From an uncultured Erysipelotrichaceae bacterium (GTDB lineage Bacteria; Bacillota_I; Bacilli_A; RF39; UBA660): a DNA stretch of 58,900 nucleotides. Both the position numbers and the translations under genes were made by a program. The stretch is taken from positions 1 to 58,900 of the forward strand of contig CACZGA010000003.1 in the NCBI GenBank assembly GCA_902780585.1, in the 5' to 3' direction. This document shows, in pieces, positions 1 to 58,900 of the stretch. The notes under the pieces were generated by a model. The model saw only the letters and a list, made by a program, of their open reading frames with translations. It was not told the DNA's origin and did not search any database. The stretch's first letter is position 1. Every line of letters starts with the position of its first letter.

Positions 1-99
1 CGTTGGTCTATTTCCGTTATCCATTTTGTATCTTGTTTATCCATCTTTTCATCTCCTTATCTATTGGGTTAATTGTTTCAAAGCCGTAACATCTAAAAT
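1..99. repeat. 99-bp exact direct repeat of 58201-58299 (contig circularisation overlap)
   Basis: cgttggtcta...atctaaaat is identical at 1-99 and 58201-58299; the copies diverge at base 100 / 58300. Confidence 0.9.
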
Positions 100-2169
100 A
101 AAAGGCTTGTCGTTGTTTTCTTGGCTTATGTTTGTTTGAGTTGTATAACTCTTTGCACCATTTAAGGCTTCTAATTGGCTTATTAATGTACTATCTGTTA
201 TTTCAGTTGTTGTTGGAGTCGATAGAACATAATACACTATTGTGGTATGTGTAGATAACCAAGTTTTGAAATCTGCCACTGAACTAGAAATATCAGTTAA
301 TATATCTAGTGAATAATTGCTATCTTCTCTTAAATATGCACTATTTAATACTCTTTGAGAACTACTCGAAACACCTTTGAAATAATTTGAATATATAGGG
401 TTATTTGCTATATATACATTTCCTATTGCATATCTAAATATATTTCCTGTTGTTATAGAGTGTATTGAGTAACTCTCACTACCATTTAATACAACCTTAC
501 CTATTTTTTTATTTACATACCATATTTTTCCATAAGGTTCGTATGGTAGGGCAGTTGAACCTTCGTTTAGCATAGGTCTTACTGTAATGTTATTGACTTG
601 TGTGTCGTATGGAATATTCACTCTTACTAAAATTGTTTTTTCTGCATTTATTGTAAAACTTGTATAACTACTGCCTGCACTTACTTCTGCCAATTTTGTC
701 GAATTAGAAGTGTCATAAACTTGAATATTGTAATTACTTCCACCACCACTTACAGTATAAGTTCCTGCATGTATTGTTTTTACTATTCCATTTGTTAAAG
801 CATTTGCTATTGTAATTGCAGAAGGACTTTGACCACTGTCAGGAGTACCATTTGCAGTTGTTGTACCGTCTTTGTATATTTTAAAAGTAATTCCATTTAC
901 AGTTGCACTATACTCATTTGAAAAACCACCCCATAAATTCTTTCCTGTACTCTTTTTAATACTATCTTGGTAATCTCCTATTTTACATAGTTCTATATCT
1001 CCTAAACTAATAGGATAACTTTGGCTTTGGTATGGTTCATAAGTTGTTGCTTGGGTATTTTTTTCTAGTTGAATAGTTGTAGGTGTTGCAAAATATCGCC
1101 CTATATAAGCATAACTTGTATTAGCTGGCGCAGTTCTTGTTTGTGTTAATGTGGTGTTATTTGAAACTGCATATCTTCCTAAATTATTACCATTTCCATC
1201 GAAAAATTGTATTAAAATTGCCCCATTACCACTAGCACTATCAAAAGTTGCACTTAAAGTAAATGTATCTCCTTGTTTGCAATCATATTTATGTAAGTTA
1301 GCCCCACTTAAATTTATTATTTCTTGTGTATTGTAGTTACTCCATAAATTAGTTACAACACTATCATCAAACAAATTCTTCCCTACTACATTTATTTCAT
1401 TATCCCCACTTACAACGTGCATGTCTTGTGGTGCGTCTGGTGTTGGCGTTCCTTCTTGACTTGTATTTCCCTTTAAATTTATTTTCATTGGTGCTTCTTC
1501 TGTGTTATTTAGGGTTAGGGTTTCTCCTTCTCCTGTTACTTTCTCCCAATTATTCCATATTTTGTCTATACCATTGTTCATTATTTCAAGATAACTATTT
1601 CTTATTACTTTTGGTATATTTTCTATGTTCTTATATGTTGGGTTATCAGTATATGGTTGATATTCAGTTGCAGTTGTTCCTTTTTCTACTTGTATATTAG
1701 ATATTACTACTCCTGTTGATGCACTTAAATATCCTGCAAAACCTACTTTTTCGGCATTATTAACTACAACATAATTTTCCGCCTTTATATGAGTAGTTGT
1801 ATTTGCAGGTATTTGTACTCCTATGCTTTTTGCTAAATTAGACCCAGTTCCATTTTGCTTAGTACATAAAAACCAATTGTTTATTGTTACTGCACTTGTT
1901 GTTGTAATATCAAAACTTACAGAGTATGTTCCTGCTAATAGTGAAAAAGTGTCATAGGGTACACTTGCATTATCTACATTTATTGTAACACTTGAGCCAT
2001 TTGAGTTTCTTGTAAATGAGCCGTCATAATTATTTGTATAATATGCTGATGTTGTTATTTTGTTATAATCAAACAAGTTTTTACCATTATTTATATCTAC
2101 ATTTGTTATTGTGTCATATACTTCGTCAACATTTTCATACATTGAACTTATTGTATCTGCTATTGCCAT
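61..2169 (-). CDS. Tail fibre / receptor-binding protein with repeated carbohydrate-binding-like modules
   Basis: 702 aa, S/T/N-rich; three GKNL...(Q/E)xEKG/EG..A..Y(E/Q)PY modules; last gene of the tail module. Confidence 0.75.
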   Translation of the reverse strand: MAIADTISSMYENVDEVYDTITNVDINNGKNLFDYNKITTSAYYTNNYDGSFTRNSNGSSVTINVDNASVPYDTFSLLAGTYSVSFDITTTSAVTINNWFLCTKQNGTGSNLAKSIGVQIPANTTTHIKAENYVVVNNAEKVGFAGYLSASTGVVISNIQVEKGTTATEYQPYTDNPTYKNIENIPKVIRNSYLEIMNNGIDKIWNNWEKVTGEGETLTLNNTEEAPMKINLKGNTSQEGTPTPDAPQDMHVVSGDNEINVVGKNLFDDSVVTNLWSNYNTQEIINLSGANLHKYDCKQGDTFTLSATFDSASGNGAILIQFFDGNGNNLGRYAVSNNTTLTQTRTAPANTSYAYIGRYFATPTTIQLEKNTQATTYEPYQSQSYPISLGDIELCKIGDYQDSIKKSTGKNLWGGFSNEYSATVNGITFKIYKDGTTTANGTPDSGQSPSAITIANALTNGIVKTIHAGTYTVSGGGSNYNIQVYDTSNSTKLAEVSAGSSYTSFTINAEKTILVRVNIPYDTQVNNITVRPMLNEGSTALPYEPYGKIWYVNKKIGKVVLNGSESYSIHSITTGNIFRYAIGNVYIANNPIYSNYFKGVSSSSQRVLNSAYLREDSNYSLDILTDISSSVADFKTWLSTHTTIVYYVLSTPTTTEITDSTLISQLEALNGAKSYTTQTNISQENNDKPFILDVTALKQLTQ

Positions 2170-2172
2170 ATA

Positions 2173-2934
2173 TTACACCCCATTTCCATTGTTAAGGTTA
2201 TCTAATAGGGTTTGTATATCTCCTATTCGTGCAGTTAGTACATTTTCTAGTGTTCCTTTACTTATAAATGAATTATCACTTGCAGTTGAATAAGTAGAAT
2301 AGTTATAAATATTTGACATAAGATTTCCGTTGGTGTTTTTTGTAATTGCATAAGCGTCAATTTTTACTACTCCACCTGTGCTTGAACTAGCATAATCAGT
2401 ATTTGATACAAGACCTTTTCCTGTGATTACATTCTCTAGTGTGCCTTTTGATATAAAAGCAGTATCTAGTATATTACCATAAGAACTATAAGCAACAACT
2501 CTACTGGTTAATTCTCCACCACTATTTACTACTAATTGTTGTCCTATTGATGCCTTTATAACTCCACCTTTACTAGAAGTAGCATAGTCAGTATTCTTTA
2601 CATAATCAGTTAAGTCTACTTGCACTCCAATCTTTCCAAGCAATTCCCATTGGTTATCGATATACACATATTCGGCATAGTTGTTACCTTCTTCGGTTGG
2701 GTTTTCTAATGGTAATAAGTATATTGCACTTTCGTCTATATCGTGAGTAGGTAGGGTTTGCACTATAATCATGTGTATTGCCCCTGCCTCTCCTTTTGGT
2801 ATTGTAAAATTAAGAATTGGGTTTAAATCAGTTCCTACATTTATTACACTTGCTTGACTACTTGGTGAACCTGTTGTAGTTGTTCCTACTTGTATGCTAG
2901 GTACTATTTGTCCTAAATCTACTTGCCTTGACAT
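2173..2934 (-). CDS. Tail/baseplate-associated protein (probable C-terminal part of a gene split by the GIY-YIG endonuclease)
   Basis: 253 aa; VGTTTTG...LNFTIPKG and YAEYVYIDNQWELLG motifs typical of phage tail proteins; repeated TDYA...GGV. Confidence 0.6.
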   Translation of the reverse strand: MSRQVDLGQIVPSIQVGTTTTGSPSSQASVINVGTDLNPILNFTIPKGEAGAIHMIIVQTLPTHDIDESAIYLLPLENPTEEGNNYAEYVYIDNQWELLGKIGVQVDLTDYVKNTDYATSSKGGVIKASIGQQLVVNSGGELTSRVVAYSSYGNILDTAFISKGTLENVITGKGLVSNTDYASSSTGGVVKIDAYAITKNTNGNLMSNIYNYSTYSTASDNSFISKGTLENVLTARIGDIQTLLDNLNNGNGV

Positions 2935-3501
2935 TTAATCAACCTCCTTCGCATATTTCCAATGATAACCACCACATTTATTTCTTTTTCCTTTTAAGCA
3001 ACTCCATATATGATGACTTATATTCAATTCTCTTTCAGCATCTGTAATACTATCAAAAGTTCTATCTAATTCAACACAATAAACAGGTGTAATAATTTTA
3101 TAATGTGCTTTACTTCTTACACCTTTTTTAAATTCAGTTGATGGAGAATTGTGTTGTCCTTTATGTGATATGCTTAATTTTTTTCTAGTTTCTTCACTTA
3201 TAGTACCATTACTACCACCTAAACCACCTTCTTGAACATTATATCCATTGCTAATTGTATCTAATTTAGTAATGTATTCTTTTTCAAGTTTTATTGCGCC
3301 TTCTTGTGTAAGATTTTCAAACAACACTTCTTTTTTAAAATTATCCCAACCATATTTAACAATTGCGCTACCTATCCTGGTTGGTTTTTTATACCCTTTT
3401 CCATTTTTCCATCTCTTATTTACATCTTGTTTTGTAATTCCTATATATTGCTTACCATTAATTAAATTTGTAAAGCAATACAACTTATAATTATCTATCA
3501 T
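2935..3501 (-). CDS. GIY-YIG homing endonuclease with NUMOD-type C-terminal domains
   Basis: LYCFTNLINGKQYIGIT, GYNVQEGG, ISEETRKKLS, CGGYHWKY. Confidence 0.85.
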   Translation of the reverse strand: MIDNYKLYCFTNLINGKQYIGITKQDVNKRWKNGKGYKKPTRIGSAIVKYGWDNFKKEVLFENLTQEGAIKLEKEYITKLDTISNGYNVQEGGLGGSNGTISEETRKKLSISHKGQHNSPSTEFKKGVRSKAHYKIITPVYCVELDRTFDSITDAERELNISHHIWSCLKGKRNKCGGYHWKYAKEVD

Positions 3502-4147
3502 AGGTTACCACCAAATGCTTATCTACTATTTCCATTTTTTCTATTGAAATACCATCTTCCAATGTTACATCTTTTGTTGTCCCATCTTGCCTAGTAATTG
3601 TGATAGATGTTATTTTACCTGTTTTCTCAGCATTTATATCTAATCTTTCAGCATTTTCAATAGCTTCGTCAATCTCTTCTATCTTTCCGTCAACCGTGTC
3701 AACTAGTTCATCTAGCTTATCATTAACTTCGTTCAAACCCTCTTGTAATGCTTGGGAATATAAATCATATTGTGTTGGTGTGATTATTTCTGGACTTAAT
3801 GCACCTTCTTCGTATGATCCTGTAGGTACTGTAAATTCAGCATAAGATGGACTGAATCTATTCGCTAAATCATCGTTTTCGTCAATGTTAAAGCCATAAA
3901 CACCCAACTTTACTATTTCATATTCATGCTTTAGCACTTCTGCCGGAATATCGCATTTGTTATTTATAATGTCTGTTTCATACATTTCGTCAGTTGATAA
4001 TATAGTGAATATCGCTCTTTTTACTTGAAAAGAATTTGTAAAGTCGTCGAAATTAAAACGACATTCTGTTATTTTATATTCGTTTTCATGTGGCGTATCC
4101 GAATTTTCTAATATTATTACCGAATCTTTTGTAACCTCTATATTCAC
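3491..4147 (-). CDS. Baseplate upper protein (BppU N-terminal-like)
   Basis: 218 aa; CDIPAEVL...LGVYG motif followed by a coiled coil; tail module context. Confidence 0.55.
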   Translation of the reverse strand: MNIEVTKDSVIILENSDTPHENEYKITECRFNFDDFTNSFQVKRAIFTILSTDEMYETDIINNKCDIPAEVLKHEYEIVKLGVYGFNIDENDDLANRFSPSYAEFTVPTGSYEEGALSPEIITPTQYDLYSQALQEGLNEVNDKLDELVDTVDGKIEEIDEAIENAERLDINAEKTGKITSITITRQDGTTKDVTLEDGISIEKMEIVDKHLVVTYDR

Positions 4148-4168
4148 TCAATCACCTCTTTCTATATT

Positions 4169-4765
4169 TTAATCAGTAGTTTTTGTGTATTCTACTATTA
4201 ACTTAATTTCATTAGTAGAACTTCTTAGGTTACCTATATTAAAATAAAAAGTTGTACTTTTGAAATCTCCAATACCAATACCATATCCTGATATATTATC
4301 GCTCGTTACCGCAGGAATTGTATTATAGCCCCATATCGAATTATAATAATAACCACTATAGTTAATTAACTTATCAAAATTGCTTATTCCATGATTCCTT
4401 TGTACAACTCCTGTTGGCACGTTTGTAAATTCTAAGACCTTCCTATAAATAGGTTTCCCATCTATCCATTTTCCTACTATACTTTCTGTTGTCGAATAAA
4501 CATCTAATACTTTATCATCAACATATTCTTTAATGACTTTATTCTCAACTGTATTTCTACTACTATCGCTCATTTCCATATCAGGCGTACCACTTGTCGG
4601 GATTCTATCCGTTCCATAATCTACATATGTTTTTCCATCACCCGTTACAATAAAAGCACCATCTTCTATATCAATCGAATTAATATTAGCTGAATCTTCT
4701 ATTCTTTTAAAATTAACACTAGCCATTAATATTCCTCCCATTCGGTATAATTTTGCTTGTTCCAA
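4169..4765 (-). CDS. Tail-associated structural protein
   Basis: YSTTESIVGKWIDGKPIYRKV...VEYTKTTD domain common in phage tail proteins; the start is probably at MASVNF. Confidence 0.6.
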   Translation of the reverse strand: MEQAKLYRMGGILMASVNFKRIEDSANINSIDIEDGAFIVTGDGKTYVDYGTDRIPTSGTPDMEMSDSSRNTVENKVIKEYVDDKVLDVYSTTESIVGKWIDGKPIYRKVLEFTNVPTGVVQRNHGISNFDKLINYSGYYYNSIWGYNTIPAVTSDNISGYGIGIGDFKSTTFYFNIGNLRSSTNEIKLIVEYTKTTD

Positions 4766-5526
4766 TCTATTTCAGAAATAACACTATTCCATATCGTCAT
4801 TATATCTAGATCGTCAAAGTTTATTAAGTTCAAGTCAGTTAACCATCTATTTAAGTCGCTATATGAAATATTTCTAACATTGACGTTATAATTGTAATTG
4901 TTTAAACTTGATGTTGGCAACCAGTCTTTTGTGGTTATCCAACCTCTTGGCTTATAATAGTAATAACCAATGTTCTTTATACCATGCTCAATATTTTCTA
5001 TTTTTTGCATTGATAATATCTCGTTATCTACCCAAACATGTTTTTCATAATTAGGTATAATATATTCATTGTCGTAAATTTTTATATATTGATAAAACAT
5101 ATCCGAACTATCTATACTCGTTACAATGCCAAAATCATTTGGTAATTTAAATTTAGTGTAATTTAAATAAGGATCATTGTCAGAATCAGATTTGGCGTAA
5201 AGATATATGGACCGATTGTTATATCTTAAATAAATAAATCTTCTATTGTTACTTGTATTGTATATATATGCTATTCTTATATCATCATTGATTGTTATTA
5301 TTTCAATTCTATTTGTATTCGTTATATTTTCATAAGAATCTCTGGGAAAAGACATATATAACGTTTTACCACTAAGATTATCACCAACTTGGATGTTTCG
5401 TAAAGGAGATTGTGCATCATCAAATACTTTTTCTTGTATTTGATTTGTTACATAATCTATTTGATTTTCGAAATCATTTAAGTAACTTGTTATTAAGTAC
5501 ATATTACTATCATAATTATTATTCAT
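4726..5526 (-). CDS. Hypothetical tail-module protein
   Basis: 266-aa ORF with AAAGGAG RBS and an upstream sigma-A-like promoter. Confidence 0.5.
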   Translation of the reverse strand: MNNNYDSNMYLITSYLNDFENQIDYVTNQIQEKVFDDAQSPLRNIQVGDNLSGKTLYMSFPRDSYENITNTNRIEIITINDDIRIAYIYNTSNNRRFIYLRYNNRSIYLYAKSDSDNDPYLNYTKFKLPNDFGIVTSIDSSDMFYQYIKIYDNEYIIPNYEKHVWVDNEILSMQKIENIEHGIKNIGYYYYKPRGWITTKDWLPTSSLNNYNYNVNVRNISYSDLNRWLTDLNLINFDDLDIMTIWNSVISEIDWNKQNYTEWEEY

Positions 5527-5576
5527 ATTATTTTATCTCCTTTACTATTATACCATATTTGTGTGTTTTTTTCAAA

Positions 5577-7409
5577 TTAGTTACCTCTTGCCTCTATATT
5601 GCATTGTAGACCACCATCGAACGTAAAGTCTTGTCTAGTAATTATTACATTTTTATAACCATCACTATTATCAACATAACGTGTTTGTACAGCTATTGTA
5701 TCACCAACTTCTAAACTAGGGTCGCCTATAGTTTCCATAGTTATTTTATATTTACTATCCTCGGTCAAGTAATATTCAATACTTGAATCTATTGAACTAT
5801 CTCTTGCGTCAAAATATTTCGAAAAGTCTAACGATAAGATATCACCTAATGCTAAATCATTACTTCTACTATGTACCTTAGTTGGTGGATCATCGTATAT
5901 GTAGCCACTATAATTTATAGACACCGTATCTCCAACATGTCCACTAAATTTAACGTATATCATGTAATAATTTTTATCTATTAATGTTGCTGTAGCACCA
6001 CCCGTACTAGTATAATTAAATGTACTACTATTGTAGTTGGTGTGTTTATTTAGATGATACCAGACATATTCTTCTTCGGCTTTTAATACATATGTATCTT
6101 CGACAACAGCTTCTATTGTACTAGAGCTTCTATTGAAAGAACTTATATCGGTTACTTCTACTGTTTTTATAACGGATTTAGTTTCATATTTAACATCAGA
6201 CCTAAGTTCGTTTCTTGATATATAATCTACTATCTCATCGCTCAAATTATCTTCCGTTGCCACATTATACCGTGTAATACGAAACTTTCTTTTATTATAT
6301 GACGCACTATTTGGATCATACCACATTATTTGAAAAGGCATTTGTGCTTGAATCCAGTTCAACAAGTTTGTGTCTTGTAGATAATTATTGTTATATGTTC
6401 CGCTGACAAACTGAAAAGAATAACCAGTCATGGTCCTAAAATAATTAGCAATCTGTGTTCCAGTAAAGGTACTCCTTAAAAATGTTCCGTCACTACTAAT
6501 GGTTGTGTTCTTTAACAAACCCATCAAACTCTGTCCGTTTATACTAACGTTTCCGTCAACATCACTAGACCAATCACTAATATAAAAAACCCCCATAGGT
6601 ACATACTCTATACCGTTTGTCTCTGTTAATATTCCAATATAAGGTTTCATTGTGGCGTCTGATGTCAAATATCGTACTATACTTGTTGGATTTATTGGGT
6701 CAAATCTATTACCACCATTCTGACTTGGATAATTGTTTAATTTTACTGAACACGTATTTATTGGTAATTCTTCTACCAATAAATCTATTTCTTCTGACAC
6801 ATCAAAACTAACTAGTTGATCGCCATCATATAAATCGCTTAAATTAAAGTCAACACTCGCTATTCTCAATCTATTGTTAGGGTATTCAACATTTATTATA
6901 CGTATTGATATTTCTGATATGTTTTCCTCACTTGGAAATGTTCGCTGGTATGTTAACAAAGAATTGTCTCTAACATAATCAGTATATATTATTTCACCAT
7001 CATAAACGTAGTCAACATCAAAATCAAATGGTAAATTATCTTTGAAGTAAATGGTTATACCTTTTACGGGCTTATCGTCAGAATCGTTAACGATTGTTAT
7101 TTCCGTATCACTTATATCATTAAAAACATCTTCTGTAATTATACCAGCATCAATTTTGATATTTTCATTCCACACCATAAACGAACCATCTAATAAAGTA
7201 TAATTTGATTCCAATGTAGCATATTTAGGCATTATTTTCTTGTTTGCAAATAATCCAGAACCATCATCTACAACCATCTCTGACAATTGCGGTAGTTTTG
7301 TTGCAACCAAAGAATATTCTTCATGTTGATACTCGACATCCACATATCCATAAATGTTCCTGTTTGGTTCCTTTATTGCTTTTTTAAAACTTTCACTAAC
7401 ACTTATCAT
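5577..7409 (-). CDS. Tail tip / baseplate hub protein
   Basis: 610 aa; EYVPMGVFYI and GDPSLEVGDTI motifs; follows the distal tail gene. Confidence 0.7.
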   Translation of the reverse strand: MISVSESFKKAIKEPNRNIYGYVDVEYQHEEYSLVATKLPQLSEMVVDDGSGLFANKKIMPKYATLESNYTLLDGSFMVWNENIKIDAGIITEDVFNDISDTEITIVNDSDDKPVKGITIYFKDNLPFDFDVDYVYDGEIIYTDYVRDNSLLTYQRTFPSEENISEISIRIINVEYPNNRLRIASVDFNLSDLYDGDQLVSFDVSEEIDLLVEELPINTCSVKLNNYPSQNGGNRFDPINPTSIVRYLTSDATMKPYIGILTETNGIEYVPMGVFYISDWSSDVDGNVSINGQSLMGLLKNTTISSDGTFLRSTFTGTQIANYFRTMTGYSFQFVSGTYNNNYLQDTNLLNWIQAQMPFQIMWYDPNSASYNKRKFRITRYNVATEDNLSDEIVDYISRNELRSDVKYETKSVIKTVEVTDISSFNRSSSTIEAVVEDTYVLKAEEEYVWYHLNKHTNYNSSTFNYTSTGGATATLIDKNYYMIYVKFSGHVGDTVSINYSGYIYDDPPTKVHSRSNDLALGDILSLDFSKYFDARDSSIDSSIEYYLTEDSKYKITMETIGDPSLEVGDTIAVQTRYVDNSDGYKNVIITRQDFTFDGGLQCNIEARGN

Positions 7410-7792
7410 TAATATTCTATAAAATCAGCGGTAACATCGGTTCTTAATGTCAATTCGTAAGTCTGTGGGCTAACAAATCTAGTTCTACCATCAACTGGAC
7501 CGACATAACACTTAATTTCCTTTCTTTGTGAATAATTATCCGTATAGCGTAGATAAATATAATCATGATCATATAACCATTGTAATAATGCCATTTCATC
7601 CTTGTTCAATCTGTTCCAACCACATGTTATTTTTGCTCGATTACGTCTTACAATATCACGATGTAAATAACCTAGACTATCTTGATATGATCGTTCTAGA
7701 TGTGTGTAGGTTGGAGAATAATTATCGGGAGAAGGAGTTGGAAGTTCTATCCAACTCTGTTTATTATCAACACTTGCTTCTAATAAAGCCAT
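7409..7792 (-). CDS. Distal tail protein-like
   Basis: 127 aa directly after the tape measure gene; LPTPS...G.LHRD.VR, ends DFIEY. Confidence 0.6.
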   Translation of the reverse strand: MALLEASVDNKQSWIELPTPSPDNYSPTYTHLERSYQDSLGYLHRDIVRRNRAKITCGWNRLNKDEMALLQWLYDHDYIYLRYTDNYSQRKEIKCYVGPVDGRTRFVSPQTYELTLRTDVTADFIEY

Positions 7793-7796
7793 ATTA

Positions 7797-10118
7797 TCAA
7801 CTCCTTACCATAACAGAAGATTTGTTTTTGTTCTTATCAATTTCTCGCATATCGTTGTATATACCTTCGGCGACTCTTTTGCCATCCATATTGACTTCTA
7901 TAGGTCTCTCTGCATAACTTAACATACTTGCGTTTAAGGATACTAACAAATCAATTATTTGTTTATTATCATTACCATTATCATACCCATTAGCGTTTGG
8001 ATTATATCGTTTCGGTGTAACCATTTCACCTTCATGTAAGTGATACAATCCCTCGCTTTCAATATAAGGTGTACCTGTTTCTAGCATTGGTATCTTTGGT
8101 ATCTTGACTGTACTCAAAGACCAATTCTTACCAGAAACCTTACCAAGCGCTACAATCAACCCTCTAAGTGGAAATAATATAATGTTTATAGCATCAATCA
8201 AAAGATTAACTATCACCGCAAAGACGGTGTATATAGCCTTTCCTAAAGTGGTAAAGAAAGCCTTTAAAGCGTTTCCAACGGTTTTCATGTTTTTGCCCAA
8301 TAATATTATTGCACCTATAACCAAGCCTATAGTCAATACAATCAGTGTTAATGGTGATGATAACAACGCACTTAATGCTAAACCAGCGTTCATAAGACCA
8401 ATTGCCAATGTTACAGCACCAATAGCTAACGCAATACCCTCTATAATACTAGCCGTACTTTCTCCGAATATACTCTCTAAAAGTGTATCGATACCTTTAA
8501 AAGCACTTCTCATGGCTTCTAACACTGCATCCGCTATTTCTGCCCATTGTATATTAACTAAGAATGTTTTAATACTTTCTCCTATACCTTCCCAATCAAC
8601 ACTTACCAAGAAAAGTTTTATTCCATTAAATATGCCAACAACACCATCGGATATTGTCGTAGCCAACATTTCCCAATCAATACTCGTAAACGCACCAGAA
8701 ACAGCTCTTCCTAATCCAGCACCAAATCTTATAAATGAAAATTTTTCAACGAAACCATACGCAAAGTTAATCGCAGTATTAATGCCATTGCCGAGCGTTG
8801 TCCCTAATTGTGTCCAATTTAATTCGAATAGCCCGTTTAAAAAGTCCGCAATATTATAACCAAGCGCTTGGAAGTTCTTTTGAATAGAGTCCCATTGTAT
8901 ATCACTCAACAAACCATTAATGGCGTCGGCGATATCTTCTCCGACTTCATGCCATTTACCTTCTTTTAAATGAGCCAATATATCGTCTAACAATTTAAAA
9001 GATTTTACACTATCATCTATCTTTATCTGACTGGCGGGAGACGAAGCACTTTCTGTTGGCAAGTTTGTAATTTCATCCATTCCCAATAATCCACGTTGTG
9101 CGTTTGCTGCTGCTTTTGAAGATTTTGCTTGTGTATCTAACGCTTTTGCGTTAGCTCTAGCAACCAAATCTATACCAGTCAAAGCGCTTACAAATTGTGC
9201 AACATAATTTGTAGCCATCGCAAACAATCTCGCAACAAATTCAATAGCTGGTGCTAATAAAGAACCTAACATATTCCAAGAATTGGTTAGAGACTCTTGT
9301 AATTCACTATCAAAAGATAAATATGAATTTACAGCCTTTGTTAACACAGACATTGCTGTTCTAACCCCAATTAGACCAAGCGCCAACTTTTTTATTTTAC
9401 GCAAGCTACTATCAATTCCATTGCTCAAACTTTTAGTGAAGTTTTCAACCCCTCTAGTTTTAAACATTCCTTTAAAATTATTAGCCCATTCTTTCGTACT
9501 TTTATCTGGTTTTTGAGAGCCTCCGCCACCAGAACCACCACTTGTACCTGTTTTGTTTTGAAGTCTTAGTATTTCTCTCAACCTTTGAATAAGTCCGTTT
9601 GCTTCGCTACTAGATTCTTTTAGACCCTTTTCTAAGTTATCAATAGCTGGTGAGCCTTCTTCACTTTTTTGTGACTCTATTGTGTTTTTTAAATATTCTT
9701 GTAGTTCGTCTATAAGTTCTTTTTCTCTGTCTAGTTTTTCTTGTGTAATAAAAATATCCGCAGTAGGGTCACCTGTCCCTAAACCTAAATCTTGTGTTGG
9801 ATTATAAAAAACTGACGACATGCCAGCTGGTCTTTGTGAAAAGGCTTTTGCTTGTCTTTCATATTCACTTGTTAAACTTTCTATTTCTTTTTTCAAATCT
9901 TCTGCTTTCATTTTAGAAGCAGAGAAATTAGAGTTGATATTATTGGTTGCGTTTGTGACGTTTTTCATACTATTAGCAACTTTATTTGTAGCATTATCGT
10001 ATTGTTGCCATGAATGTATCGCGTTTTTCAGATTGTTTGTCATTTTATCCGTAACACTTTTTAAGTATAGTGTTATGGTATCCAAATCCATATAATCACC
10101 TCTGTTTTTGATTATCAA
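7797..10118 (-). CDS. Tail tape measure protein
   Basis: About 770 aa, helical A/G/I-rich with W-spaced repeats; follows the tail chaperones. Confidence 0.85.
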   Translation of the reverse strand: MIIKNRGDYMDLDTITLYLKSVTDKMTNNLKNAIHSWQQYDNATNKVANSMKNVTNATNNINSNFSASKMKAEDLKKEIESLTSEYERQAKAFSQRPAGMSSVFYNPTQDLGLGTGDPTADIFITQEKLDREKELIDELQEYLKNTIESQKSEEGSPAIDNLEKGLKESSSEANGLIQRLREILRLQNKTGTSGGSGGGGSQKPDKSTKEWANNFKGMFKTRGVENFTKSLSNGIDSSLRKIKKLALGLIGVRTAMSVLTKAVNSYLSFDSELQESLTNSWNMLGSLLAPAIEFVARLFAMATNYVAQFVSALTGIDLVARANAKALDTQAKSSKAAANAQRGLLGMDEITNLPTESASSPASQIKIDDSVKSFKLLDDILAHLKEGKWHEVGEDIADAINGLLSDIQWDSIQKNFQALGYNIADFLNGLFELNWTQLGTTLGNGINTAINFAYGFVEKFSFIRFGAGLGRAVSGAFTSIDWEMLATTISDGVVGIFNGIKLFLVSVDWEGIGESIKTFLVNIQWAEIADAVLEAMRSAFKGIDTLLESIFGESTASIIEGIALAIGAVTLAIGLMNAGLALSALLSSPLTLIVLTIGLVIGAIILLGKNMKTVGNALKAFFTTLGKAIYTVFAVIVNLLIDAINIILFPLRGLIVALGKVSGKNWSLSTVKIPKIPMLETGTPYIESEGLYHLHEGEMVTPKRYNPNANGYDNGNDNKQIIDLLVSLNASMLSYAERPIEVNMDGKRVAEGIYNDMREIDKNKNKSSVMVRS

Positions 10119-10542
10119 AATGTTTCTTTGTGGCTTTAGCCCATTTTTCGAAGAATATACGAGCTTTCAACCTTTCATTTTGTATTTCAATATCTTTTTC
10201 TTTTTCTGTTTTCATATCTTTTATTTCTTCACTCATAGGTTTGCTACGATATTGTAGAGGTTTTGTTCCTTTTTTAGAAAAAGCATGTAATATAGGAGAT
10301 ACATCACAAAGTGCCTCGTATATATACATGCCTTGTTTCCACATAAACACATCGTCATATCGCATTTTTAACTTATATGCTTCACGATAGAATTTTACAA
10401 GATAAGCATCACCATTCCAATACTCATCAAAACTCATACCGTATGCCATATAATAAGGACATTCGTGTTCAAAAAGTTTAGTAAGGGAAGAAGACTCTAC
10501 TCTTGAGTTTCCACTTTTGGTGAAAGACTCACTACTTCCCAA
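10096..10542 (-). CDS. Tail assembly chaperone, -1 frameshift extension (GT-like)
   Basis: Overlaps the chaperone in the -1 frame; YMAYGMSFDEYW motif. Confidence 0.7.
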   Translation of the reverse strand: MGSSESFTKSGNSRVESSSLTKLFEHECPYYMAYGMSFDEYWNGDAYLVKFYREAYKLKMRYDDVFMWKQGMYIYEALCDVSPILHAFSKKGTKPLQYRSKPMSEEIKDMKTEKEKDIEIQNERLKARIFFEKWAKATKKHFDNQKQR

Positions 10543-10853
10543 CTGACGTTTCCCTCATCGTTTTTAGGTTCTTCTGATAAAGAACTATAACATTCTGTTA
10601 TCATATCAACTATTTTTTCAAGTAAAGCGTCTTTATTTTTACAGTTAGCGTAAATCTCTTCAATAAGAGATGCAGACACTTTCCTGTGATTCTTATAAAA
10701 AGCCCCTTTGAAAGCCAAATCAATCATTGTCATTGGCTGTTTTGAAAACTTCTCCAATTCAAAACCTTCACTTTCGATGATTTTAACAGTCATTCTGCTA
10801 TATTCCAAGGTATAGGTTATACCTTTATATGTTAAGTCAATCTTTGTATTCAA
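10497..10853 (-). CDS. Tail assembly chaperone (G-like)
   Basis: 118 aa between the major tail protein and the tape measure gene. Confidence 0.75.
   Translation of the reverse strand: MNTKIDLTYKGITYTLEYSRMTVKIIESEGFELEKFSKQPMTMIDLAFKGAFYKNHRKVSASLIEEIYANCKNKDALLEKIVDMITECYSSLSEEPKNDEGNVSWEVVSLSPKVETQE
10548..10554 (-). other. -1 programmed frameshift heptamer G GGA AAC
   Basis: X XXY YYZ in the chaperone frame; a -1 shift reads into ...RQLGSSESFTK of the downstream ORF. Confidence 0.75.
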
Positions 10854-10878
10854 TTTCTACACATCCTTTTCTCATATT

Positions 10879-11358
10879 TTATCCAGAAACATATTCTGCT
10901 GGTTTGTCATATTTTCCAGGTGCATTTGTTGGTGTGATATAGTTTGTTATCTCTAAAACAGTATTAACCTCTGTTTCAGGTAATCCCATATCACTAGGGT
11001 TTCCTGTGAAATAAAATGCTTTTGTTAATCCTGGAACGACAATAGCGAACCATGTAGCTTTGTTTGCTAATTTTCCTGCCTCGTATGCGTCCATTAAAGT
11101 TTCCCATGTTGTTATTAGTTCCTCTGTTAAGTTAAATGTAAACTCTAAAGCACCACCTAAATCTTTTAAACCATCGATATAAGTCTTGTATTCTGTTTCA
11201 TCAAGAGTTGTTGTCTCCAATGTATCTGGTGCAGGATTCAAACTTGGTGTTGATTTTATACCAGTTATTCTAACGTAACCACTAGTTGGTCTAGTTCCAG
11301 CAGTAGATTCTACTGCATACCATAATTGTACTCCAGCAGTTGATAAATTAATTGCCAT
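10879..11358 (-). CDS. Major tail tube protein
   Basis: 159 aa; PDTLETTTLD...KTYIDGLKDLGGALEFTFN. Confidence 0.85.
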   Translation of the reverse strand: MAINLSTAGVQLWYAVESTAGTRPTSGYVRITGIKSTPSLNPAPDTLETTTLDETEYKTYIDGLKDLGGALEFTFNLTEELITTWETLMDAYEAGKLANKATWFAIVVPGLTKAFYFTGNPSDMGLPETEVNTVLEITNYITPTNAPGKYDKPAEYVSG

Positions 11359-11362
11359 ATTT

Positions 11363-11812
11363 TTACCTCCTATAAATCGTATTTGTATTTATATCTAAAT
11401 TTCCTTCATATCTTAAATATCCCACAATGACGTTATCGTCGTTTTGCATAGGATACTTGGCAAAATTGCCTATTCTTCTCAAACAATAATATCTCTCGCC
11501 ACTCATATAATCATCTATCATATTACCCATTATATCAACATTTTCCCATGCGGTATGTTCTTCCGACTGCTCACAATCAATTCTTATTTGATAACCTAAA
11601 TAACTAACTTGTTCTCCGCTATCGTTAAAATATCTCTCAACATTTTCATTATTTAGTTCATCAATTGTGACTATTGGATATGTTATTTCGGGATACTTTT
11701 CATACTTATCTTTAACAATAGTACCTTGGTATTCAGGATGTGTGGTGTCATTGTTAAAAAGTTCTTGTAAATCATTTTTTAATTGAGTTCGCAAACTTCT
11801 CACATAACTCAC
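11363..11812 (-). CDS. Tail terminator / completion protein
   Basis: 149 aa; position in the neck module; YPIVTIDE motif. Confidence 0.6.
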   Translation of the reverse strand: MSYVRSLRTQLKNDLQELFNNDTTHPEYQGTIVKDKYEKYPEITYPIVTIDELNNENVERYFNDSGEQVSYLGYQIRIDCEQSEEHTAWENVDIMGNMIDDYMSGERYYCLRRIGNFAKYPMQNDDNVIVGYLRYEGNLDINTNTIYRR

Positions 11813-12368
11813 GTCCTTTCTTTTTCCCTATATCGGGTATTATAGACTTGATTAATTCGTTTCGTGTGTTCCACATTTCTTGTCCAGCGGGAACACCTTG
11901 TGTATAATAAAGAGTGCCGTTTTTAGAATATATCCAAAATTTACCAGATGTTATACCCATAGCTTGTAAATCTTCATACCCATAAGAACCTTCTTCATAT
12001 TCAGAGACATCTCTGATATAAGGGCCACTGTTGTAATCGTTAAGATTATAGTTTGATTTTACAGGATGAGGGTTTTGCTCTCCTAAATCACCTGTACCAA
12101 ACTCTTCGTAAACAACGTCTTTGCCTTTTGCCTCTAAAGCGTAGCCATCAGACGTTTTTCGCCAACTTGTGGAAATATCCGTGATATTGGGGTCTTTAAA
12201 TCTAGATATGTATTGGGCATCTAAATACGCGTCACCTTTGGACACTATTTCTTTTAAAACACTATCTGATATTTTATCGACATTTGCCAACATATCTTGT
12301 AACGCTTTTATAACATCTTTGACATTTGTTTCGTCAACATCTATTCTAATCGCCATCTCTAACACCAC
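11772..12368 (-). CDS. Neck protein (HK97 gp10-like)
   Basis: VYEEFGTG and YTQGVPAG motifs. Confidence 0.65.
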   Translation of the reverse strand: MVLEMAIRIDVDETNVKDVIKALQDMLANVDKISDSVLKEIVSKGDAYLDAQYISRFKDPNITDISTSWRKTSDGYALEAKGKDVVYEEFGTGDLGEQNPHPVKSNYNLNDYNSGPYIRDVSEYEEGSYGYEDLQAMGITSGKFWIYSKNGTLYYTQGVPAGQEMWNTRNELIKSIIPDIGKKKGRELCEKFANSIKK

Positions 12369-12717
12369 TTCTGCGCTTTACCATAACTTCCATGCTATCA
12401 ATATGGATCATTGGTTTCTTGTAAATTTCATAATCGGCGTTTTTGCACAATTTATCGTGTGTACTTGGTGGCTCTGTATAAATATAAAACCTGTCCCCTT
12501 CATGAAATAAGTCTCTCTCACTAATTTCTGGTTTCATTCTCAAATACATTGGATAATCCATACCAATCGAGATTAAATCACCTTCGCTATTAGTAGGTAA
12601 ATAATTTTCATGAATAAGTACAGGTTCGTGGAAAAAATCCTTTCCGTTTTCAATATATTTTTGACATAGATATAATTTTCTTTTATTTCTTCGTAGGTTT
12701 CTTAATTGATGACCCAT
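12346..12717 (-). CDS. Head closure / stopper protein
   Basis: 123 aa; synteny; ADYEI motif. Confidence 0.55.
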   Translation of the reverse strand: MGHQLRNLRRNKRKLYLCQKYIENGKDFFHEPVLIHENYLPTNSEGDLISIGMDYPMYLRMKPEISERDLFHEGDRFYIYTEPPSTHDKLCKNADYEIYKKPMIHIDSMEVMVKRRSGVRDGD

Positions 12718-12725
12718 AAGCTCAC

Positions 12726-13064
12726 CTACCTTATAAGTGGTATAATCTTAGCCAACTCATCTTTAGGATAGTCTCCTCCGGATGTGTAATGTCTTGTTAT
12801 ACCATTCTCACTATGTACTGTTTGCCCTTCTACTCCAATCTTAGCAAAAGAGCTGATTGCAAGAGGTATGATTAAATCTTCATATTTCTTATCGTATGGT
12901 TTGTCGTCTGTAGGTTTAAATCTTCTACAACGATTTATTTCATTAATAGCTCTTTTTATTTCGTATTTCAATATAGGAGAATCACTATCTTTTATGTCAA
13001 AATCACGTGCTATTAGCAAAGACCTTAACTCTGATACGAAAACACTTAAAGATTTATCATCCAT
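12726..13064 (-). CDS. Head-tail adaptor protein
   Basis: KIGVEGQTVHSENGITRHY motif typical of gp15-like adaptors. Confidence 0.75.
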   Translation of the reverse strand: MDDKSLSVFVSELRSLLIARDFDIKDSDSPILKYEIKRAINEINRCRRFKPTDDKPYDKKYEDLIIPLAISSFAKIGVEGQTVHSENGITRHYTSGGDYPKDELAKIIPLIR

Positions 13065-13074
13065 GTTATCCCTC

Positions 13075-13308
13075 CTACATATTGTATTTTTTGTTAGTTT
13101 CAGTAGATTCTTTTTTGAATCCCTCTTTTTTTAATTTCTTGATAACATCATCGATAAGAATATGTCTGACTTTTAAATTTTTAGTGTACTCTATAACATC
13201 TTTTCTATCAGGTGTTATTGACAACTCGTTATCAGTCAATTTAACATTAACCGCAACATATTCTCTGTTTCGAAGCATGTAATATTTCCCATTAATAATG
13301 TATAGCAT
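13075..13308 (-). CDS. Hypothetical protein
   Basis: 77-aa ORF with RBS in the head operon. Confidence 0.55.
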   Translation of the reverse strand: MLYIINGKYYMLRNREYVAVNVKLTDNELSITPDRKDVIEYTKNLKVRHILIDDVIKKLKKEGFKKESTETNKKYNM

Positions 13309-13315
13309 AATACAC

Positions 13316-13513
13316 CTACTTTCTAGAATAGTTTGGTTTACTCATCTTATCTTCTTTTATAACGTCATCCTTAATAACTTCTTTTGGTTTGACTTCAATC
13401 TCTTTTTTTATTGGTTTATCCTCAATAATTGTGTAACCAAGATGCTCATAAAAATCTTTATAAGCACCTTGTGTTACTATTTTTACATTGTTATCCTTAT
13501 GTATTTTTAACAT
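13316..13513 (-). CDS. Hypothetical protein after the capsid gene
   Basis: 65 aa, translationally coupled to the MCP stop codon. Confidence 0.55.
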   Translation of the reverse strand: MLKIHKDNNVKIVTQGAYKDFYEHLGYTIIEDKPIKKEIEVKPKEVIKDDVIKEDKMSKPNYSRK

Positions 13514-14556
13514 TATCCGCTAGTCACTTCTGTATCAACGATAACAACCTTATCTGCCTCTTCGAATGATGGTAAAGCAACCATTGATACCTTTGTTTCT
13601 ACGTTTACTGGATCAACCATTTGTGAAGTCGTTACTGCTACACCTTCGTTAACTATTGAAACTCTTGCGTTCAAATCGTTAAGTAAGTCACTTTCTTCTG
13701 GTGTAGTACCTAAATTAGTATACCCTAAAGTACCATCTGGCATAAATACAACTGTATTATCTGGTACATATTTGTGAGATACCTCACTTTCGTCTACCCA
13801 AACATTGTCATATGCGTAGAAACGAACTCCTGTTTGTGCTTCAATATAATTTCTAACGATATCGTTTGTTAAATTTACAGTTCCGCCAGCAAATACATAA
13901 ATTGCATTTTTCATAGCAGTGTTGCTATTCATTGCTTTTAATACTGTTGAATTACATACAGCACGAGTTATTTTAACACCTTTAGCTTTCATAGCGTCAA
14001 CATAACTTTGAATATCACCAATAATGTCAGCACTTGGATCACTCCATGATGTAGAAACTGTTATTTTTTGTGAAGCAGGTACTTCATAATCATAAGTATA
14101 TGATTGTCCATTGCTTGATAAAGTAATAGTACCAGTAGTTAATGCTTCCATTCTCATTCTTTCAAGGGTTACATCAGTTGATTTGATTAAATTACTTAAT
14201 CTATCGAAAATCTTAGTCATAATTAAATCAACAAATTGTGGCTTGTTAGCATCAATAAAGTTGTTTAATTGCTGTCTTAATTTTTCATCAACGTAGATAG
14301 ACTCTTTGAAAAATGGCATTTCAGTTTCAAGTTTCTCGATACCTTTCATATCTCTACGAATTGCTTTTGCATCGTAACTAGATAATCTGATACCAACAGG
14401 TTGATTACTTGAACCTTTTATCCATGATAAGTCTGTTCCTAATTGTTTTTGTACAGGGAATAATGTTTCACCTAAAAGTGGTTGTTCATTCTCATTTAAT
14501 TCTGTCCAATATTCGCCCAAATTTTGAGCTGTTACTAATTCATAAATACTAGCCAT
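13513..14556 (-). CDS. Major capsid protein (HK97 fold, lambda gpE-like family)
   Basis: 347 aa; EMPFFKES, ERMRMEAL, GTTPEESDL, DPVNVETKVSMVALPSFE. Confidence 0.9.
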   Translation of the reverse strand: MASIYELVTAQNLGEYWTELNENEQPLLGETLFPVQKQLGTDLSWIKGSSNQPVGIRLSSYDAKAIRRDMKGIEKLETEMPFFKESIYVDEKLRQQLNNFIDANKPQFVDLIMTKIFDRLSNLIKSTDVTLERMRMEALTTGTITLSSNGQSYTYDYEVPASQKITVSTSWSDPSADIIGDIQSYVDAMKAKGVKITRAVCNSTVLKAMNSNTAMKNAIYVFAGGTVNLTNDIVRNYIEAQTGVRFYAYDNVWVDESEVSHKYVPDNTVVFMPDGTLGYTNLGTTPEESDLLNDLNARVSIVNEGVAVTTSQMVDPVNVETKVSMVALPSFEEADKVVIVDTEVTSG

Positions 14557-14915
14557 TAAATTGCACTCCCTTCTGTTAATATAATACCGTTAATAGCGGC
14601 AGTTGTAATAGCAGTTACCATATCACTATCTAATTTTAATTTGTCTACACAACCAACTACTACAATAGTTCCGTTTCCTTTTCCGTTTGCATCTAATGTT
14701 ACTTCATGTAATAAAATACCTGTAGCATTAGAAGTTCCAGCTGTAAATTCAGTAGATAATCTACTTGCTAAACTACCAACCAATGGTTGTCCAGCTTTTA
14801 ATGTTGCGTTTGCGCTACCACTTAATTTTACAGGTAATGCTATGTAATAACTATCTTGTCCAACAAGAATGAATTTTCTATTACCATAAGTGGTTTTCTT
14901 TAAACTCATATCCAT
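14556..14915 (-). CDS. Head decoration protein
   Basis: 119 aa; LKAGQPL...GILLHEV between the scaffold and MCP genes. Confidence 0.7.
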   Translation of the reverse strand: MDMSLKKTTYGNRKFILVGQDSYYIALPVKLSGSANATLKAGQPLVGSLASRLSTEFTAGTSNATGILLHEVTLDANGKGNGTIVVVGCVDKLKLDSDMVTAITTAAINGIILTEGSAI

Positions 14916-14932
14916 AAAGAATATTCTCCTTC

Positions 14933-15550
14933 CTACTCAAAATAATTAAATGTTTCTTTTTTACCTTTTTTCGTTTCTGCTAAACGTTTTCCAATACCAT
15001 CAATATCTTTACTACCTTTACCATCTGTACTTTGGCTCTTATGTTTTCCAAATTCACCCATAGCATCTTTAGTAGCATCTTGTTTACCCTTTTCATAACT
15101 ATCTTTGATTATCTTGGAAATATAATTAGCAATCGAATTTGTTTTATCACTATCTTCTGTTGTTATATTATCAACAAAAATTGTGAAGTCATTATCTGTT
15201 GCTTGAATACCCAATATGTCTCTAGAACTCTGCAAAACACTATTTACAATGTTCTTATTTCCACTTATTGTGTTTTCTTGCAATTGTTTTCTTAATTTTT
15301 CAATCTCTTGTGCTTGTTTCTTACTTTCATTCGCACTTTTTTCTTCATCTGTCAATTTAGCATTTAGTTCTTGTTCTTTTTCTGTTAGTTTTGCGTTTAG
15401 GGAATTTACTTGATTGTCATATTTGGCTTTATCAACATAATTTCCAGTAGATAAATCTGCAAATTTTTTTCCTTCAAAAAACTTACCAATATCTTCTGCA
15501 CTCATTCCTTCCTTGTACGCATCACCCATTAATGCTTGTAGTTCGTTCAT
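14933..15550 (-). CDS. Capsid scaffolding protein
   Basis: 205 aa coiled coil; YVDKAKYD motif; upstream of the capsid genes. Confidence 0.75.
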   Translation of the reverse strand: MNELQALMGDAYKEGMSAEDIGKFFEGKKFADLSTGNYVDKAKYDNQVNSLNAKLTEKEQELNAKLTDEEKSANESKKQAQEIEKLRKQLQENTISGNKNIVNSVLQSSRDILGIQATDNDFTIFVDNITTEDSDKTNSIANYISKIIKDSYEKGKQDATKDAMGEFGKHKSQSTDGKGSKDIDGIGKRLAETKKGKKETFNYFE

Positions 15551-15643
15551 CTCATTTCCTCCTTCTAGTGATTAAACGACTTCTCTGTCGATTAGAAACC
15601 TAAATTATTTAAACGACCGATAGGTAGGTCAAATTTATACAAA

Positions 15644-17140
15644 CTAATTTTCATTAGTATTGTCGTTATTTGTATCATTATTCTGATTGTTTTGTTGTTG
15701 TCTTTCTTGTGCTTTTTTCTCTCTTTCTTCTTTTGCTTTTTCACCACGTTCTACTACTTCACGTGTTTTATTTGTAAGACAAGCCATTTCTAAGCAATCT
15801 ATTGTTGCTAATTCACCAGTCTTAACCAACGTAGAGAAAGCTTGTGTTTTAGTTTGTAAGTTATCGGTTGTATGTCTACCAACTGATATGTCGATATCCA
15901 ATACTGACAAATCTTCTCTTACTAAACCTAATTTTTTCAAAATTGCTATACCAACTGATAGTTGCTGTTTCTTCGCTTTCTTATAAAACATTTCTTTAAG
16001 TCTAGCCACGATTTCAATATCAGTCCATCCGTCCCTATTTAGAACAGCCATTCCTGTATCTCCACCACTAGAATTAGCGCTTCTATCTGGTATACCCGTG
16101 ATAATGTTCCTAGCTTCTTCTAGATAGTCTCTTATGTTTTCAACACTAGTGCTTTCAAGTTTAGGTGCAATAAACTTAGCGTCTAATGTACCACCTTCAC
16201 TCACAGCTTTTGTAAGTGTCAACACTCTATTTTCTTTTATACGTTTTATATCTTCGTCTTCTTCATCACTAAATTCAGCACCAAGTATAACTAGCAAACT
16301 CTTGATAGTACCCTCGATATCATTCAGACTATCGCTTGTTACTAAGTTTTGTGCGTTCATAACAGATATAGCTTGTTCCCAATCACCTGTTAAAAATAAA
16401 GAATTTTCAACCATTGTTATTGGGTTTATACCAATCGGATTGACACTAGTTCTCAATGTGTCAGGATTCATATTAGTAAATTCAAACTTTAGTTTGTCTG
16501 TATAACATGTATAATCTCGTTTACCTGTAACTTTGTTTATAACAAAATTGCAACTTAATATCGTTGGATTACCAACATCTGTAGACTGCACTACAAAAGT
16601 GAAACGAGGATCAAGATATTCATGTACTATCGGTATATCAGGTGTCATATCTTTTGAAATATCTTTGCTTGGCAGTGTTATCATATATCCTAAACCACAA
16701 ACACTCGCGTATATACCACTACATGTATCAACCGCATGGCTATCTTCATAATTATAAATGTCCGCTAAGTTTGACACATCTTCTTGATATTCCATATCTT
16801 TTGGTATAAATTCTGTAGGACTACCATAAGTATATCCTACAATTTCTCTTGTTATTGGATAAGCAAAATTAACAACCGTCTTGTTGTTAATATTACTTGT
16901 ACCGCTAGGTATCCTACTAAGTATGTCTTGATTACCTAAAAAATAATCTATTAAATATTCACAATCATTTTTATTTGCATTATGTATTCCTAGAGCCTTC
17001 TGCATAACTTCAAACAAGTTTTCTTCCGTAACTTCTGGGTAATCTAATATAATTCTTTGTCTTCCGTAATGCAAATCCTCTAGTGAAAAACCATCGATTT
17101 TCAGATTACCACCTGCTCTCCGAAATGATAAATTACCCAC
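15644..17140 (-). CDS. Portal protein (SPP1 gp6-like)
   Basis: About 500 aa; NNKTVVNFAYPITREIVGYTYGSP, GDTGMAV; start codon uncertain. Confidence 0.85.
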   Translation of the reverse strand: MGNLSFRRAGGNLKIDGFSLEDLHYGRQRIILDYPEVTEENLFEVMQKALGIHNANKNDCEYLIDYFLGNQDILSRIPSGTSNINNKTVVNFAYPITREIVGYTYGSPTEFIPKDMEYQEDVSNLADIYNYEDSHAVDTCSGIYASVCGLGYMITLPSKDISKDMTPDIPIVHEYLDPRFTFVVQSTDVGNPTILSCNFVINKVTGKRDYTCYTDKLKFEFTNMNPDTLRTSVNPIGINPITMVENSLFLTGDWEQAISVMNAQNLVTSDSLNDIEGTIKSLLVILGAEFSDEEDEDIKRIKENRVLTLTKAVSEGGTLDAKFIAPKLESTSVENIRDYLEEARNIITGIPDRSANSSGGDTGMAVLNRDGWTDIEIVARLKEMFYKKAKKQQLSVGIAILKKLGLVREDLSVLDIDISVGRHTTDNLQTKTQAFSTLVKTGELATIDCLEMACLTNKTREVVERGEKAKEEREKKAQERQQQNNQNNDTNNDNTNEN

Positions 17141-17152
17141 TTATACAAATAT

Positions 17153-17181
17153 ATTATATCATATATGTAAAAAACTGTCAA
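17153..17181 (-). promoter_or_regulatory. Sigma-A promoter for the portal/head operon
   Basis: TTGACA-17-TATAAT with TG extension. Confidence 0.75.
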
Positions 17182-17199
17182 AAAAGTACGTGTTGACAC

Positions 17200-17229
17200 A
17201 AAAAAAAAGAGGTGGAACAGCACCTCTTG
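17200..17229 (-). terminator. Intrinsic terminator closing the 17230-17645 transcript
   Basis: AGAGGTG-ctgttc-CACCTCT followed by a long T run on the minus strand. Confidence 0.75.
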
Positions 17230-17258
17230 TGGAACTTGCCCACGTTTAAAAACAAGTT

Positions 17259-17457
17259 TAGTACTCTTTACAAGTACTGTACTAATGATAACAGCGATGA
17301 ACTAGCATCCCATTTTTTATATCTGCTTTTTGTTATTATCAGGGGTTTACTTAATGTCCTGTGACAATTCTAATACGAGTAAAGGCTTTATAATAACTGC
17401 TAGTTAATTCTATATAGACTACATTACCATCAGTACACTACCCATAAAGGTAGTGCC
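17259..17457 (-). ncRNA. Structured RNA candidate A (hairpin / long-range stem with large loop / hairpin; skipping-rope-like topology)
   Basis: CACUACC/GGUAGUG hairpin, UGUACUGAUG/CAUUAGUACA long-range stem, AGUACU/AGUACU hairpin; no ORF; lies between a promoter and a terminator. Confidence 0.55.
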
Positions 17458-17651
17458 TTAATCACATAATACTCTCAACACCGACCAATACTTGATGTTG
17501 ATTTCTATGTTTTCAGTAGACGACTTCGGTATTGGACTAGGGTATAGTCGTTCTCCCCACTTAAACTCGATTAAGCACTTATATATTCTTACGAACATAC
17601 AAATACCTCATTCTACAAACTAGATTTATAAGTTTTCCTAAATGTAATACT

Positions 17652-17680
17652 ATTATATCATGTGTTTTTCTTATCGTCAA
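17652..17680 (-). promoter_or_regulatory. Sigma-A promoter driving a non-coding transcript
   Basis: TTGACG-17-TATAAT with TG extension, immediately after the terL stop. Confidence 0.7.
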
Positions 17681-17683
17681 TGT

Positions 17684-19459
17684 CTATATTCCTAGTTGAC
17701 TAGCAGAAACATTTATTCTCGCTCTACCACTGCTTTGCTTACCAAGTACGTTTGTAACCAAACCAGCCAAACTATCAGGGAAGTCATCATGTTGTTTATT
17801 TTGCATATTTGGATTCTGATTCCACGAATACAAGTTCTGCATGGCGTCTAAATAATCTTTATCACCTTTGATTAGTTCTGGATTCTTAAAATACAATCTA
17901 TATGTATTGTTCTCCGTCGCAATACCTTTAATCTCATTCTGACAAGCTAGTATTCTATCTAGCTTTCTCTTATTTGTTGGTGCTGGATGATCGCTTAAAT
18001 TACAATGATAATTTTTCGCCCTCAAATCATTACCCATAAGTGTCATGAAAAAGTCTCCACCATTATTCTTTTCAACACCACACCTTGTGACTTTATTATC
18101 GATGATGATATCTCTAACATATGGTCTTATATAATCATCGCCACCAAATTTATTCTTAAACAATACTTTTTCTATATAAACCTCATTGCCGTATACATAT
18201 CCTATCGGCAAACTAAAGAAGTCATCACCACCATGAGACACATCCGCATAACCAACAATCCTATCAGGTTCTTCCCCCGGCAACTCATTATAAAAACTTA
18301 TATTATCTTTATTGAAAACCAACCCATCTCTTTCGATAGGTTGCATTAAATATTTTGCACTAAATATTACAGGATCTTCCGCAATCTCCATATCACGATA
18401 ATATTTTGTATTAAAACCTTTACCATAATCATACATGAAATTGCTCTCACCATTCTCATCATAGCAAGGAATTGAAACTATTCTAACCCTTGACATGTCA
18501 TCTTGCTTCGCGTTTTCAACAACACGACTTGTAACATCATGCAAACTCCATGGTGTATTTATATGTATTTCAGGACAAGGACGATATATACCATCCTTGC
18601 AAAGTCTTTGTATTTTTCTATCTTTTATCGTACCTGTATAATTATAATATAACTTTTCAAGTCTATCTGGGTTATTCGCCTGTTCAACATCTTTCACTAA
18701 GTCATCACAATACAAAAGTCTCTCTGCCTGCACTTTACCTGTACCACCAGCCTCTATCGATACATAATTATAGGTATGAAACCTCTTCTGCTTGTTCAAA
18801 TCTAGATACAAATATTCCGCACTCTTATTTACAATATGATTGTTCGGAAATATCTCATGATACCGATATTCTTCCCCGTCGATAATATTCATAATTTCGC
18901 CATAAAACGACTGAATAAGCCCGACACTATGCCCAGCACCTAAAATACTCTCATCAGGACACATACCACCTAATAATACTTGCAAAAACAACCCTATCGT
19001 TGTCTTTCCACAACGAGGCGGACAATTAAGCACTAACAGGTCTAATTTATCATCTATCAAGTCTTGTATGCCTTGTATGACACCATGCTTTTTTAAAAGC
19101 CTTGCACGTGGTAAATAAAATTGCTTATGTATCGGTCTATTCCACTCCAACGCAATACAAAAAGCCTCAAAATCTCCATTTCTAGCTTTCGTATCATAAC
19201 TCGTAACCCACATTTTATTTATCTTATCACGTATCTCTTGATTGTCCTTATATTCAACTTTATTATGTTGTAACAAGTCAATGACAATATCCGCATATTC
19301 ACAAGCTTTTTCTAACTCACCAATTGCTTCATAATCGCATTTAAGAGAATAACAACCCGTTAAGTAGGCAAAGGTGGTCTTATCTTGAACTTTTTCTAGT
19401 AACTCTTCGGTTGACTTTATCCTAACACGGATTTCTTCTTCAATATTCAAGAATGTCAC
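17684..19459 (-). CDS. terL: Terminase large subunit
   Basis: Walker A PPRCGKT, Walker B LLYCDD, nuclease motifs YADVS, GVEKN and HDDFPDS. Confidence 0.92.
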   Translation of the reverse strand: MTFLNIEEEIRVRIKSTEELLEKVQDKTTFAYLTGCYSLKCDYEAIGELEKACEYADIVIDLLQHNKVEYKDNQEIRDKINKMWVTSYDTKARNGDFEAFCIALEWNRPIHKQFYLPRARLLKKHGVIQGIQDLIDDKLDLLVLNCPPRCGKTTIGLFLQVLLGGMCPDESILGAGHSVGLIQSFYGEIMNIIDGEEYRYHEIFPNNHIVNKSAEYLYLDLNKQKRFHTYNYVSIEAGGTGKVQAERLLYCDDLVKDVEQANNPDRLEKLYYNYTGTIKDRKIQRLCKDGIYRPCPEIHINTPWSLHDVTSRVVENAKQDDMSRVRIVSIPCYDENGESNFMYDYGKGFNTKYYRDMEIAEDPVIFSAKYLMQPIERDGLVFNKDNISFYNELPGEEPDRIVGYADVSHGGDDFFSLPIGYVYGNEVYIEKVLFKNKFGGDDYIRPYVRDIIIDNKVTRCGVEKNNGGDFFMTLMGNDLRAKNYHCNLSDHPAPTNKRKLDRILACQNEIKGIATENNTYRLYFKNPELIKGDKDYLDAMQNLYSWNQNPNMQNKQHDDFPDSLAGLVTNVLGKQSSGRARINVSASQLGI

Positions 19460-19730
19460 CCTCTAAGCGATTTTTCTCAATTTCTTCTAATTCATAACTA
19501 AAATATTGTTCCAACTGCTTTTTAGTAGGACAATCATAACTTGTATCTGGCTCGTTTAAAAACTCCCATATTAAGTCAACCTTTTGCGTGGATAACTCTC
19601 TCTGTGCGTACAAATACATTCGGTAAATCTCCTTATCCCTATCCTTCAACTTACTGTATCTACTCTTTATTGTGTTTCGTCTTTTAAAAAAATCATTGTA
19701 TGTTGTGAAACCAACAGAACTATCAAACAT
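19440..19730 (-). CDS. Hypothetical protein
   Basis: 96-aa ORF overlapping the terL start. Confidence 0.55.
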   Translation of the reverse strand: MFDSSVGFTTYNDFFKRRNTIKSRYSKLKDRDKEIYRMYLYAQRELSTQKVDLIWEFLNEPDTSYDCPTKKQLEQYFSYELEEIEKNRLEGDILEY

Positions 19731-19884
19731 TTAAAAACCCACTTTCCATAATTTTACTCTTTAACCACATAATACCATATATTTTGACTTATAGCAATAA
19801 AAAAAAAGAATATATCTCCACTTATTCTTTTATTTCATAGAATCCAATTTGGACCTGGTAAGATATACTCTTTTAAAGAAAGAT

Positions 19885-20033
19885 CTAGGTACCCTTGCGG
19901 ACACCATTAGAGTAAACACGACCAACCTAAGAACTTGAACGTGTTATTGTCCTGATATGGTATTGACAATTCCAACAGAGGTTTTATCATTCCCAGACAT
20001 ATCTACTCTAATGCTATTCACAAGGAATAGCTA
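19885..20033 (-). ncRNA. Structured RNA candidate B (same topology as A)
   Basis: GCUAUUC/GAAUAGC hairpin, perfect 10-bp CAUUAGAGUA/UACUCUAAUG stem, GGUGUCC-GCAA-GGGUACC GNRA hairpin. Confidence 0.55.
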
Positions 20034-20102
20034 AAAGTAAAGAAAGTAGAGTGATACATAAACAAACATATCACCATCATCATACACTTTCTGTGTATGT
20101 AC

Positions 20103-21140
20103 TTACATTGTATCAATTAATCCTAAATCTGTCAATCTATTCTTACGTTTTTTATTACATTTTATTATATCGCCTTCATGACGCCATTTATTTTCAACGA
20201 TATCCCAAAATTTAATACTCGCTCTACATTCCGTCATTTCTAAAGGATCGTAATCACCTTTATTATTTAAAAATTTACCCCAATCACTTTTAGGTGCCAC
20301 ATACTTAAATTCTTTCAGCCCTGTATAAATATCCGCAACAGGGATATCACTCATATCAAAATTCAATATAAAACAATTTTCCCTATCTTTAAGTCCAATC
20401 TCTTCCCATATAGGCAAATTCCTCACAATACAAGGAACACCCATTAACAATGCCTCAACAACACTAAAACAAAAACTTTCACTACTCGACAACTGAACTA
20501 AATAATCTGAACCTTGTATAAACCCACTTATATCTAACCTAGGTTCCATATATATTATATTCGGATTTCTTATCACATTCCAATCGTTCGTAAACACAAG
20601 CCACAAATAAGGTATTCCAAAACTATCTAAAGTACTACCAAACTTTATCATTTCTTCACGCCCTTTTTCCGAACTAAGACGCGTGGCACTAATAAGCTTC
20701 AACACTTTCCTCGGAGTATCCAACGCTACTAAATTATACAACAACTCACATTTCTTCCCCGACAACTCTTCAAACTCTTGACATGCGACTTTACTAACAC
20801 CACACCACCTTGTTATTTTAGGGTGTATCTTAGGAACCCTATTCTGCGACTTATAATTCATATGTATAATCTGTATATGCTCATCTGCATCAACATAATC
20901 TATAATCTCAGGGTTATAATTCCAAAACGCACGTTTACACTTTATTCTCTCACCTTTCCACTTATGCACTTCAACTCTATCACTCAACCTATCAATCTGC
21001 GCTATATCACTTGTATCATCTTTATAATACACCACAAAATTATTATACGTCTTCGATAAATAATATAAAAACGTCTCAACACCGCCAATCGCATTTATAT
21101 GCGAAAAATAAAAAACATTTTCATAAACCTTATTTTGCAT
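20103..21140 (-). CDS. Glycosyltransferase (GT-B, GT4-like)
   Basis: IGGVETF, SATRLSSEKG, SESFCFSVVEALLMGVP. Confidence 0.85.
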   Translation of the reverse strand: MQNKVYENVFYFSHINAIGGVETFLYYLSKTYNNFVVYYKDDTSDIAQIDRLSDRVEVHKWKGERIKCKRAFWNYNPEIIDYVDADEHIQIIHMNYKSQNRVPKIHPKITRWCGVSKVACQEFEELSGKKCELLYNLVALDTPRKVLKLISATRLSSEKGREEMIKFGSTLDSFGIPYLWLVFTNDWNVIRNPNIIYMEPRLDISGFIQGSDYLVQLSSSESFCFSVVEALLMGVPCIVRNLPIWEEIGLKDRENCFILNFDMSDIPVADIYTGLKEFKYVAPKSDWGKFLNNKGDYDPLEMTECRASIKFWDIVENKWRHEGDIIKCNKKRKNRLTDLGLIDTM

Positions 21141-21705
21141 TTGCCATTATCCCTTTCTCATTGTTTCGATAATAATATAAATATTCCGGTATTATTCTAA
21201 AAAAACTACCTTCTTTCAAAACATCTCGATTAAAACCATAATCTTCACCAATACGTAAATCACTAAATCTAATATCACCAATTAAATCTCTACTATATAC
21301 AATTCCCCATACACTACAATTCCATTCTGGTCTACCATTTCTAATATCAACATTGAATGTATCGCTTTTCCATGACATTAAACAATAATCAAATCCGTCA
21401 TTTATATTTTCAAGTATTTTCTCTACAAAATCAACACTTACTAAATCATCGCTATCAACAAACGTAATGTATTCACCTTGCGCAACGTCTAACCCCTTAT
21501 TTCTCGGTATTCCTGCACAACCACTATTAACAGGCAAATACAAAACTTTTACATATTTTGAACTTAAAAATGATAAATCGTCCCCTGTACCGTCGTCAAC
21601 AACAATCCACTCGACGCCCTCATGAAGTTGTGGTATCAAAATATTTGCAAGTGATCTAAAATATTCCAAACAATTATAATAACCTGTAATAATCGACAAT
21701 CTCAT
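21130..21705 (-). CDS. Glycosyltransferase family 2
   Basis: LSIITGYYN, IVVDDG, RNKGL, FVDSDD, GED. Confidence 0.9.
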   Translation of the reverse strand: MRLSIITGYYNCLEYFRSLANILIPQLHEGVEWIVVDDGTGDDLSFLSSKYVKVLYLPVNSGCAGIPRNKGLDVAQGEYITFVDSDDLVSVDFVEKILENINDGFDYCLMSWKSDTFNVDIRNGRPEWNCSVWGIVYSRDLIGDIRFSDLRIGEDYGFNRDVLKEGSFFRIIPEYLYYYRNNEKGIMANAK

Positions 21706-22348
21706 TTAATAAACCTTCACTTTCTAAAAAATCTCTACATTCTCTTGATAACTTACCTCTCGTTATCCCCCAACCTATACTCAAATCTTGGTGACGATAT
21801 CCTATATCGATTATAAAGTCTTGATTATTGATAAAATGTATATATCTCGAATCAATATTCTGCAACTCCCACTCCTGTGGGTTTAAACTATTATACAACC
21901 TCTCCGTTAACTTTTTCTTACACCATAACGTAGGCTGACAACTATTCAAATACACTTGATTATTCTTCTGAATATCCCACCCATTCAATCTCAATGCCGG
22001 TTCTCTATATTCTAACTCAAAATTATAACATATCGTATTATTATCAAACTCTATTTCATTTATCCTATCAACGTCAACATAATCTCGTATAAAAAAATCG
22101 TCTAACATTGTCAAAACATACTCTTCTTTTATCTCTCTCAAAGCCTTTAAAAATCTCTCACTCCATATATTACTATTAACATTTATCGTATCACAATATT
22201 CACATGTCTTACTTTCCGTAACCAAATATACTTTAGGGTGACTTTCCCAATACTTATTCAACAACGTAAAAAACGCTTTCCAACAAGATTCATATTTATC
22301 ACAACTCAAAACTAATATCGCATACTTTATCATAAACTTTTTCTCCAC
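21674..22348 (-). CDS. Putative glycosyltransferase-like protein
   Basis: ILVLSCDKY...YVLTMLDDFF; lies within the sugar cluster. Confidence 0.5.
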   Translation of the reverse strand: MEKKFMIKYAILVLSCDKYESCWKAFFTLLNKYWESHPKVYLVTESKTCEYCDTINVNSNIWSERFLKALREIKEEYVLTMLDDFFIRDYVDVDRINEIEFDNNTICYNFELEYREPALRLNGWDIQKNNQVYLNSCQPTLWCKKKLTERLYNSLNPQEWELQNIDSRYIHFINNQDFIIDIGYRHQDLSIGWGITRGKLSRECRDFLESEGLLNEIVDYYRLL

Positions 22349-23253
22349 TCGTTTACCATATTTTCTAATTCTTCTTTCGAAAGTCTTTCAGCATTATCAC
22401 TCGTAAAAGGATTTATATACCCATAATCGTTTTCAATACTATCATTTACCCTGTAATATTTATCTTCTAATAATTCACTATGTCGCAACTCATTCACCGT
22501 TAAAAGTGCTTCATCTGTCTTTTCAACACAACGAGTACCGATAATTTCTTGATCCTTGCTGAACATATCTGCAACCTCTTTTATTATACAACTTTTATTA
22601 TTATATACCCATAAATCACCATGTACACCTTCTCTTAATGCTTTCCAGACTAAATCAACAGCTTCACTTATACTCATAAAAAATCTCGTCATATCAGGGT
22701 TTGTCACCGTTAATTTCTTTCCCTCTTTTGATAACTTTTCAAATATCCATGCAACACTTCCATTACTTCCAAAAACATTACCATACCTTGTTCTTATTAT
22801 CTCTGTATTTTTATTATCAACACACTTACAATACATTTCTACAAATAACTTAGAACAACCATATATTGTACTCGGATTGGTTGCTTTATCTGTTGATAAA
22901 AATACTAACTTTTTTACATTTCTTTCTATTGAAGCATTTATTACATTAATACAACCATCTATATTTGTTTTTCTACATTCATTAGGGTTTGACTCGCATT
23001 TATCAATATGCTTCATTGCACTCGCTAATAATACATAATCAATTCCCTCTAACGCTTCATAAACTCTATCATAGTCTCTTATGTCACCAATTATGTATCG
23101 TACCCTCTCACTCTTTCCAATTCTCTCCCTATGTTCAAATTGCAACTTCTCGTTTCTACTAAATATCACAATATCACATGTCGATTTCTCTAACAACTTT
23201 TTTGTCATGGCAGTTCCAAAACTACCACTACCACCGAATATTATTACTCTCAT
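22330..23253 (-). CDS. NDP-sugar 4,6-dehydratase (PseB/CapD-like)
   Basis: GGSGSFG, LSTDKA, YGCSK, RYGNVFGSNGSV, MTRFFM. Confidence 0.9.
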   Translation of the reverse strand: MRVIIFGGSGSFGTAMTKKLLEKSTCDIVIFSRNEKLQFEHRERIGKSERVRYIIGDIRDYDRVYEALEGIDYVLLASAMKHIDKCESNPNECRKTNIDGCINVINASIERNVKKLVFLSTDKATNPSTIYGCSKLFVEMYCKCVDNKNTEIIRTRYGNVFGSNGSVAWIFEKLSKEGKKLTVTNPDMTRFFMSISEAVDLVWKALREGVHGDLWVYNNKSCIIKEVADMFSKDQEIIGTRCVEKTDEALLTVNELRHSELLEDKYYRVNDSIENDYGYINPFTSDNAERLSKEELENMVNEWRKSL

Positions 23254-23655
23254 TTATTATCTCCTTTTATATCTCGAATTTTCTTTCTAAATATTTTCTC
23301 TGCAACAACAACTTCCCTTTACTGTTTTTGTCCCACCTATACACTATTTCAAATTCTTGCAACAGATATTCTACTATTTCTTTTTGTTCCCTTATTGGTT
23401 CATGCCTTTACTCCTTTTAACTTTATTATAACATGGGAAAGTCTCCTTTTATAAAAAATTTGCTAGAGCAGTTAAAAAAGCGAGTTCGTGGGGCGCGTTC
23501 TAGGGTCCGGGCGGGTGAATGAGTGAGACAGAAAGAAACGCCCAGGAAAAAAAAAACAAACAATAAAAAAAAACAAACAATAAAAAAGATCATTAGGGAC
23601 GAACTATACCAAAAAAAAAAAGATTGTAAACTTAAAAAAAAGTTGTTTTTATATG

Positions 23656-23684
23656 TTGACAATTTTATTATATTATGATATATT
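23656..23684 (+). promoter_or_regulatory. Promoter of the conserved-spacer class
   Basis: TTGACA attttattatattatga TATATT. Confidence 0.7.
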
Positions 23685-23731
23685 ATAATTACAAGATACA
23701 AGAAAGTATCAAGTAGAAAGAAGGATCTAAA

Positions 23732-23923
23732 ATGAAAAAGAAAAAGAAAGTTTTAAAACTAAAGAAGGGAATAAAAACAGCTTTATTGATTGGAGCTTTA
23801 GAGGTGATCTTATGTGCTGTTATGTTTGCATACTGTAATAGAATAGAAGCAATCCAAAACAACCCGGACGGATACACGAACAGCGGACACGCTCACAGTG
23901 TACAAGTAAATTTTAGTAAGTAA
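23732..23923 (+). CDS. Small membrane-anchored early protein
   Basis: Basic N-terminus plus one hydrophobic segment; RBS AGAAGGA. Confidence 0.6.
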   Translation: MKKKKKVLKLKKGIKTALLIGALEVILCAVMFAYCNRIEAIQNNPDGYTNSGHAHSVQVNFSK

Positions 23924-24049
23924 AAAAATAAAAAAAAATATTAATAAACTATTGACAAAATATAACAAAATGTAGTATAATATAATTACAATAGAAAAGA
24001 AAAAAAGATCTATTGTAAAAAATAAAAAGTAAAGAAAGAAGGATCTAAA

Positions 24050-24715
24050 ATGGAAAAATTAACAAAACAAGTAAAAAAGGAAAACGAAAAGGAGTTAAAA
24101 AAAGCGATTAGCAACTTAAACAAAGCAAAAAAAGAAGATTTTACAAATTTATGGTATTATAGCGAAAAGCTAACAAAAAGACAAAAAGAAAAATTAACAA
24201 AAAGCGAACAAAAAGAAATATTAAAAAATAAAATAATAGAAGACTATAAAAAAAGACTTATTAAAAATTTAAAAAGAATCGACACAATCAAAAACGCAAA
24301 TGATAACATCGAACTAATAACGATAAATGTTGATTGGGTAAAAAATAAAACTTGGGGATACAACCCACACGCAACAATTTACACAAACAACGGAGACACA
24401 ACAGAGGGGAAAGCGTCAGGTTGTGGATATGATAAAGAAAGCACAGCGATCGCCGGAGCTCTAAACAAAAACAATGATATTTTAAAATTATTATATATAG
24501 CAAAAAATAAAAAAATGACATTAAAAAACACAAACAATCATGATTTATTAGGATATGGATCTGGCTACGGTGTTCTCCCATATTTCGAGGGCGGTGTTGG
24601 TGTTAGTAGTTTATTGAATATTTTTAGAAAATTAGGTTATAATATACAGGAACACCACACAAACAAAAGCGATTTTTACACAATAGCAAAAAATAAAAGC
24701 AAGGGGGAAAAATAA
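24050..24715 (+). CDS. Hypothetical early protein
   Basis: 221 aa; ASGCGYDKES and FEGGVG motifs; own TTGACA/TATAAT promoter near 23952. Confidence 0.7.
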   Translation: MEKLTKQVKKENEKELKKAISNLNKAKKEDFTNLWYYSEKLTKRQKEKLTKSEQKEILKNKIIEDYKKRLIKNLKRIDTIKNANDNIELITINVDWVKNKTWGYNPHATIYTNNGDTTEGKASGCGYDKESTAIAGALNKNNDILKLLYIAKNKKMTLKNTNNHDLLGYGSGYGVLPYFEGGVGVSSLLNIFRKLGYNIQEHHTNKSDFYTIAKNKSKGEK

Positions 24716-24717
24716 AA

Positions 24718-24993
24718 ATGAAAAAAGAAATTGAAAACCAAAAAAAGATCGATAAACTTATGGATGATTTTATTCTAATGATTGAACAATCTTGGACATT
24801 TGGAAAAATGACAAAAACCGAAAAATTAAATTGCCGTTATATGTTAACAGCACACACAACAAAAAACGCACTAAAAGGAACATATAAGCAACGTTGGGAA
24901 ATATTACAGGCTTGTTATTCTGCATTTTTGGACGGTTTAGGTTATACGGGGGCAAATTGGAGAGAAACAGAAGAAAGCTCACCGACATTTTAA
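24718..24993 (+). CDS. Hypothetical early protein
   Basis: 91 aa with RBS. Confidence 0.65.
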   Translation: MKKEIENQKKIDKLMDDFILMIEQSWTFGKMTKTEKLNCRYMLTAHTTKNALKGTYKQRWEILQACYSAFLDGLGYTGANWRETEESSPTF

Positions 24994-25018
24994 AAGAAAA
25001 AAGGGGGAATAATAAAAC

Positions 25019-25288
25019 ATGATAAAACTAGAAAAAAGATCTATTTACTACTTAAAAAACGAATACCACCACGAAACCACAACAGAAAAGCGCACATTTT
25101 ACGACATGCCCCAAGCGCTAAAAGCTTTCGAAGAATCAACACCGCGTTATTATATCAACAAAAAAGATTTTTCTATAATAGAAGAAATCAACCTATATTA
25201 CAAGAGCGATTTCGGGATTAAATGTTATTATAAAAGAATTGATCCAACAAATGAAAAAATAGAAAGTAACTATATAAAAGAGCAGTAA
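25019..25288 (+). CDS. Hypothetical early protein
   Basis: 89 aa followed by an AAGAGC/GCTCTT + T-run terminator. Confidence 0.6.
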   Translation: MIKLEKRSIYYLKNEYHHETTTEKRTFYDMPQALKAFEESTPRYYINKKDFSIIEEINLYYKSDFGIKCYYKRIDPTNEKIESNYIKEQ

Positions 25289-25631
25289 AAAAGCTCTTTT
25301 TTTTTTTGGTTTATTCTGCAAAGTAGGGGAAAAAAGGACACCGAGAAAGCCACAAAAACACCCCAAACACGCACAAACAAAAGCACCCATACAACAGCAC
25401 AGAAAGACAGAAAAAGACGACAGAAACCACGAAAAACCACCCAAAACGAAAGGAAAACACCACAAAAACAAGCCAAGAAAGGACAAAAAACGCCATTTTT
25501 AGCTTGTTTTATTGTTTTATAGTATAAATATATTGGAAAGAACAAAAAGCCGTCAAAACGTCTAAAAATGGGCTTTTTTTTTTATTGTATAAATACTGTA
25601 TAAAAGAGAAAAAAAAAGACACCATGAACAA

Positions 25632-25746
25632 AAACACCAAGAAAAAAGGCAACAAACACCAAGAAAAAAGGCAACAAACACCAAGAAAAAAGAAACGATC
25701 CAAACCACAGAAGAAAAAAGAAACGATCCAAACCACAGAAGAAAAA
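25632..25746. repeat. Tandem repeats (22-bp and 28-bp units) in an A/C-rich non-coding tract
   Basis: aaacaccaagaaaaaaggcaac x2 plus a partial copy; aagaaaaaagaaacgatccaaaccacag x2. Confidence 0.8.
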
Positions 25747-26229
25747 CCAAAAAACAAAACCAGGAAAAAATAAAAAAGACCCCGACACAAAATTGGGGGG
25801 AGTGTAGGGTAAATTTTTATTTTTTTAAAATACTTCCAAAATTATTGAGACCCCCCTCCCCCCTTTTTTTCAGAGAAGAGTGGGGAATTTTCCATATAAT
25901 TATGGAAATTTTTCTATTAAGAATAGGGGAGCTTCCTGGAAAAAAAGAGGAAAATACTGTAGGAACTTTAAAACAAAATAAAAGACAAAGCCACTAAGCT
26001 TTGCCGTTAATCGAAGAGTGATTCAAAATGAAATCAGAATCTATATCAAAAAGACTTGGTTAAAGGAATAGAAGAAATTTATTCAAAAAATGAAAACAAA
26101 AACCAAACCTTTTCGACCAATTTTTAAAAACTTTTAAACTAAATTCAAAATCTATTACACACCCCCACTGTGGGGGAAGGTGGGGGTAGTGTTTAAAATT
26201 ACAATGCTAGTGTTTTCCAGAACAATGCT

Positions 26230-26835
26230 TTAATTTTCCTGGACAACATTTGCGTTTGGAGTAGCCTCCATCTCTATCTGCTTACGAAGAGCATCCGCTG
26301 TTTCTTGGGTGTTTATGTTGGAATTATCACTAGCAGAAATTTGAATATTTTTGTCGTCTTTAAGTCCAAAATAGTTTTTTCCGAGGAACATGTAGAGTAC
26401 TGCATTAACCTTTCCTTTTATGGCTCCGTTTTCCATAGCAACTTGACAAACATTGATTAATTTTTTGCACGTGCCGAAGAACGGCGAGTTGGAATTATTG
26501 GCATGATTGTATATTGTATCCCTATCACAACCTAACCACATACCAGCACTCGTAACAGTAGGAATTGTACTAGTATCATAACATAATGTTAGAAACTCTC
26601 TTATATCTCTCTCCAAACTTTCAACACTTTCAAAAGCATAAGGTCTACCATCAGGATTAAAACTTCTACTCATAAGAGCATCTGTAAACTTAATAGTATT
26701 AGGATCACTCATATACTCTTGACCTTGTTTATTACTAATAGACTTATCACTATGATTAGTAATATTCATAAACTTCTCTTTCTTAACTTCATAGGAGTCA
26801 TTCTCGTTAAAAATCTTCTGTCTACTATAACCCAA
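26230..26835 (-). CDS. terS: Terminase small subunit (P22 gp3-like)
   Basis: GRPYAFESVESLE...PTVTSAGMWLGCDRDTIYN...FLGKNYFGLKD. Confidence 0.75.
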   Translation of the reverse strand: MGYSRQKIFNENDSYEVKKEKFMNITNHSDKSISNKQGQEYMSDPNTIKFTDALMSRSFNPDGRPYAFESVESLERDIREFLTLCYDTSTIPTVTSAGMWLGCDRDTIYNHANNSNSPFFGTCKKLINVCQVAMENGAIKGKVNAVLYMFLGKNYFGLKDDKNIQISASDNSNINTQETADALRKQIEMEATPNANVVQEN

Positions 26836-26954
26836 AATAACAACTCCCTTCTAGTAAGAATATAACATATTATAGAAAAAAAGTCAAATAGAAATTTTTT
26901 ACTAGTAAATTTTCCTATACTTTCTTATATTTCAATATATCAGAAATGAAAAAA

Positions 26955-27246
26955 CTAACCCTAACTGACCCTAATGACCCTAACTGACCCTAACTTTGAC
27001 CCTAACGGAGACGCTTATATATCAACAAAAAATCGAGTTTTAGGGTTAAAAGGTCAAATTTTTGTGTATCCATTATACGTGTGCGTATATACATGTATAT
27101 AAATCAAATTGATTTTTATCTCGTGCGTATTAAATAAAAAAAAATGACCCTTTGACCCTAGATTATAGTTTTTCCTTTATTTTTCAATGGTTTGCAATAG
27201 GGTCAAAAAAAGGATTTTAGGGTCAAATGACCTATTTTAGGGTCAA
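26955..27246. repeat. Iteron array, putative replication origin
   Basis: About 12 direct and inverted copies of TGACCCT(AA) around an AT-rich core, upstream of the HTH and primase/helicase genes. Confidence 0.75.
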
Positions 27247-27359
27247 ATTTTTGTATACAATAATTTTATATTTTAAATTTTTTTAAATTTTACTTGCAAT
27301 TTATCTAGCAACATGCTAAACTAATTTTACAAGTTAGAAATACTAGAAAGGAGTAAAAT

Positions 27360-27575
27360 ATGTACAAGTTCAAACAAGAAAAGTATGATGAACTACTAAA
27401 TGGTCGTAAGATTTTATGGTTATCAGAAGAAATTGGTTATTCGATACAAATGCTTTCTTACATCCTTAATAATAAGAAAGATTGTCGTAAAATGGTTGCC
27501 TATGCAATTGTTAAGGCGTTGCACCCTGAAAGTGAAATCGAAGATTATTTTGAATATATAGAGAAAGGAGAGTAA
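27360..27575 (+). CDS. XRE/Cro-like HTH protein
   Basis: WLSEEIGYSIQMLSYILN. Confidence 0.7.
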   Translation: MYKFKQEKYDELLNGRKILWLSEEIGYSIQMLSYILNNKKDCRKMVAYAIVKALHPESEIEDYFEYIEKGE

Positions 27576-27577
27576 AA

Positions 27578-29083
27578 ATGGCGGATAAAGGCAAACAGAA
27601 AAATGAGATAATTGGAAAATGGTATAAATTATCATTAGATGATTATTCATTGGAAGCAGAAGTTAAAGACGGAGAAAGAATAGATTTCATTAAATTAAAA
27701 GATGTTTGGGAATTAAAAATGGAAGATATGTCGGTTCAACATAAATATGATTATGATATAGTACATCCCATTCTTGAAGAAGCTGTTATGAAAAATTATC
27801 AGTTCAAATTTGTTCGTGATTTAAATCTTAATAATGCAAGAATATATTTATACGATAATGGTGTATATAAATGGATAAGTGAGAATGAATTTAAGGGAAA
27901 AATCGCAAGTCTTATTCCAAGTTTTTTTCGCAGGAGTAAGGATGTTGACGAGGTTTATAAGTTATTGTTATTAGAAAATGATTTATATATTGATAATTCA
28001 GAGTTGAATAGTAAAGAGAATTTGATTTGCTTTAAAAATGGTAATTTAAACCTTGATACAATGGAGATTGAAGATCATAACCCTGTTGATACCTTTTCGA
28101 TACAAATTCCTTTCGAATACAAGCCTTTGGATGATTGTGTTTATGGTGAAAATTTTGAACGTTATATGAATGATTTATGTGATGGTGATGATATTATGAA
28201 AGACTTGTTATTAGAATGTATGGGTCTTGCGATTTCAAACATACCAGGTTATCGTGTGAAGAAATGTCTTTTGATGGTTGGCGAAAAGGATAGTGGTAAA
28301 ACGCAGATTAAGAAGTTGCTTACGAAATTGATTGGTACGGAATATTGTTCGAGTAGTGAGTTGGCAAGTATGAGTAGTAGTCATAATAAGTTTGGTACGA
28401 GTGATTTGTATAATAAGAGACTAGCTGGTTCGAATGATATGAGTTATGCAAAGATTGATGATATGTCAATGTTTAAGCAGTTGACAGGTGGAGATACAAT
28501 TAGTATTGAATTTAAGGGTCGTACGCCGTTTTCGTATACATTTACAGGTTTTCTTTGGTTTCTTGCGAATGATTACCCAAGATTTAGTGGTAAGAAAGAG
28601 AGTGCGATATATGAACGTTTTTTGATAGCACCTTGTACACATATTGTAAAAGAAAGTGAGCAAGATCCTGAACTTTTGAATAAGATGTTGGAAGAAGGTG
28701 AATATATTGTTTCATTGTGTATTGAACATTTATTGAATTTAAAGAAAAGACATTATAAGTTTATAACAAGTGAGAGAATGGATAAGGCGTTGGAACGATA
28801 TAAAGTCATGAATAATAGTTTATTGCAGTTTGTTGAGGAATGTTGTGAGATTGATGATATGTTGGCAAAAGAAGATAGGGTTATTACACCTAAGTTCAGG
28901 AGATATTATCAGCGTTGGTGTAATGAAACGGGTGTTAAGAAGATGTCTTTGACAAATGATAATATGGAGTTTTATTTGAATATGAAATATGGTACCGAGA
29001 AAAAGCGAAGTAATGGTTATTATTATTGGACCAATATAAAAATGAGGCAAGAATTTTTAGATGATTATGGTACATTTAGTTAA
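27578..29083 (+). CDS. P4/D5-family primase-associated SF3 helicase
   Basis: LICFKNG, Walker A GEKDSGKT, FKQLTGGD. Confidence 0.85.
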   Translation: MADKGKQKNEIIGKWYKLSLDDYSLEAEVKDGERIDFIKLKDVWELKMEDMSVQHKYDYDIVHPILEEAVMKNYQFKFVRDLNLNNARIYLYDNGVYKWISENEFKGKIASLIPSFFRRSKDVDEVYKLLLLENDLYIDNSELNSKENLICFKNGNLNLDTMEIEDHNPVDTFSIQIPFEYKPLDDCVYGENFERYMNDLCDGDDIMKDLLLECMGLAISNIPGYRVKKCLLMVGEKDSGKTQIKKLLTKLIGTEYCSSSELASMSSSHNKFGTSDLYNKRLAGSNDMSYAKIDDMSMFKQLTGGDTISIEFKGRTPFSYTFTGFLWFLANDYPRFSGKKESAIYERFLIAPCTHIVKESEQDPELLNKMLEEGEYIVSLCIEHLLNLKKRHYKFITSERMDKALERYKVMNNSLLQFVEECCEIDDMLAKEDRVITPKFRRYYQRWCNETGVKKMSLTNDNMEFYLNMKYGTEKKRSNGYYYWTNIKMRQEFLDDYGTFS

Positions 29084-29097
29084 AGGAGGCGAATAGT

Positions 29098-29271
29098 ATG
29101 ATTAAAACAAAATATTTTAAAGAATCACAAATGTGGAATGAAAGAGAATTAGATGAAAAAATAAATAATTTTTTAGAAGAAAATAATATAGAGGTTGTTG
29201 ATATTAAATTATCAAGAGATTTGAATGGTCTGTGTAGTGCATTATTGATTTATAAAGAAAAAGGAGAATGA
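29098..29271 (+). CDS. Small protein resembling the Cse60 family (not in the ORF track)
   Basis: MIKTKYFKE...ELDEKINNFLEENNIEVVDIKLS, 57 aa; RBS AAAGGAGG. Confidence 0.5.
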   Translation: MIKTKYFKESQMWNERELDEKINNFLEENNIEVVDIKLSRDLNGLCSALLIYKEKGE

Positions 29272-30125
29272 TTATGGATGAGGTTGATTTTTACCTAGAA
29301 GATTTAAAAAGTAAGTTTCGAAAGTTGAAAAATGTAGGTGGCTACGATAAGTATTATCTTTCATATTCTGGTGGCAAAGATAGTCATTTCCTATATTGGT
29401 TTATTAAAGAATATTCATACCCTGAATTTAAAGATATAAAAATTGTTGGTATTAATACGTATATGGAACACCACGAAATAAGAGATAGAATTATGAAAAA
29501 TTCAGATATAGTATTGTTCCCTACAATGAAACCTATGGAGATAAAAGAAAAGTATGGGATACCTTGTTTTAGTAAAGAACAAGACTTTTACATATATTAT
29601 TATCAAAATGCTTTGAGAAAAGGTAAACAACCGAGTCGAACGATACAGGAGAAGATTGACGGCACCTATAAAAAAGGTTTTAGTGGTATCTCAAAGAAAG
29701 CAAGAGAATATGTGAAGAGTGGTAATGCACATAAGATAACACATTTATGTTGTCATTACTTAAAGAAAGAACCAGCAAGAAAATTCGAAAAAGAAAGTGG
29801 TTTAAAACCTATTCTTGGTATTCGTGGTGGGGAAAGCAATCTTCGTAAAAGACAATATCGCACATGTTTTACTAAAGATAAGAAATTCACGCCGATACAC
29901 GATCTTAGTGATGATTTATTAGATAAGATTATAAAAAAGTATAATATAGAAGTGCCAAAAGTATATGAACACATTGAACGTACAGGTTGTATGGGTTGTC
30001 CTTATGGAAGTTATAAACATGATACAGAAAAAGAGTTAGAGCTTATAAATGACAATCAAAGAAAATTCGTATCTGAATATTTCAAAGAAAGCTACGAAGT
30101 ATTAGGAATAGAGGTGAAAGAATGA
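29268..30125 (+). CDS. PAPS-reductase-family protein
   Basis: SYSGGKDS PP-loop, CCHYLKK, RTGCMGCPY. Confidence 0.85.
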   Translation: MIMDEVDFYLEDLKSKFRKLKNVGGYDKYYLSYSGGKDSHFLYWFIKEYSYPEFKDIKIVGINTYMEHHEIRDRIMKNSDIVLFPTMKPMEIKEKYGIPCFSKEQDFYIYYYQNALRKGKQPSRTIQEKIDGTYKKGFSGISKKAREYVKSGNAHKITHLCCHYLKKEPARKFEKESGLKPILGIRGGESNLRKRQYRTCFTKDKKFTPIHDLSDDLLDKIIKKYNIEVPKVYEHIERTGCMGCPYGSYKHDTEKELELINDNQRKFVSEYFKESYEVLGIEVKE

Positions 30126-30299
30126 TATTAACAAAATTAAGTTATGAAACTTTAACACTTGAAGATATAGAAATGTATCAATATTACAATTTTATCTGTG
30201 ATGGTGATAAAAAAGAAATAATTTGTGTATTGAAGGAGATATAATGAAAGATATCATGTAAGTGTGAAAGTAGATTTATAATAAATTTTATAAAAACGG

Positions 30300-30329
30300 T
30301 TGACATATTATAATATATTATGTTATATT
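30300..30329 (+). promoter_or_regulatory. Promoter of the conserved-spacer class
   Basis: TTGACA tattataatatattatgt TATATT. Confidence 0.65.
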
Positions 30330-30354
30330 ATTTACATAAGGAGAGTGAGATAAT

Positions 30355-33300
30355 ATGAAAGTAATAAAATGTGATATTTGTGGTGGAGAAGTGGATTTTG
30401 ACGACGTTAGTATATTAAGCGATTTCACAAATCCATGTGAAAATATTGATTTATGTAAAAAGTGTTTAAGTGGTTACAGGGACTTGGAATCATCTTTTGA
30501 ACAAGACAGAAAAAAAATTCATAATGAATATGCAGAAAGAATGGAAACATTAATCAATAAATATAGAAAAGATATACTTAAGTATAAAGAAAGGATTGAT
30601 TAGAAATGGTGTTTTTAAAGTGGTTTTCGATTATATGGCTTATGCTTTCTGTATCATGTACGTTGTACTATCAAGCTGGTAAAAAAAGTAAATTTGGATT
30701 CATACTTACATTGTTAGTGTATACACCAATTATAGTATATTTATTTTTAAGTTAGATTATAAGGAGAAAGGTAATGGGTTATAACTACAGAATTTACGGA
30801 TGGGGATTAAAAGGAGGAATAGACCATATAGGCAACGCCAACACTTTAGAAAGTGCCTATGCTATGGGGAATAAGTTAAGTGCCAAAGAATACTATAATT
30901 ATTTACTAATACAGCACGACATAGAACGAGATAGTGACTTTCCTATAGACATGGTAATACTCGAAAGACCAAAAGTTAAGGAGAAAGAGAGAGATAAGCG
31001 ATGAGTAAAACTTATGATGAATGGTTAAAATATTATGAAAACATAACAAAAGAGCAAGTTATATTTGATATGATGTTAGATATGCAAGAAATAGAAAAAC
31101 TAAATAATATCATAAATGAATTAGAAAAATATTTTTTTGGGCAATTACAACTTTATGGTGGTGGAGGTATTGCACAAGAATATTATGATAAATTACAAGA
31201 ACTAAAAGGAGAGGATAAAGAGTAATGGAAGTATATGACGAATTAGAAAGGGCATTAAAAGAAATAGAAAGACTAAATGATATCATAAAAAGACTTGAAG
31301 AAGATTTAAAAGAAATGTATCTAACTTTTGGAGAGTTTAGTGAAGAATATACTGAAAATAAAATTAAGGAACTAAAAGGAAGCAGTAATAATGAATAATT
31401 ATAAAAACGATGAATGGATATTAAAAATATTATGGTTTGCATTGTTTGGTAAAAACGAAACAAATAAAGGAAGTGAAAGTAATGAGTGAAAAATTAGAAT
31501 ATGCAGATTTTTTAGAGAGTGGGGCATATGTTAAAAAATTAGAAGAAACATATAATAGATATTTAGATGTAAGAGATAAAAAATTAGTTGAATTTATGAA
31601 AGAAAACAAAAGACTACACTCTATCATAAAAGAAGTTAGAGAATATATAAAAAGTAACGAAAAAGAGTATGGCTCATTAGAAGATAATGAAAAGATAATT
31701 TTAGGAATATTAGATAAGGAAGTGAATTGATTATGAAATGTAAAGATTTAGTTTTAGCAAAATGTATAGAAAACATTGACTCTTGGGGAGATAAAAATAC
31801 AGGATTAGAAATTGGTAAATATTATGTTGTGGAAGAAATACATATTGGGCAAAGTAATTCAAGTATAAAAATAAATGGTAAAAGTTATAATTCAATATTG
31901 TTTGAATATTATGACAATTATTTAGAAAAAATTGATATATACCATTCTAAATATTCTCCATATTTTAATTTAGAAAGTCAGGTGTAAATAGATTATGAAA
32001 GATAAATATATAATTTTATTAAAATTTTATAATCGTTATTGGAGACCATATTTTAAAGATACAGGGTGGACTGATACGAACCCTAGTAAATTCCATTGTT
32101 TTGATTATGAATATGCGAAACAACTATACGATAAAGTATGTAAAAATTTTAGTACAAGTCAATGGATGCTAGTAAAGTTGGAAGAATTACATAATGCTCC
32201 ATTAGATGAGTTTAAATATATTAAAGGAGAATAAACAATGAAAAGTGCAAAAGAGATGTTTAGTGAACTTGGGTATTCTTGTAAAGAAGATGATGATTAT
32301 ATAGAGTATATTCAAAAAATAGAGGATTGTACTTATGAAATAGCCTTTGATCATGATACAGAATATATAGAGTTTTATTCTTATAGAGGTAATTTTGAAA
32401 AGAAATTTGATACTTATTTAAGCGTAGAAGAACTACAAGCCATAAATAAACAAGTAGAAGAATTGGGGTGGAAGTAATGCTTAAAATAAAAGATAATGTA
32501 GATTTGAAAGAGTTGGAGAAGTTTGGGTTTAGATATATTTGGGGTACAACTTGGGTTAATGATAAATTTAGAATTAATAATAATACAAGAAAAATAAGAA
32601 TTATTACGAATGGTAGTCCATACAATATTGATGCAATATACGACCTAATAAAAACCGACATGGTAGAGAAAGTAGAGGAGTGATGAGTAATGGAATTATG
32701 GATAAGAAGTCAAAACAAATTAAGTTTAACAAAAGTAAATAGTGTCGTTATTGATTATAATAACCAAAAAAAGTTAGTTGCTAATTATATGGAGTTTAAC
32801 GGTAGTGAAGATTATACACCACTTGGAGAATATGATACCGAAGAAAGAGCATTAGAAGTATTAGATGAGATACAAAATATATTAAAACCACAACTATTAG
32901 TAAGAAGAAATGATGATAATGACAAAGAGTTATTAGGTACATTGCAAAAAGGTGTTACGCAAAAATTAGATATGGAAGTTAAAGAATTATCAACTTATGT
33001 ATATGAAATGCCAAAGGAGTGATTATATGAAAGTAGGAGATTATGTAAGAACTAAATATGAAGGTGGTTCAATAGAAAAAATAATAAAAATATATCATAA
33101 AGAAGAAAACATTGATTTAATTGAAAGATATGCAACTGATATATCTATAAAATATAATTTGACTATTAATGAAGAAGAAATTATTAAATCAAGCCCAAAC
33201 ATAATAGACTTAATAGAAGTAGGAGATTATGTTAATGGTAAAAAAGTAATTGACAAATGGGAAGAACCTGATTGGTATGGTTATTTTATCAAATTAGAGG

Positions 33301-33658
33301 GAGAAGAAACAGTGCCAACTATTAGAAAAATTAAATCAATAGTAACAAAAGAACAATTTTCACAAATGGAATATAGGATAGGAGAGTGATTATGATGTTT
33401 TGGTTTTTTACAGTTGTAATAGCAATATTAATAGTATGGACTATATATTCACTTTGGGCAGTTTGGGATGATGACAGCCTAATAATATATTGTGAAGATA
33501 ATATTATTTTAAGGTTAAGCAAAATATATTGGTGGATAATATTAATTTCTTTTTTTGGGTCTATATTATTTGGTATCTCATTTCTTATTAGTAGTGGAAT
33601 ATGGTGTGGTGCTACAAACAATGATGATAATGTATGCACAATTTGGAGTAATGAATAA
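30355..33658 (+). other. Run of about 13 small, translationally coupled hypothetical genes
   Basis: ORFs at 30355, 30774, 31001, 31482, 31727, 31995, 32238, 32468, 32690, 32997 and 33386, mostly with AGGAG-type RBS. Confidence 0.65.
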
Positions 33659-33803
33659 TGTACGAACTATTAATAAGACTATACTATGAACTAGAATACA
33701 AAAAGTTCACGTTAGAAGATTTAAAAGAAATGAAAAAGATACTAAACCAATTCAATGGAGAAGTAGAAGAAGTAAAACTAAAAAGGGTAGAGGAGAAGAC
33801 AAA

Positions 33804-34124
33804 ATGAAAGAAGATTGTTTAAAAATCATAGAGCATTATGGAGTAAACCACCAACAAAGAAAGTTAGCAGAAGAAGTGTTTGAATTACAAGAAGCTATTA
33901 CAAAGTATGAATTTGCAAACGACGACAACAAAGCATTAAAGGAACTTGGAGAAGGCAACAAATGGGATACATACTTTTTTAAAAACAACATAGTAGAAGA
34001 ACTTGCAGATGTTATGGTGCTTTTAAGACAATTTCAAGCACACTACAACATAGATGCCGACCAACTAGGAACGATAATGTATAACAAGATACAAAGAACA
34101 CTAAAAAGAATGGAGAAAGAGTAA
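33804..34124 (+). CDS. MazG-like nucleotide pyrophosphohydrolase
   Basis: KLAEEVFELQEAI...IVEELADV. Confidence 0.75.
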   Translation: MKEDCLKIIEHYGVNHQQRKLAEEVFELQEAITKYEFANDDNKALKELGEGNKWDTYFFKNNIVEELADVMVLLRQFQAHYNIDADQLGTIMYNKIQRTLKRMEKE

Positions 34125-34369
34125 TGAGCGAAAAAGAGAAAGCGATAAAATGGCTTAAAGAAAAAACGTTGGACTTAAGGATCGATAGCGAAAGTTTGAA
34201 TTATTTGATAACACTTAAATATCTGATAGAAAATCAAAAAGATAAAATCGAATTATTAGATGATAAAATTAAAAGAATAGAATCTTATTTAGAAAAACAA
34301 CCAAACGTACCAATAGACATTTTAGTGAACATTAAAAATATTATTTATGAGGAGATTGATACTGAATGA
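34124..34369 (+). CDS. Hypothetical protein
   Basis: 81-aa coupled ORF. Confidence 0.55.
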   Translation: MSEKEKAIKWLKEKTLDLRIDSESLNYLITLKYLIENQKDKIELLDDKIKRIESYLEKQPNVPIDILVNIKNIIYEEIDTE

Positions 34370-35181
34370 AGTTATACAATGACGATTGTTTGATAGCTCT
34401 GAAAGAAATCCCAGATGAATCAATAGATTGTGTTGTAACGGATTGTCCTTATCATATTATAAGTGGAGGATGTACCACAGGCGCTTACGGTAATCCAAGT
34501 GGAATTTTGAATCACGATTATAAAAAGCGAGAATATGAAAAAAGAGAAGATGGTATTGAGTATCTTAAAGGTACTAAACATCAAACATTACATGGTGTTT
34601 TACACGATTCAATAACATATACTAGACAAGGTAAGTTATTTAAATATAATGATATAAAGTTTGAAGATTGGTTACCAGAAATATATAGAGTCTTAAAACA
34701 AAATACGCATTGTTACATTATGATAAATCCAAGGAATTTAGCAGAGCTTCAAACAAAAGCTGAGAAAGTTGGTTTTAAGTTCCAACAAATATTAATATGG
34801 GTGAAAAACAATTCAACACCTAATAGATATTATTTAAATTCCTATGAAATGATATTGATGCTTAGAAAAGGAAAAGCTAAAAACATAAATCACATGGGTA
34901 CTAAAAACATACTACAAATAAATAATATTATTGGTAATAAGAAACATCCAACAGAAAAGCCGGTAGAATTGATGGAAATATTAATTGACAATTCGACGGG
35001 GGGGGGGCAAGTAGTTCTTGATCCATTTATGGGCGCGGGTTCAACAGGTATAGCTTGTAAAAATTTAGGTAGAGATTTCGTTGGTATGGAGATTGATGAA
35101 AAATATTTCAAGATAGCAGAAGAAAGAATATATAATAAAGATAGTAAGCAGGAAAAGTTAGACTTTTCAGATTTAGATTAA
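34366..35181 (+). CDS. DNA amino-methyltransferase (N4-C/N6-A, beta class)
   Basis: TDCPY catalytic motif, HPTEKP, DPFMGAGSTG. Confidence 0.9.
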   Translation: MKLYNDDCLIALKEIPDESIDCVVTDCPYHIISGGCTTGAYGNPSGILNHDYKKREYEKREDGIEYLKGTKHQTLHGVLHDSITYTRQGKLFKYNDIKFEDWLPEIYRVLKQNTHCYIMINPRNLAELQTKAEKVGFKFQQILIWVKNNSTPNRYYLNSYEMILMLRKGKAKNINHMGTKNILQINNIIGNKKHPTEKPVELMEILIDNSTGGGQVVLDPFMGAGSTGIACKNLGRDFVGMEIDEKYFKIAEERIYNKDSKQEKLDFSDLD

Positions 35182-35201
35182 AAGATAGGAGTGAATAGAA
35201 A

Positions 35202-35999
35202 ATGATAGAAAAAGTAAATCCAAGCCATCCAGATAAAGTGGCAGATAGAATTGCAGGTGCAATAGTTGATTTAGCTTATACAAAAGAAGAAAATCCAAAG
35301 GTAGCAGTGGAAGTATTGATAGGACATGGAGATTGTAATGTTATTATAGAAAGTTCAGTTAATTTTGATTATAGTGAAATACAACCAATAGTATATAGAA
35401 TAGCGGGAGCAGGAATAGATACAAAATTAAATTGTTTACCACAAGATGAACACCTAGCAGAAAATCAAAGCAAAGAAATAAGATGTGGAGATAATGGAAT
35501 ATTTAAAGGAGTGCCATTAACAGATAATGAAAAGGAAATAAGTGAATTAGCTAGAGATATTTATGATAAATATAATAGTGATGGCAAGTATATATTGACT
35601 GATAATAAAGTAATAATATGTCAAAGTAATGCTGATAATCTTACATTAAAAGCATTTGGTATAGCATTTAGACCAGAAGTAATAGTAAATCCATTAGGAG
35701 AATGGACAGGTGGAATTGATGTTGATACAGGAGCAACAAATAGAAAGTTAGGCTCTGATATGGCTCAATCCGTAACAGGTGGAGGATTACATGGTAAAGA
35801 TTTGTCAAAGGCTGATGTATCAGTAAACATTTATGCTTTCCTAAAGGCACAGAAAACAGGCGAAGTAGTAGAATTATGCTGTGCAATAGGAGATGACACA
35901 ATAGACGGAAAACCATATAGCGAAATAGTAGAAATAGCAAGAAAATACATACAAGACGTAGGTGGGTTCGAAAAGTTTGCAGAATGGGGATTATTCTAA
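35202..35999 (+). CDS. metK: S-adenosylmethionine synthetase (compact)
   Basis: HPDKVADRIA, GDNG, DTGATNRKL, GGGLHGKDLSKADVS. Confidence 0.9.
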   Translation: MIEKVNPSHPDKVADRIAGAIVDLAYTKEENPKVAVEVLIGHGDCNVIIESSVNFDYSEIQPIVYRIAGAGIDTKLNCLPQDEHLAENQSKEIRCGDNGIFKGVPLTDNEKEISELARDIYDKYNSDGKYILTDNKVIICQSNADNLTLKAFGIAFRPEVIVNPLGEWTGGIDVDTGATNRKLGSDMAQSVTGGGLHGKDLSKADVSVNIYAFLKAQKTGEVVELCCAIGDDTIDGKPYSEIVEIARKYIQDVGGFEKFAEWGLF

Positions 36000-37979
36000 A
36001 TGAATGATTTGAAGAGAAATCTCTGTAATTATTTAATTAAAAACGATATGGTTAAGCAATATGATATTATAAAACATAGTTATACTAATGCTAGATTTAA
36101 TGATTGGTTACACAGAAACGTTGAATGTAATAATATAAGCCCGACATTAGATACTAGGTGTGATTGTTTAGGAGTGGTGGTGAATGATATGTCAATAGAG
36201 TGCATTGGTGGTATCGGAGAAAAAAAGTCGAACAATGGTACACAATGGTATCAGCAAAATAGAATATATGATGGGGATATATCTATTTCCGTTACAACGT
36301 CTTTCAACCCTTATTATTTAATAAAAGAAAAAAGGACAAAAGGAGACGACATGCTTAAAGGTGGAAAACAAATAAAAGAAACGATAGAAAAGAATATTAA
36401 CAAATTTATGGAGGGAAAAGTACTTAATATGGATTTATATAATAGGAAAGTAAATGAAGAGTTAAGTCAAACTCTTACGATGCCTAATCATAACTCACAA
36501 AGATTATATGATGGTTTGAGAATAAGAAAATTAACACCAAAAGAATGTTTCAGACTCATGGGTGTTAAAGATGTAGATAGTGATAAATTGGATCATTTAA
36601 GTAATGCGACAAAGTACCATTTAGCCGGTGATTCAATAGTTGTAAATGTTTTACAAGCTATCTTTAAGTCAATATTAATTGATCATCCTATTGTGAATCA
36701 AAAACCAATTAGACTTATAGAGCTGTTTGGTGGTTATGGGAGTCAAGCACTTGCTTTAAAATATTTGGGTATTGATTTTGAACATTGGAAACTATGTGAG
36801 TGGGCAATAAACTCAATAGATGCTTATAAAAACATACATTTTTCAAATGACAATGAGAATTATAGCGAAGTATGGGAAAAAGAAGATTTGATAGAATACT
36901 TATACAATAAAGGTGTTTCAAGTAATTGGAACGAACCCATGAAAGAAACCGCCATAAGAAGAAAATCAGAGAAAGAATTAAGAAAAATATTTAATAATTG
37001 CAAAATTACGCATAATTTGATAAACATACAACAAGTTCACGCAAAAGACTTAGATATTAAAGAAAGAGAGAAATATAATTATATCTTAACATACTCATTC
37101 CCATGTCAGGATTTGAGTTTGGCTGGAAAAGGGGCTGGGATGGAAAAAGGAAGCGGTACTCGCTCTGGTATGTTATGGGAAGTTGAAAGAATACTTAAAG
37201 AGTGCGACAATGAACTACCACAAATACTTTTAATGGAGAATGTCCCACAAGTGGTTGGAAAGAGAAATAAAGAAGATTTTGATAAATGGGTAAATTTTTT
37301 AGAAAGCAAAGGCTATACAAATAAATGGTATATGTTGAACGCTAAAGAAGTGGGTTACCCAGAACCAATACCACAAAATAGAAATCGTTGTTTTATGATA
37401 AGTGTTTTAAATCCAATACAAGATATAATATTTCCTGAAAAAACAGAAAGAAAAATGATGTTAAAAGATTTATTAGAAGAGCAAGTTGATGAAAAATATT
37501 ATTTGTCTGATAAGATGATTAATTGTTTCATGAGCGATGGTACTGGAAATTATCCTCGTAAAGAAAGATTTTTACAAAACATAAATAGAGAAAATCAAGA
37601 TGTTGGTAATAGTGTTACTACATTGGCTGGTAATCGTCCTACAGATAATTTTGTTGTGAATCACTATAAAAATTTTGAACGCGATAACGGATATATACCA
37701 GATATGTTTAATCCGTATCATGAGAAAGAAATCAATGATGTTGCTCCGACGCAAACAACAACTTGTGGTAATACAACAAGTTCAAGTAGTATATTAATAA
37801 AAAATGCAACAAAACAGGGATACTTAGAAGCTTATGAGGGTGATGGTGTAGACATATCATCTCGCATGGAGTATCATCGTGGTAATGTACAGAGAGAGAG
37901 TATCCAAACAATAACAACAAGCGGTGGAAACGATCGAGGTGTGGTTATAAAAGATAATAGATGGTCTGATTTAGATTAG
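36000..37979 (+). CDS. DNA cytosine-5 methyltransferase, circularly permuted, M.SssI/M.MpeI-like core
   Basis: RKLTPKECFRLMG and AGDSI (motifs IX-X) precede ELFGGYG (I), SFPCQDLS (IV), MENV (VI) and QNRNRCF (VIII). Confidence 0.88.
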   Translation: MNDLKRNLCNYLIKNDMVKQYDIIKHSYTNARFNDWLHRNVECNNISPTLDTRCDCLGVVVNDMSIECIGGIGEKKSNNGTQWYQQNRIYDGDISISVTTSFNPYYLIKEKRTKGDDMLKGGKQIKETIEKNINKFMEGKVLNMDLYNRKVNEELSQTLTMPNHNSQRLYDGLRIRKLTPKECFRLMGVKDVDSDKLDHLSNATKYHLAGDSIVVNVLQAIFKSILIDHPIVNQKPIRLIELFGGYGSQALALKYLGIDFEHWKLCEWAINSIDAYKNIHFSNDNENYSEVWEKEDLIEYLYNKGVSSNWNEPMKETAIRRKSEKELRKIFNNCKITHNLINIQQVHAKDLDIKEREKYNYILTYSFPCQDLSLAGKGAGMEKGSGTRSGMLWEVERILKECDNELPQILLMENVPQVVGKRNKEDFDKWVNFLESKGYTNKWYMLNAKEVGYPEPIPQNRNRCFMISVLNPIQDIIFPEKTERKMMLKDLLEEQVDEKYYLSDKMINCFMSDGTGNYPRKERFLQNINRENQDVGNSVTTLAGNRPTDNFVVNHYKNFERDNGYIPDMFNPYHEKEINDVAPTQTTTCGNTTSSSSILIKNATKQGYLEAYEGDGVDISSRMEYHRGNVQRESIQTITTSGGNDRGVVIKDNRWSDLD

Positions 37980-38004
37980 AAGTGTAAACATCGAAACTTT
38001 ATTA

Positions 38005-38033
38005 TTGACTATTGTAATATATTATGTTATATT
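38005..38033 (+). promoter_or_regulatory. Promoter of the conserved-spacer class
   Basis: TTGACT attgtaatatattatgt TATATT. Confidence 0.7.
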
Positions 38034-38084
38034 TATAATGTAATAAGACAGAAAGAAGGGTTTAAAATTAAAAAGAAATTATTC

Positions 38085-38720
38085 GTGGGGGTTTCGTTGT
38101 TTATACTTCTTTTATTTATCGTTTCAATATATAAAATAAACGTGGCTAGGGAGATAATAGTAAATAGTTTAGACAAACAAGCTAAGGAAAGTCAAAAATT
38201 CGTCAAAGAGCCTAAAGAAGAAACTTTAGAGATTACTATTGATGAAAAACAAGAAGACGCAGAAACAATTAAGTCAGAAGAAATACAAAATGAAGTAGAA
38301 ATACAAGATGCAAATATTCAAGAAAACGCGTCTTATCAAGAACCAATAAGCGTAGATACGTCTTACATAACAAGAATGACTTCCTTTTGGGCTAATGACG
38401 GCTACGGAACAGGAGAATGTACTGGTAGTGGTAAATGTTCTTGGGATTTTCAAATAAATGAAAAAGGTTGGTATACTTGGCAAGGAAAACTTGTAGTGGC
38501 AACTGCTACGACATATCTTGCAAATCAAGGTTGGTATACTGCACCAGGTGTTCATTTGTACAAATATTATGAAGAATTAGTTTTAACAATTGATGGTGTT
38601 GATTACGATGCTATAATTCTTGATTCGTGTGGATCAAGTATGAAAACAGACAGAATTGATTTATTTGTATCAAACGGAAGTAGCGCTAGAGATGCTACTA
38701 TAAACGTTAGAAAGAAATAA
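38085..38720 (+). CDS. Membrane-anchored 3D/RlpA-like (double-psi barrel) cell-wall protein
   Basis: N-terminal TM segment, acidic linker, ILDSCG...RIDLFV. Confidence 0.6.
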   Translation: MGVSLFILLLFIVSIYKINVAREIIVNSLDKQAKESQKFVKEPKEETLEITIDEKQEDAETIKSEEIQNEVEIQDANIQENASYQEPISVDTSYITRMTSFWANDGYGTGECTGSGKCSWDFQINEKGWYTWQGKLVVATATTYLANQGWYTAPGVHLYKYYEELVLTIDGVDYDAIILDSCGSSMKTDRIDLFVSNGSSARDATINVRKK

Positions 38721-38861
38721 TGGTGAGGTTAGTTATGATTGTGGTGATATTGAGAAAAGACAAAAGTGTCACAATAAGAGTGTTTAAAAGAAAGTTTATA
38801 TCATATTTTTTATGTATTATTTTTCATAAGTTTTTAGGATATGAAGTTGAGGAGGTAAACG

Positions 38862-41466
38862 ATGTCTGATAGAAAGAGACAAGAATACGCATTATATAAA
38901 GGCGATAAATTACTTGCTATTGGAACAAGTAACGAAATATGTGAGCAGATGAATATCAGTATCAGGACGTTTTGGTACTATAGCTCAAAATTTTATGAAA
39001 AGAATAGAGTCAAAAATAAAGAAACATGGAGAACTGTAGTGAAGATAAACGATGGTGAGTAGTGAAACATTAAAGGTAAGGTTAAGGAGAATGGATGATG
39101 GAATTATGGGCAAGAAAGAGACCAATTCAAGGTAAGGGAAATAAATATGAGATGATATTAAGATTTGAAAACGAAGAATATATTTATACAGCTTTTGATA
39201 TTCTTGATAGAGATATTTATCAAGAGGCTATGATTATAAAAGATAATAATTGTGTTGCATATGTTGAATTTGAAGAACCATATGTAAAAAGGAGGTAGTT
39301 ATGATAGAATTTTGTTTAGGATTTTTAATAGGTGTATTTGTTATTTGTTGTGTAGTTATAAGCAGAGATGAATAAAAAAAATAAATTTATATATTGACTA
39401 TTATAATATATTATGTTATATTTTATTTAGTTAATGATTTAACTAGAAAGAGAGTGAAGAAAAATGAAAGAATTTGGAAGCAGAATTTATGAACACTTGA
39501 TAACTAAAAGAAAGTACAATAAGCTACAAATTAAGCTTGATGTTAAAACAGAAGAGTATGATAAGAAAGTGATTGAATTAAATCAAGAAAGAAGAAAGCA
39601 TAAAATACTACAAGATATTTGGGAAAAAGATTTAAAAGCACAAGAAGAAGAAATTGTTGAGTTAAAAAGGAAATTAAACGCAAGAAAATCCAAAAAGAAA
39701 GAAAGTGGTAAAAATGAAAAAGAAGAAAATGCCGTTAGATAATGTAATATGTGATTGTGGATATCAAAATCATAAAAGCAATGTGGACAAATATGGTACA
39801 TGCAAGTTTTGTGGAAAGGTCTTGAACCCTAAAGCCAAATTTGATTATGAGATGTTTTGTAAGCTAAGATTATGGAGGAAATCAAAATGAAAGTTAGAGA
39901 AATAAAAGACAATGAAATAAACATTGTTCTACATTATTATTTTCAACATAAAAAAGATTTTATAGGGATATGTTTGTTTGAGGATTTTGTTGAACAATAT
40001 TGTCGTAGATGTGATAAATGTAATAAAGTTATTTGCATTTTAGATATGTGTGAGGAGTGTGATAGTAAGAAAGAATACGATCGTGAATTAGAATGTTTCG
40101 ATAGGAATAAAGAATATTACGTATATGGAATAGGAGAGATTTGAAATGTGTGAGATAAATAGTGCAGAGAAAATATTTTTAAGTAAATTAGAGATTTTAT
40201 TGAGTAAGTTTGATGAAATTGATGCTATAAATGAAGAAATACAGCAGATAATTGATGACGAACCTGAAAAACAAAGACAGCTTGACTTGCTTTTGAGTGA
40301 TTATTATCACTTATTAGAAAGTGACGATTTAAGTGATATTGAAATACTTAATGTTGGTAAAAAAATACACGATACGAGAACATTGCGTAGAGACGAAAAT
40401 AGGGTTTCCACTTTAATTGCTTGTTATGAACAGCATAAAAACAAATTGCAATATTCTGTCAAACCTAATAGAGATATGTTTAGACAAGCTATGAGATTAA
40501 AAACAAAAAATTTACACGAAGATTATAAATATAGAATATTGACAGATAATGATTTCGAAAGTTTTAAAGCAAATGGTGATGTTTGTTTTAATGCTCATAA
40601 AAAAAAGAAAAAATTTATAACAAAAGAGCAGATAGAAGAATGTATTAGAGATGGCGTTAGGACGAATGATATGGCTAAAAAATTTGATGTGACAGCCTCT
40701 TATATAAGTCGTCTTAAAAAGAAATATGGTTTAGATAAGGAGAGTTTACGTGAAGCAAGAATTAGCAATTAAAGTTTATGATATTGATTATAGTTTTATA
40801 TTAAAGAATTATTTAGATCCGCAACTTTGGACTAAAGAATGGACGTTATTTGTATATAAAGACGTGTCTTTTGTTATATTTTTAAAAAGTATTGATACTA
40901 GAAACAGAAGTATTGACTTTGCGGTGAGAAGCGAACATACCATTAATGGTAATAAAGATCATGACACGGCAACGTTTTCATATAATCTGGGTAATAGTAA
41001 TATAGAAAGTTTGAAACGACAAATAAGAGGTTCTATGGAAAGTCTTATAGGTATAATGGAAAACTATTCTATATATAGCACTAAAGAATATCAAAAAGCG
41101 CGTGATTTAGAACGTGAACACAATAGTAGGTTAAAAGATAGAGCGGAACAATATTTAGACTCTAATGGTATATATTTATCAGAAGTTAGAGATGCTTATA
41201 TTGATTATTACACAAATAAGATGAGTTATAGTTACACTCAAAATGTTATGTCCGCGATGAAGTATGATTTGTTGTTTGATGTATATATGATATTTTATAA
41301 AGCAACAGGGCAAATGGATAAATTTGAAAAATTAAAAGATACATATGCGAGAAAACATTATAATGAATATCAGAATGTTATGGAAGAAATAGAAGAAAAA
41401 TTAAAGTATTTAGAAACAGAAGAATACGAAGAAGAATTAGATTCTGGACTTGATAGTATTATGTAA
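38862..41466 (+). other. Cluster of hypothetical genes (38862, 39095, 39464, 39705, 39872, 40146 with C-terminal HTH, 40750)
   Basis: Coupled ORFs with RBS; two carry CxxC zinc-finger-like motifs. Confidence 0.65.
39394..39422 (+). promoter_or_regulatory. Promoter of the conserved-spacer class
   Basis: TTGACT attataatatattatgt TATATT. Confidence 0.7.
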
Positions 41467-41478
41467 AGGATTGATGTT

Positions 41479-42288
41479 ATGAATAAATGGAAATACTTAG
41501 AAGAGCATTATATCAATAAAGGTTTTAAAATATTTCCTGTTGTTGAAAATGGAAAGACGCCGTTGATAGAAAAGTGGCAAGAAGATTGCTCTTGTGACTT
41601 CTTTCAAGTCTTATATTGGTATGAAACATTTCCAAATTGTAATTGGGGTCTTCCTTGTACACCTAACAATTTATTTGTTTTGGATTTAGACAAACACGAC
41701 CCCAATAAAGATGGCGTTGAAAATTTTGCTAAAATATTGGATAAAATTTTTACAGACGACGACTATGACGACTTTGCCACGTGTCAACAAGTAACACCAA
41801 GTGGCGGAGAACATTATATATTTTATAGTGATGATGAATTGAAAAATGTGGCTAATGGTAGCAACGTGTTTAAGGATTATCCTGGAATAGACATCAGAAC
41901 GGACGGTTATATATTGGTACAACCAAGTGAAATAAATGGTAAAAAATATAATTTCGATACAATTGGAGATTGTGAGCCACAAAAAATGAAGAGTAAATTA
42001 AAAAAATTCATACTTAAAAACGTCAATCTAAAAAGCGATATCAATAAAGAACCATACAAAAAACCAACTTCTGTTGAAGTCGGCGATAGAGACAATCAAT
42101 TGTTTTCTTATATAAACAATGTTTATTATAAAACAAGATTGGATTATGACGAAGTGCTTTGTCTTGCTAAAAATTTTAACGAAACTGTTCTTGAAAAACC
42201 ATTTCCTGATCGTGTTGTTGAATACAAAACAAAAAAAGTTTTTGACAAAGATAGAGGTAAAGTTATTTTTATAAATCTTGGGGAATGA
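41479..42288 (+). CDS. Bifunctional primase-polymerase (Prim-Pol) domain protein
   Basis: IFPV...GKTP, NWGL, VLDLD, TPSGGEHYIF, IDIR.DGYILVQPS. Confidence 0.85.
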   Translation: MNKWKYLEEHYINKGFKIFPVVENGKTPLIEKWQEDCSCDFFQVLYWYETFPNCNWGLPCTPNNLFVLDLDKHDPNKDGVENFAKILDKIFTDDDYDDFATCQQVTPSGGEHYIFYSDDELKNVANGSNVFKDYPGIDIRTDGYILVQPSEINGKKYNFDTIGDCEPQKMKSKLKKFILKNVNLKSDINKEPYKKPTSVEVGDRDNQLFSYINNVYYKTRLDYDEVLCLAKNFNETVLEKPFPDRVVEYKTKKVFDKDRGKVIFINLGE

Positions 42289-42356
42289 AAAATCCCCACC
42301 GAAGTGGGGATAAATGAGATAATTTTGTGCAGATTGAAGAAATCAACCAAACACAT
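42288..42356 (-). ncRNA. Small RNA candidate (about 65 nt)
   Basis: TTGACA-17-TATAAT promoter at 42361-42389 and an AUCCCCAC-UUCG-GUGGGGAU-U4 terminator. Confidence 0.55.
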
Positions 42357-42406
42357 TTTTATTATACCATTATAAACCAAATGTGTCAAAAAAGCAAAAT
42401 ATATGG

Positions 42407-42435
42407 TTGACTATTATGATATATTGTGATATATT
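42407..42435 (+). promoter_or_regulatory. Promoter of the conserved-spacer class
   Basis: TTGACT attatgatatattgtga TATATT. Confidence 0.7.
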
Positions 42436-42452
42436 AATATTACGAGAGGAGA

Positions 42453-42701
42453 GTGAATATGGTAAATAGCAGATTGTATAAGGAAATGGTTAAAGTTTTA
42501 AATGAAAAAGAATGTTCTAAAAGACAATTAGCCAAAGAATGTGGTGTTAGTTATTTAACATTCGTTAAGTTTTTCAATCCAAACTATCCATTTCAACCAC
42601 TTAGTCCTAAAACGATGAGTCGAATACACAATCATCTTGGTATCGATTTTGATGTTATGGATGAGTATAATGAATTAGTGTTAAAAGAAAGGGGCAACTA
42701 A
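42453..42701 (+). CDS. XRE-like HTH protein
   Basis: SKRQLAKECGVSYLTF. Confidence 0.7.
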   Translation: MNMVNSRLYKEMVKVLNEKECSKRQLAKECGVSYLTFVKFFNPNYPFQPLSPKTMSRIHNHLGIDFDVMDEYNELVLKERGN

Positions 42702-42839
42702 TATGTATAGATATTATTTCCAAAATTTATTGACTGGTGAAACATTTTGCAAAGACGAAGAAAATTATGGCATGATGAAGAAATTCATAAACAAATGTAA
42801 ATATAGTAAAAAAATAATGTATTTAGGAAGAACAAAAAT

Positions 42840-43232
42840 ATGGGGATAAAGCAACAACAGGTAGGAAAGTCCTTTGAGAAAGAAGTATTAGATTACTATT
42901 CAAAAAAAGGACATTGGGTATACAAGATTCCGACAGAATTTGGTGGTACTATTTGCGATATAATGGTTGTTAAAAATAGTGCAATTATGATGATCGAATG
43001 TAAGCATATAATAGGAGACAAACTTTATTACAAAGGTTGTGGTATTTATAAAAAGAGAGATGAATTAAACAACTTTGTTAGTAAATACAACACCAATGTT
43101 TATATTATGATAAAGTCTGATTCTTTAGGTGTTTATTGGACAACTTGGGAAATTGCTAAAAAGCATTTTGAAGAAAAAGGATACCTAAAATTAGAAGAAG
43201 ATTGTTTTAAAGGAAACATGGAGGTGAAATAG
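42840..43232 (+). CDS. PD-(D/E)XK nuclease / Holliday junction resolvase-like
   Basis: GKSFE...CDIMV...IECK. Confidence 0.75.
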   Translation: MGIKQQQVGKSFEKEVLDYYSKKGHWVYKIPTEFGGTICDIMVVKNSAIMMIECKHIIGDKLYYKGCGIYKKRDELNNFVSKYNTNVYIMIKSDSLGVYWTTWEIAKKHFEEKGYLKLEEDCFKGNMEVK

Positions 43233-43723
43233 TGAGCAGATTTGATGACACACTATATGATAAATATGTTTTAGGAATATGGGAAAAAGAGGAGGAAAAA
43301 GAAATGAATAAAGTATTAACGTTATGGTATGAAAGAAAAAGAAAAGATATTGAAAATAAATATGATGATTTAAGAGAAAAATTTAATGAACAATATGGTT
43401 CTATTTCAAGTTTTAATGAGCTAATTGACAAATTTAACAAAGACTTGGAAGATATTTATAATTTTGATAAAGCAACCGAACAATTTGTTTTGATAAATAA
43501 CGCACCATGTAATGTTATTAAATATAAAGTTGATGTCGACAAAATAGATAAAGAGTTTAATGAGATATATTGTGAACAAATTAAAAAAGCATATAAAGAA
43601 ATAGATGATATTAGAGAAGAAGTTGAGGCACAACTTTCATTATCAGACGATTTAGAATATCAACAAGAAGTTCTTATTAGATATGGTATTATTGATAAAA
43701 AGACAAAAAAGATAAGTGAGTAG
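43232..43723 (+). CDS. Hypothetical protein
   Basis: 163-aa coupled ORF. Confidence 0.6.
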   Translation: MSRFDDTLYDKYVLGIWEKEEEKEMNKVLTLWYERKRKDIENKYDDLREKFNEQYGSISSFNELIDKFNKDLEDIYNFDKATEQFVLINNAPCNVIKYKVDVDKIDKEFNEIYCEQIKKAYKEIDDIREEVEAQLSLSDDLEYQQEVLIRYGIIDKKTKKISE

Positions 43724-43725
43724 GT

Positions 43726-45147
43726 ATGAAGATAATACTAACTAATATTATCGAGATACAAGAACCAACTAAAGAAATATTGGATTATTGTAAAAAAGAA
43801 TTAACATTTTCTAATCCAGATTATATCAAGAAACAACGTATGGGTTTTTGGTGTGGACGTACTCCTAAACAGATAAGTTTATACGATTTCTATCAAGACA
43901 ATGTATATCTGCCTATAGGTTGTTTCAATGATATATGGGAAATACACCCTTATAGAGAAGATTATGTTGATTATACAACCACTAAAGAAGCCGACATAAA
44001 GTCTAACATAATCTTACGTGATTATCAAAAACCTTGTACCGATGCTTTGAAAAAGTATGTTAATGGTATATTGGTTCTATTCGCTGGTGCTGGTAAAACA
44101 CAAATAGCCTTACAATGTGCTAGTGAATTGAAACAAAAGACACTATTTTTGGTTCACACTAAAGATTTGCTTAACCAAGCTAAAGAACGTTGTGAAGATA
44201 ATCTCATTTGTAACACTTCAACGATAACAGAAGGTAAATGCGACACGAGTGGTGATATTGTATTCGCAACAGTGCAAACACTTGTAAATTTTGTCAACAA
44301 ACGAGAAATAAGCCAAGATGAATTTGGATTGGTAGTAGTAGACGAATGTCACCATTTATCTACAAGTGCAGAATCAGTAAAAATGTTTGAGAAGTGTGTG
44401 AACTATTTCAATGCTAGATATAAACTTGGAATTAGTGCGACATTGCATCGTTCAGATGGCTTACAAAATACAACTAAGAAAATACTTGGAGACGTGATAT
44501 ACGAGCTTAAAAAAAGCGACGATAAAACAAAATTCATTGGATATTATGAAAATAAACCAATAATTGAAGTACCTGCAAGTAGATTTCAAGTACCAGCTCA
44601 AATACATATGCTAAAAACCACGTTTAACGTGGCAAATAGAGACGTTTTTGATACAAGTGGTAGAATTATATTCTCCACGCTGATTAGCAACCTAGCGTTA
44701 GATTATGATAGGAATAAATTGATATTAGACTTATTGTATCGTTTGCGTGGATATACAATTGTTATAAGCGAAAGAACAAGTCAACTTGAATATCTACATG
44801 AAAATATTAAAAATTCCATTTACATTAATGGAAAAACACCAAAGAAACAGAGAGAACAACAAATTGAAGAGTTTAGGAATGGAAACCACGCTTGTTTGTT
44901 TGCAACATATTCGCTTGTTGCCGAGGGATTGGATATACCTATACTTGAAAATTTAGTTATGGCTAGTCCTGTGAAAGATGAGCGACTTGTTATCCAAGCG
45001 ATTGGTAGGTGTCAAAGACCTAGTGGAAATAAAAAGTTTGCTAATGTTTATGATTTAGTTGATGATGTATCGATTCTTGATAAGTTTACGAGAAAAAGAA
45101 AAAGTGTTTATAAAAAGGAAGGATGGGAGATAATCAATGGGATTTGA
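43726..45147 (+). CDS. Superfamily II DNA helicase
   Basis: LRDYQ, GAGKT, DECHH, SAT, EGLDIP, QAIGR. Confidence 0.9.
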   Translation: MKIILTNIIEIQEPTKEILDYCKKELTFSNPDYIKKQRMGFWCGRTPKQISLYDFYQDNVYLPIGCFNDIWEIHPYREDYVDYTTTKEADIKSNIILRDYQKPCTDALKKYVNGILVLFAGAGKTQIALQCASELKQKTLFLVHTKDLLNQAKERCEDNLICNTSTITEGKCDTSGDIVFATVQTLVNFVNKREISQDEFGLVVVDECHHLSTSAESVKMFEKCVNYFNARYKLGISATLHRSDGLQNTTKKILGDVIYELKKSDDKTKFIGYYENKPIIEVPASRFQVPAQIHMLKTTFNVANRDVFDTSGRIIFSTLISNLALDYDRNKLILDLLYRLRGYTIVISERTSQLEYLHENIKNSIYINGKTPKKQREQQIEEFRNGNHACLFATYSLVAEGLDIPILENLVMASPVKDERLVIQAIGRCQRPSGNKKFANVYDLVDDVSILDKFTRKRKSVYKKEGWEIINGI

Positions 45148-45298
45148 GAATTATAAAGACAAACAAAGATTTTATAAAGAAAGAGCAAAACAAGAAAAAA
45201 TGTTTTTCATAAGCAAACCACCCAAAGTCTTAGATAAAGGTGAAAAAGGTAGAACTTATGTGAAACCTAAAGAAGAGAAGAAGTAATGAGGTAATTTT

Positions 45299-45553
45299 AT
45301 GGGAAGAAGAAAAAACACTGAAATAATAGAATATATGGATGAAGCTTGTGATAAAGTATGGTATATGAGAAGTACACCATGTGATAATCCAGAAATTGAA
45401 AAAGGAAGATTAAAAGCTATAAAACGAGTAGAAAAAGAGTTTCCGGAAGTTAAAGAAGGATTTGATACTTGGGATTGTGGTTTTTGGAATGGTGTATTAG
45501 GAACACTTCGTTGGGTTCTTGGTGATGAAGAAAAAGATAATTTAGACACATAG
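45299..45553 (+). CDS. Hypothetical protein
   Basis: 84 aa; GFWNGVLGTLRWVLG. Confidence 0.6.
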   Translation: MGRRKNTEIIEYMDEACDKVWYMRSTPCDNPEIEKGRLKAIKRVEKEFPEVKEGFDTWDCGFWNGVLGTLRWVLGDEEKDNLDT

Positions 45554-45561
45554 GTGATTAT

Positions 45562-46434
45562 ATGAGTTTTGACGAATTGTTAGACAGAGTTTGGTATTAT
45601 GATATAGAAATTTTTGCACACGATTCACTAATAGTTTTCATATCACACAAAACACAAGAAAGAGTATATTTTCATAATTCTATACCAAACGATATACAAA
45701 ACTTTTTAGATATTAATGATCCAATACTTATAGGTTACAATTGTAATAATTATGACAAATGGATACTTAAATGTTGGTTAGCTGGATATACACCAGAAGA
45801 ATTAAAAGAAGTAAATGATTATATAATAAATGGTGGAAAAGGTTGGGAAATAGATTGTGGTCGAATCAATCTACCAATACATTGGGACTTGTTTAACGAA
45901 ATTAATCCTAGAAAATCTTTAAAAGAATGTGAGGGTCACATGAAATTAGATATAACAGAAACCACAGTTCCTTTTGATTTACCAACAAAGTGGACTAAAC
46001 AACAATTTGAAGAAGTTTTATATTATTGTACATGTGATGTTAAAGCTCTTATTCCACTTTTTGAAAAAATGAGAGATGGATATTTAGCTAAATATACTAT
46101 ATGTGAAATGGGTAATATTCCGTTTGATTATGGTTTAAGTTTAACAAATGCTAATTTAACTGCAACATTTCTACACGCTGAAAGAAAAGAACATGATGAT
46201 AAAAATGATTATCAATATCCAAGTAACTTTGAATTAGAAAAAATTTTACCAGAAGTTAAAGAATATTTTGATTCATTTATACGTGGAGAAATAGATATTG
46301 ATGATAAAAATTTACCCATTAATTTAGATGGTATGAGAGGTAATGTTGGGGCTGGTGGGATCCATTTAGCTTTAGATAATTATATTTTTGAAAGCGAAGA
46401 TTTTAATGTAGGTGATTATTATGAGCAAAATTAA
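45562..46434 (+). CDS. Family-B DNA polymerase, N-terminal 3'-5' exonuclease part
   Basis: Exo I YDIE, Exo II GYNCNNYD, Exo III YCTCDV; ends shortly after GGIH. Confidence 0.85.
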   Translation: MSFDELLDRVWYYDIEIFAHDSLIVFISHKTQERVYFHNSIPNDIQNFLDINDPILIGYNCNNYDKWILKCWLAGYTPEELKEVNDYIINGGKGWEIDCGRINLPIHWDLFNEINPRKSLKECEGHMKLDITETTVPFDLPTKWTKQQFEEVLYYCTCDVKALIPLFEKMRDGYLAKYTICEMGNIPFDYGLSLTNANLTATFLHAERKEHDDKNDYQYPSNFELEKILPEVKEYFDSFIRGEIDIDDKNLPINLDGMRGNVGAGGIHLALDNYIFESEDFNVGDYYEQN

Positions 46435-47077
46435 AGATTTAACAGGTAAAAAATTTGGAATGGTTACTGTTATTAAGTTAGATAGAATAGAAAATAGAAG
46501 AACATATTGGATATGTAAATGTGATTGTGGCAACATTTTTACTCGTAGGTCTGATATAATCCAAAATAAAGAGGTTAAAAGTTGTGGTTGTTATCAAAAA
46601 GAAAATAATAAAATTATAGGAACTTTACATGGAGATGGTTCTAAAAAATCTAAATATCATCGGTTATATCAATGTTATCAAAGTATGAAACAAAGATGTT
46701 ATAACCCTAATTGTATTCAATTTAAAGATTGGGGTGGACGTGGTATAAAAGTGTGTGATGAGTGGAAAAATGATTATTTAAAATTTAAAAAATGGGCTTT
46801 ATCACATGGTTATCATGATGAATTGACACTTGACAGAATAAAGGTTAATAGAAATTACGAACCTAATAATTGTAGATGGATAACTAAAATTGAACAAAAT
46901 AGAAATACTAGAAAATGTAAACATTTTCTTATAAATAATAAAGATTATACAATACCTTTGTTATCTAAAAAATTAGGTATAAGTGATGATACAATACATT
47001 ATTGGTTAAAAAAAGGATGTGATATAAATTATATATTAAAACGTTTTAAAAGTAATAAGGAGGTGGTTAGGGAGTGA
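46412..47077 (+). CDS. HNH-type homing endonuclease (AP2/HNH-like)
   Basis: DLTGKKFG, WICKCDCG, SCGC, GGRGIKVCDEW, TLDRI...YEPNNCRW; probable start at 46421. Confidence 0.85.
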   Translation: MIIMSKIKDLTGKKFGMVTVIKLDRIENRRTYWICKCDCGNIFTRRSDIIQNKEVKSCGCYQKENNKIIGTLHGDGSKKSKYHRLYQCYQSMKQRCYNPNCIQFKDWGGRGIKVCDEWKNDYLKFKKWALSHGYHDELTLDRIKVNRNYEPNNCRWITKIEQNRNTRKCKHFLINNKDYTIPLLSKKLGISDDTIHYWLKKGCDINYILKRFKSNKEVVRE

Positions 47078-49073
47078 AAAGGCTATTATTAAATTATGAT
47101 GTAGCCTCACTTCGGTGAGATCTATATCCAAGTTTAATTTGTGAATATGGCTATTCTAGTAGAAATCAACCTGATGCTAATTTATATAAAGAGTTGAGAG
47201 AAACTAGAATAAAAGCCAAACATAGTGGTGATAAAAAAACAGCTAATGCTTTAAAACTCCCTCTCTGAATACTTATTATGGAGCTTTAGGTGCTAGATGG
47301 AACAATCTTTTTGATTTAAAACAATGTAGATCAATTTGTATTTCAGGTCAGTGTGCTTTGCTTATTTTAATATATGATTTACGAAAGATACCAACTTTAA
47401 AATGTATTAGCTCTAACACCGATGCTTGTCAATTCGAAGTCGATGATACTTATATGAATGACGTTCAAGAAGTAATTAATAATTGGCAAAAAAGATATAG
47501 ACTTGAATTAGAACGTGATGATGTTTTAAAAATAGTTATGAAAGACATCAATAATTATTGTGAAATACTTCAAACAAATAAAGGAAAACAAGTAAATTTT
47601 AAAGGTGGTTGTTTTGCGGGTTGTCCTGATATAAAAATACATGAAAATGGTAAATTAGAAACAATATATAAAGATAGTTATAAAGCAAATTCTATGGTAA
47701 TTGTAGCAGAAGCTATTTTAAAATATTTATTGTTTAACATACCTATTGAGAAAACTATCAATAATTGTAATGATATCTTCAAATTTCAACAGATATCCCA
47801 CCTAGGCTCTACCTACGAAAAGTGTGTTCAAGAGTCAGAAAATGGTGATATAGAACTTCAAAGGAACAATCGTATATACGCTGGTCTTAAACCAAGTGGT
47901 GTAATAATAAAAGTAAAACCGAATGGTAGACGTGATTCACTTGCGAATTGTCCTCCAAACCCGATAGTCGACAATGGTAATAAATGCACTATTGAAGATA
48001 TAAACAAGGAATGGTATATTGAGTTTGCACAGGAAAAAGCAAACGATTTCTTAGGTATACCTAGGCTTGATAGTTTGAAAAAAGAAGAACTTTTAGAAAG
48101 AGCTAAAGGTTTGGGCTTAGAAATAGATAAAAAAACAAAAAAAGATGATATAATAAAGATGATAAAAAATAAAGAAAGAAATGAGGTAAAAAATATGGCT
48201 ACAAAGCAAGATATTGAAAAAGAGCTGGAAGAAACAAAAGAAAAATTAAATAAAGCCGTTACACAAAACGAGCAATTAATGAATAAGATTAAAGAAAGTG
48301 AGAATGTAAAAGAAATGAAGTTTGCTGATGAAAGATTAAATGATAATATTATGTTACAAAGTTCTTTATACAAGAAAATAAACGAACTAAGAAAATATAT
48401 TAGGAGTGTCGATTTTGTATATGATGAAGAATTGCCTAGTAATTTGGGTGGTGGAGAATATTATAGTATAGGACAATTATACGATGCTTTACAAAAAGGT
48501 TGTTTAGAAGTTGGATTAGATTTTAGTCACGATGTTGTCGAAGTTATTAGCTTTGATAAAGAACTTGTAAAACCAAGTGGTAAATTACCAATCCATGTTG
48601 CAACCGTTAAAACAAAATCGACATTAACTGATATAAACACCGGGATTAGTAAAGATTATATTACAATAGCACAAGGTAGTGATACAATTGATAAAGCTAT
48701 TAGCGGTGCAAGTACGCTAGCGTTTAGACAATGGTTTACAAAGAATTTCTCTCCTAAAAATGCTAATGATGATGACAATGTTGATGAAACACCAAAGAGT
48801 GAAGAACCTAAAGTTCCAGTATACATTCCTGAAAGCAAAAAAGAAGAAATAAAAGAAGAAGTTGTAAAACAAGTACAACAAGAAGATAGTGATGATGAAG
48901 ATATTAAAGTAATCTGTCAGAACATAATGGCAATCAGAGAAAAGACAGGAAATGAAGAATACGGAAAAACTACAATGCAAGCTTTAATGAGTGGTATTTT
49001 AAGCAGTGCTGATATTTTAGAAATTGACTTAAAGATTAAACAGAAAATGGAGAGTGTTGGATTGAATGTATGA
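47074..49073 (+). CDS. Family-B DNA polymerase catalytic part (needs two recoding events), fused in frame to an ERF-like domain
   Basis: GTG start with AAGGAGGTG RBS; motif A DVASL[R*DL]YPS; motif B KLPL[+2]NTYYG; motif C SNTDA. Confidence 0.75.
48195..49073 (+). CDS. ERF-family single-strand annealing protein (internal in-frame start)
   Basis: GAGGT RBS before ATG 48195; GSDTIDKAISGASTLAFR motif; lies near the YqaJ exonuclease gene. Confidence 0.65.
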   Translation: MATKQDIEKELEETKEKLNKAVTQNEQLMNKIKESENVKEMKFADERLNDNIMLQSSLYKKINELRKYIRSVDFVYDEELPSNLGGGEYYSIGQLYDALQKGCLEVGLDFSHDVVEVISFDKELVKPSGKLPIHVATVKTKSTLTDINTGISKDYITIAQGSDTIDKAISGASTLAFRQWFTKNFSPKNANDDDNVDETPKSEEPKVPVYIPESKKEEIKEEVVKQVQQEDSDDEDIKVICQNIMAIREKTGNEEYGKTTMQALMSGILSSADILEIDLKIKQKMESVGLNV

Positions 49074-49752
49074 AGATGTTGAAATTAACTCCAAAAGATG
49101 GTTTGATTTAAAAGACTTGAAAAACGAGGAATGGAAAGACATCAAGGATTTTGAAAATTTGTACCAGGTTAGTAATTATGCGAGAATAAAGAGCTTATAT
49201 AAACCATCTATTAAAAACCAATATATGTATGATAGAATCATGAAAATAAAACCTAATAAATTAGGATATTCGACTGTTCATTTTATTCATAACGGTAAGG
49301 AATATAGAAAATTATTACATATATTGGTTGCTGAAACATTTATACCTAATCCAAATAATCTTCCACAAGTATTGCACAAAAAAGCAACTTTAGATGGTGG
49401 GACTGATAGAGTTGACAATTTATATTGGGGTACACAGAAAGACAACATGCGTGATAGAAAAAATGAAGGTAAATTTGTTGTAAGCGAAGAAACTAGAAGT
49501 AAAATAAGTGTTTCGCAAAAAATAAAAATAAATCAATATGATTTAAACGGGAACTATATCAAAACATGGGATAGTGCATCTGATGTAAAAAAGGAATTAA
49601 ATATTGATGACAGCACGATACGAAAATGTTGTAGAGGTGTTAAAAAATCTTGTGGTGGTTTCCAATGGAGAAAATTTAACAATAACACAGAAAACATTAA
49701 AAAATATAGTATATTGAAAAGAAAGGAAATTAAAAATGGAATGGAAATATAG
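49066..49752 (+). CDS. NUMOD4-HNH-NUMOD1 homing endonuclease
   Basis: EEWKDI...YQVSN, HILVAETFIPNP, NLYWGTQKDN, CGGFQWR. Confidence 0.85.
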   Translation: MYEDVEINSKRWFDLKDLKNEEWKDIKDFENLYQVSNYARIKSLYKPSIKNQYMYDRIMKIKPNKLGYSTVHFIHNGKEYRKLLHILVAETFIPNPNNLPQVLHKKATLDGGTDRVDNLYWGTQKDNMRDRKNEGKFVVSEETRSKISVSQKIKINQYDLNGNYIKTWDSASDVKKELNIDDSTIRKCCRGVKKSCGGFQWRKFNNNTENIKKYSILKRKEIKNGMEI

Positions 49753-50809
49753 TGAAGATAATAAACATATAGTGTTAGAAAAACAACCTAGTAGATTCAA
49801 ATATTTGACGGGTACCAGATTGGCTAGTTGTCTAGGTTTAAACCCTTATTCAACACCGTTTCAAATTTGGTGTGAATGTACAAGATTAGTCACTCCACCG
49901 TTTGAAGAAACCATATATACAAAAGCAGGACGTATTATAGAACCTAAACAAAGAGAATATGTTAGCGAAAAGTTCCCAAATATTGTATCTCCAGAAGAAT
50001 ATTTCGGAGATATATTCGAACAAGTCAGATGGAATTTTTTCAATGATGAACAAAAACCATTCGCCGGTTGTTGGGATGCTGTTAGTACAAAAGACAATAA
50101 ACGTGATATAACAATGGTTGTAGAATTTAAGACAGCTAGTGATCCTAGAAAATGGGATAATACAATACCTGTTTATTACGAATTACAAGGTTGTTTATAT
50201 GCCAAGCTGTTAGGTTTAGATAGAGTTTTATTTGTTGCTAGTTTTTTAGATAAATTAGATTATGCTCATCCAGAAAATTTTATACCAAATGAAGAAAACA
50301 CAATAATGATAGTTAAAAAACTAAAAGATGTAACTATTGAGATGAATGGTGAATACCTTAGTATTGACGAAGTTTTGGAAAAGGCAAAAGATTTTTGGAA
50401 AAATTACGTAGAAACAGGTATAAGTCCGGAGTTTGACGAAACAAAAGACAAAGAATATTTAGATATTATAAGAACAAGCAAACCAATTAATGACAACTCT
50501 CTTGAAGATTTATGTGATAGGGCTATGGAATTGGTTAAAGAAATAGACATGCTAAAAGAAAATAGCGGTATTTCTAGTAAAGAAAAAGAACTTAAAATAT
50601 TAGAAGAAAGCATAAAAAAAGGCTTAATGGACAATTTACAAGACGGAGAAACAAAGATAAGTTGTAAACAATATTCCTTAAACGGAACAATTAAAGAAAA
50701 ATTTAATGAAAAACAATTTAAAAAAGAGAATCCAAAAATATATGAAAAGTACCTTGAAGAAGAATTAACATATAGGCTTACAAAAAGCAAAGGTGAGATT
50801 GATGATTAA
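49736..50809 (+). CDS. YqaJ / lambda-exonuclease family protein
   Basis: TGTRLASCLGLNPYSTPF, VEFKTA, PVYYELQGCLY. Confidence 0.85.
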   Translation: MEWKYSEDNKHIVLEKQPSRFKYLTGTRLASCLGLNPYSTPFQIWCECTRLVTPPFEETIYTKAGRIIEPKQREYVSEKFPNIVSPEEYFGDIFEQVRWNFFNDEQKPFAGCWDAVSTKDNKRDITMVVEFKTASDPRKWDNTIPVYYELQGCLYAKLLGLDRVLFVASFLDKLDYAHPENFIPNEENTIMIVKKLKDVTIEMNGEYLSIDEVLEKAKDFWKNYVETGISPEFDETKDKEYLDIIRTSKPINDNSLEDLCDRAMELVKEIDMLKENSGISSKEKELKILEESIKKGLMDNLQDGETKISCKQYSLNGTIKEKFNEKQFKKENPKIYEKYLEEELTYRLTKSKGEIDD

Positions 50810-51083
50810 TTTTAAAAATCCTGCCTGTGATAAAGAAAGTTTTCACGAATGGATAATGTCTTGTTGTGATACATTAATAAGAGAAGAAGACAAAATATTT
50901 AACATGACAAAAGATAAGACAAGGTTTATTGATATAACCTTTCCTTTAAGAGTCGGAGAAACACCAACCATGCTTATACAGATAGAAAAGATCGTGCAGA
51001 ATAGCGAAGATAAAATATTTATTATAAAAAATTTAGAAGATAGGGAGATTGATAGATATGAAAATAAAGATGACAATGAGTAA
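50793..51083 (+). CDS. Hypothetical protein
   Basis: 96-aa coupled ORF. Confidence 0.5.
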   Translation: MRLMINFKNPACDKESFHEWIMSCCDTLIREEDKIFNMTKDKTRFIDITFPLRVGETPTMLIQIEKIVQNSEDKIFIIKNLEDREIDRYENKDDNE

Positions 51084-51501
51084 TAATTTTAAATTAGTAC
51101 CAGAAGGAGAAAGAACGTTAAAGATAGTAAAATCAGAATGTTCTCCAAGTGGAAAACCTAACAAATGGACATTAACTTTTGAAGATAGTGAAGGTGGTTT
51201 TATCTATAACAGATTCGACTTGAAGAATGATAAATCTTTATACGCAATGGCTAAGTTTGTTGAAGAAGTTTTAGATATGAAAGATGGAGAAGAATTTGAT
51301 ACCACAAAAGACCCACAAAGATGTGTTGGTCTTGTGATAAATGCAAACGTTATCCACACCGAAGGAAGTCAATGCGATGACGAAGGAAACCCAAGGATTT
51401 TCGCAAACATTGAAAACAAAAGTGTTAAATTAGCTAAAGAAGATACTAGTGAATCACCAAGAAATTCCATTGTAACATCTGTTTCTGATTTAGATATTTA
51501 G
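51049..51501 (+). CDS. Putative single-stranded DNA-binding protein
   Basis: FKLVPEG start, beta-rich, acidic C-terminal tip; last gene of the recombination module. Confidence 0.6.
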   Translation: MIDMKIKMTMSNNFKLVPEGERTLKIVKSECSPSGKPNKWTLTFEDSEGGFIYNRFDLKNDKSLYAMAKFVEEVLDMKDGEEFDTTKDPQRCVGLVINANVIHTEGSQCDDEGNPRIFANIENKSVKLAKEDTSESPRNSIVTSVSDLDI

Positions 51502-51505
51502 AATG

Positions 51506-51529
51506 AGAACCTTACGGTTCTTTTTTTTT
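51506..51529 (+). terminator. Intrinsic terminator
   Basis: AGAACC-ttac-GGTTCT followed by a T run. Confidence 0.8.
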
Positions 51530-51704
51530 ATGTATAAAATGTGAACTTTTGAGAAATAAAACGTGTCGTTTCTGATTTAGAAAATAATATATAATCTTAT
51601 TAGAAAGCGAGATAAAATCCGTTTTCTGTTTACCTTATCTACGGAGGTGTGAGTTTAAATTCAGATTTATATCGGTTTATTCTCACCCTCCCTTTTATTT
51701 TGTT

Positions 51705-52337
51705 TTGAAAGAGAGTGAGTATATGTTTGGGAACAATTATCCAAGAGGGTACGCAAATAATTATCAGAATACATTGAATCAACAAAATTTATATGAACAG
51801 AATATGTCGGATCAGATAGATGCTCAAATAAATCAATTAGTTGGTATGAAAAACCAATTACGAAATAACAACAGCCAACAATCACAACAACAGCCTACCG
51901 CCATCAATCAGACTTTTCAATTATCGCCAAACGGTGGTGGTATGAAATACGCCAATTCCATTGAAGATGTTAATAAAGAAACGGTGTTTTATGATACACC
52001 ATTCTTTAGCAAAGACTTTAGTGTATTATGGATTAAAAACGCCACAGGAGACATAAAAGCGTATGAGTTAAGCGAAATAATTCAAAAGGATGAAAAGGAT
52101 CTACAGATAGAGTTTCTACAAGCACAACAAGAAGAAAAAGACAATAAAATAGATTATCTACAAGCTCAAATAAATAGTTTAAGAAAAGAGATGAAAATGA
52201 ATGAACAATATGCTACAAATGTTATTCAATCAGAAGATGAAACAGATACCACAGAACTTGATGGGTCAGTTGGAGAGACAACTAAAAATGCGAAATCCAC
52301 AAGCGTATCGAGAGTTTCAACAAGCAAGAAAAAATAA
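51705..52337 (+). CDS. N/Q-rich hypothetical protein (accessory cassette gene 1)
   Basis: Probable start at 51723; N/Q-rich N-terminus followed by a coiled coil. Confidence 0.7.
   Translation: MKESEYMFGNNYPRGYANNYQNTLNQQNLYEQNMSDQIDAQINQLVGMKNQLRNNNSQQSQQQPTAINQTFQLSPNGGGMKYANSIEDVNKETVFYDTPFFSKDFSVLWIKNATGDIKAYELSEIIQKDEKDLQIEFLQAQQEEKDNKIDYLQAQINSLRKEMKMNEQYATNVIQSEDETDTTELDGSVGETTKNAKSTSVSRVSTSKKK

Positions 52338-58900: not shown

Follow-up and report, generated by a model that had tools for sequence, protein, structure and literature searches.

Short inserts in the catalytic motifs of a split phage DNA polymerase, candidates for programmed ribosomal hopping

Introduction

Ribosomes can bypass part of a message, and the natural cases described so far are T4 gene 60 and the mitochondria of Magnusiomyces, together with unproven candidates, in the accessible text of a 2016 review (PMC5009743). 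The same text knows of no natural in-frame stop-hop (PMC5009743). Further gene 60-type cassettes are reported, in the accessible text of a 2022 preprint, in topoisomerase genes only (bioRxiv 10.1101/2022.08.31.505936). We found no published polymerase precedent in the literature, a statement that the supplement of that preprint (bioRxiv 10.1101/2022.08.31.505936) might qualify by listing other genes.

The window, by which we mean the whole 58,900-nt stretch of DNA analyzed here, is a phage contig of ~59 kb from a rumen phage. Its family B DNA polymerase (PolB) gene is interrupted in two catalytic motifs. On the strength of sequence comparison, we think it fairly probable that ribosomes cross these interruptions by short programmed hops of the peptidyl-tRNA, from CUU to CUA (+12) and from CUC to CUG (+2).

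Results

The polymerase gene is split, with an endonuclease gene between its parts, and is interrupted twice. Its exonuclease-domain ORF (45562–46434, 290 aa; this and the other features of the gene lie on the + strand) matches positions 53–348 of 663 of phrog_1252 (E 8.9e-49), aligns with the N-terminal part of PolB homologues and ends in a tail that is kept in relatives. An HNH homing-endonuclease ORF (46412–47077, 221 aa; phrog_374, E 2.7e-66) separates it from the polymerase ORF starting at 47074. The start signals are visible in the sequence itself (47057–47076): a Shine-Dalgarno stretch, AAGGAGG, at 47057–47063 and a GTG at 47074–47076. Relatives begin with ATG, GTG or TTG behind GGTGA-type sites.

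Three coding pieces follow one another from this start. The first (47074–47112) has 13 codons, ends in N Y D V A S L, holds the motif A aspartate in alignments and shows 0 differences over its 39 nt among the window and the related loci L005 and L044. Its last codon, CTT (47110–47112), is the putative take-off codon. The second (47125–47265), which runs from Y P S L I C E Y G Y S S R N to A L K L P L, lies in the GTG-start frame 3' of an in-frame TGA. It ends in a second candidate recoding site, CTC TGA (47263–47268), which has 2 extra bases in motif B relative to uninterrupted relatives. The third (47268–49073; phrog_1252 positions 408–652, E 8.8e-53) includes motif B, as N T Y Y G, and motif C, as S N T D A, together with the thumb and a C-terminal extension of ~300 aa with no family assigned. 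Directly 3' of the gene stands a second HNH endonuclease ORF (49066–49752; phrog_59, E 4.4e-33). An earlier note on this DNA had recorded neither the split architecture nor the motif B lesion.

The pieces belong to a divergent PolB family. Profile searches match them to the phrog_1252 DNA polymerase, and the PolB hallmarks are present: the exonuclease domain and motifs A (D..SLYP), B (K...N..YG) and C (NTD). The AlphaFold model of a fused homologue, L016, has a pLDDT of 90.1, and its top Foldseek matches are Pol alpha, archaeal PolB and E. coli Pol II (E about 1e-14). Across 16 sequences, D292, S295–P298, K352–N356–G360 and N405–D407 are invariant or nearly so. Pfam returned no polymerase family, DNA_pol_B included, for the pieces or for intact homologues, and a PDB sequence search with L016 gave no match at E up to 0.01. 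Megablast of 36000–58900 against phage records found no match, and blastn of 45500–47800 found distant HNH genes only. The window also has primase and prim-pol-like ORFs.

Twelve extra bases sit between the Leu and Tyr of motif A. In the frame of the GTG at 47074, positions 47098–47130 read GAT GTA GCC TCA CTT CGG TGA GAT CTA TAT CCA. Three annotated phage PolB homologues have an insert-free D-x-x-S-[LMY]-Y-P here (alignment A1), and frameshift-aware alignment places the insert at 47113–47124, CGG TGA GAT CTA, with no residue lost. Its four triplets are, in order, a rarely used Arg codon, a stop, one that varies and the putative landing codon CTA (47122–47124), the first CT-N triplet 3' of the CTT at 47110. 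As the earlier note had supposed, CGG is rare: it is the rarest Arg codon of the window, used 7 times in 17,147 codons (76 ORFs).

The insert lies within a predicted RNA hairpin (47098–47128). Folding gives GAUGUAG / CUCAC-UUCG-GUGAG / CUAUAUC at -12.9 kcal/mol (z -3.5; 1 of 200 shuffles folds equally well), a lower stem pairing 47098–47104 with 47122–47128 and an upper stem pairing 47106–47110 with 47115–47119, so that the predicted take-off stem-loop includes the CTT. Differences among the three 12-nt carriers within the hairpin all fall at the unpaired positions 47120–47121. Two observations of the earlier note hold up here: homologue alignments and independent sequencing runs confirm 12 extra bases in motif A within a UUCG hairpin, and folding reproduces the hairpin with its GAUGUAG/CUAUAUC extension. 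The hairpin is not a dispersed repeat; its one near match, at 42295–42308, resembles a terminator. A significant fold is absent from every other insert type, which makes the hairpin specific to the 12-nt type. A group I intron was rejected for want of a ribozyme covariance-model match in 45400–49200 (Rfam, E up to 1).

So stable a hairpin around the 12-nt insert could be a processing signal, and the inserts might be removed or corrected in RNA, by editing, by cleavage and religation or as a mini-intron, leaving ribosomes a continuous message. We regard this as improbable. Rfam gave no match of any kind in 45400–49200 at E up to 1, the same machinery would be needed for inserts of 1–7 nt that have no significant fold, and removal in RNA gives no role to the matching of take-off and landing triplets described below. 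We know of no bacterial system that excises 1–16 nt from mRNA.

The insert also appears in sequencing data beyond the window's own assembly. Run X2, possibly the source of the window's own DNA, yields a 1062-nt contig over 46900–47500 with 0 differences. Run X6, from another study, yields two 184-nt contigs over 47091–47274, one of them identical and the other with 14 substitutions and no gaps; a T>A change at 47121 is seen in this run. The same 12-nt insert is found in the assemblies of L005 and L044, whose proteins are 87–88% identical downstream, and a pattern scan of viral contigs for this allele returned the L005 contig only. Run X19, which carries a metatranscriptomic label, gave only pieces of 35–38 nt with 4–5 differences over 47008–47056 and is uninformative on expression. 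An assembly or sequencing artefact is worth considering in that the window and all its relatives are metagenomic assemblies and several insert types are singletons, but it is vanishingly unlikely: the same inserts recur in independent assemblies and runs amid surrounding substitutions, 12 nt with a perfect hairpin are atypical of sequencing error, and the flanking genes of the same contigs show no frame changes.

Related loci carry a series of inserts at the same motifs. We compared 89 related loci with a quick tree, dropping 25 exact duplicates and L091, a truncated copy of L006, before counting; L039 and L092, whose matches lack the motif region, were kept out of the alignment runs. The earlier note had asked whether polB in related phages carries the same or variant inserts, and 24 of the 64 distinct loci have inserts, at 1–16 nt and in 29 events. 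All 29 map to one of five positions, each within motif A, B or C, and the remainder of the ~340 aligned residues is free of them. Alleles of 4, 5, 10 and 16 nt occupy the very position of the 12-nt insert. At the motif B site, which is K L P L N T x Y G in the homologue L002, a 2-nt insertion was called in 7 distinct loci from three clades. Inserts occur in 24 of 43 split genes versus 0 of 21 fused genes (Fisher test, which ignores phylogeny).

Frame changes are confined to these motifs. None occurred in the flanking helicase (45/45 loci), exonuclease ORF (82/82), RecE-like gene (77/77) or polymerase C-terminal extension (82/82). The types A+9, A+16, A+5, B2+7 and C+1 are singletons, among which errors are possible, and the 1-nt motif C insert has no second carrier among 31 loci. 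Several alignment flags were dismissed as artefacts over open ORFs: a -2/+2 pair within four codons in L014; flags in L033, L041, L042 and L093, which stem from distant references; and, at a variable domain end, 14-nt and 4-nt flags in L037, L075, L077 and L090 and a 14-nt flag alone in L079.

The insert types share a pattern of matched triplets. In 10 of 12, the triplet before the resume codon has the first two letters of the take-off codon, and in the same 10 no earlier downstream triplet does so. A stop or CGG directly follows the take-off codon in every type but two, the exceptions being the 4-nt inserts, if their take-off is at CTC, and L095 if read as UCA to UCG. For L095, the choice is between a landing that does not match and a Ser UCA to UCG hop that brings a Leu-to-Val change. 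TGA and TAA are exchanged between L012 and L015, whose landing triplet, ATA, mismatches ACN at its second letter.

The insert appears not to be translated. Its third codon is GAT, GGA or GAA across three assemblies and would read D, G or E, a free variation that argues against decoding, as do the 4-, 5-, 10- and 16-nt alleles, because they change frame at the same site. Both observations bear on the alternative that TGA is decoded, adding four residues to motif A, and that a -1 shift in motif B adds one Leu. That the 12-, 9- and 3-nt inserts are in frame is consistent with such read-through; the heptamer T TTA AAA at 47251–47257 has slippery form and the right frame, and a -1 shift at CTC would yield K L P L L N. 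We nonetheless hold this alternative to be very unlikely. Read-through cannot rescue the frame-changing alleles, the +1 frame of L048 runs into a TGA within the insert, and the variable third codon stands beside nearly invariant neighbors. TGA terminates 16 of the 76 window ORFs, and the bin encodes release factor RF2. Shifting at the heptamer would produce K-T-P-S-L-N, which is unlike the K-L-P-L-N of homologues and exceeds it by one residue.

The flanks of the inserts are under strong purifying selection. In the second coding piece, three pairs differ by 4/0, 11/1 and 12/1 synonymous/nonsynonymous changes (pN/pS 0–0.023). Over 47268–48098, pN/pS is 0.14–0.16, versus 1.06–4.25 in the wrong frames; across the two post-lesion pieces together, wrong frames give 0.65–5.8, or an undefined value for lack of any scored synonymous change. 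Loci with the 5-nt motif B insert have pN/pS of 0.03–0.25 upstream and 0.11–0.16 downstream at pS 0.35–0.75, values quoted for indel-free pairs only because a one-codon downstream indel inflates ungapped pN/pS. Low pN/pS on both sides of the lesions suggests that the gene is expressed across the breaks. The pseudogene-like decay that the earlier note had set against its own reading is not seen after either lesion. We rejected a pseudogene, since selection is not relaxed past the lesions and all events are confined to three motifs.

A related alternative is that the polymerase is dead or dispensable, with inactivating lesions perhaps spread by an endonuclease cassette, and that another polymerase or a helper replicates the phage. 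Two catalytic-motif lesions in one gene point that way, as do the window's primase and prim-pol-like ORFs, the intact polymerase that contig C1 of the bin encodes (27% identical, same PHROG), and a recent conversion tract (below) that could bring deleterious hitch-hikers. We find it distinctly unlikely all the same, given the contrast between pN/pS in the coding frames, between the lesions and beyond them, and in the wrong ones. Moreover, carriers have diverged to pS 0.35–0.75 with both flanks still constrained, all 29 events spare the other ~320 codons, and no further copy of this polymerase was found on the window's contig.

Ribosomal hopping thus stands as the best-supported reading, because the flanks are constrained, the insert codons are unconstrained, take-off and landing triplets match and frame-changing alleles defy read-through. 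The byp-like 12-nt hop from CTT to CTA proposed in the earlier note keeps this standing among the related loci. A single hop, as that note had it, is insufficient for the window's polymerase, because CTC TGA, in the same ORF, calls for a further event.

In the model we favor, one polypeptide would be made with two short programmed hops. At the first, the peptidyl-tRNA-Leu on CUU 47110 would unpair with the rare CGG and then UGA ahead of it, and the CUCAC-UUCG-GUGAG hairpin and a Shine-Dalgarno-like GGUGAG may aid mRNA sliding. The tRNA would re-pair at CUA 47122, the first CU-N triplet downstream, and decoding would restart at UAU to restore D-V-A-S-L-Y-P-S. At the second, on CUC UGA 47263, the same tRNA species would re-pair +2 on CUG (47265–47267), and decoding would restart at AAU 47268 to restore K-L-P-L-N-T-Y-Y-G.

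The bin, which is linked to the phage by metagenomic binning (completeness 95%, contamination 6.5%), encodes a single CUN-reading tRNA-Leu, with anticodon UAG, and the window has no tRNA genes. The bin's prfB has a shift site of classic form, AGGAGG TCA CTT TGA C. A prfB-type +1 frameshift was rejected for motif B of the window, where CTC TGA A needs +2 and has no Shine-Dalgarno stretch upstream, in particular none 3 nt upstream. Against the hops, the inefficiencies of two events in series multiply, and the presence of RF2 means that termination at UGA would compete with the hop.

Homing-endonuclease genes and a tract of high identity surround the inserts. Homologues of the HNH ORF occupy the same place in L005 (95% identity), L009 and L044 (63–64%) and L012 (39%). 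In 100-nt windows, an unstranded tract of approximately 46000–47700, centered on the endonuclease gene and with both inserts inside, is 93–99% identical to L005, as against 70–80% in the flanks. Synonymous divergence agrees: pS versus L005 stands at 0.10 within the endonuclease gene and rises to 0.41 for the exonuclease ORF and 0.52 downstream. L007 and L008, otherwise 97–100% identical, carry different inserts and diverge over a patch of ~360 nt that stretches between the split site and motif B. Endonucleases of several families are found at the split site, and the split with its conserved tails is also present in loci without any endonuclease.

By analogy with T4 gene 60 and MobA, the inserts are probably relics of conflict with homing endonucleases. 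They may persist by altering conserved DNA that these enzymes recognize, and may move among phages with the endonuclease through gene conversion. The earlier note had suggested that the element controls production of active polymerase. This is unsupported: endonucleases in and around the gene, together with the co-conversion tract, point to an insert tolerated or selected in conflict, not a regulatory one.

Discussion

A broader proposal covers the whole group of loci. From the sequences compared, there is in our estimate an even chance that the replicative polymerase of a whole phage lineage of rumen and gut stands behind "mini-byps" of 1–16 nt in motifs A, B and C, which would be exchanged with homing endonucleases by gene conversion and crossed by hops of +2 to +16 onto the first same-box triplet. 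Should this prove true, it would give bacteria or phages their first natural stop-hop set, in which several sites stand in series within one essential gene, and a natural experiment defining take-off and landing rules. With a dozen or so allelic types of insert in a single, well-understood enzyme, and with natural variation in the pairs of take-off and landing codons, the rules of short-range hopping would become directly testable. The proposal would also tie such inserts to conflict between homing endonucleases and the conserved DNA that they target. For annotation it carries a warning: gene callers and curators will mislabel such polymerases as pseudogenes or fragments.

T4 gene 60 resembles the locus in its genomic setting and in several parts of its bypass signal. 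In the accessible descriptions, an essential replication gene is divided in two with an HNH gene, mobA, between the parts, and the downstream ORF has a non-coding insert soon after it begins. The take-off codon, set in a UUCG hairpin, is followed by a stop or hungry codon, the landing codon has a Shine-Dalgarno-like stretch on its 5' side, and the cassette spreads by gene conversion (PMC5009743; bioRxiv 10.1101/2022.08.31.505936), the route proposed here for the inserts. The two differ in the gene, a topoisomerase there and a PolB here, and perhaps in the endonuclease, which here belongs to phrog_374. The gap there is 50 nt (20 in one clade), in the text available, versus 12 nt here and 2–16 in relatives, and its take-off and landing codons are identical whereas CUU and CUA are synonymous. 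A KKYK-type nascent-peptide signal, which in the same descriptions lies some 25–30 residues before the P site, would have no room here and cannot act alike, because only 13 codons precede take-off. Our locus further differs in having a second site in the same ORF and many related alleles with other lengths and sites.

The byps of Magnusiomyces capitatus share the theme of many short inserts corrected during translation, with a stop or unused codon in the A site and take-off and landing codons that match, sometimes at two of three letters only, as described in the accessible text of the review (PMC5009743). They are mitochondrial, whereas ours are in a phage of bacteria, and they disrupt 12 of 15 mitochondrial protein-coding genes, whereas the inserts here affect three motifs of one gene. 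A Magnusiomyces-type spread over many genes is absent here, in that the four flanking gene segments have no frame changes. Byps are 27–55 nt, longer than the inserts here.

Two further systems offer partial parallels. The +1 frameshift of prfB, the RF2 gene, likewise has a Leu CUN codon in the P site and UGA in the A site, and the motif C allele of L029, ACC TGA C, would need the same +1; the window's motif B site is unlike it in needing +2 and in lacking the Shine-Dalgarno 3 nt upstream. For the terminase of Streptomyces phage Hau3, likewise a phage gene, the available accounts propose a short coding gap with take-off at a rare codon; it is another gene in another host, proposed as UUA-based regulation and likewise awaiting proof (PMC5009743, PMC10732093).

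A further parallel is offered by the stop-hops and hungry-codon bypassing events built in E. coli. In the accessible text of the review, matched codons flank a stop or slow codon there too, and 9 nt specify one residue, although those sites are engineered and of low efficiency (PMC5009743). The L009 allele, CTG CGG TGA CTT, and the Y-TAA-P alleles resemble natural counterparts of these synthetic stop-hops.

Results

The window's PolB gene (45562–49073) is interrupted in motif A and again in motif B, and we consider that a short programmed hop at each interruption is the probable explanation of this sequence pattern. In motif A, positions 47098–47130 read GAT GTA GCC TCA CTT CGG TGA GAT CTA TAT CCA; the motif, D-x-x-S-[LMY]-Y-P, is uninterrupted in the annotated polymerases of three phages (Weissella PWc, Enterococcus KEN20 and Bacillus BMBtp15). 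Frameshift-aware protein-to-DNA alignment to the closest uninterrupted relative gave a 12-nt insertion with no residues lost. An earlier note had proposed a hop from CTT to CTA within a UUCG hairpin; what it saw in the sequence was borne out, then extended by a second lesion and by related loci with inserts. The predicted fold has the stems and loop drawn there (lower stem GAUGUAG/CUAUAUC, upper stem CUCAC/GUGAG, loop UUCG), at −12.9 kcal/mol (z −3.5), with equal folding in 1 of 200 shuffles. CGG is as rare as the note supposed, the lowest-count Arg codon in the window (7 of 17,147 codons in 76 ORFs), and TGA is an ordinary stop that terminates 16 of the 76. Across three carriers of the 12-nt insert (the window and related loci L005 and L044), its third codon is GAT, GGA or GAA, and its two variable positions are the hairpin's unpaired ones. 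The sole near match to this hairpin, CCCAC-TTCG-GTGGG at 42295–42308 directly after the ORF at 41467–42288, is likely a terminator.

The motif B lesion shifts the frame. The frame opened at 47074 runs to A L K L P L and then closes at a TGA (47266–47268); the continuation of motif B, N T Y Y G A L G, is in the adjacent frame. The uninterrupted sequence in homologue L002 is K L P L N T x Y G, so the window's excess here is exactly two bases: CCT CTC TGA AT versus CCT CTG AAT in relative L007.

Sequencing runs retain the motif A insert, a check the earlier note had proposed. A contig from run X2, which may be the source of the window DNA, has no differences from the window over 46900–47500. Run X6, from another study, gave two contigs over 47091–47274, one identical and the other with 14 substitutions and no gap. 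The 12-nt insert is no assembly error: these contigs, together with flanking genes kept in one frame, contradict an artefact.

Related polymerase genes, a comparison also suggested in the note, carry the same and variant inserts. Scans returned 91 loci (38 viral, 51 metagenomic, 2 genomic); we aligned 89 plus the window, and once a truncated copy and 25 exact duplicates had been dropped, 64 distinct loci were left. Twenty-four of the 64 have inserts, five of them two each, and all 29 events fall at five places in motifs A, B and C, with none in the other ~320 aligned codons. The places are motif A between S-L and Y (4, 5, 9, 10, 12 or 16 nt) and between Y and P (3 nt, TAA every time), motif B after K-L-P-L (2 nt) and after N-A-Y-T (5 or 7 nt), and motif C after A-N-T (1 nt). 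By distinct loci, the 5-nt insert at the second motif B site was found eight times, the 2-nt insert at the first seven, the 12-nt and 3-nt motif A inserts three each and the 4-nt insert twice; the 5-, 9-, 10- and 16-nt motif A inserts, the 7-nt motif B insert and the motif C insert occur once each. The same loci keep a single frame in the helicase (45/45), exonuclease ORF (82/82), RecE-like gene (77/77) and polymerase C-terminal extension (82/82). One locus with the 5-nt motif B insert, L094, comes from genome contigs binned under the title Candidatus Gastranaerophilales, a hint on the phage lineage's host range.

Most of the proposed hops follow a simple pairing rule. In each of the following take-off and landing pairs, the landing codon is the first downstream triplet with the take-off codon's first two letters: CUU to CUA in the window type (+12), CUG to CUU in L009 (+9), CUC to CUA in L048 (+16) and L010 (+4), CUC to CUU in L022 (+10) and L007 (+4), UAU to UAA in Y-TAA-P alleles (+3), CUC to CUG at the first motif B site (+2), and, at the second, ACU or ACG to ACU (+5) and ACU to ACG (+7). 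The rule breaks down in L012 and L015, where the landing triplet is AUA; L095 obeys it only if UCA hops to UCG with a Leu-to-Val change, and L029 requires a plain +1 at ACC UGA C. The codon past take-off is a stop or CGG, save in the 4-nt inserts and in L095 on the UCA-to-UCG reading; between L012 and L015 it changes from one stop to another, TGA against TAA. CGGTG recurs in several of the motif A inserts, which probably have a common origin, so about four sites, rather than twelve, count as independent support. The bin holding the window's contig, linked as host by binning only, serves the entire CUN box with a single tRNA-Leu, has both release factors and, in prfB (G000:C11:14100–14125), a canonical programmed +1 site, AGGAGG TCA CTT TGA C. 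On contigs C4, C20, C53, C69 and C144 of this bin, G000, ARAGORN also placed five amber-suppressor-like tRNAs (anticodon CUA, labelled Pyl), whereas the contig of the window has none. Such tRNAs may point to further phage contigs or to recoding of TAG.

Selection maintains the reading frame past both lesions. Between the in-frame TGA and the frameshift (47125–47266), pairs among the window, L005 and L044 have 4/0, 11/1 and 12/1 synonymous/nonsynonymous changes (pN/pS 0–0.023); wrong frames give 0.65–5.8 or undefined values. The pseudogene-like decay that the note would have counted against a hop was looked for downstream: over 47268–48098, pN/pS in these loci is 0.14–0.16, versus 1.06–4.25 in wrong frames. 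Carriers of the 5-nt motif B insert (pS 0.35–0.75) have pN/pS of 0.03–0.25 in the upstream flank and, for indel-free pairs, 0.11–0.16 in the downstream flank. The gene is not decaying, and the values past the lesions contradict a pseudogene. Translation straight through the stops was likewise contradicted by specific results. Repair of the inserts at the RNA level seems unlikely; an intron search gave no Rfam match at the polymerase locus.

The inserts sit in a gene already split in two. An exonuclease ORF (45562–46434) and the long polymerase ORF (from 47268) match positions 53–348 and 408–652 of profile phrog_1252, and an HNH endonuclease ORF (46412–47077; phrog_374, E 2.7e-66) lies between them. 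The motif A frame opens at a GTG (47074) preceded by AAGGAGG, and the polymerase ORF starts ~7 codons ahead of the motif A aspartate (window 45562–47112, L006–L032). Relatives show the two-ORF layout to be stable in this lineage: whether or not a gene lies between, the exonuclease ORF closes with a conserved C-terminal tail, and the polymerase ORF starts independently from a ribosome-binding site of its own. Passengers at the split site include the window-type HNH, PAPS-reductase-like and C5-methyltransferase-like ORFs, and others that we take, by motif recognition, to be NUMOD4/HNH_3-like endonucleases. Related clades (L016–L020, L033–L042) have a fused polymerase. Members of the family are true PolBs: Pfam and PDB sequence searches were blank, but a model of fused homologue L016 (pLDDT 90.1) has matches in Pol alpha, archaeal PolB and Pol II (E ~1e-14). 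The C-terminal extension (48100–49073), ~300 residues past the polymerase domain, had no PHROG or Pfam match. A second HNH ORF (49066–49752, phrog_59) directly follows the gene, overlapping its stop.

Inserts appear to travel with endonuclease-associated tracts. The window and L005 are 70–80% identical over most of the locus and 93–99% at ~46000–47700; this tract has the HNH gene at its centre and takes in both inserts. Synonymous divergence is 0.10 in that gene versus 0.41 and 0.52 to either side. L007 and L008, 97–100% identical outside patches, differ in one ~360-nt patch from split site to motif B and carry different inserts (4 nt in motif A versus 2 nt at the first motif B site). Insert states are patchy on a quick tree, and 24 of 43 split genes have inserts, versus 0 of 21 fused genes (Fisher 4e-6, ignoring phylogeny). 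These findings are what would be expected of repeated conversion by endonuclease-driven recombination.

A different contig of the bin encodes an intact polymerase (643 aa, G000:C1:30933–32840) that falls in the same PHROG and shares 27% identity with that of the window; its source is probably a different phage or a prophage. A split primase is possible as well: ORFs 41467–42288 and 27554–29083, 12 kb apart, match N-terminal (8–170) and C-terminal (434–832) parts of phrog_1156. In the ORF list, two overlapping ORFs on the minus strand at 10096–10856, just upstream of a 789-aa ORF, resemble in layout a tail-chaperone frameshift pair ahead of a tape-measure gene.

Discussion

We found no polymerase precedent for such bypass in the literature searched. 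The abstract of a preprint reports gene 60-type cassettes in topoisomerase genes only (bioRxiv 10.1101/2022.08.31.505936). Unlike T4 gene 60, the window's elements have neither its 50-nt gap nor its distant nascent-peptide signal, both defining for that mechanism. They resemble synthetic stop-hops and hungry-codon hops, for which a 2016 review knew of no natural in-frame case (PMC5009743). By likeness to gene 60 and MobA as covered there, the inserts may protect against endonuclease cleavage (PMC5009743). The layout is also like the MobA element as the preprint describes it: an HNH gene splits a replication gene, and soon past the start of the second ORF would come a bypass cassette (10.1101/2022.08.31.505936).

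Follow-up and report, generated by a model that had tools for sequence, protein, structure and literature searches.

A candidate +2 translational hop at motif B of a split family-B phage DNA polymerase

Described bypass systems and the split polymerase locus

To our knowledge, natural translational hopping has for decades been represented by one bench-proven bacterial case, gene 60 of phage T4, together with yeast mitochondria. The T4 gene 60/mobA bypass is also the closest known system to the locus described here. Its gap is 50 nt long and belongs to a cassette of gene 39, mobA and gene 60; take-off is marked by a stop or hungry codon and by a hairpin with UUCG, and the bypass protects against MobA (bioRxiv 10.1101/2022.08.31.505936). 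The main text of the same preprint, in which the word 'polymerase' is absent, places the cassette elements exclusively in Topo2L and calls them unique. Stop-hops with matched codons flanking the stop are known from synthetic constructs, and according to a 2016 review no natural in-frame stop-hop was known (PMC5009743). Ribosomes stalled at UGA have been described to hop to codons matching the P-site anticodon (PMC6815119).

We analysed a 58,900-nt stretch of contig CACZGA010000003.1, assigned to an uncultured Erysipelotrichaceae bacterium and called the window below. It contains an essential family-B DNA polymerase gene of a ~59-kb siphophage. As in the T4 cassette, an HNH homing endonuclease gene (46412-47077) divides an essential replication gene in two, and an apparently untranslated insert follows shortly past the restart of the second ORF. 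The location differs: the cassette lies in a family-B DNA polymerase rather than in the large subunit of the T4 topoisomerase (Topo2). The features of the locus, in order along the window, are as follows.

45562 to 46434, plus strand: N-terminal (exonuclease) ORF of the split family-B DNA polymerase, 290 aa (phrog_1252 'DNA polymerase', E 8.9e-49, profile positions 53-348 of 663)
46412 to 47077, plus strand: HNH homing endonuclease between the polymerase ORFs (phrog_374 HNH endonuclease, E 2.7e-66)
47057 to 47076, plus strand: Shine-Dalgarno sequence AAGGAGGTG (47057-65) and probable GTG start (47074-76) of the C-terminal polymerase ORF, read from the sequence
47098 to 47128, plus strand: motif A cassette with candidate take-off CTT 47110-12, CGG 47113-15, TGA 47116-18, gap codon GAT 47119-21 and candidate landing CTA 47122-24 (DVASL[R*D]LYPS)
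47125 to 47265, plus strand: middle coding segment between the recoding sites (YPSLICEY...ANALKLPL), from translation; phrog_1252 positions ~348-408 by difference
47263 to 47270, plus strand: candidate motif B recoding site with take-off CTC 47263-65, stop TGA 47266-68, landing CTG 47265-67 and resumption at AAT 47268-70, from the sequence; invariant in 6/6 carriers
47268 to 49073, plus strand: C-terminal polymerase frame (motif B NTYYG, motif C NTD, thumb) with a 339-aa extension (phrog_1252, E 1e-51, profile positions 408-652), ending at the stop 49071-49073

The 290-aa ORF aligns with the N-terminal third of unsplit relatives, and because these relatives are 895-965 aa long, the 339-aa C-terminal extension, which has no PHROG match, can be regarded as native. 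The start of the C-terminal ORF overlaps the stop of the endonuclease; relatives have ATG or GTG at the equivalent position, and GTG 47074-76 is probably the start codon. Both the fold and motifs A (DxxSLYP), B (KxxxNxxYG) and C place the protein in family B: the best 50 matches listed for an AF2 model of the unsplit relative L011 (pLDDT 90.1) are all family-B polymerases (best E 5.9e-15). Eighteen unsplit relatives show no variation at D292, Y297, P298, K352, L353, N356 or G360, and motif C reads NTD. Motif B of the polymerase is essential. Pfam gave no match for the polymerase pieces and a PDB sequence search with the polymerase returned nothing relevant. The polymerase reaches ~30% identity to those of Enterococcus, Weissella and Staphylococcus phages, and DNA-level matches among named phages cover the endonuclease only.

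No second polymerase of the same family is encoded on the contig. A distant polymerase homologue (24.7% identity) lies on another contig of the bin, C1. The same bin also contains contigs of a TAG-recoded crAss-like phage, and the bins of the polymerase relatives are labelled Gastranaerophilales, Bacilli or 'bacterium'. A group I intron or intein at the motifs was considered and rejected, as none of 59 distinct polymerase sequences has a large insertion at motif A or B; large inserts in this set are found solely between the exo and pol ORFs.

The break at motif B

A sequence-only reading had described an interruption in motif B, and on direct re-reading its letters and coordinates matched the sequence exactly. 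The zero frame runs through GCT 47248-50, TTA 47251-53, AAA 47254-56, CTC 47257-59, CCT 47260-62 and CTC 47263-65 into TGA 47266-68, and the motif resumes +2 bases on as AAT ACT TAT TAT GGA, with AAT 47268-70 as its first codon (NTYYGALGAR...). CTG 47265-67 overlaps CTC 47263-65, sharing base 47265. The window thus has KLPL / TG / NTYYG where uninterrupted relatives have KLPLN. The octamer CTCTGAAT sits at the K-x3-N junction of motif B. With 3 copies in the window versus 2.2 expected it is not rare per se; it is beyond chance in position and conservation, not in copy number.

The interruption is found repeatedly. Contigs of four runs from four studies show no indel at motif B that would point to an assembly error: a second assembly of the probable source run matches the window across 45500-48100 with neither a difference nor a gap, and contigs of runs X2, X4 and X6, each from another study, span the site free of gaps. 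This comparison used Logan contigs, which hide rare variants, and the zero-gap contigs include variants with 14/184 and 41/284 differences. Alignment of homologues identified the same break in 5 other distinct contigs at 60-89% protein identity. CTC TGA AT is common to the window, L003, L047, L004, L049 and L065, and CTCTGAAT is invariant in these six carriers, surrounded by synonymous changes (TTA/TTG/CTA, CTC/CTT, CCT/CCA, ACT/ACA and TAT/TAC). Both flanks of the break are under purifying selection. In the middle segment, dN/dS is 0.03-0.42 for the window versus the five other carriers, and in the C-terminal 262 codons it is 0.08-0.23 in four of the five pairs, the fifth (L049) being saturated at synonymous sites. 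Across carrier pairs dS ranges from 0.17 to >1.6. The earlier suggestion that the interruption is something other than random decay therefore holds, with dN/dS low on both sides of the break and dS up to and beyond 1.

Although the polymerase already consists of two ORFs on either side of the endonuclease and the bin holds the distant homologue on C1 (24.7% identity), it is scarcely credible that the locus is a decaying pseudogene or an assembly artefact, with some other polymerase in use or the pieces serving as internally started subunits: independent assemblies agree, purifying selection acts on either side of the break, the identical break occurs in sequences just 60% identical in protein, the first start in the downstream frame is TTG 47358, beyond motif B, and the contig lacks a second polymerase of the same family. 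Correction at the nucleic-acid level, either through minority or phase-variable genomes lacking the two bases or through RNA polymerase slippage or editing of the mRNA, is very unlikely. The site does lie within a (CT)3 run (CTCTCT 47261-66), dinucleotide repeats can vary in length at replication, and contigs could conceal a minority in-frame genome. However, a (CT)3 repeat is short by the standards of phase variation, the contigs of the four runs, diverged strains included, show no length variant, and it is the interrupted form that persists across dS above 1. Other alleles at these motifs, such as TAACT, TGATA and CGGTGAGAT, are non-repeats that could not be removed by slippage. Long homopolymer runs are known sites of transcriptional slippage; CT repeats are not known to be.

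The C-rich codons at the breaks had been called unusual for this AT-rich genome, and codon counts agree. The window's long ORFs together have 15,206 codons, 1,189 of them for Leu; of these Leu codons 6 are CTC (0.5%) and 16 are CTG (1.3%), and TTA plus TTG account for 75%. CGG is 1.1% of Arg codons. The 47-codon stretch preceding the motif B break contains two CTC. Take-off CTC and landing CTG both encode Leu and could be served by the same tRNA; the only CUN reader in the contig's bin is tRNA-Leu(UAG), in a bin that mixes phage contigs and whose tRNAs may not be the host's. The window itself encodes no phage tRNA. Use of TGA as an amino acid codon (codes 4 or 25) was rejected because TGA terminates 19 of the 92 window ORFs of at least 100 aa, the bin has tRNA-Trp(CCA) only, and read-through of TGA at 47266 would run into a stop five codons on.

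From these comparisons, a programmed translational +2 shift, a minimal 'stop-hop', is the probable fate of ribosomes at polymerase motif B. We infer that repair is made by the ribosome and that the junction is +2 rather than -1. After decoding K-L-P-L, the ribosome would hold peptidyl-tRNA-Leu in the P site on the rare CUC (47263-65), with UGA (47266-68) in the A site. Slow termination at UGA and weak pairing of CUC with a tRNA-Leu(UAG)-type anticodon would allow the tRNA to release, the mRNA to advance two bases and the tRNA to re-pair on the overlapping CUG (47265-67). AAU would then enter the A site and the product would continue as KLPLNTYYGALGAR..., with LPLNTYYGALGAR as the predicted +2 junction peptide. 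As the sequence-only reading had proposed, this re-pairing would yield KLPLNTYYG, the exact K-x3-N-x2-Y-G of motif B, and the K-x3-N spacing is seen in 52/52 uninterrupted junctions examined. The zero frame reads KLPL in 6/6 carriers, in agreement with the K-L-x-[LI]-N of uninterrupted relatives, so the shift must come after the last Leu.

TGA 47266-68 provides a stop directly 3′ of the take-off codon. However, CTG-AAT in the new frame forces a zero-frame TGA, and conservation of the TGA alone is thus no proof of a role. The local RNA fold at motif B (z +0.29) has no take-off stem-loop, the consensus fold across the six carriers is -0.76 kcal/mol with no conserved structure, and the sequence within 20 nt upstream of the site has no Shine-Dalgarno-like run. 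CUC-UGA-A would accordingly be the smallest member of its class, a +2 hop without any RNA structure. In E. coli constructs, hopping is inefficient unless a stimulator is present. The polymerase requires two recoding events in succession, which counts against the +2 shift. The landing CTG shares a base with the take-off CTC, so that motif B is formally a +2 frameshift and not bypassing as defined in a review of recoding (PMC5009743); at motif A the landing codon does not overlap.

A -1 ribosomal frameshift, adding one residue to motif B, would produce an arithmetically equal frame change, and -1 shifts are far commoner in nature than +2 shifts (PMC5009743). We consider it unlikely here. By one route, peptidyl-tRNA-Pro would slip from CCU (47260-62) back to CCC (47259-61), giving KLPSLNTYYG; C CCN is present in 6/6 carriers, the bin's sole tRNA-Pro(UGG) could re-pair on CCC, and the interrupted relative L095 (CTC CCC A AAC) resembles a Pro-tRNA slip that adds Pro. 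By the other, tandem slippage on T TTA AAA (47250-56) would give KTPSLNTYYG. This heptamer had been offered as an alternative by the sequence-only reading and is indeed present, but it fails as a -1 route since it is missing in 3/6 carriers (TTG in L047, C CTA in L004 and C TTA in L049); programmed frameshifting at an X XXY YYZ site was rejected on these grounds and for want of a conserved structure. More generally, a -1 shift would have neither a downstream structure nor an upstream Shine-Dalgarno sequence, and its product would have K-x4-N instead of the spacing found in all 52 uninterrupted junctions, with an added residue that would vary among carriers (Ser or Thr). It also leaves the fixation of two rare codons, CTC and CTG, in 6/6 carriers unexplained where TTA/TTG account for 75% of Leu codons, and it cannot account for alleles of 5, 7, 9, 10, 12 and 16 nt at the same motifs.

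The favoured +2 shift has partial precedents. In synthetic E. coli stop-hops with +2, +5 and +6 shifts, peptidyl-tRNA likewise leaves a codon beside a stop to re-pair on a matching one a few bases along, with no elaborate signal (PMC5009743); those constructs are artificial and inefficient, whereas the polymerase sites would be natural, conserved and obligatory for an essential enzyme. The +1 site of prfB (release factor 2), CUU UGA C, likewise has a Leu CUN codon in the P site, a poorly recognised UGA and forward re-pairing, but prfB moves +1 onto UUU, has an upstream Shine-Dalgarno stimulator and is autoregulatory (PMC6815119). At the polymerase site the shift would be +2 onto a synonymous Leu codon, with no visible Shine-Dalgarno sequence and no evident regulatory logic. 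Literature searches outside subscription journals and supplements turned up no account of recoding for this family of polymerases.

Motif A, allele classes and homing endonucleases

The same gene is interrupted a second time, at motif A, where the lesion noted earlier is real (CTT 47110-12, CGG, TGA 47116-18, GAT, CTA 47122-24, TAT). The two sites lie 33 nt (motif A) and 186 nt (motif B) downstream of the restart codon. The motif A cassette sits in a hairpin with a UUCG loop (-12.9 kcal/mol, z -3.34), and the window, L003 and L047 all have such a take-off stem-loop (z -3.3 to -3.5, UUCG loop), which L004 and L013 lack. Among the window, L003 and L047 the gap codon is GAT, GGA or GAA and the rest of its 49-codon segment has 0-1 residue differences; runs X4 and X6 carry a variant at 47121 (T>A). 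A hop here, 150 nt upstream of motif B, would carry the ribosome from CUU past CGG UGA GAU to CUA within the UUCG hairpin, with the predicted product ...DVASLYPSLICEYGYSSR.

Motif A or B inserts of 2-16 nt are carried by 19 of the 59 distinct relatives, in 12 allele classes with insert lengths of 2, 3, 4, 5, 7, 9, 10, 12 and 16 nt at SL^YP, KLPL^N or NAYT^G. All 19 interrupted polymerases are split genes. The codon after take-off is a stop in six classes, CGG in five and CCC in one. Landing is on a synonym of the take-off codon in 7/12 classes (for example ACT TA ACT GGA, ACT TGAA ACG GGT and CTC CGGATCC CTT TAT) and on a near-cognate codon in three, with ATA for Thr in two and TAA for Tyr in one. 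Two classes, L095 (CTC|CCCA|AAC) and L096 (CTT|CGGTA|TAT), lack a matching landing codon; a different slip, with one residue added, may operate in them. The 12 classes follow one, if imperfect, grammar, a stop or rare codon and a mostly synonymous landing, which supports the mechanism shared by motifs A and B that the sequence-only reading had suggested. Insert origins are independent: L065 (B2) belongs to a starred clade other than that of the window, and the 5-nt alleles require at least 3 changes on the tree.

These alleles resemble the 'byps' of Magnusiomyces capitatus mitochondria in that many short inserts in conserved genes are corrected at translation, with take-off and landing codons that are sometimes imperfect, an unused or rare A-site codon and relaxed wobble invoked; they differ from the byps in that the latter are found in yeast mitochondria, where a single genome has 81 of them spread over most of its genes, and form longer blocks (PMC5009743). 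The polymerase inserts, in contrast, would be handled by bacterial translation and are limited to two motifs of one gene beside homing endonucleases. Byps blocks are tens of nt long.

An HNH gene of the phrog_374 or phrog_59 type occupies the same position in 16 other distinct relatives. Of the 17 split genes with an HNH gene between the polymerase halves 15 are interrupted, versus 4 of the 42 other sequences (Fisher p = 1.1e-8, not corrected for relatedness). L013 and L065 are interrupted without an endonuclease ORF, and L027 and L070 bear the endonuclease yet are uninterrupted. The link between endonuclease and interruption is strong but confounded by shared ancestry. By analogy with T4, the 2-16-nt inserts may be 'saviour indels' that destroy the DNA target of invading homing endonucleases, a proposal that we see as about evenly balanced; such inserts could survive only because ribosomes hop the 2-16 nt.

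The locus shares further traits with the T4 cassette, including matching take-off and landing codons, a stop or 'hungry' codon after take-off, and a take-off hairpin closed by UUCG at motif A of the window. The stages of decay are also the same, with the endonuclease lost and the gap kept in L013 and with a split without a gap in L012 and others. There are also differences: the gaps, at 2-16 nt, are shorter than the 50 nt of T4 and the 20 nt of the shortest clade, two sites lie in one gene, both within catalytic motifs, and motif B lacks a hairpin and a Shine-Dalgarno sequence and has an overlapping landing codon. The nascent chain at motif A is 13 residues, too short for a gene-60-type tunnel signal.

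Possible consequences for hopping in bacterial translation

We lean slightly towards the view that gut and rumen siphophages contain a class of natural, obligatory 2-16-nt micro-hops in polymerase motifs A and B, arising from recurrent target-wrecking indels that are kept only where the P-site tRNA re-pairs at a stop or starved codon. Its motif B member would be a 2-nt site without a visible RNA signal, deeply conserved in an essential polymerase among 12 related alleles, and the series of allele lengths offers a natural test of how little a hop requires in its P-site and A-site codons and in the distance crossed. For the arms race between phages and endonucleases, it suggests that an untouchable catalytic motif can be mutated at the DNA level without a change in the protein. 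If true, ordinary bacterial ribosomes would hop efficiently enough to make an essential enzyme via two successive events. Gene callers will report the interrupted polymerases as broken and, again if true, hop sites would be systematically mis-annotated as pseudogenes.

The split polymerase gene and its catalytic motifs

The window, 58,900 bp, is the complete contig C3 of a 1.75-Mb bin. Its genes for terminase, portal, major head protein, tape measure, amidase endolysin, primase, helicase, methyltransferases and three homing endonucleases mark it as all or most of a tailed phage genome. All three stop codons are used: among the 92 ORFs that reach 100 aa, TAA ends 55, TGA 19 and TAG 18. The polymerase gene is laid out as follows.

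45562-46434: N-terminal polymerase ORF (phrog_1252 'DNA polymerase', profile positions 53-348)
46412-47077: HNH endonuclease ORF (phrog_374, E 2.7e-66)
From 47268: downstream polymerase frame (phrog_1252, profile positions 408-652)
48054-49070: C-terminal polymerase extension, 339 residues, native, no PHROG match

The missing polymerase piece is encoded by the 190 bases between the HNH ORF and the 47268 frame. Here AAGGAGGTG is followed by GTG at 47074 and by a frame that translates as KRLLLNYDVASLR, stop, DLYPSLICEYGYSSRNQPDANLYKELRETRIKAKHSGDKKTANALKLPL, stop; NTYYGALGAR... is taken up two bases further along. The C-terminal extension is taken as native because unsplit relatives reach 895-965 aa, except for one 632-aa ORF ended by the edge of the fetched stretch. 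A NUMOD4/NUMOD1 HNH gene (phrog_59, 49066-49752) overlaps the polymerase stop, and a GIY-YIG type homing endonuclease gene (phrog_314, 2938-3504, minus strand) lies among the tail genes. Another contig of the bin (C1:32079-32714) carries a distant homologue of the C-terminal piece, with 24.7% identity over 231 residues.

Sequence searches of Pfam and the PDB with the polymerase gave no matches. In an alignment of 18 unsplit relatives, D292, Y297 and P298 of motif A and K352, L353, N356 and G360 of motif B are invariant, as is N405-T406-D407 of motif C in 18/18 (alignment A2; SSNTDAC at 47420-47430 in the window). Motif C is usually D-T-D in family-B polymerases and is N-T-D in the family of the window. 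An AlphaFold2 model of one unsplit relative, L011 (pLDDT 90.1, pTM 0.85), found only family-B DNA polymerases among the top 50 PDB chains listed (best E 5.9e-15). We class the gene as a family-B polymerase with both breaks inside catalytic motifs.

Reality and conservation of the motif B break

The sequence-only reading placed a break at 47248-47285, with re-pairing from CTC (47263-47265) to the overlapping CTG (47265-47267) near a TGA, and these coordinates match the sequence exactly. Over 45500-48100 the window was compared with Logan contigs from four runs, each belonging to a different study. The 3,528-nt contig of the probable source run, X1, shows neither differences nor gaps, and the X2 contig (46852-47913) differs at 5 positions and has no gap. 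X4 gives two contigs over 47255-47538 that differ at 0 and 41 positions; X6 covers 47091-47274 twice, at 0 and 14 differences, and 47245-47410 at 1 difference. The X4 and X6 contigs are likewise free of gaps. No inserted or deleted letter was found in these contigs, a level of data that hides rare variants, and the break is not an artefact.

We searched for relatives with the 262-residue C-terminal and 290-residue N-terminal polymerase pieces, and obtained 37 and 6 loci from viral contigs, 48 from metagenome contigs and 3 from genome contigs. We dropped duplicates, defined by identity across the 300 nt preceding and the 200 nt following the junction, and excluded L036 and L092, whose loci are cut by contig ends; 58 distinct sequences were kept, or 59 including the window. 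The same break, expected in homologues if it is genuine, is present in five other distinct sequences, with the exact CTC TGA AT after K-L-P (L003, L047, L004, L049 and L065, at 89%, 87%, 68%, 66% and 60% protein identity). CTCTGAAT is invariant in the alignment of carriers, and adjacent third positions vary. L005, the sister of L004 (tree support 100/99), has CCA TTA AAT and an unbroken motif B. L065 falls in a separate well-supported clade alongside sequences with a 5-nt insert or none, so the 2-nt form arose, or was transferred, at least twice.

Nei-Gojobori estimates of dN/dS between the window and the five carriers are 0.077, 0.034, 0.237, 0.185 and 0.420 for the middle segment and 0.083, 0.090, 0.146 and 0.227 for the C-terminal 262 codons, where one pair is saturated. 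The dS values span 0.17 to more than 1.6. These low ratios on either side indicate that both frames were translated throughout a long divergence while the break stayed put, which excludes decay of the polymerase.

Change of frame at motif B

The zero frame reads K-L-P-L in 6/6 carriers. The motif is K-L-x-[L/I/N]-N, always with three residues from K to N, at 52 uninterrupted junctions, of which 44 have no insert at motif B and 8 carry one four codons later; a shift before the last Leu would therefore lose conserved residues and add one. The T TTA AAA heptamer proposed earlier as a -1 alternative occurs in only 3/6 carriers. If Pro-tRNA slipped by -1 on C CCU, the product would read KLPSLN (KLPTLN in L065), and the fixation of CTC and CTG in 6/6 would go unexplained. 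The +2 model explains both codons: a CUN codon with a stop right behind it and then AAU forces CUC-UGA-AU, with CUG as landing codon. The old-frame TGA follows automatically from CTG-AAT in the new frame, so its conservation is not independent evidence. As the sequence-only reading supposed, C-rich Leu codons are rare, CTC and CTG making up 0.5% and 1.3% of the 1,189 Leu codons in the window's genes.

The Leu tRNA anticodons in the bin are CAA, UAA and UAG only. Were the bin the host, all CUN codons would fall to one tRNA, whose pairing would be weak on CUC and stronger on CUG; this pairing argument is soft, as the bin is a mixture of phage and host DNA and relatives of the phage occur in bins that carry three different labels. 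The bin also has five CUA-anticodon tRNA genes, amber suppressors that ARAGORN labels Pyl, on contigs C4, C20, C53, C69 and C144. The motif B RNA gave no folding signal (z +0.29, consensus fold -0.76 kcal/mol, with 2/8 predicted pairs keeping their pairing through changes on both sides), and no Shine-Dalgarno-like run precedes the break.

Taken on the comparative evidence, recoding at the level of translation probably restores a full-length polymerase. The specific +2 re-pairing from CUC to CUG, the Leu-to-Leu route first proposed from the sequence, is supported as the likelier mechanism with moderate confidence. The Ty1 CUU-AGG-C shift and the original hopping papers of 1987-89 offer parallels. 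A 2016 review requires a non-overlapping landing codon for bypassing, and by that criterion motif B is formally a +2 frameshift; the review describes 9-nt stop-hops in synthetic constructs and states that no natural in-frame stop-hop is known (PMC5009743). Another paper reports that UGA-stalled ribosomes hop to codons that fit the P-site anticodon (PMC6815119).

Insert alleles and homing endonucleases

Interruptions at motif A or B occur in 19/59 distinct sequences and form 12 allele classes, inserted at SL^YP, KLPL^N or NAYT^G. The eleven classes besides the window's motif B form are 3-16 nt long, and their carriers include L008, L010, L013, L021, L023, L049, L061, L068, L072, L081, L094, L095 and L096, in which the insert lies roughly 0-300 nt before the match begins.

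Insert alleles (take-off codon / insert / resuming codon)
Motif B, CTC / TG / AAT: 6 sequences
Motif B, CTC / CCCA / AAC: L095
Motif B, ACT / TGATA / GGA: L008
Motif B, ACG / TAATA / GGA: L010
Motif B, ACT or ACG / TAACT / GGN: L021, L023, L068, L081, L094
Motif B, ACT / TGAAACG / GGT: L061
Motif A, CTT / CGG TGA GNN CTA / TAT: window, L003, L047
Motif A, CTG / CGGTGACTT / TAT: L004, L005
Motif A, CTC / CGGTGGAAAATGACTA / TAT: L049
Motif A, CTC / CGGATCCCTT / TAT: L013
Motif A, CTT / CGGTA / TAT: L096
Motif A, TAT / TAA / CCA: L072

Take-off is followed by a stop in 6 classes, by CGG in 5 and by CCC in 1; the window uses CGG for 7/621 Arg and CCC for 19/418 Pro. In 7 classes the take-off codon and the last codon before reading resumes are synonymous; in 3 the latter is near-cognate (ATA for Thr in two, TAA for Tyr) and in 2 it is unmatched. 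The two exceptions to matched codons, L095 and L096, also allow another reading, with one residue added in each case: a +1 slip on CCC-A and a +2 slip on UAUAU. Stop-codon read-through is not the general answer, since gaps of 2, 4, 5, 7, 10 and 16 nt change frame.

The companion lesion cited at motif A of the same polymerase is present at 47098-47128 as an in-frame gap, CTT CGG TGA GAT CTA, whose start lies 13 codons past the restart codon. For the window, L003 and L047 a UUCG-closed hairpin (-12.9 to -13.0 kcal/mol, z -3.3 to -3.5) is predicted to draw the take-off and landing codons together; motif A of L004, L013 and L049 shows no significant fold. The gap codon is GAT, GGA or GAA across the window and two close relatives (GAA also in X4 and X6), and the rest of this 49-codon segment has 0-1 residue differences, as would be expected of untranslated bases.

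Among known systems, the T4 gene 39/mobA/gene 60 element comes closest. Its description reports an HNH endonuclease that splits the gene and, after it, a bypass cassette that combines a UUCG take-off hairpin with matched GGA codons and a stop or hungry codon; the insert shields DNA from MobA, and some lineages have lost the endonuclease and retained bypass (bioRxiv 10.1101/2022.08.31.505936). There the cassette is termed unique, with elements exclusively in the topoisomerase gene and a shortest gap of 20 nt. The window's motif B site would work in a similar way, as also in the stop-hop and UGA-stall cases, but does not belong to the MobA element. Motif A is in form a miniature of the T4 take-off hairpin.

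All 20 unsplit polymerases among the 59 are uninterrupted. An HNH gene (phrog_374 or phrog_59 type) lies between the halves in 17, of which 15 are interrupted; L027 and L070 are HNH-split yet uninterrupted. The other interrupted sequences are L010 and L068, ended by contig edges, and L013 and L065, without an endonuclease ORF. A Fisher test of 15/17 against 4/42 gives p = 1.1e-8, which is only indicative because shared ancestry is uncorrected. The slot between the exo and pol ORFs holds a PAPS-reductase-like gene in L006 and DNA methyltransferase genes in L024 and L061. Many relatives (L012, L013, L015, L020 and others) have two ORFs, with a stop and then a restart just before motif A and nothing between; L013 also retains its motif A gap. 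Such a split without an intervening gene looks like the footprint of a lost endonuclease. That the inserts act as endonuclease-proof 'saviour indels' is a reading we put at about even odds.
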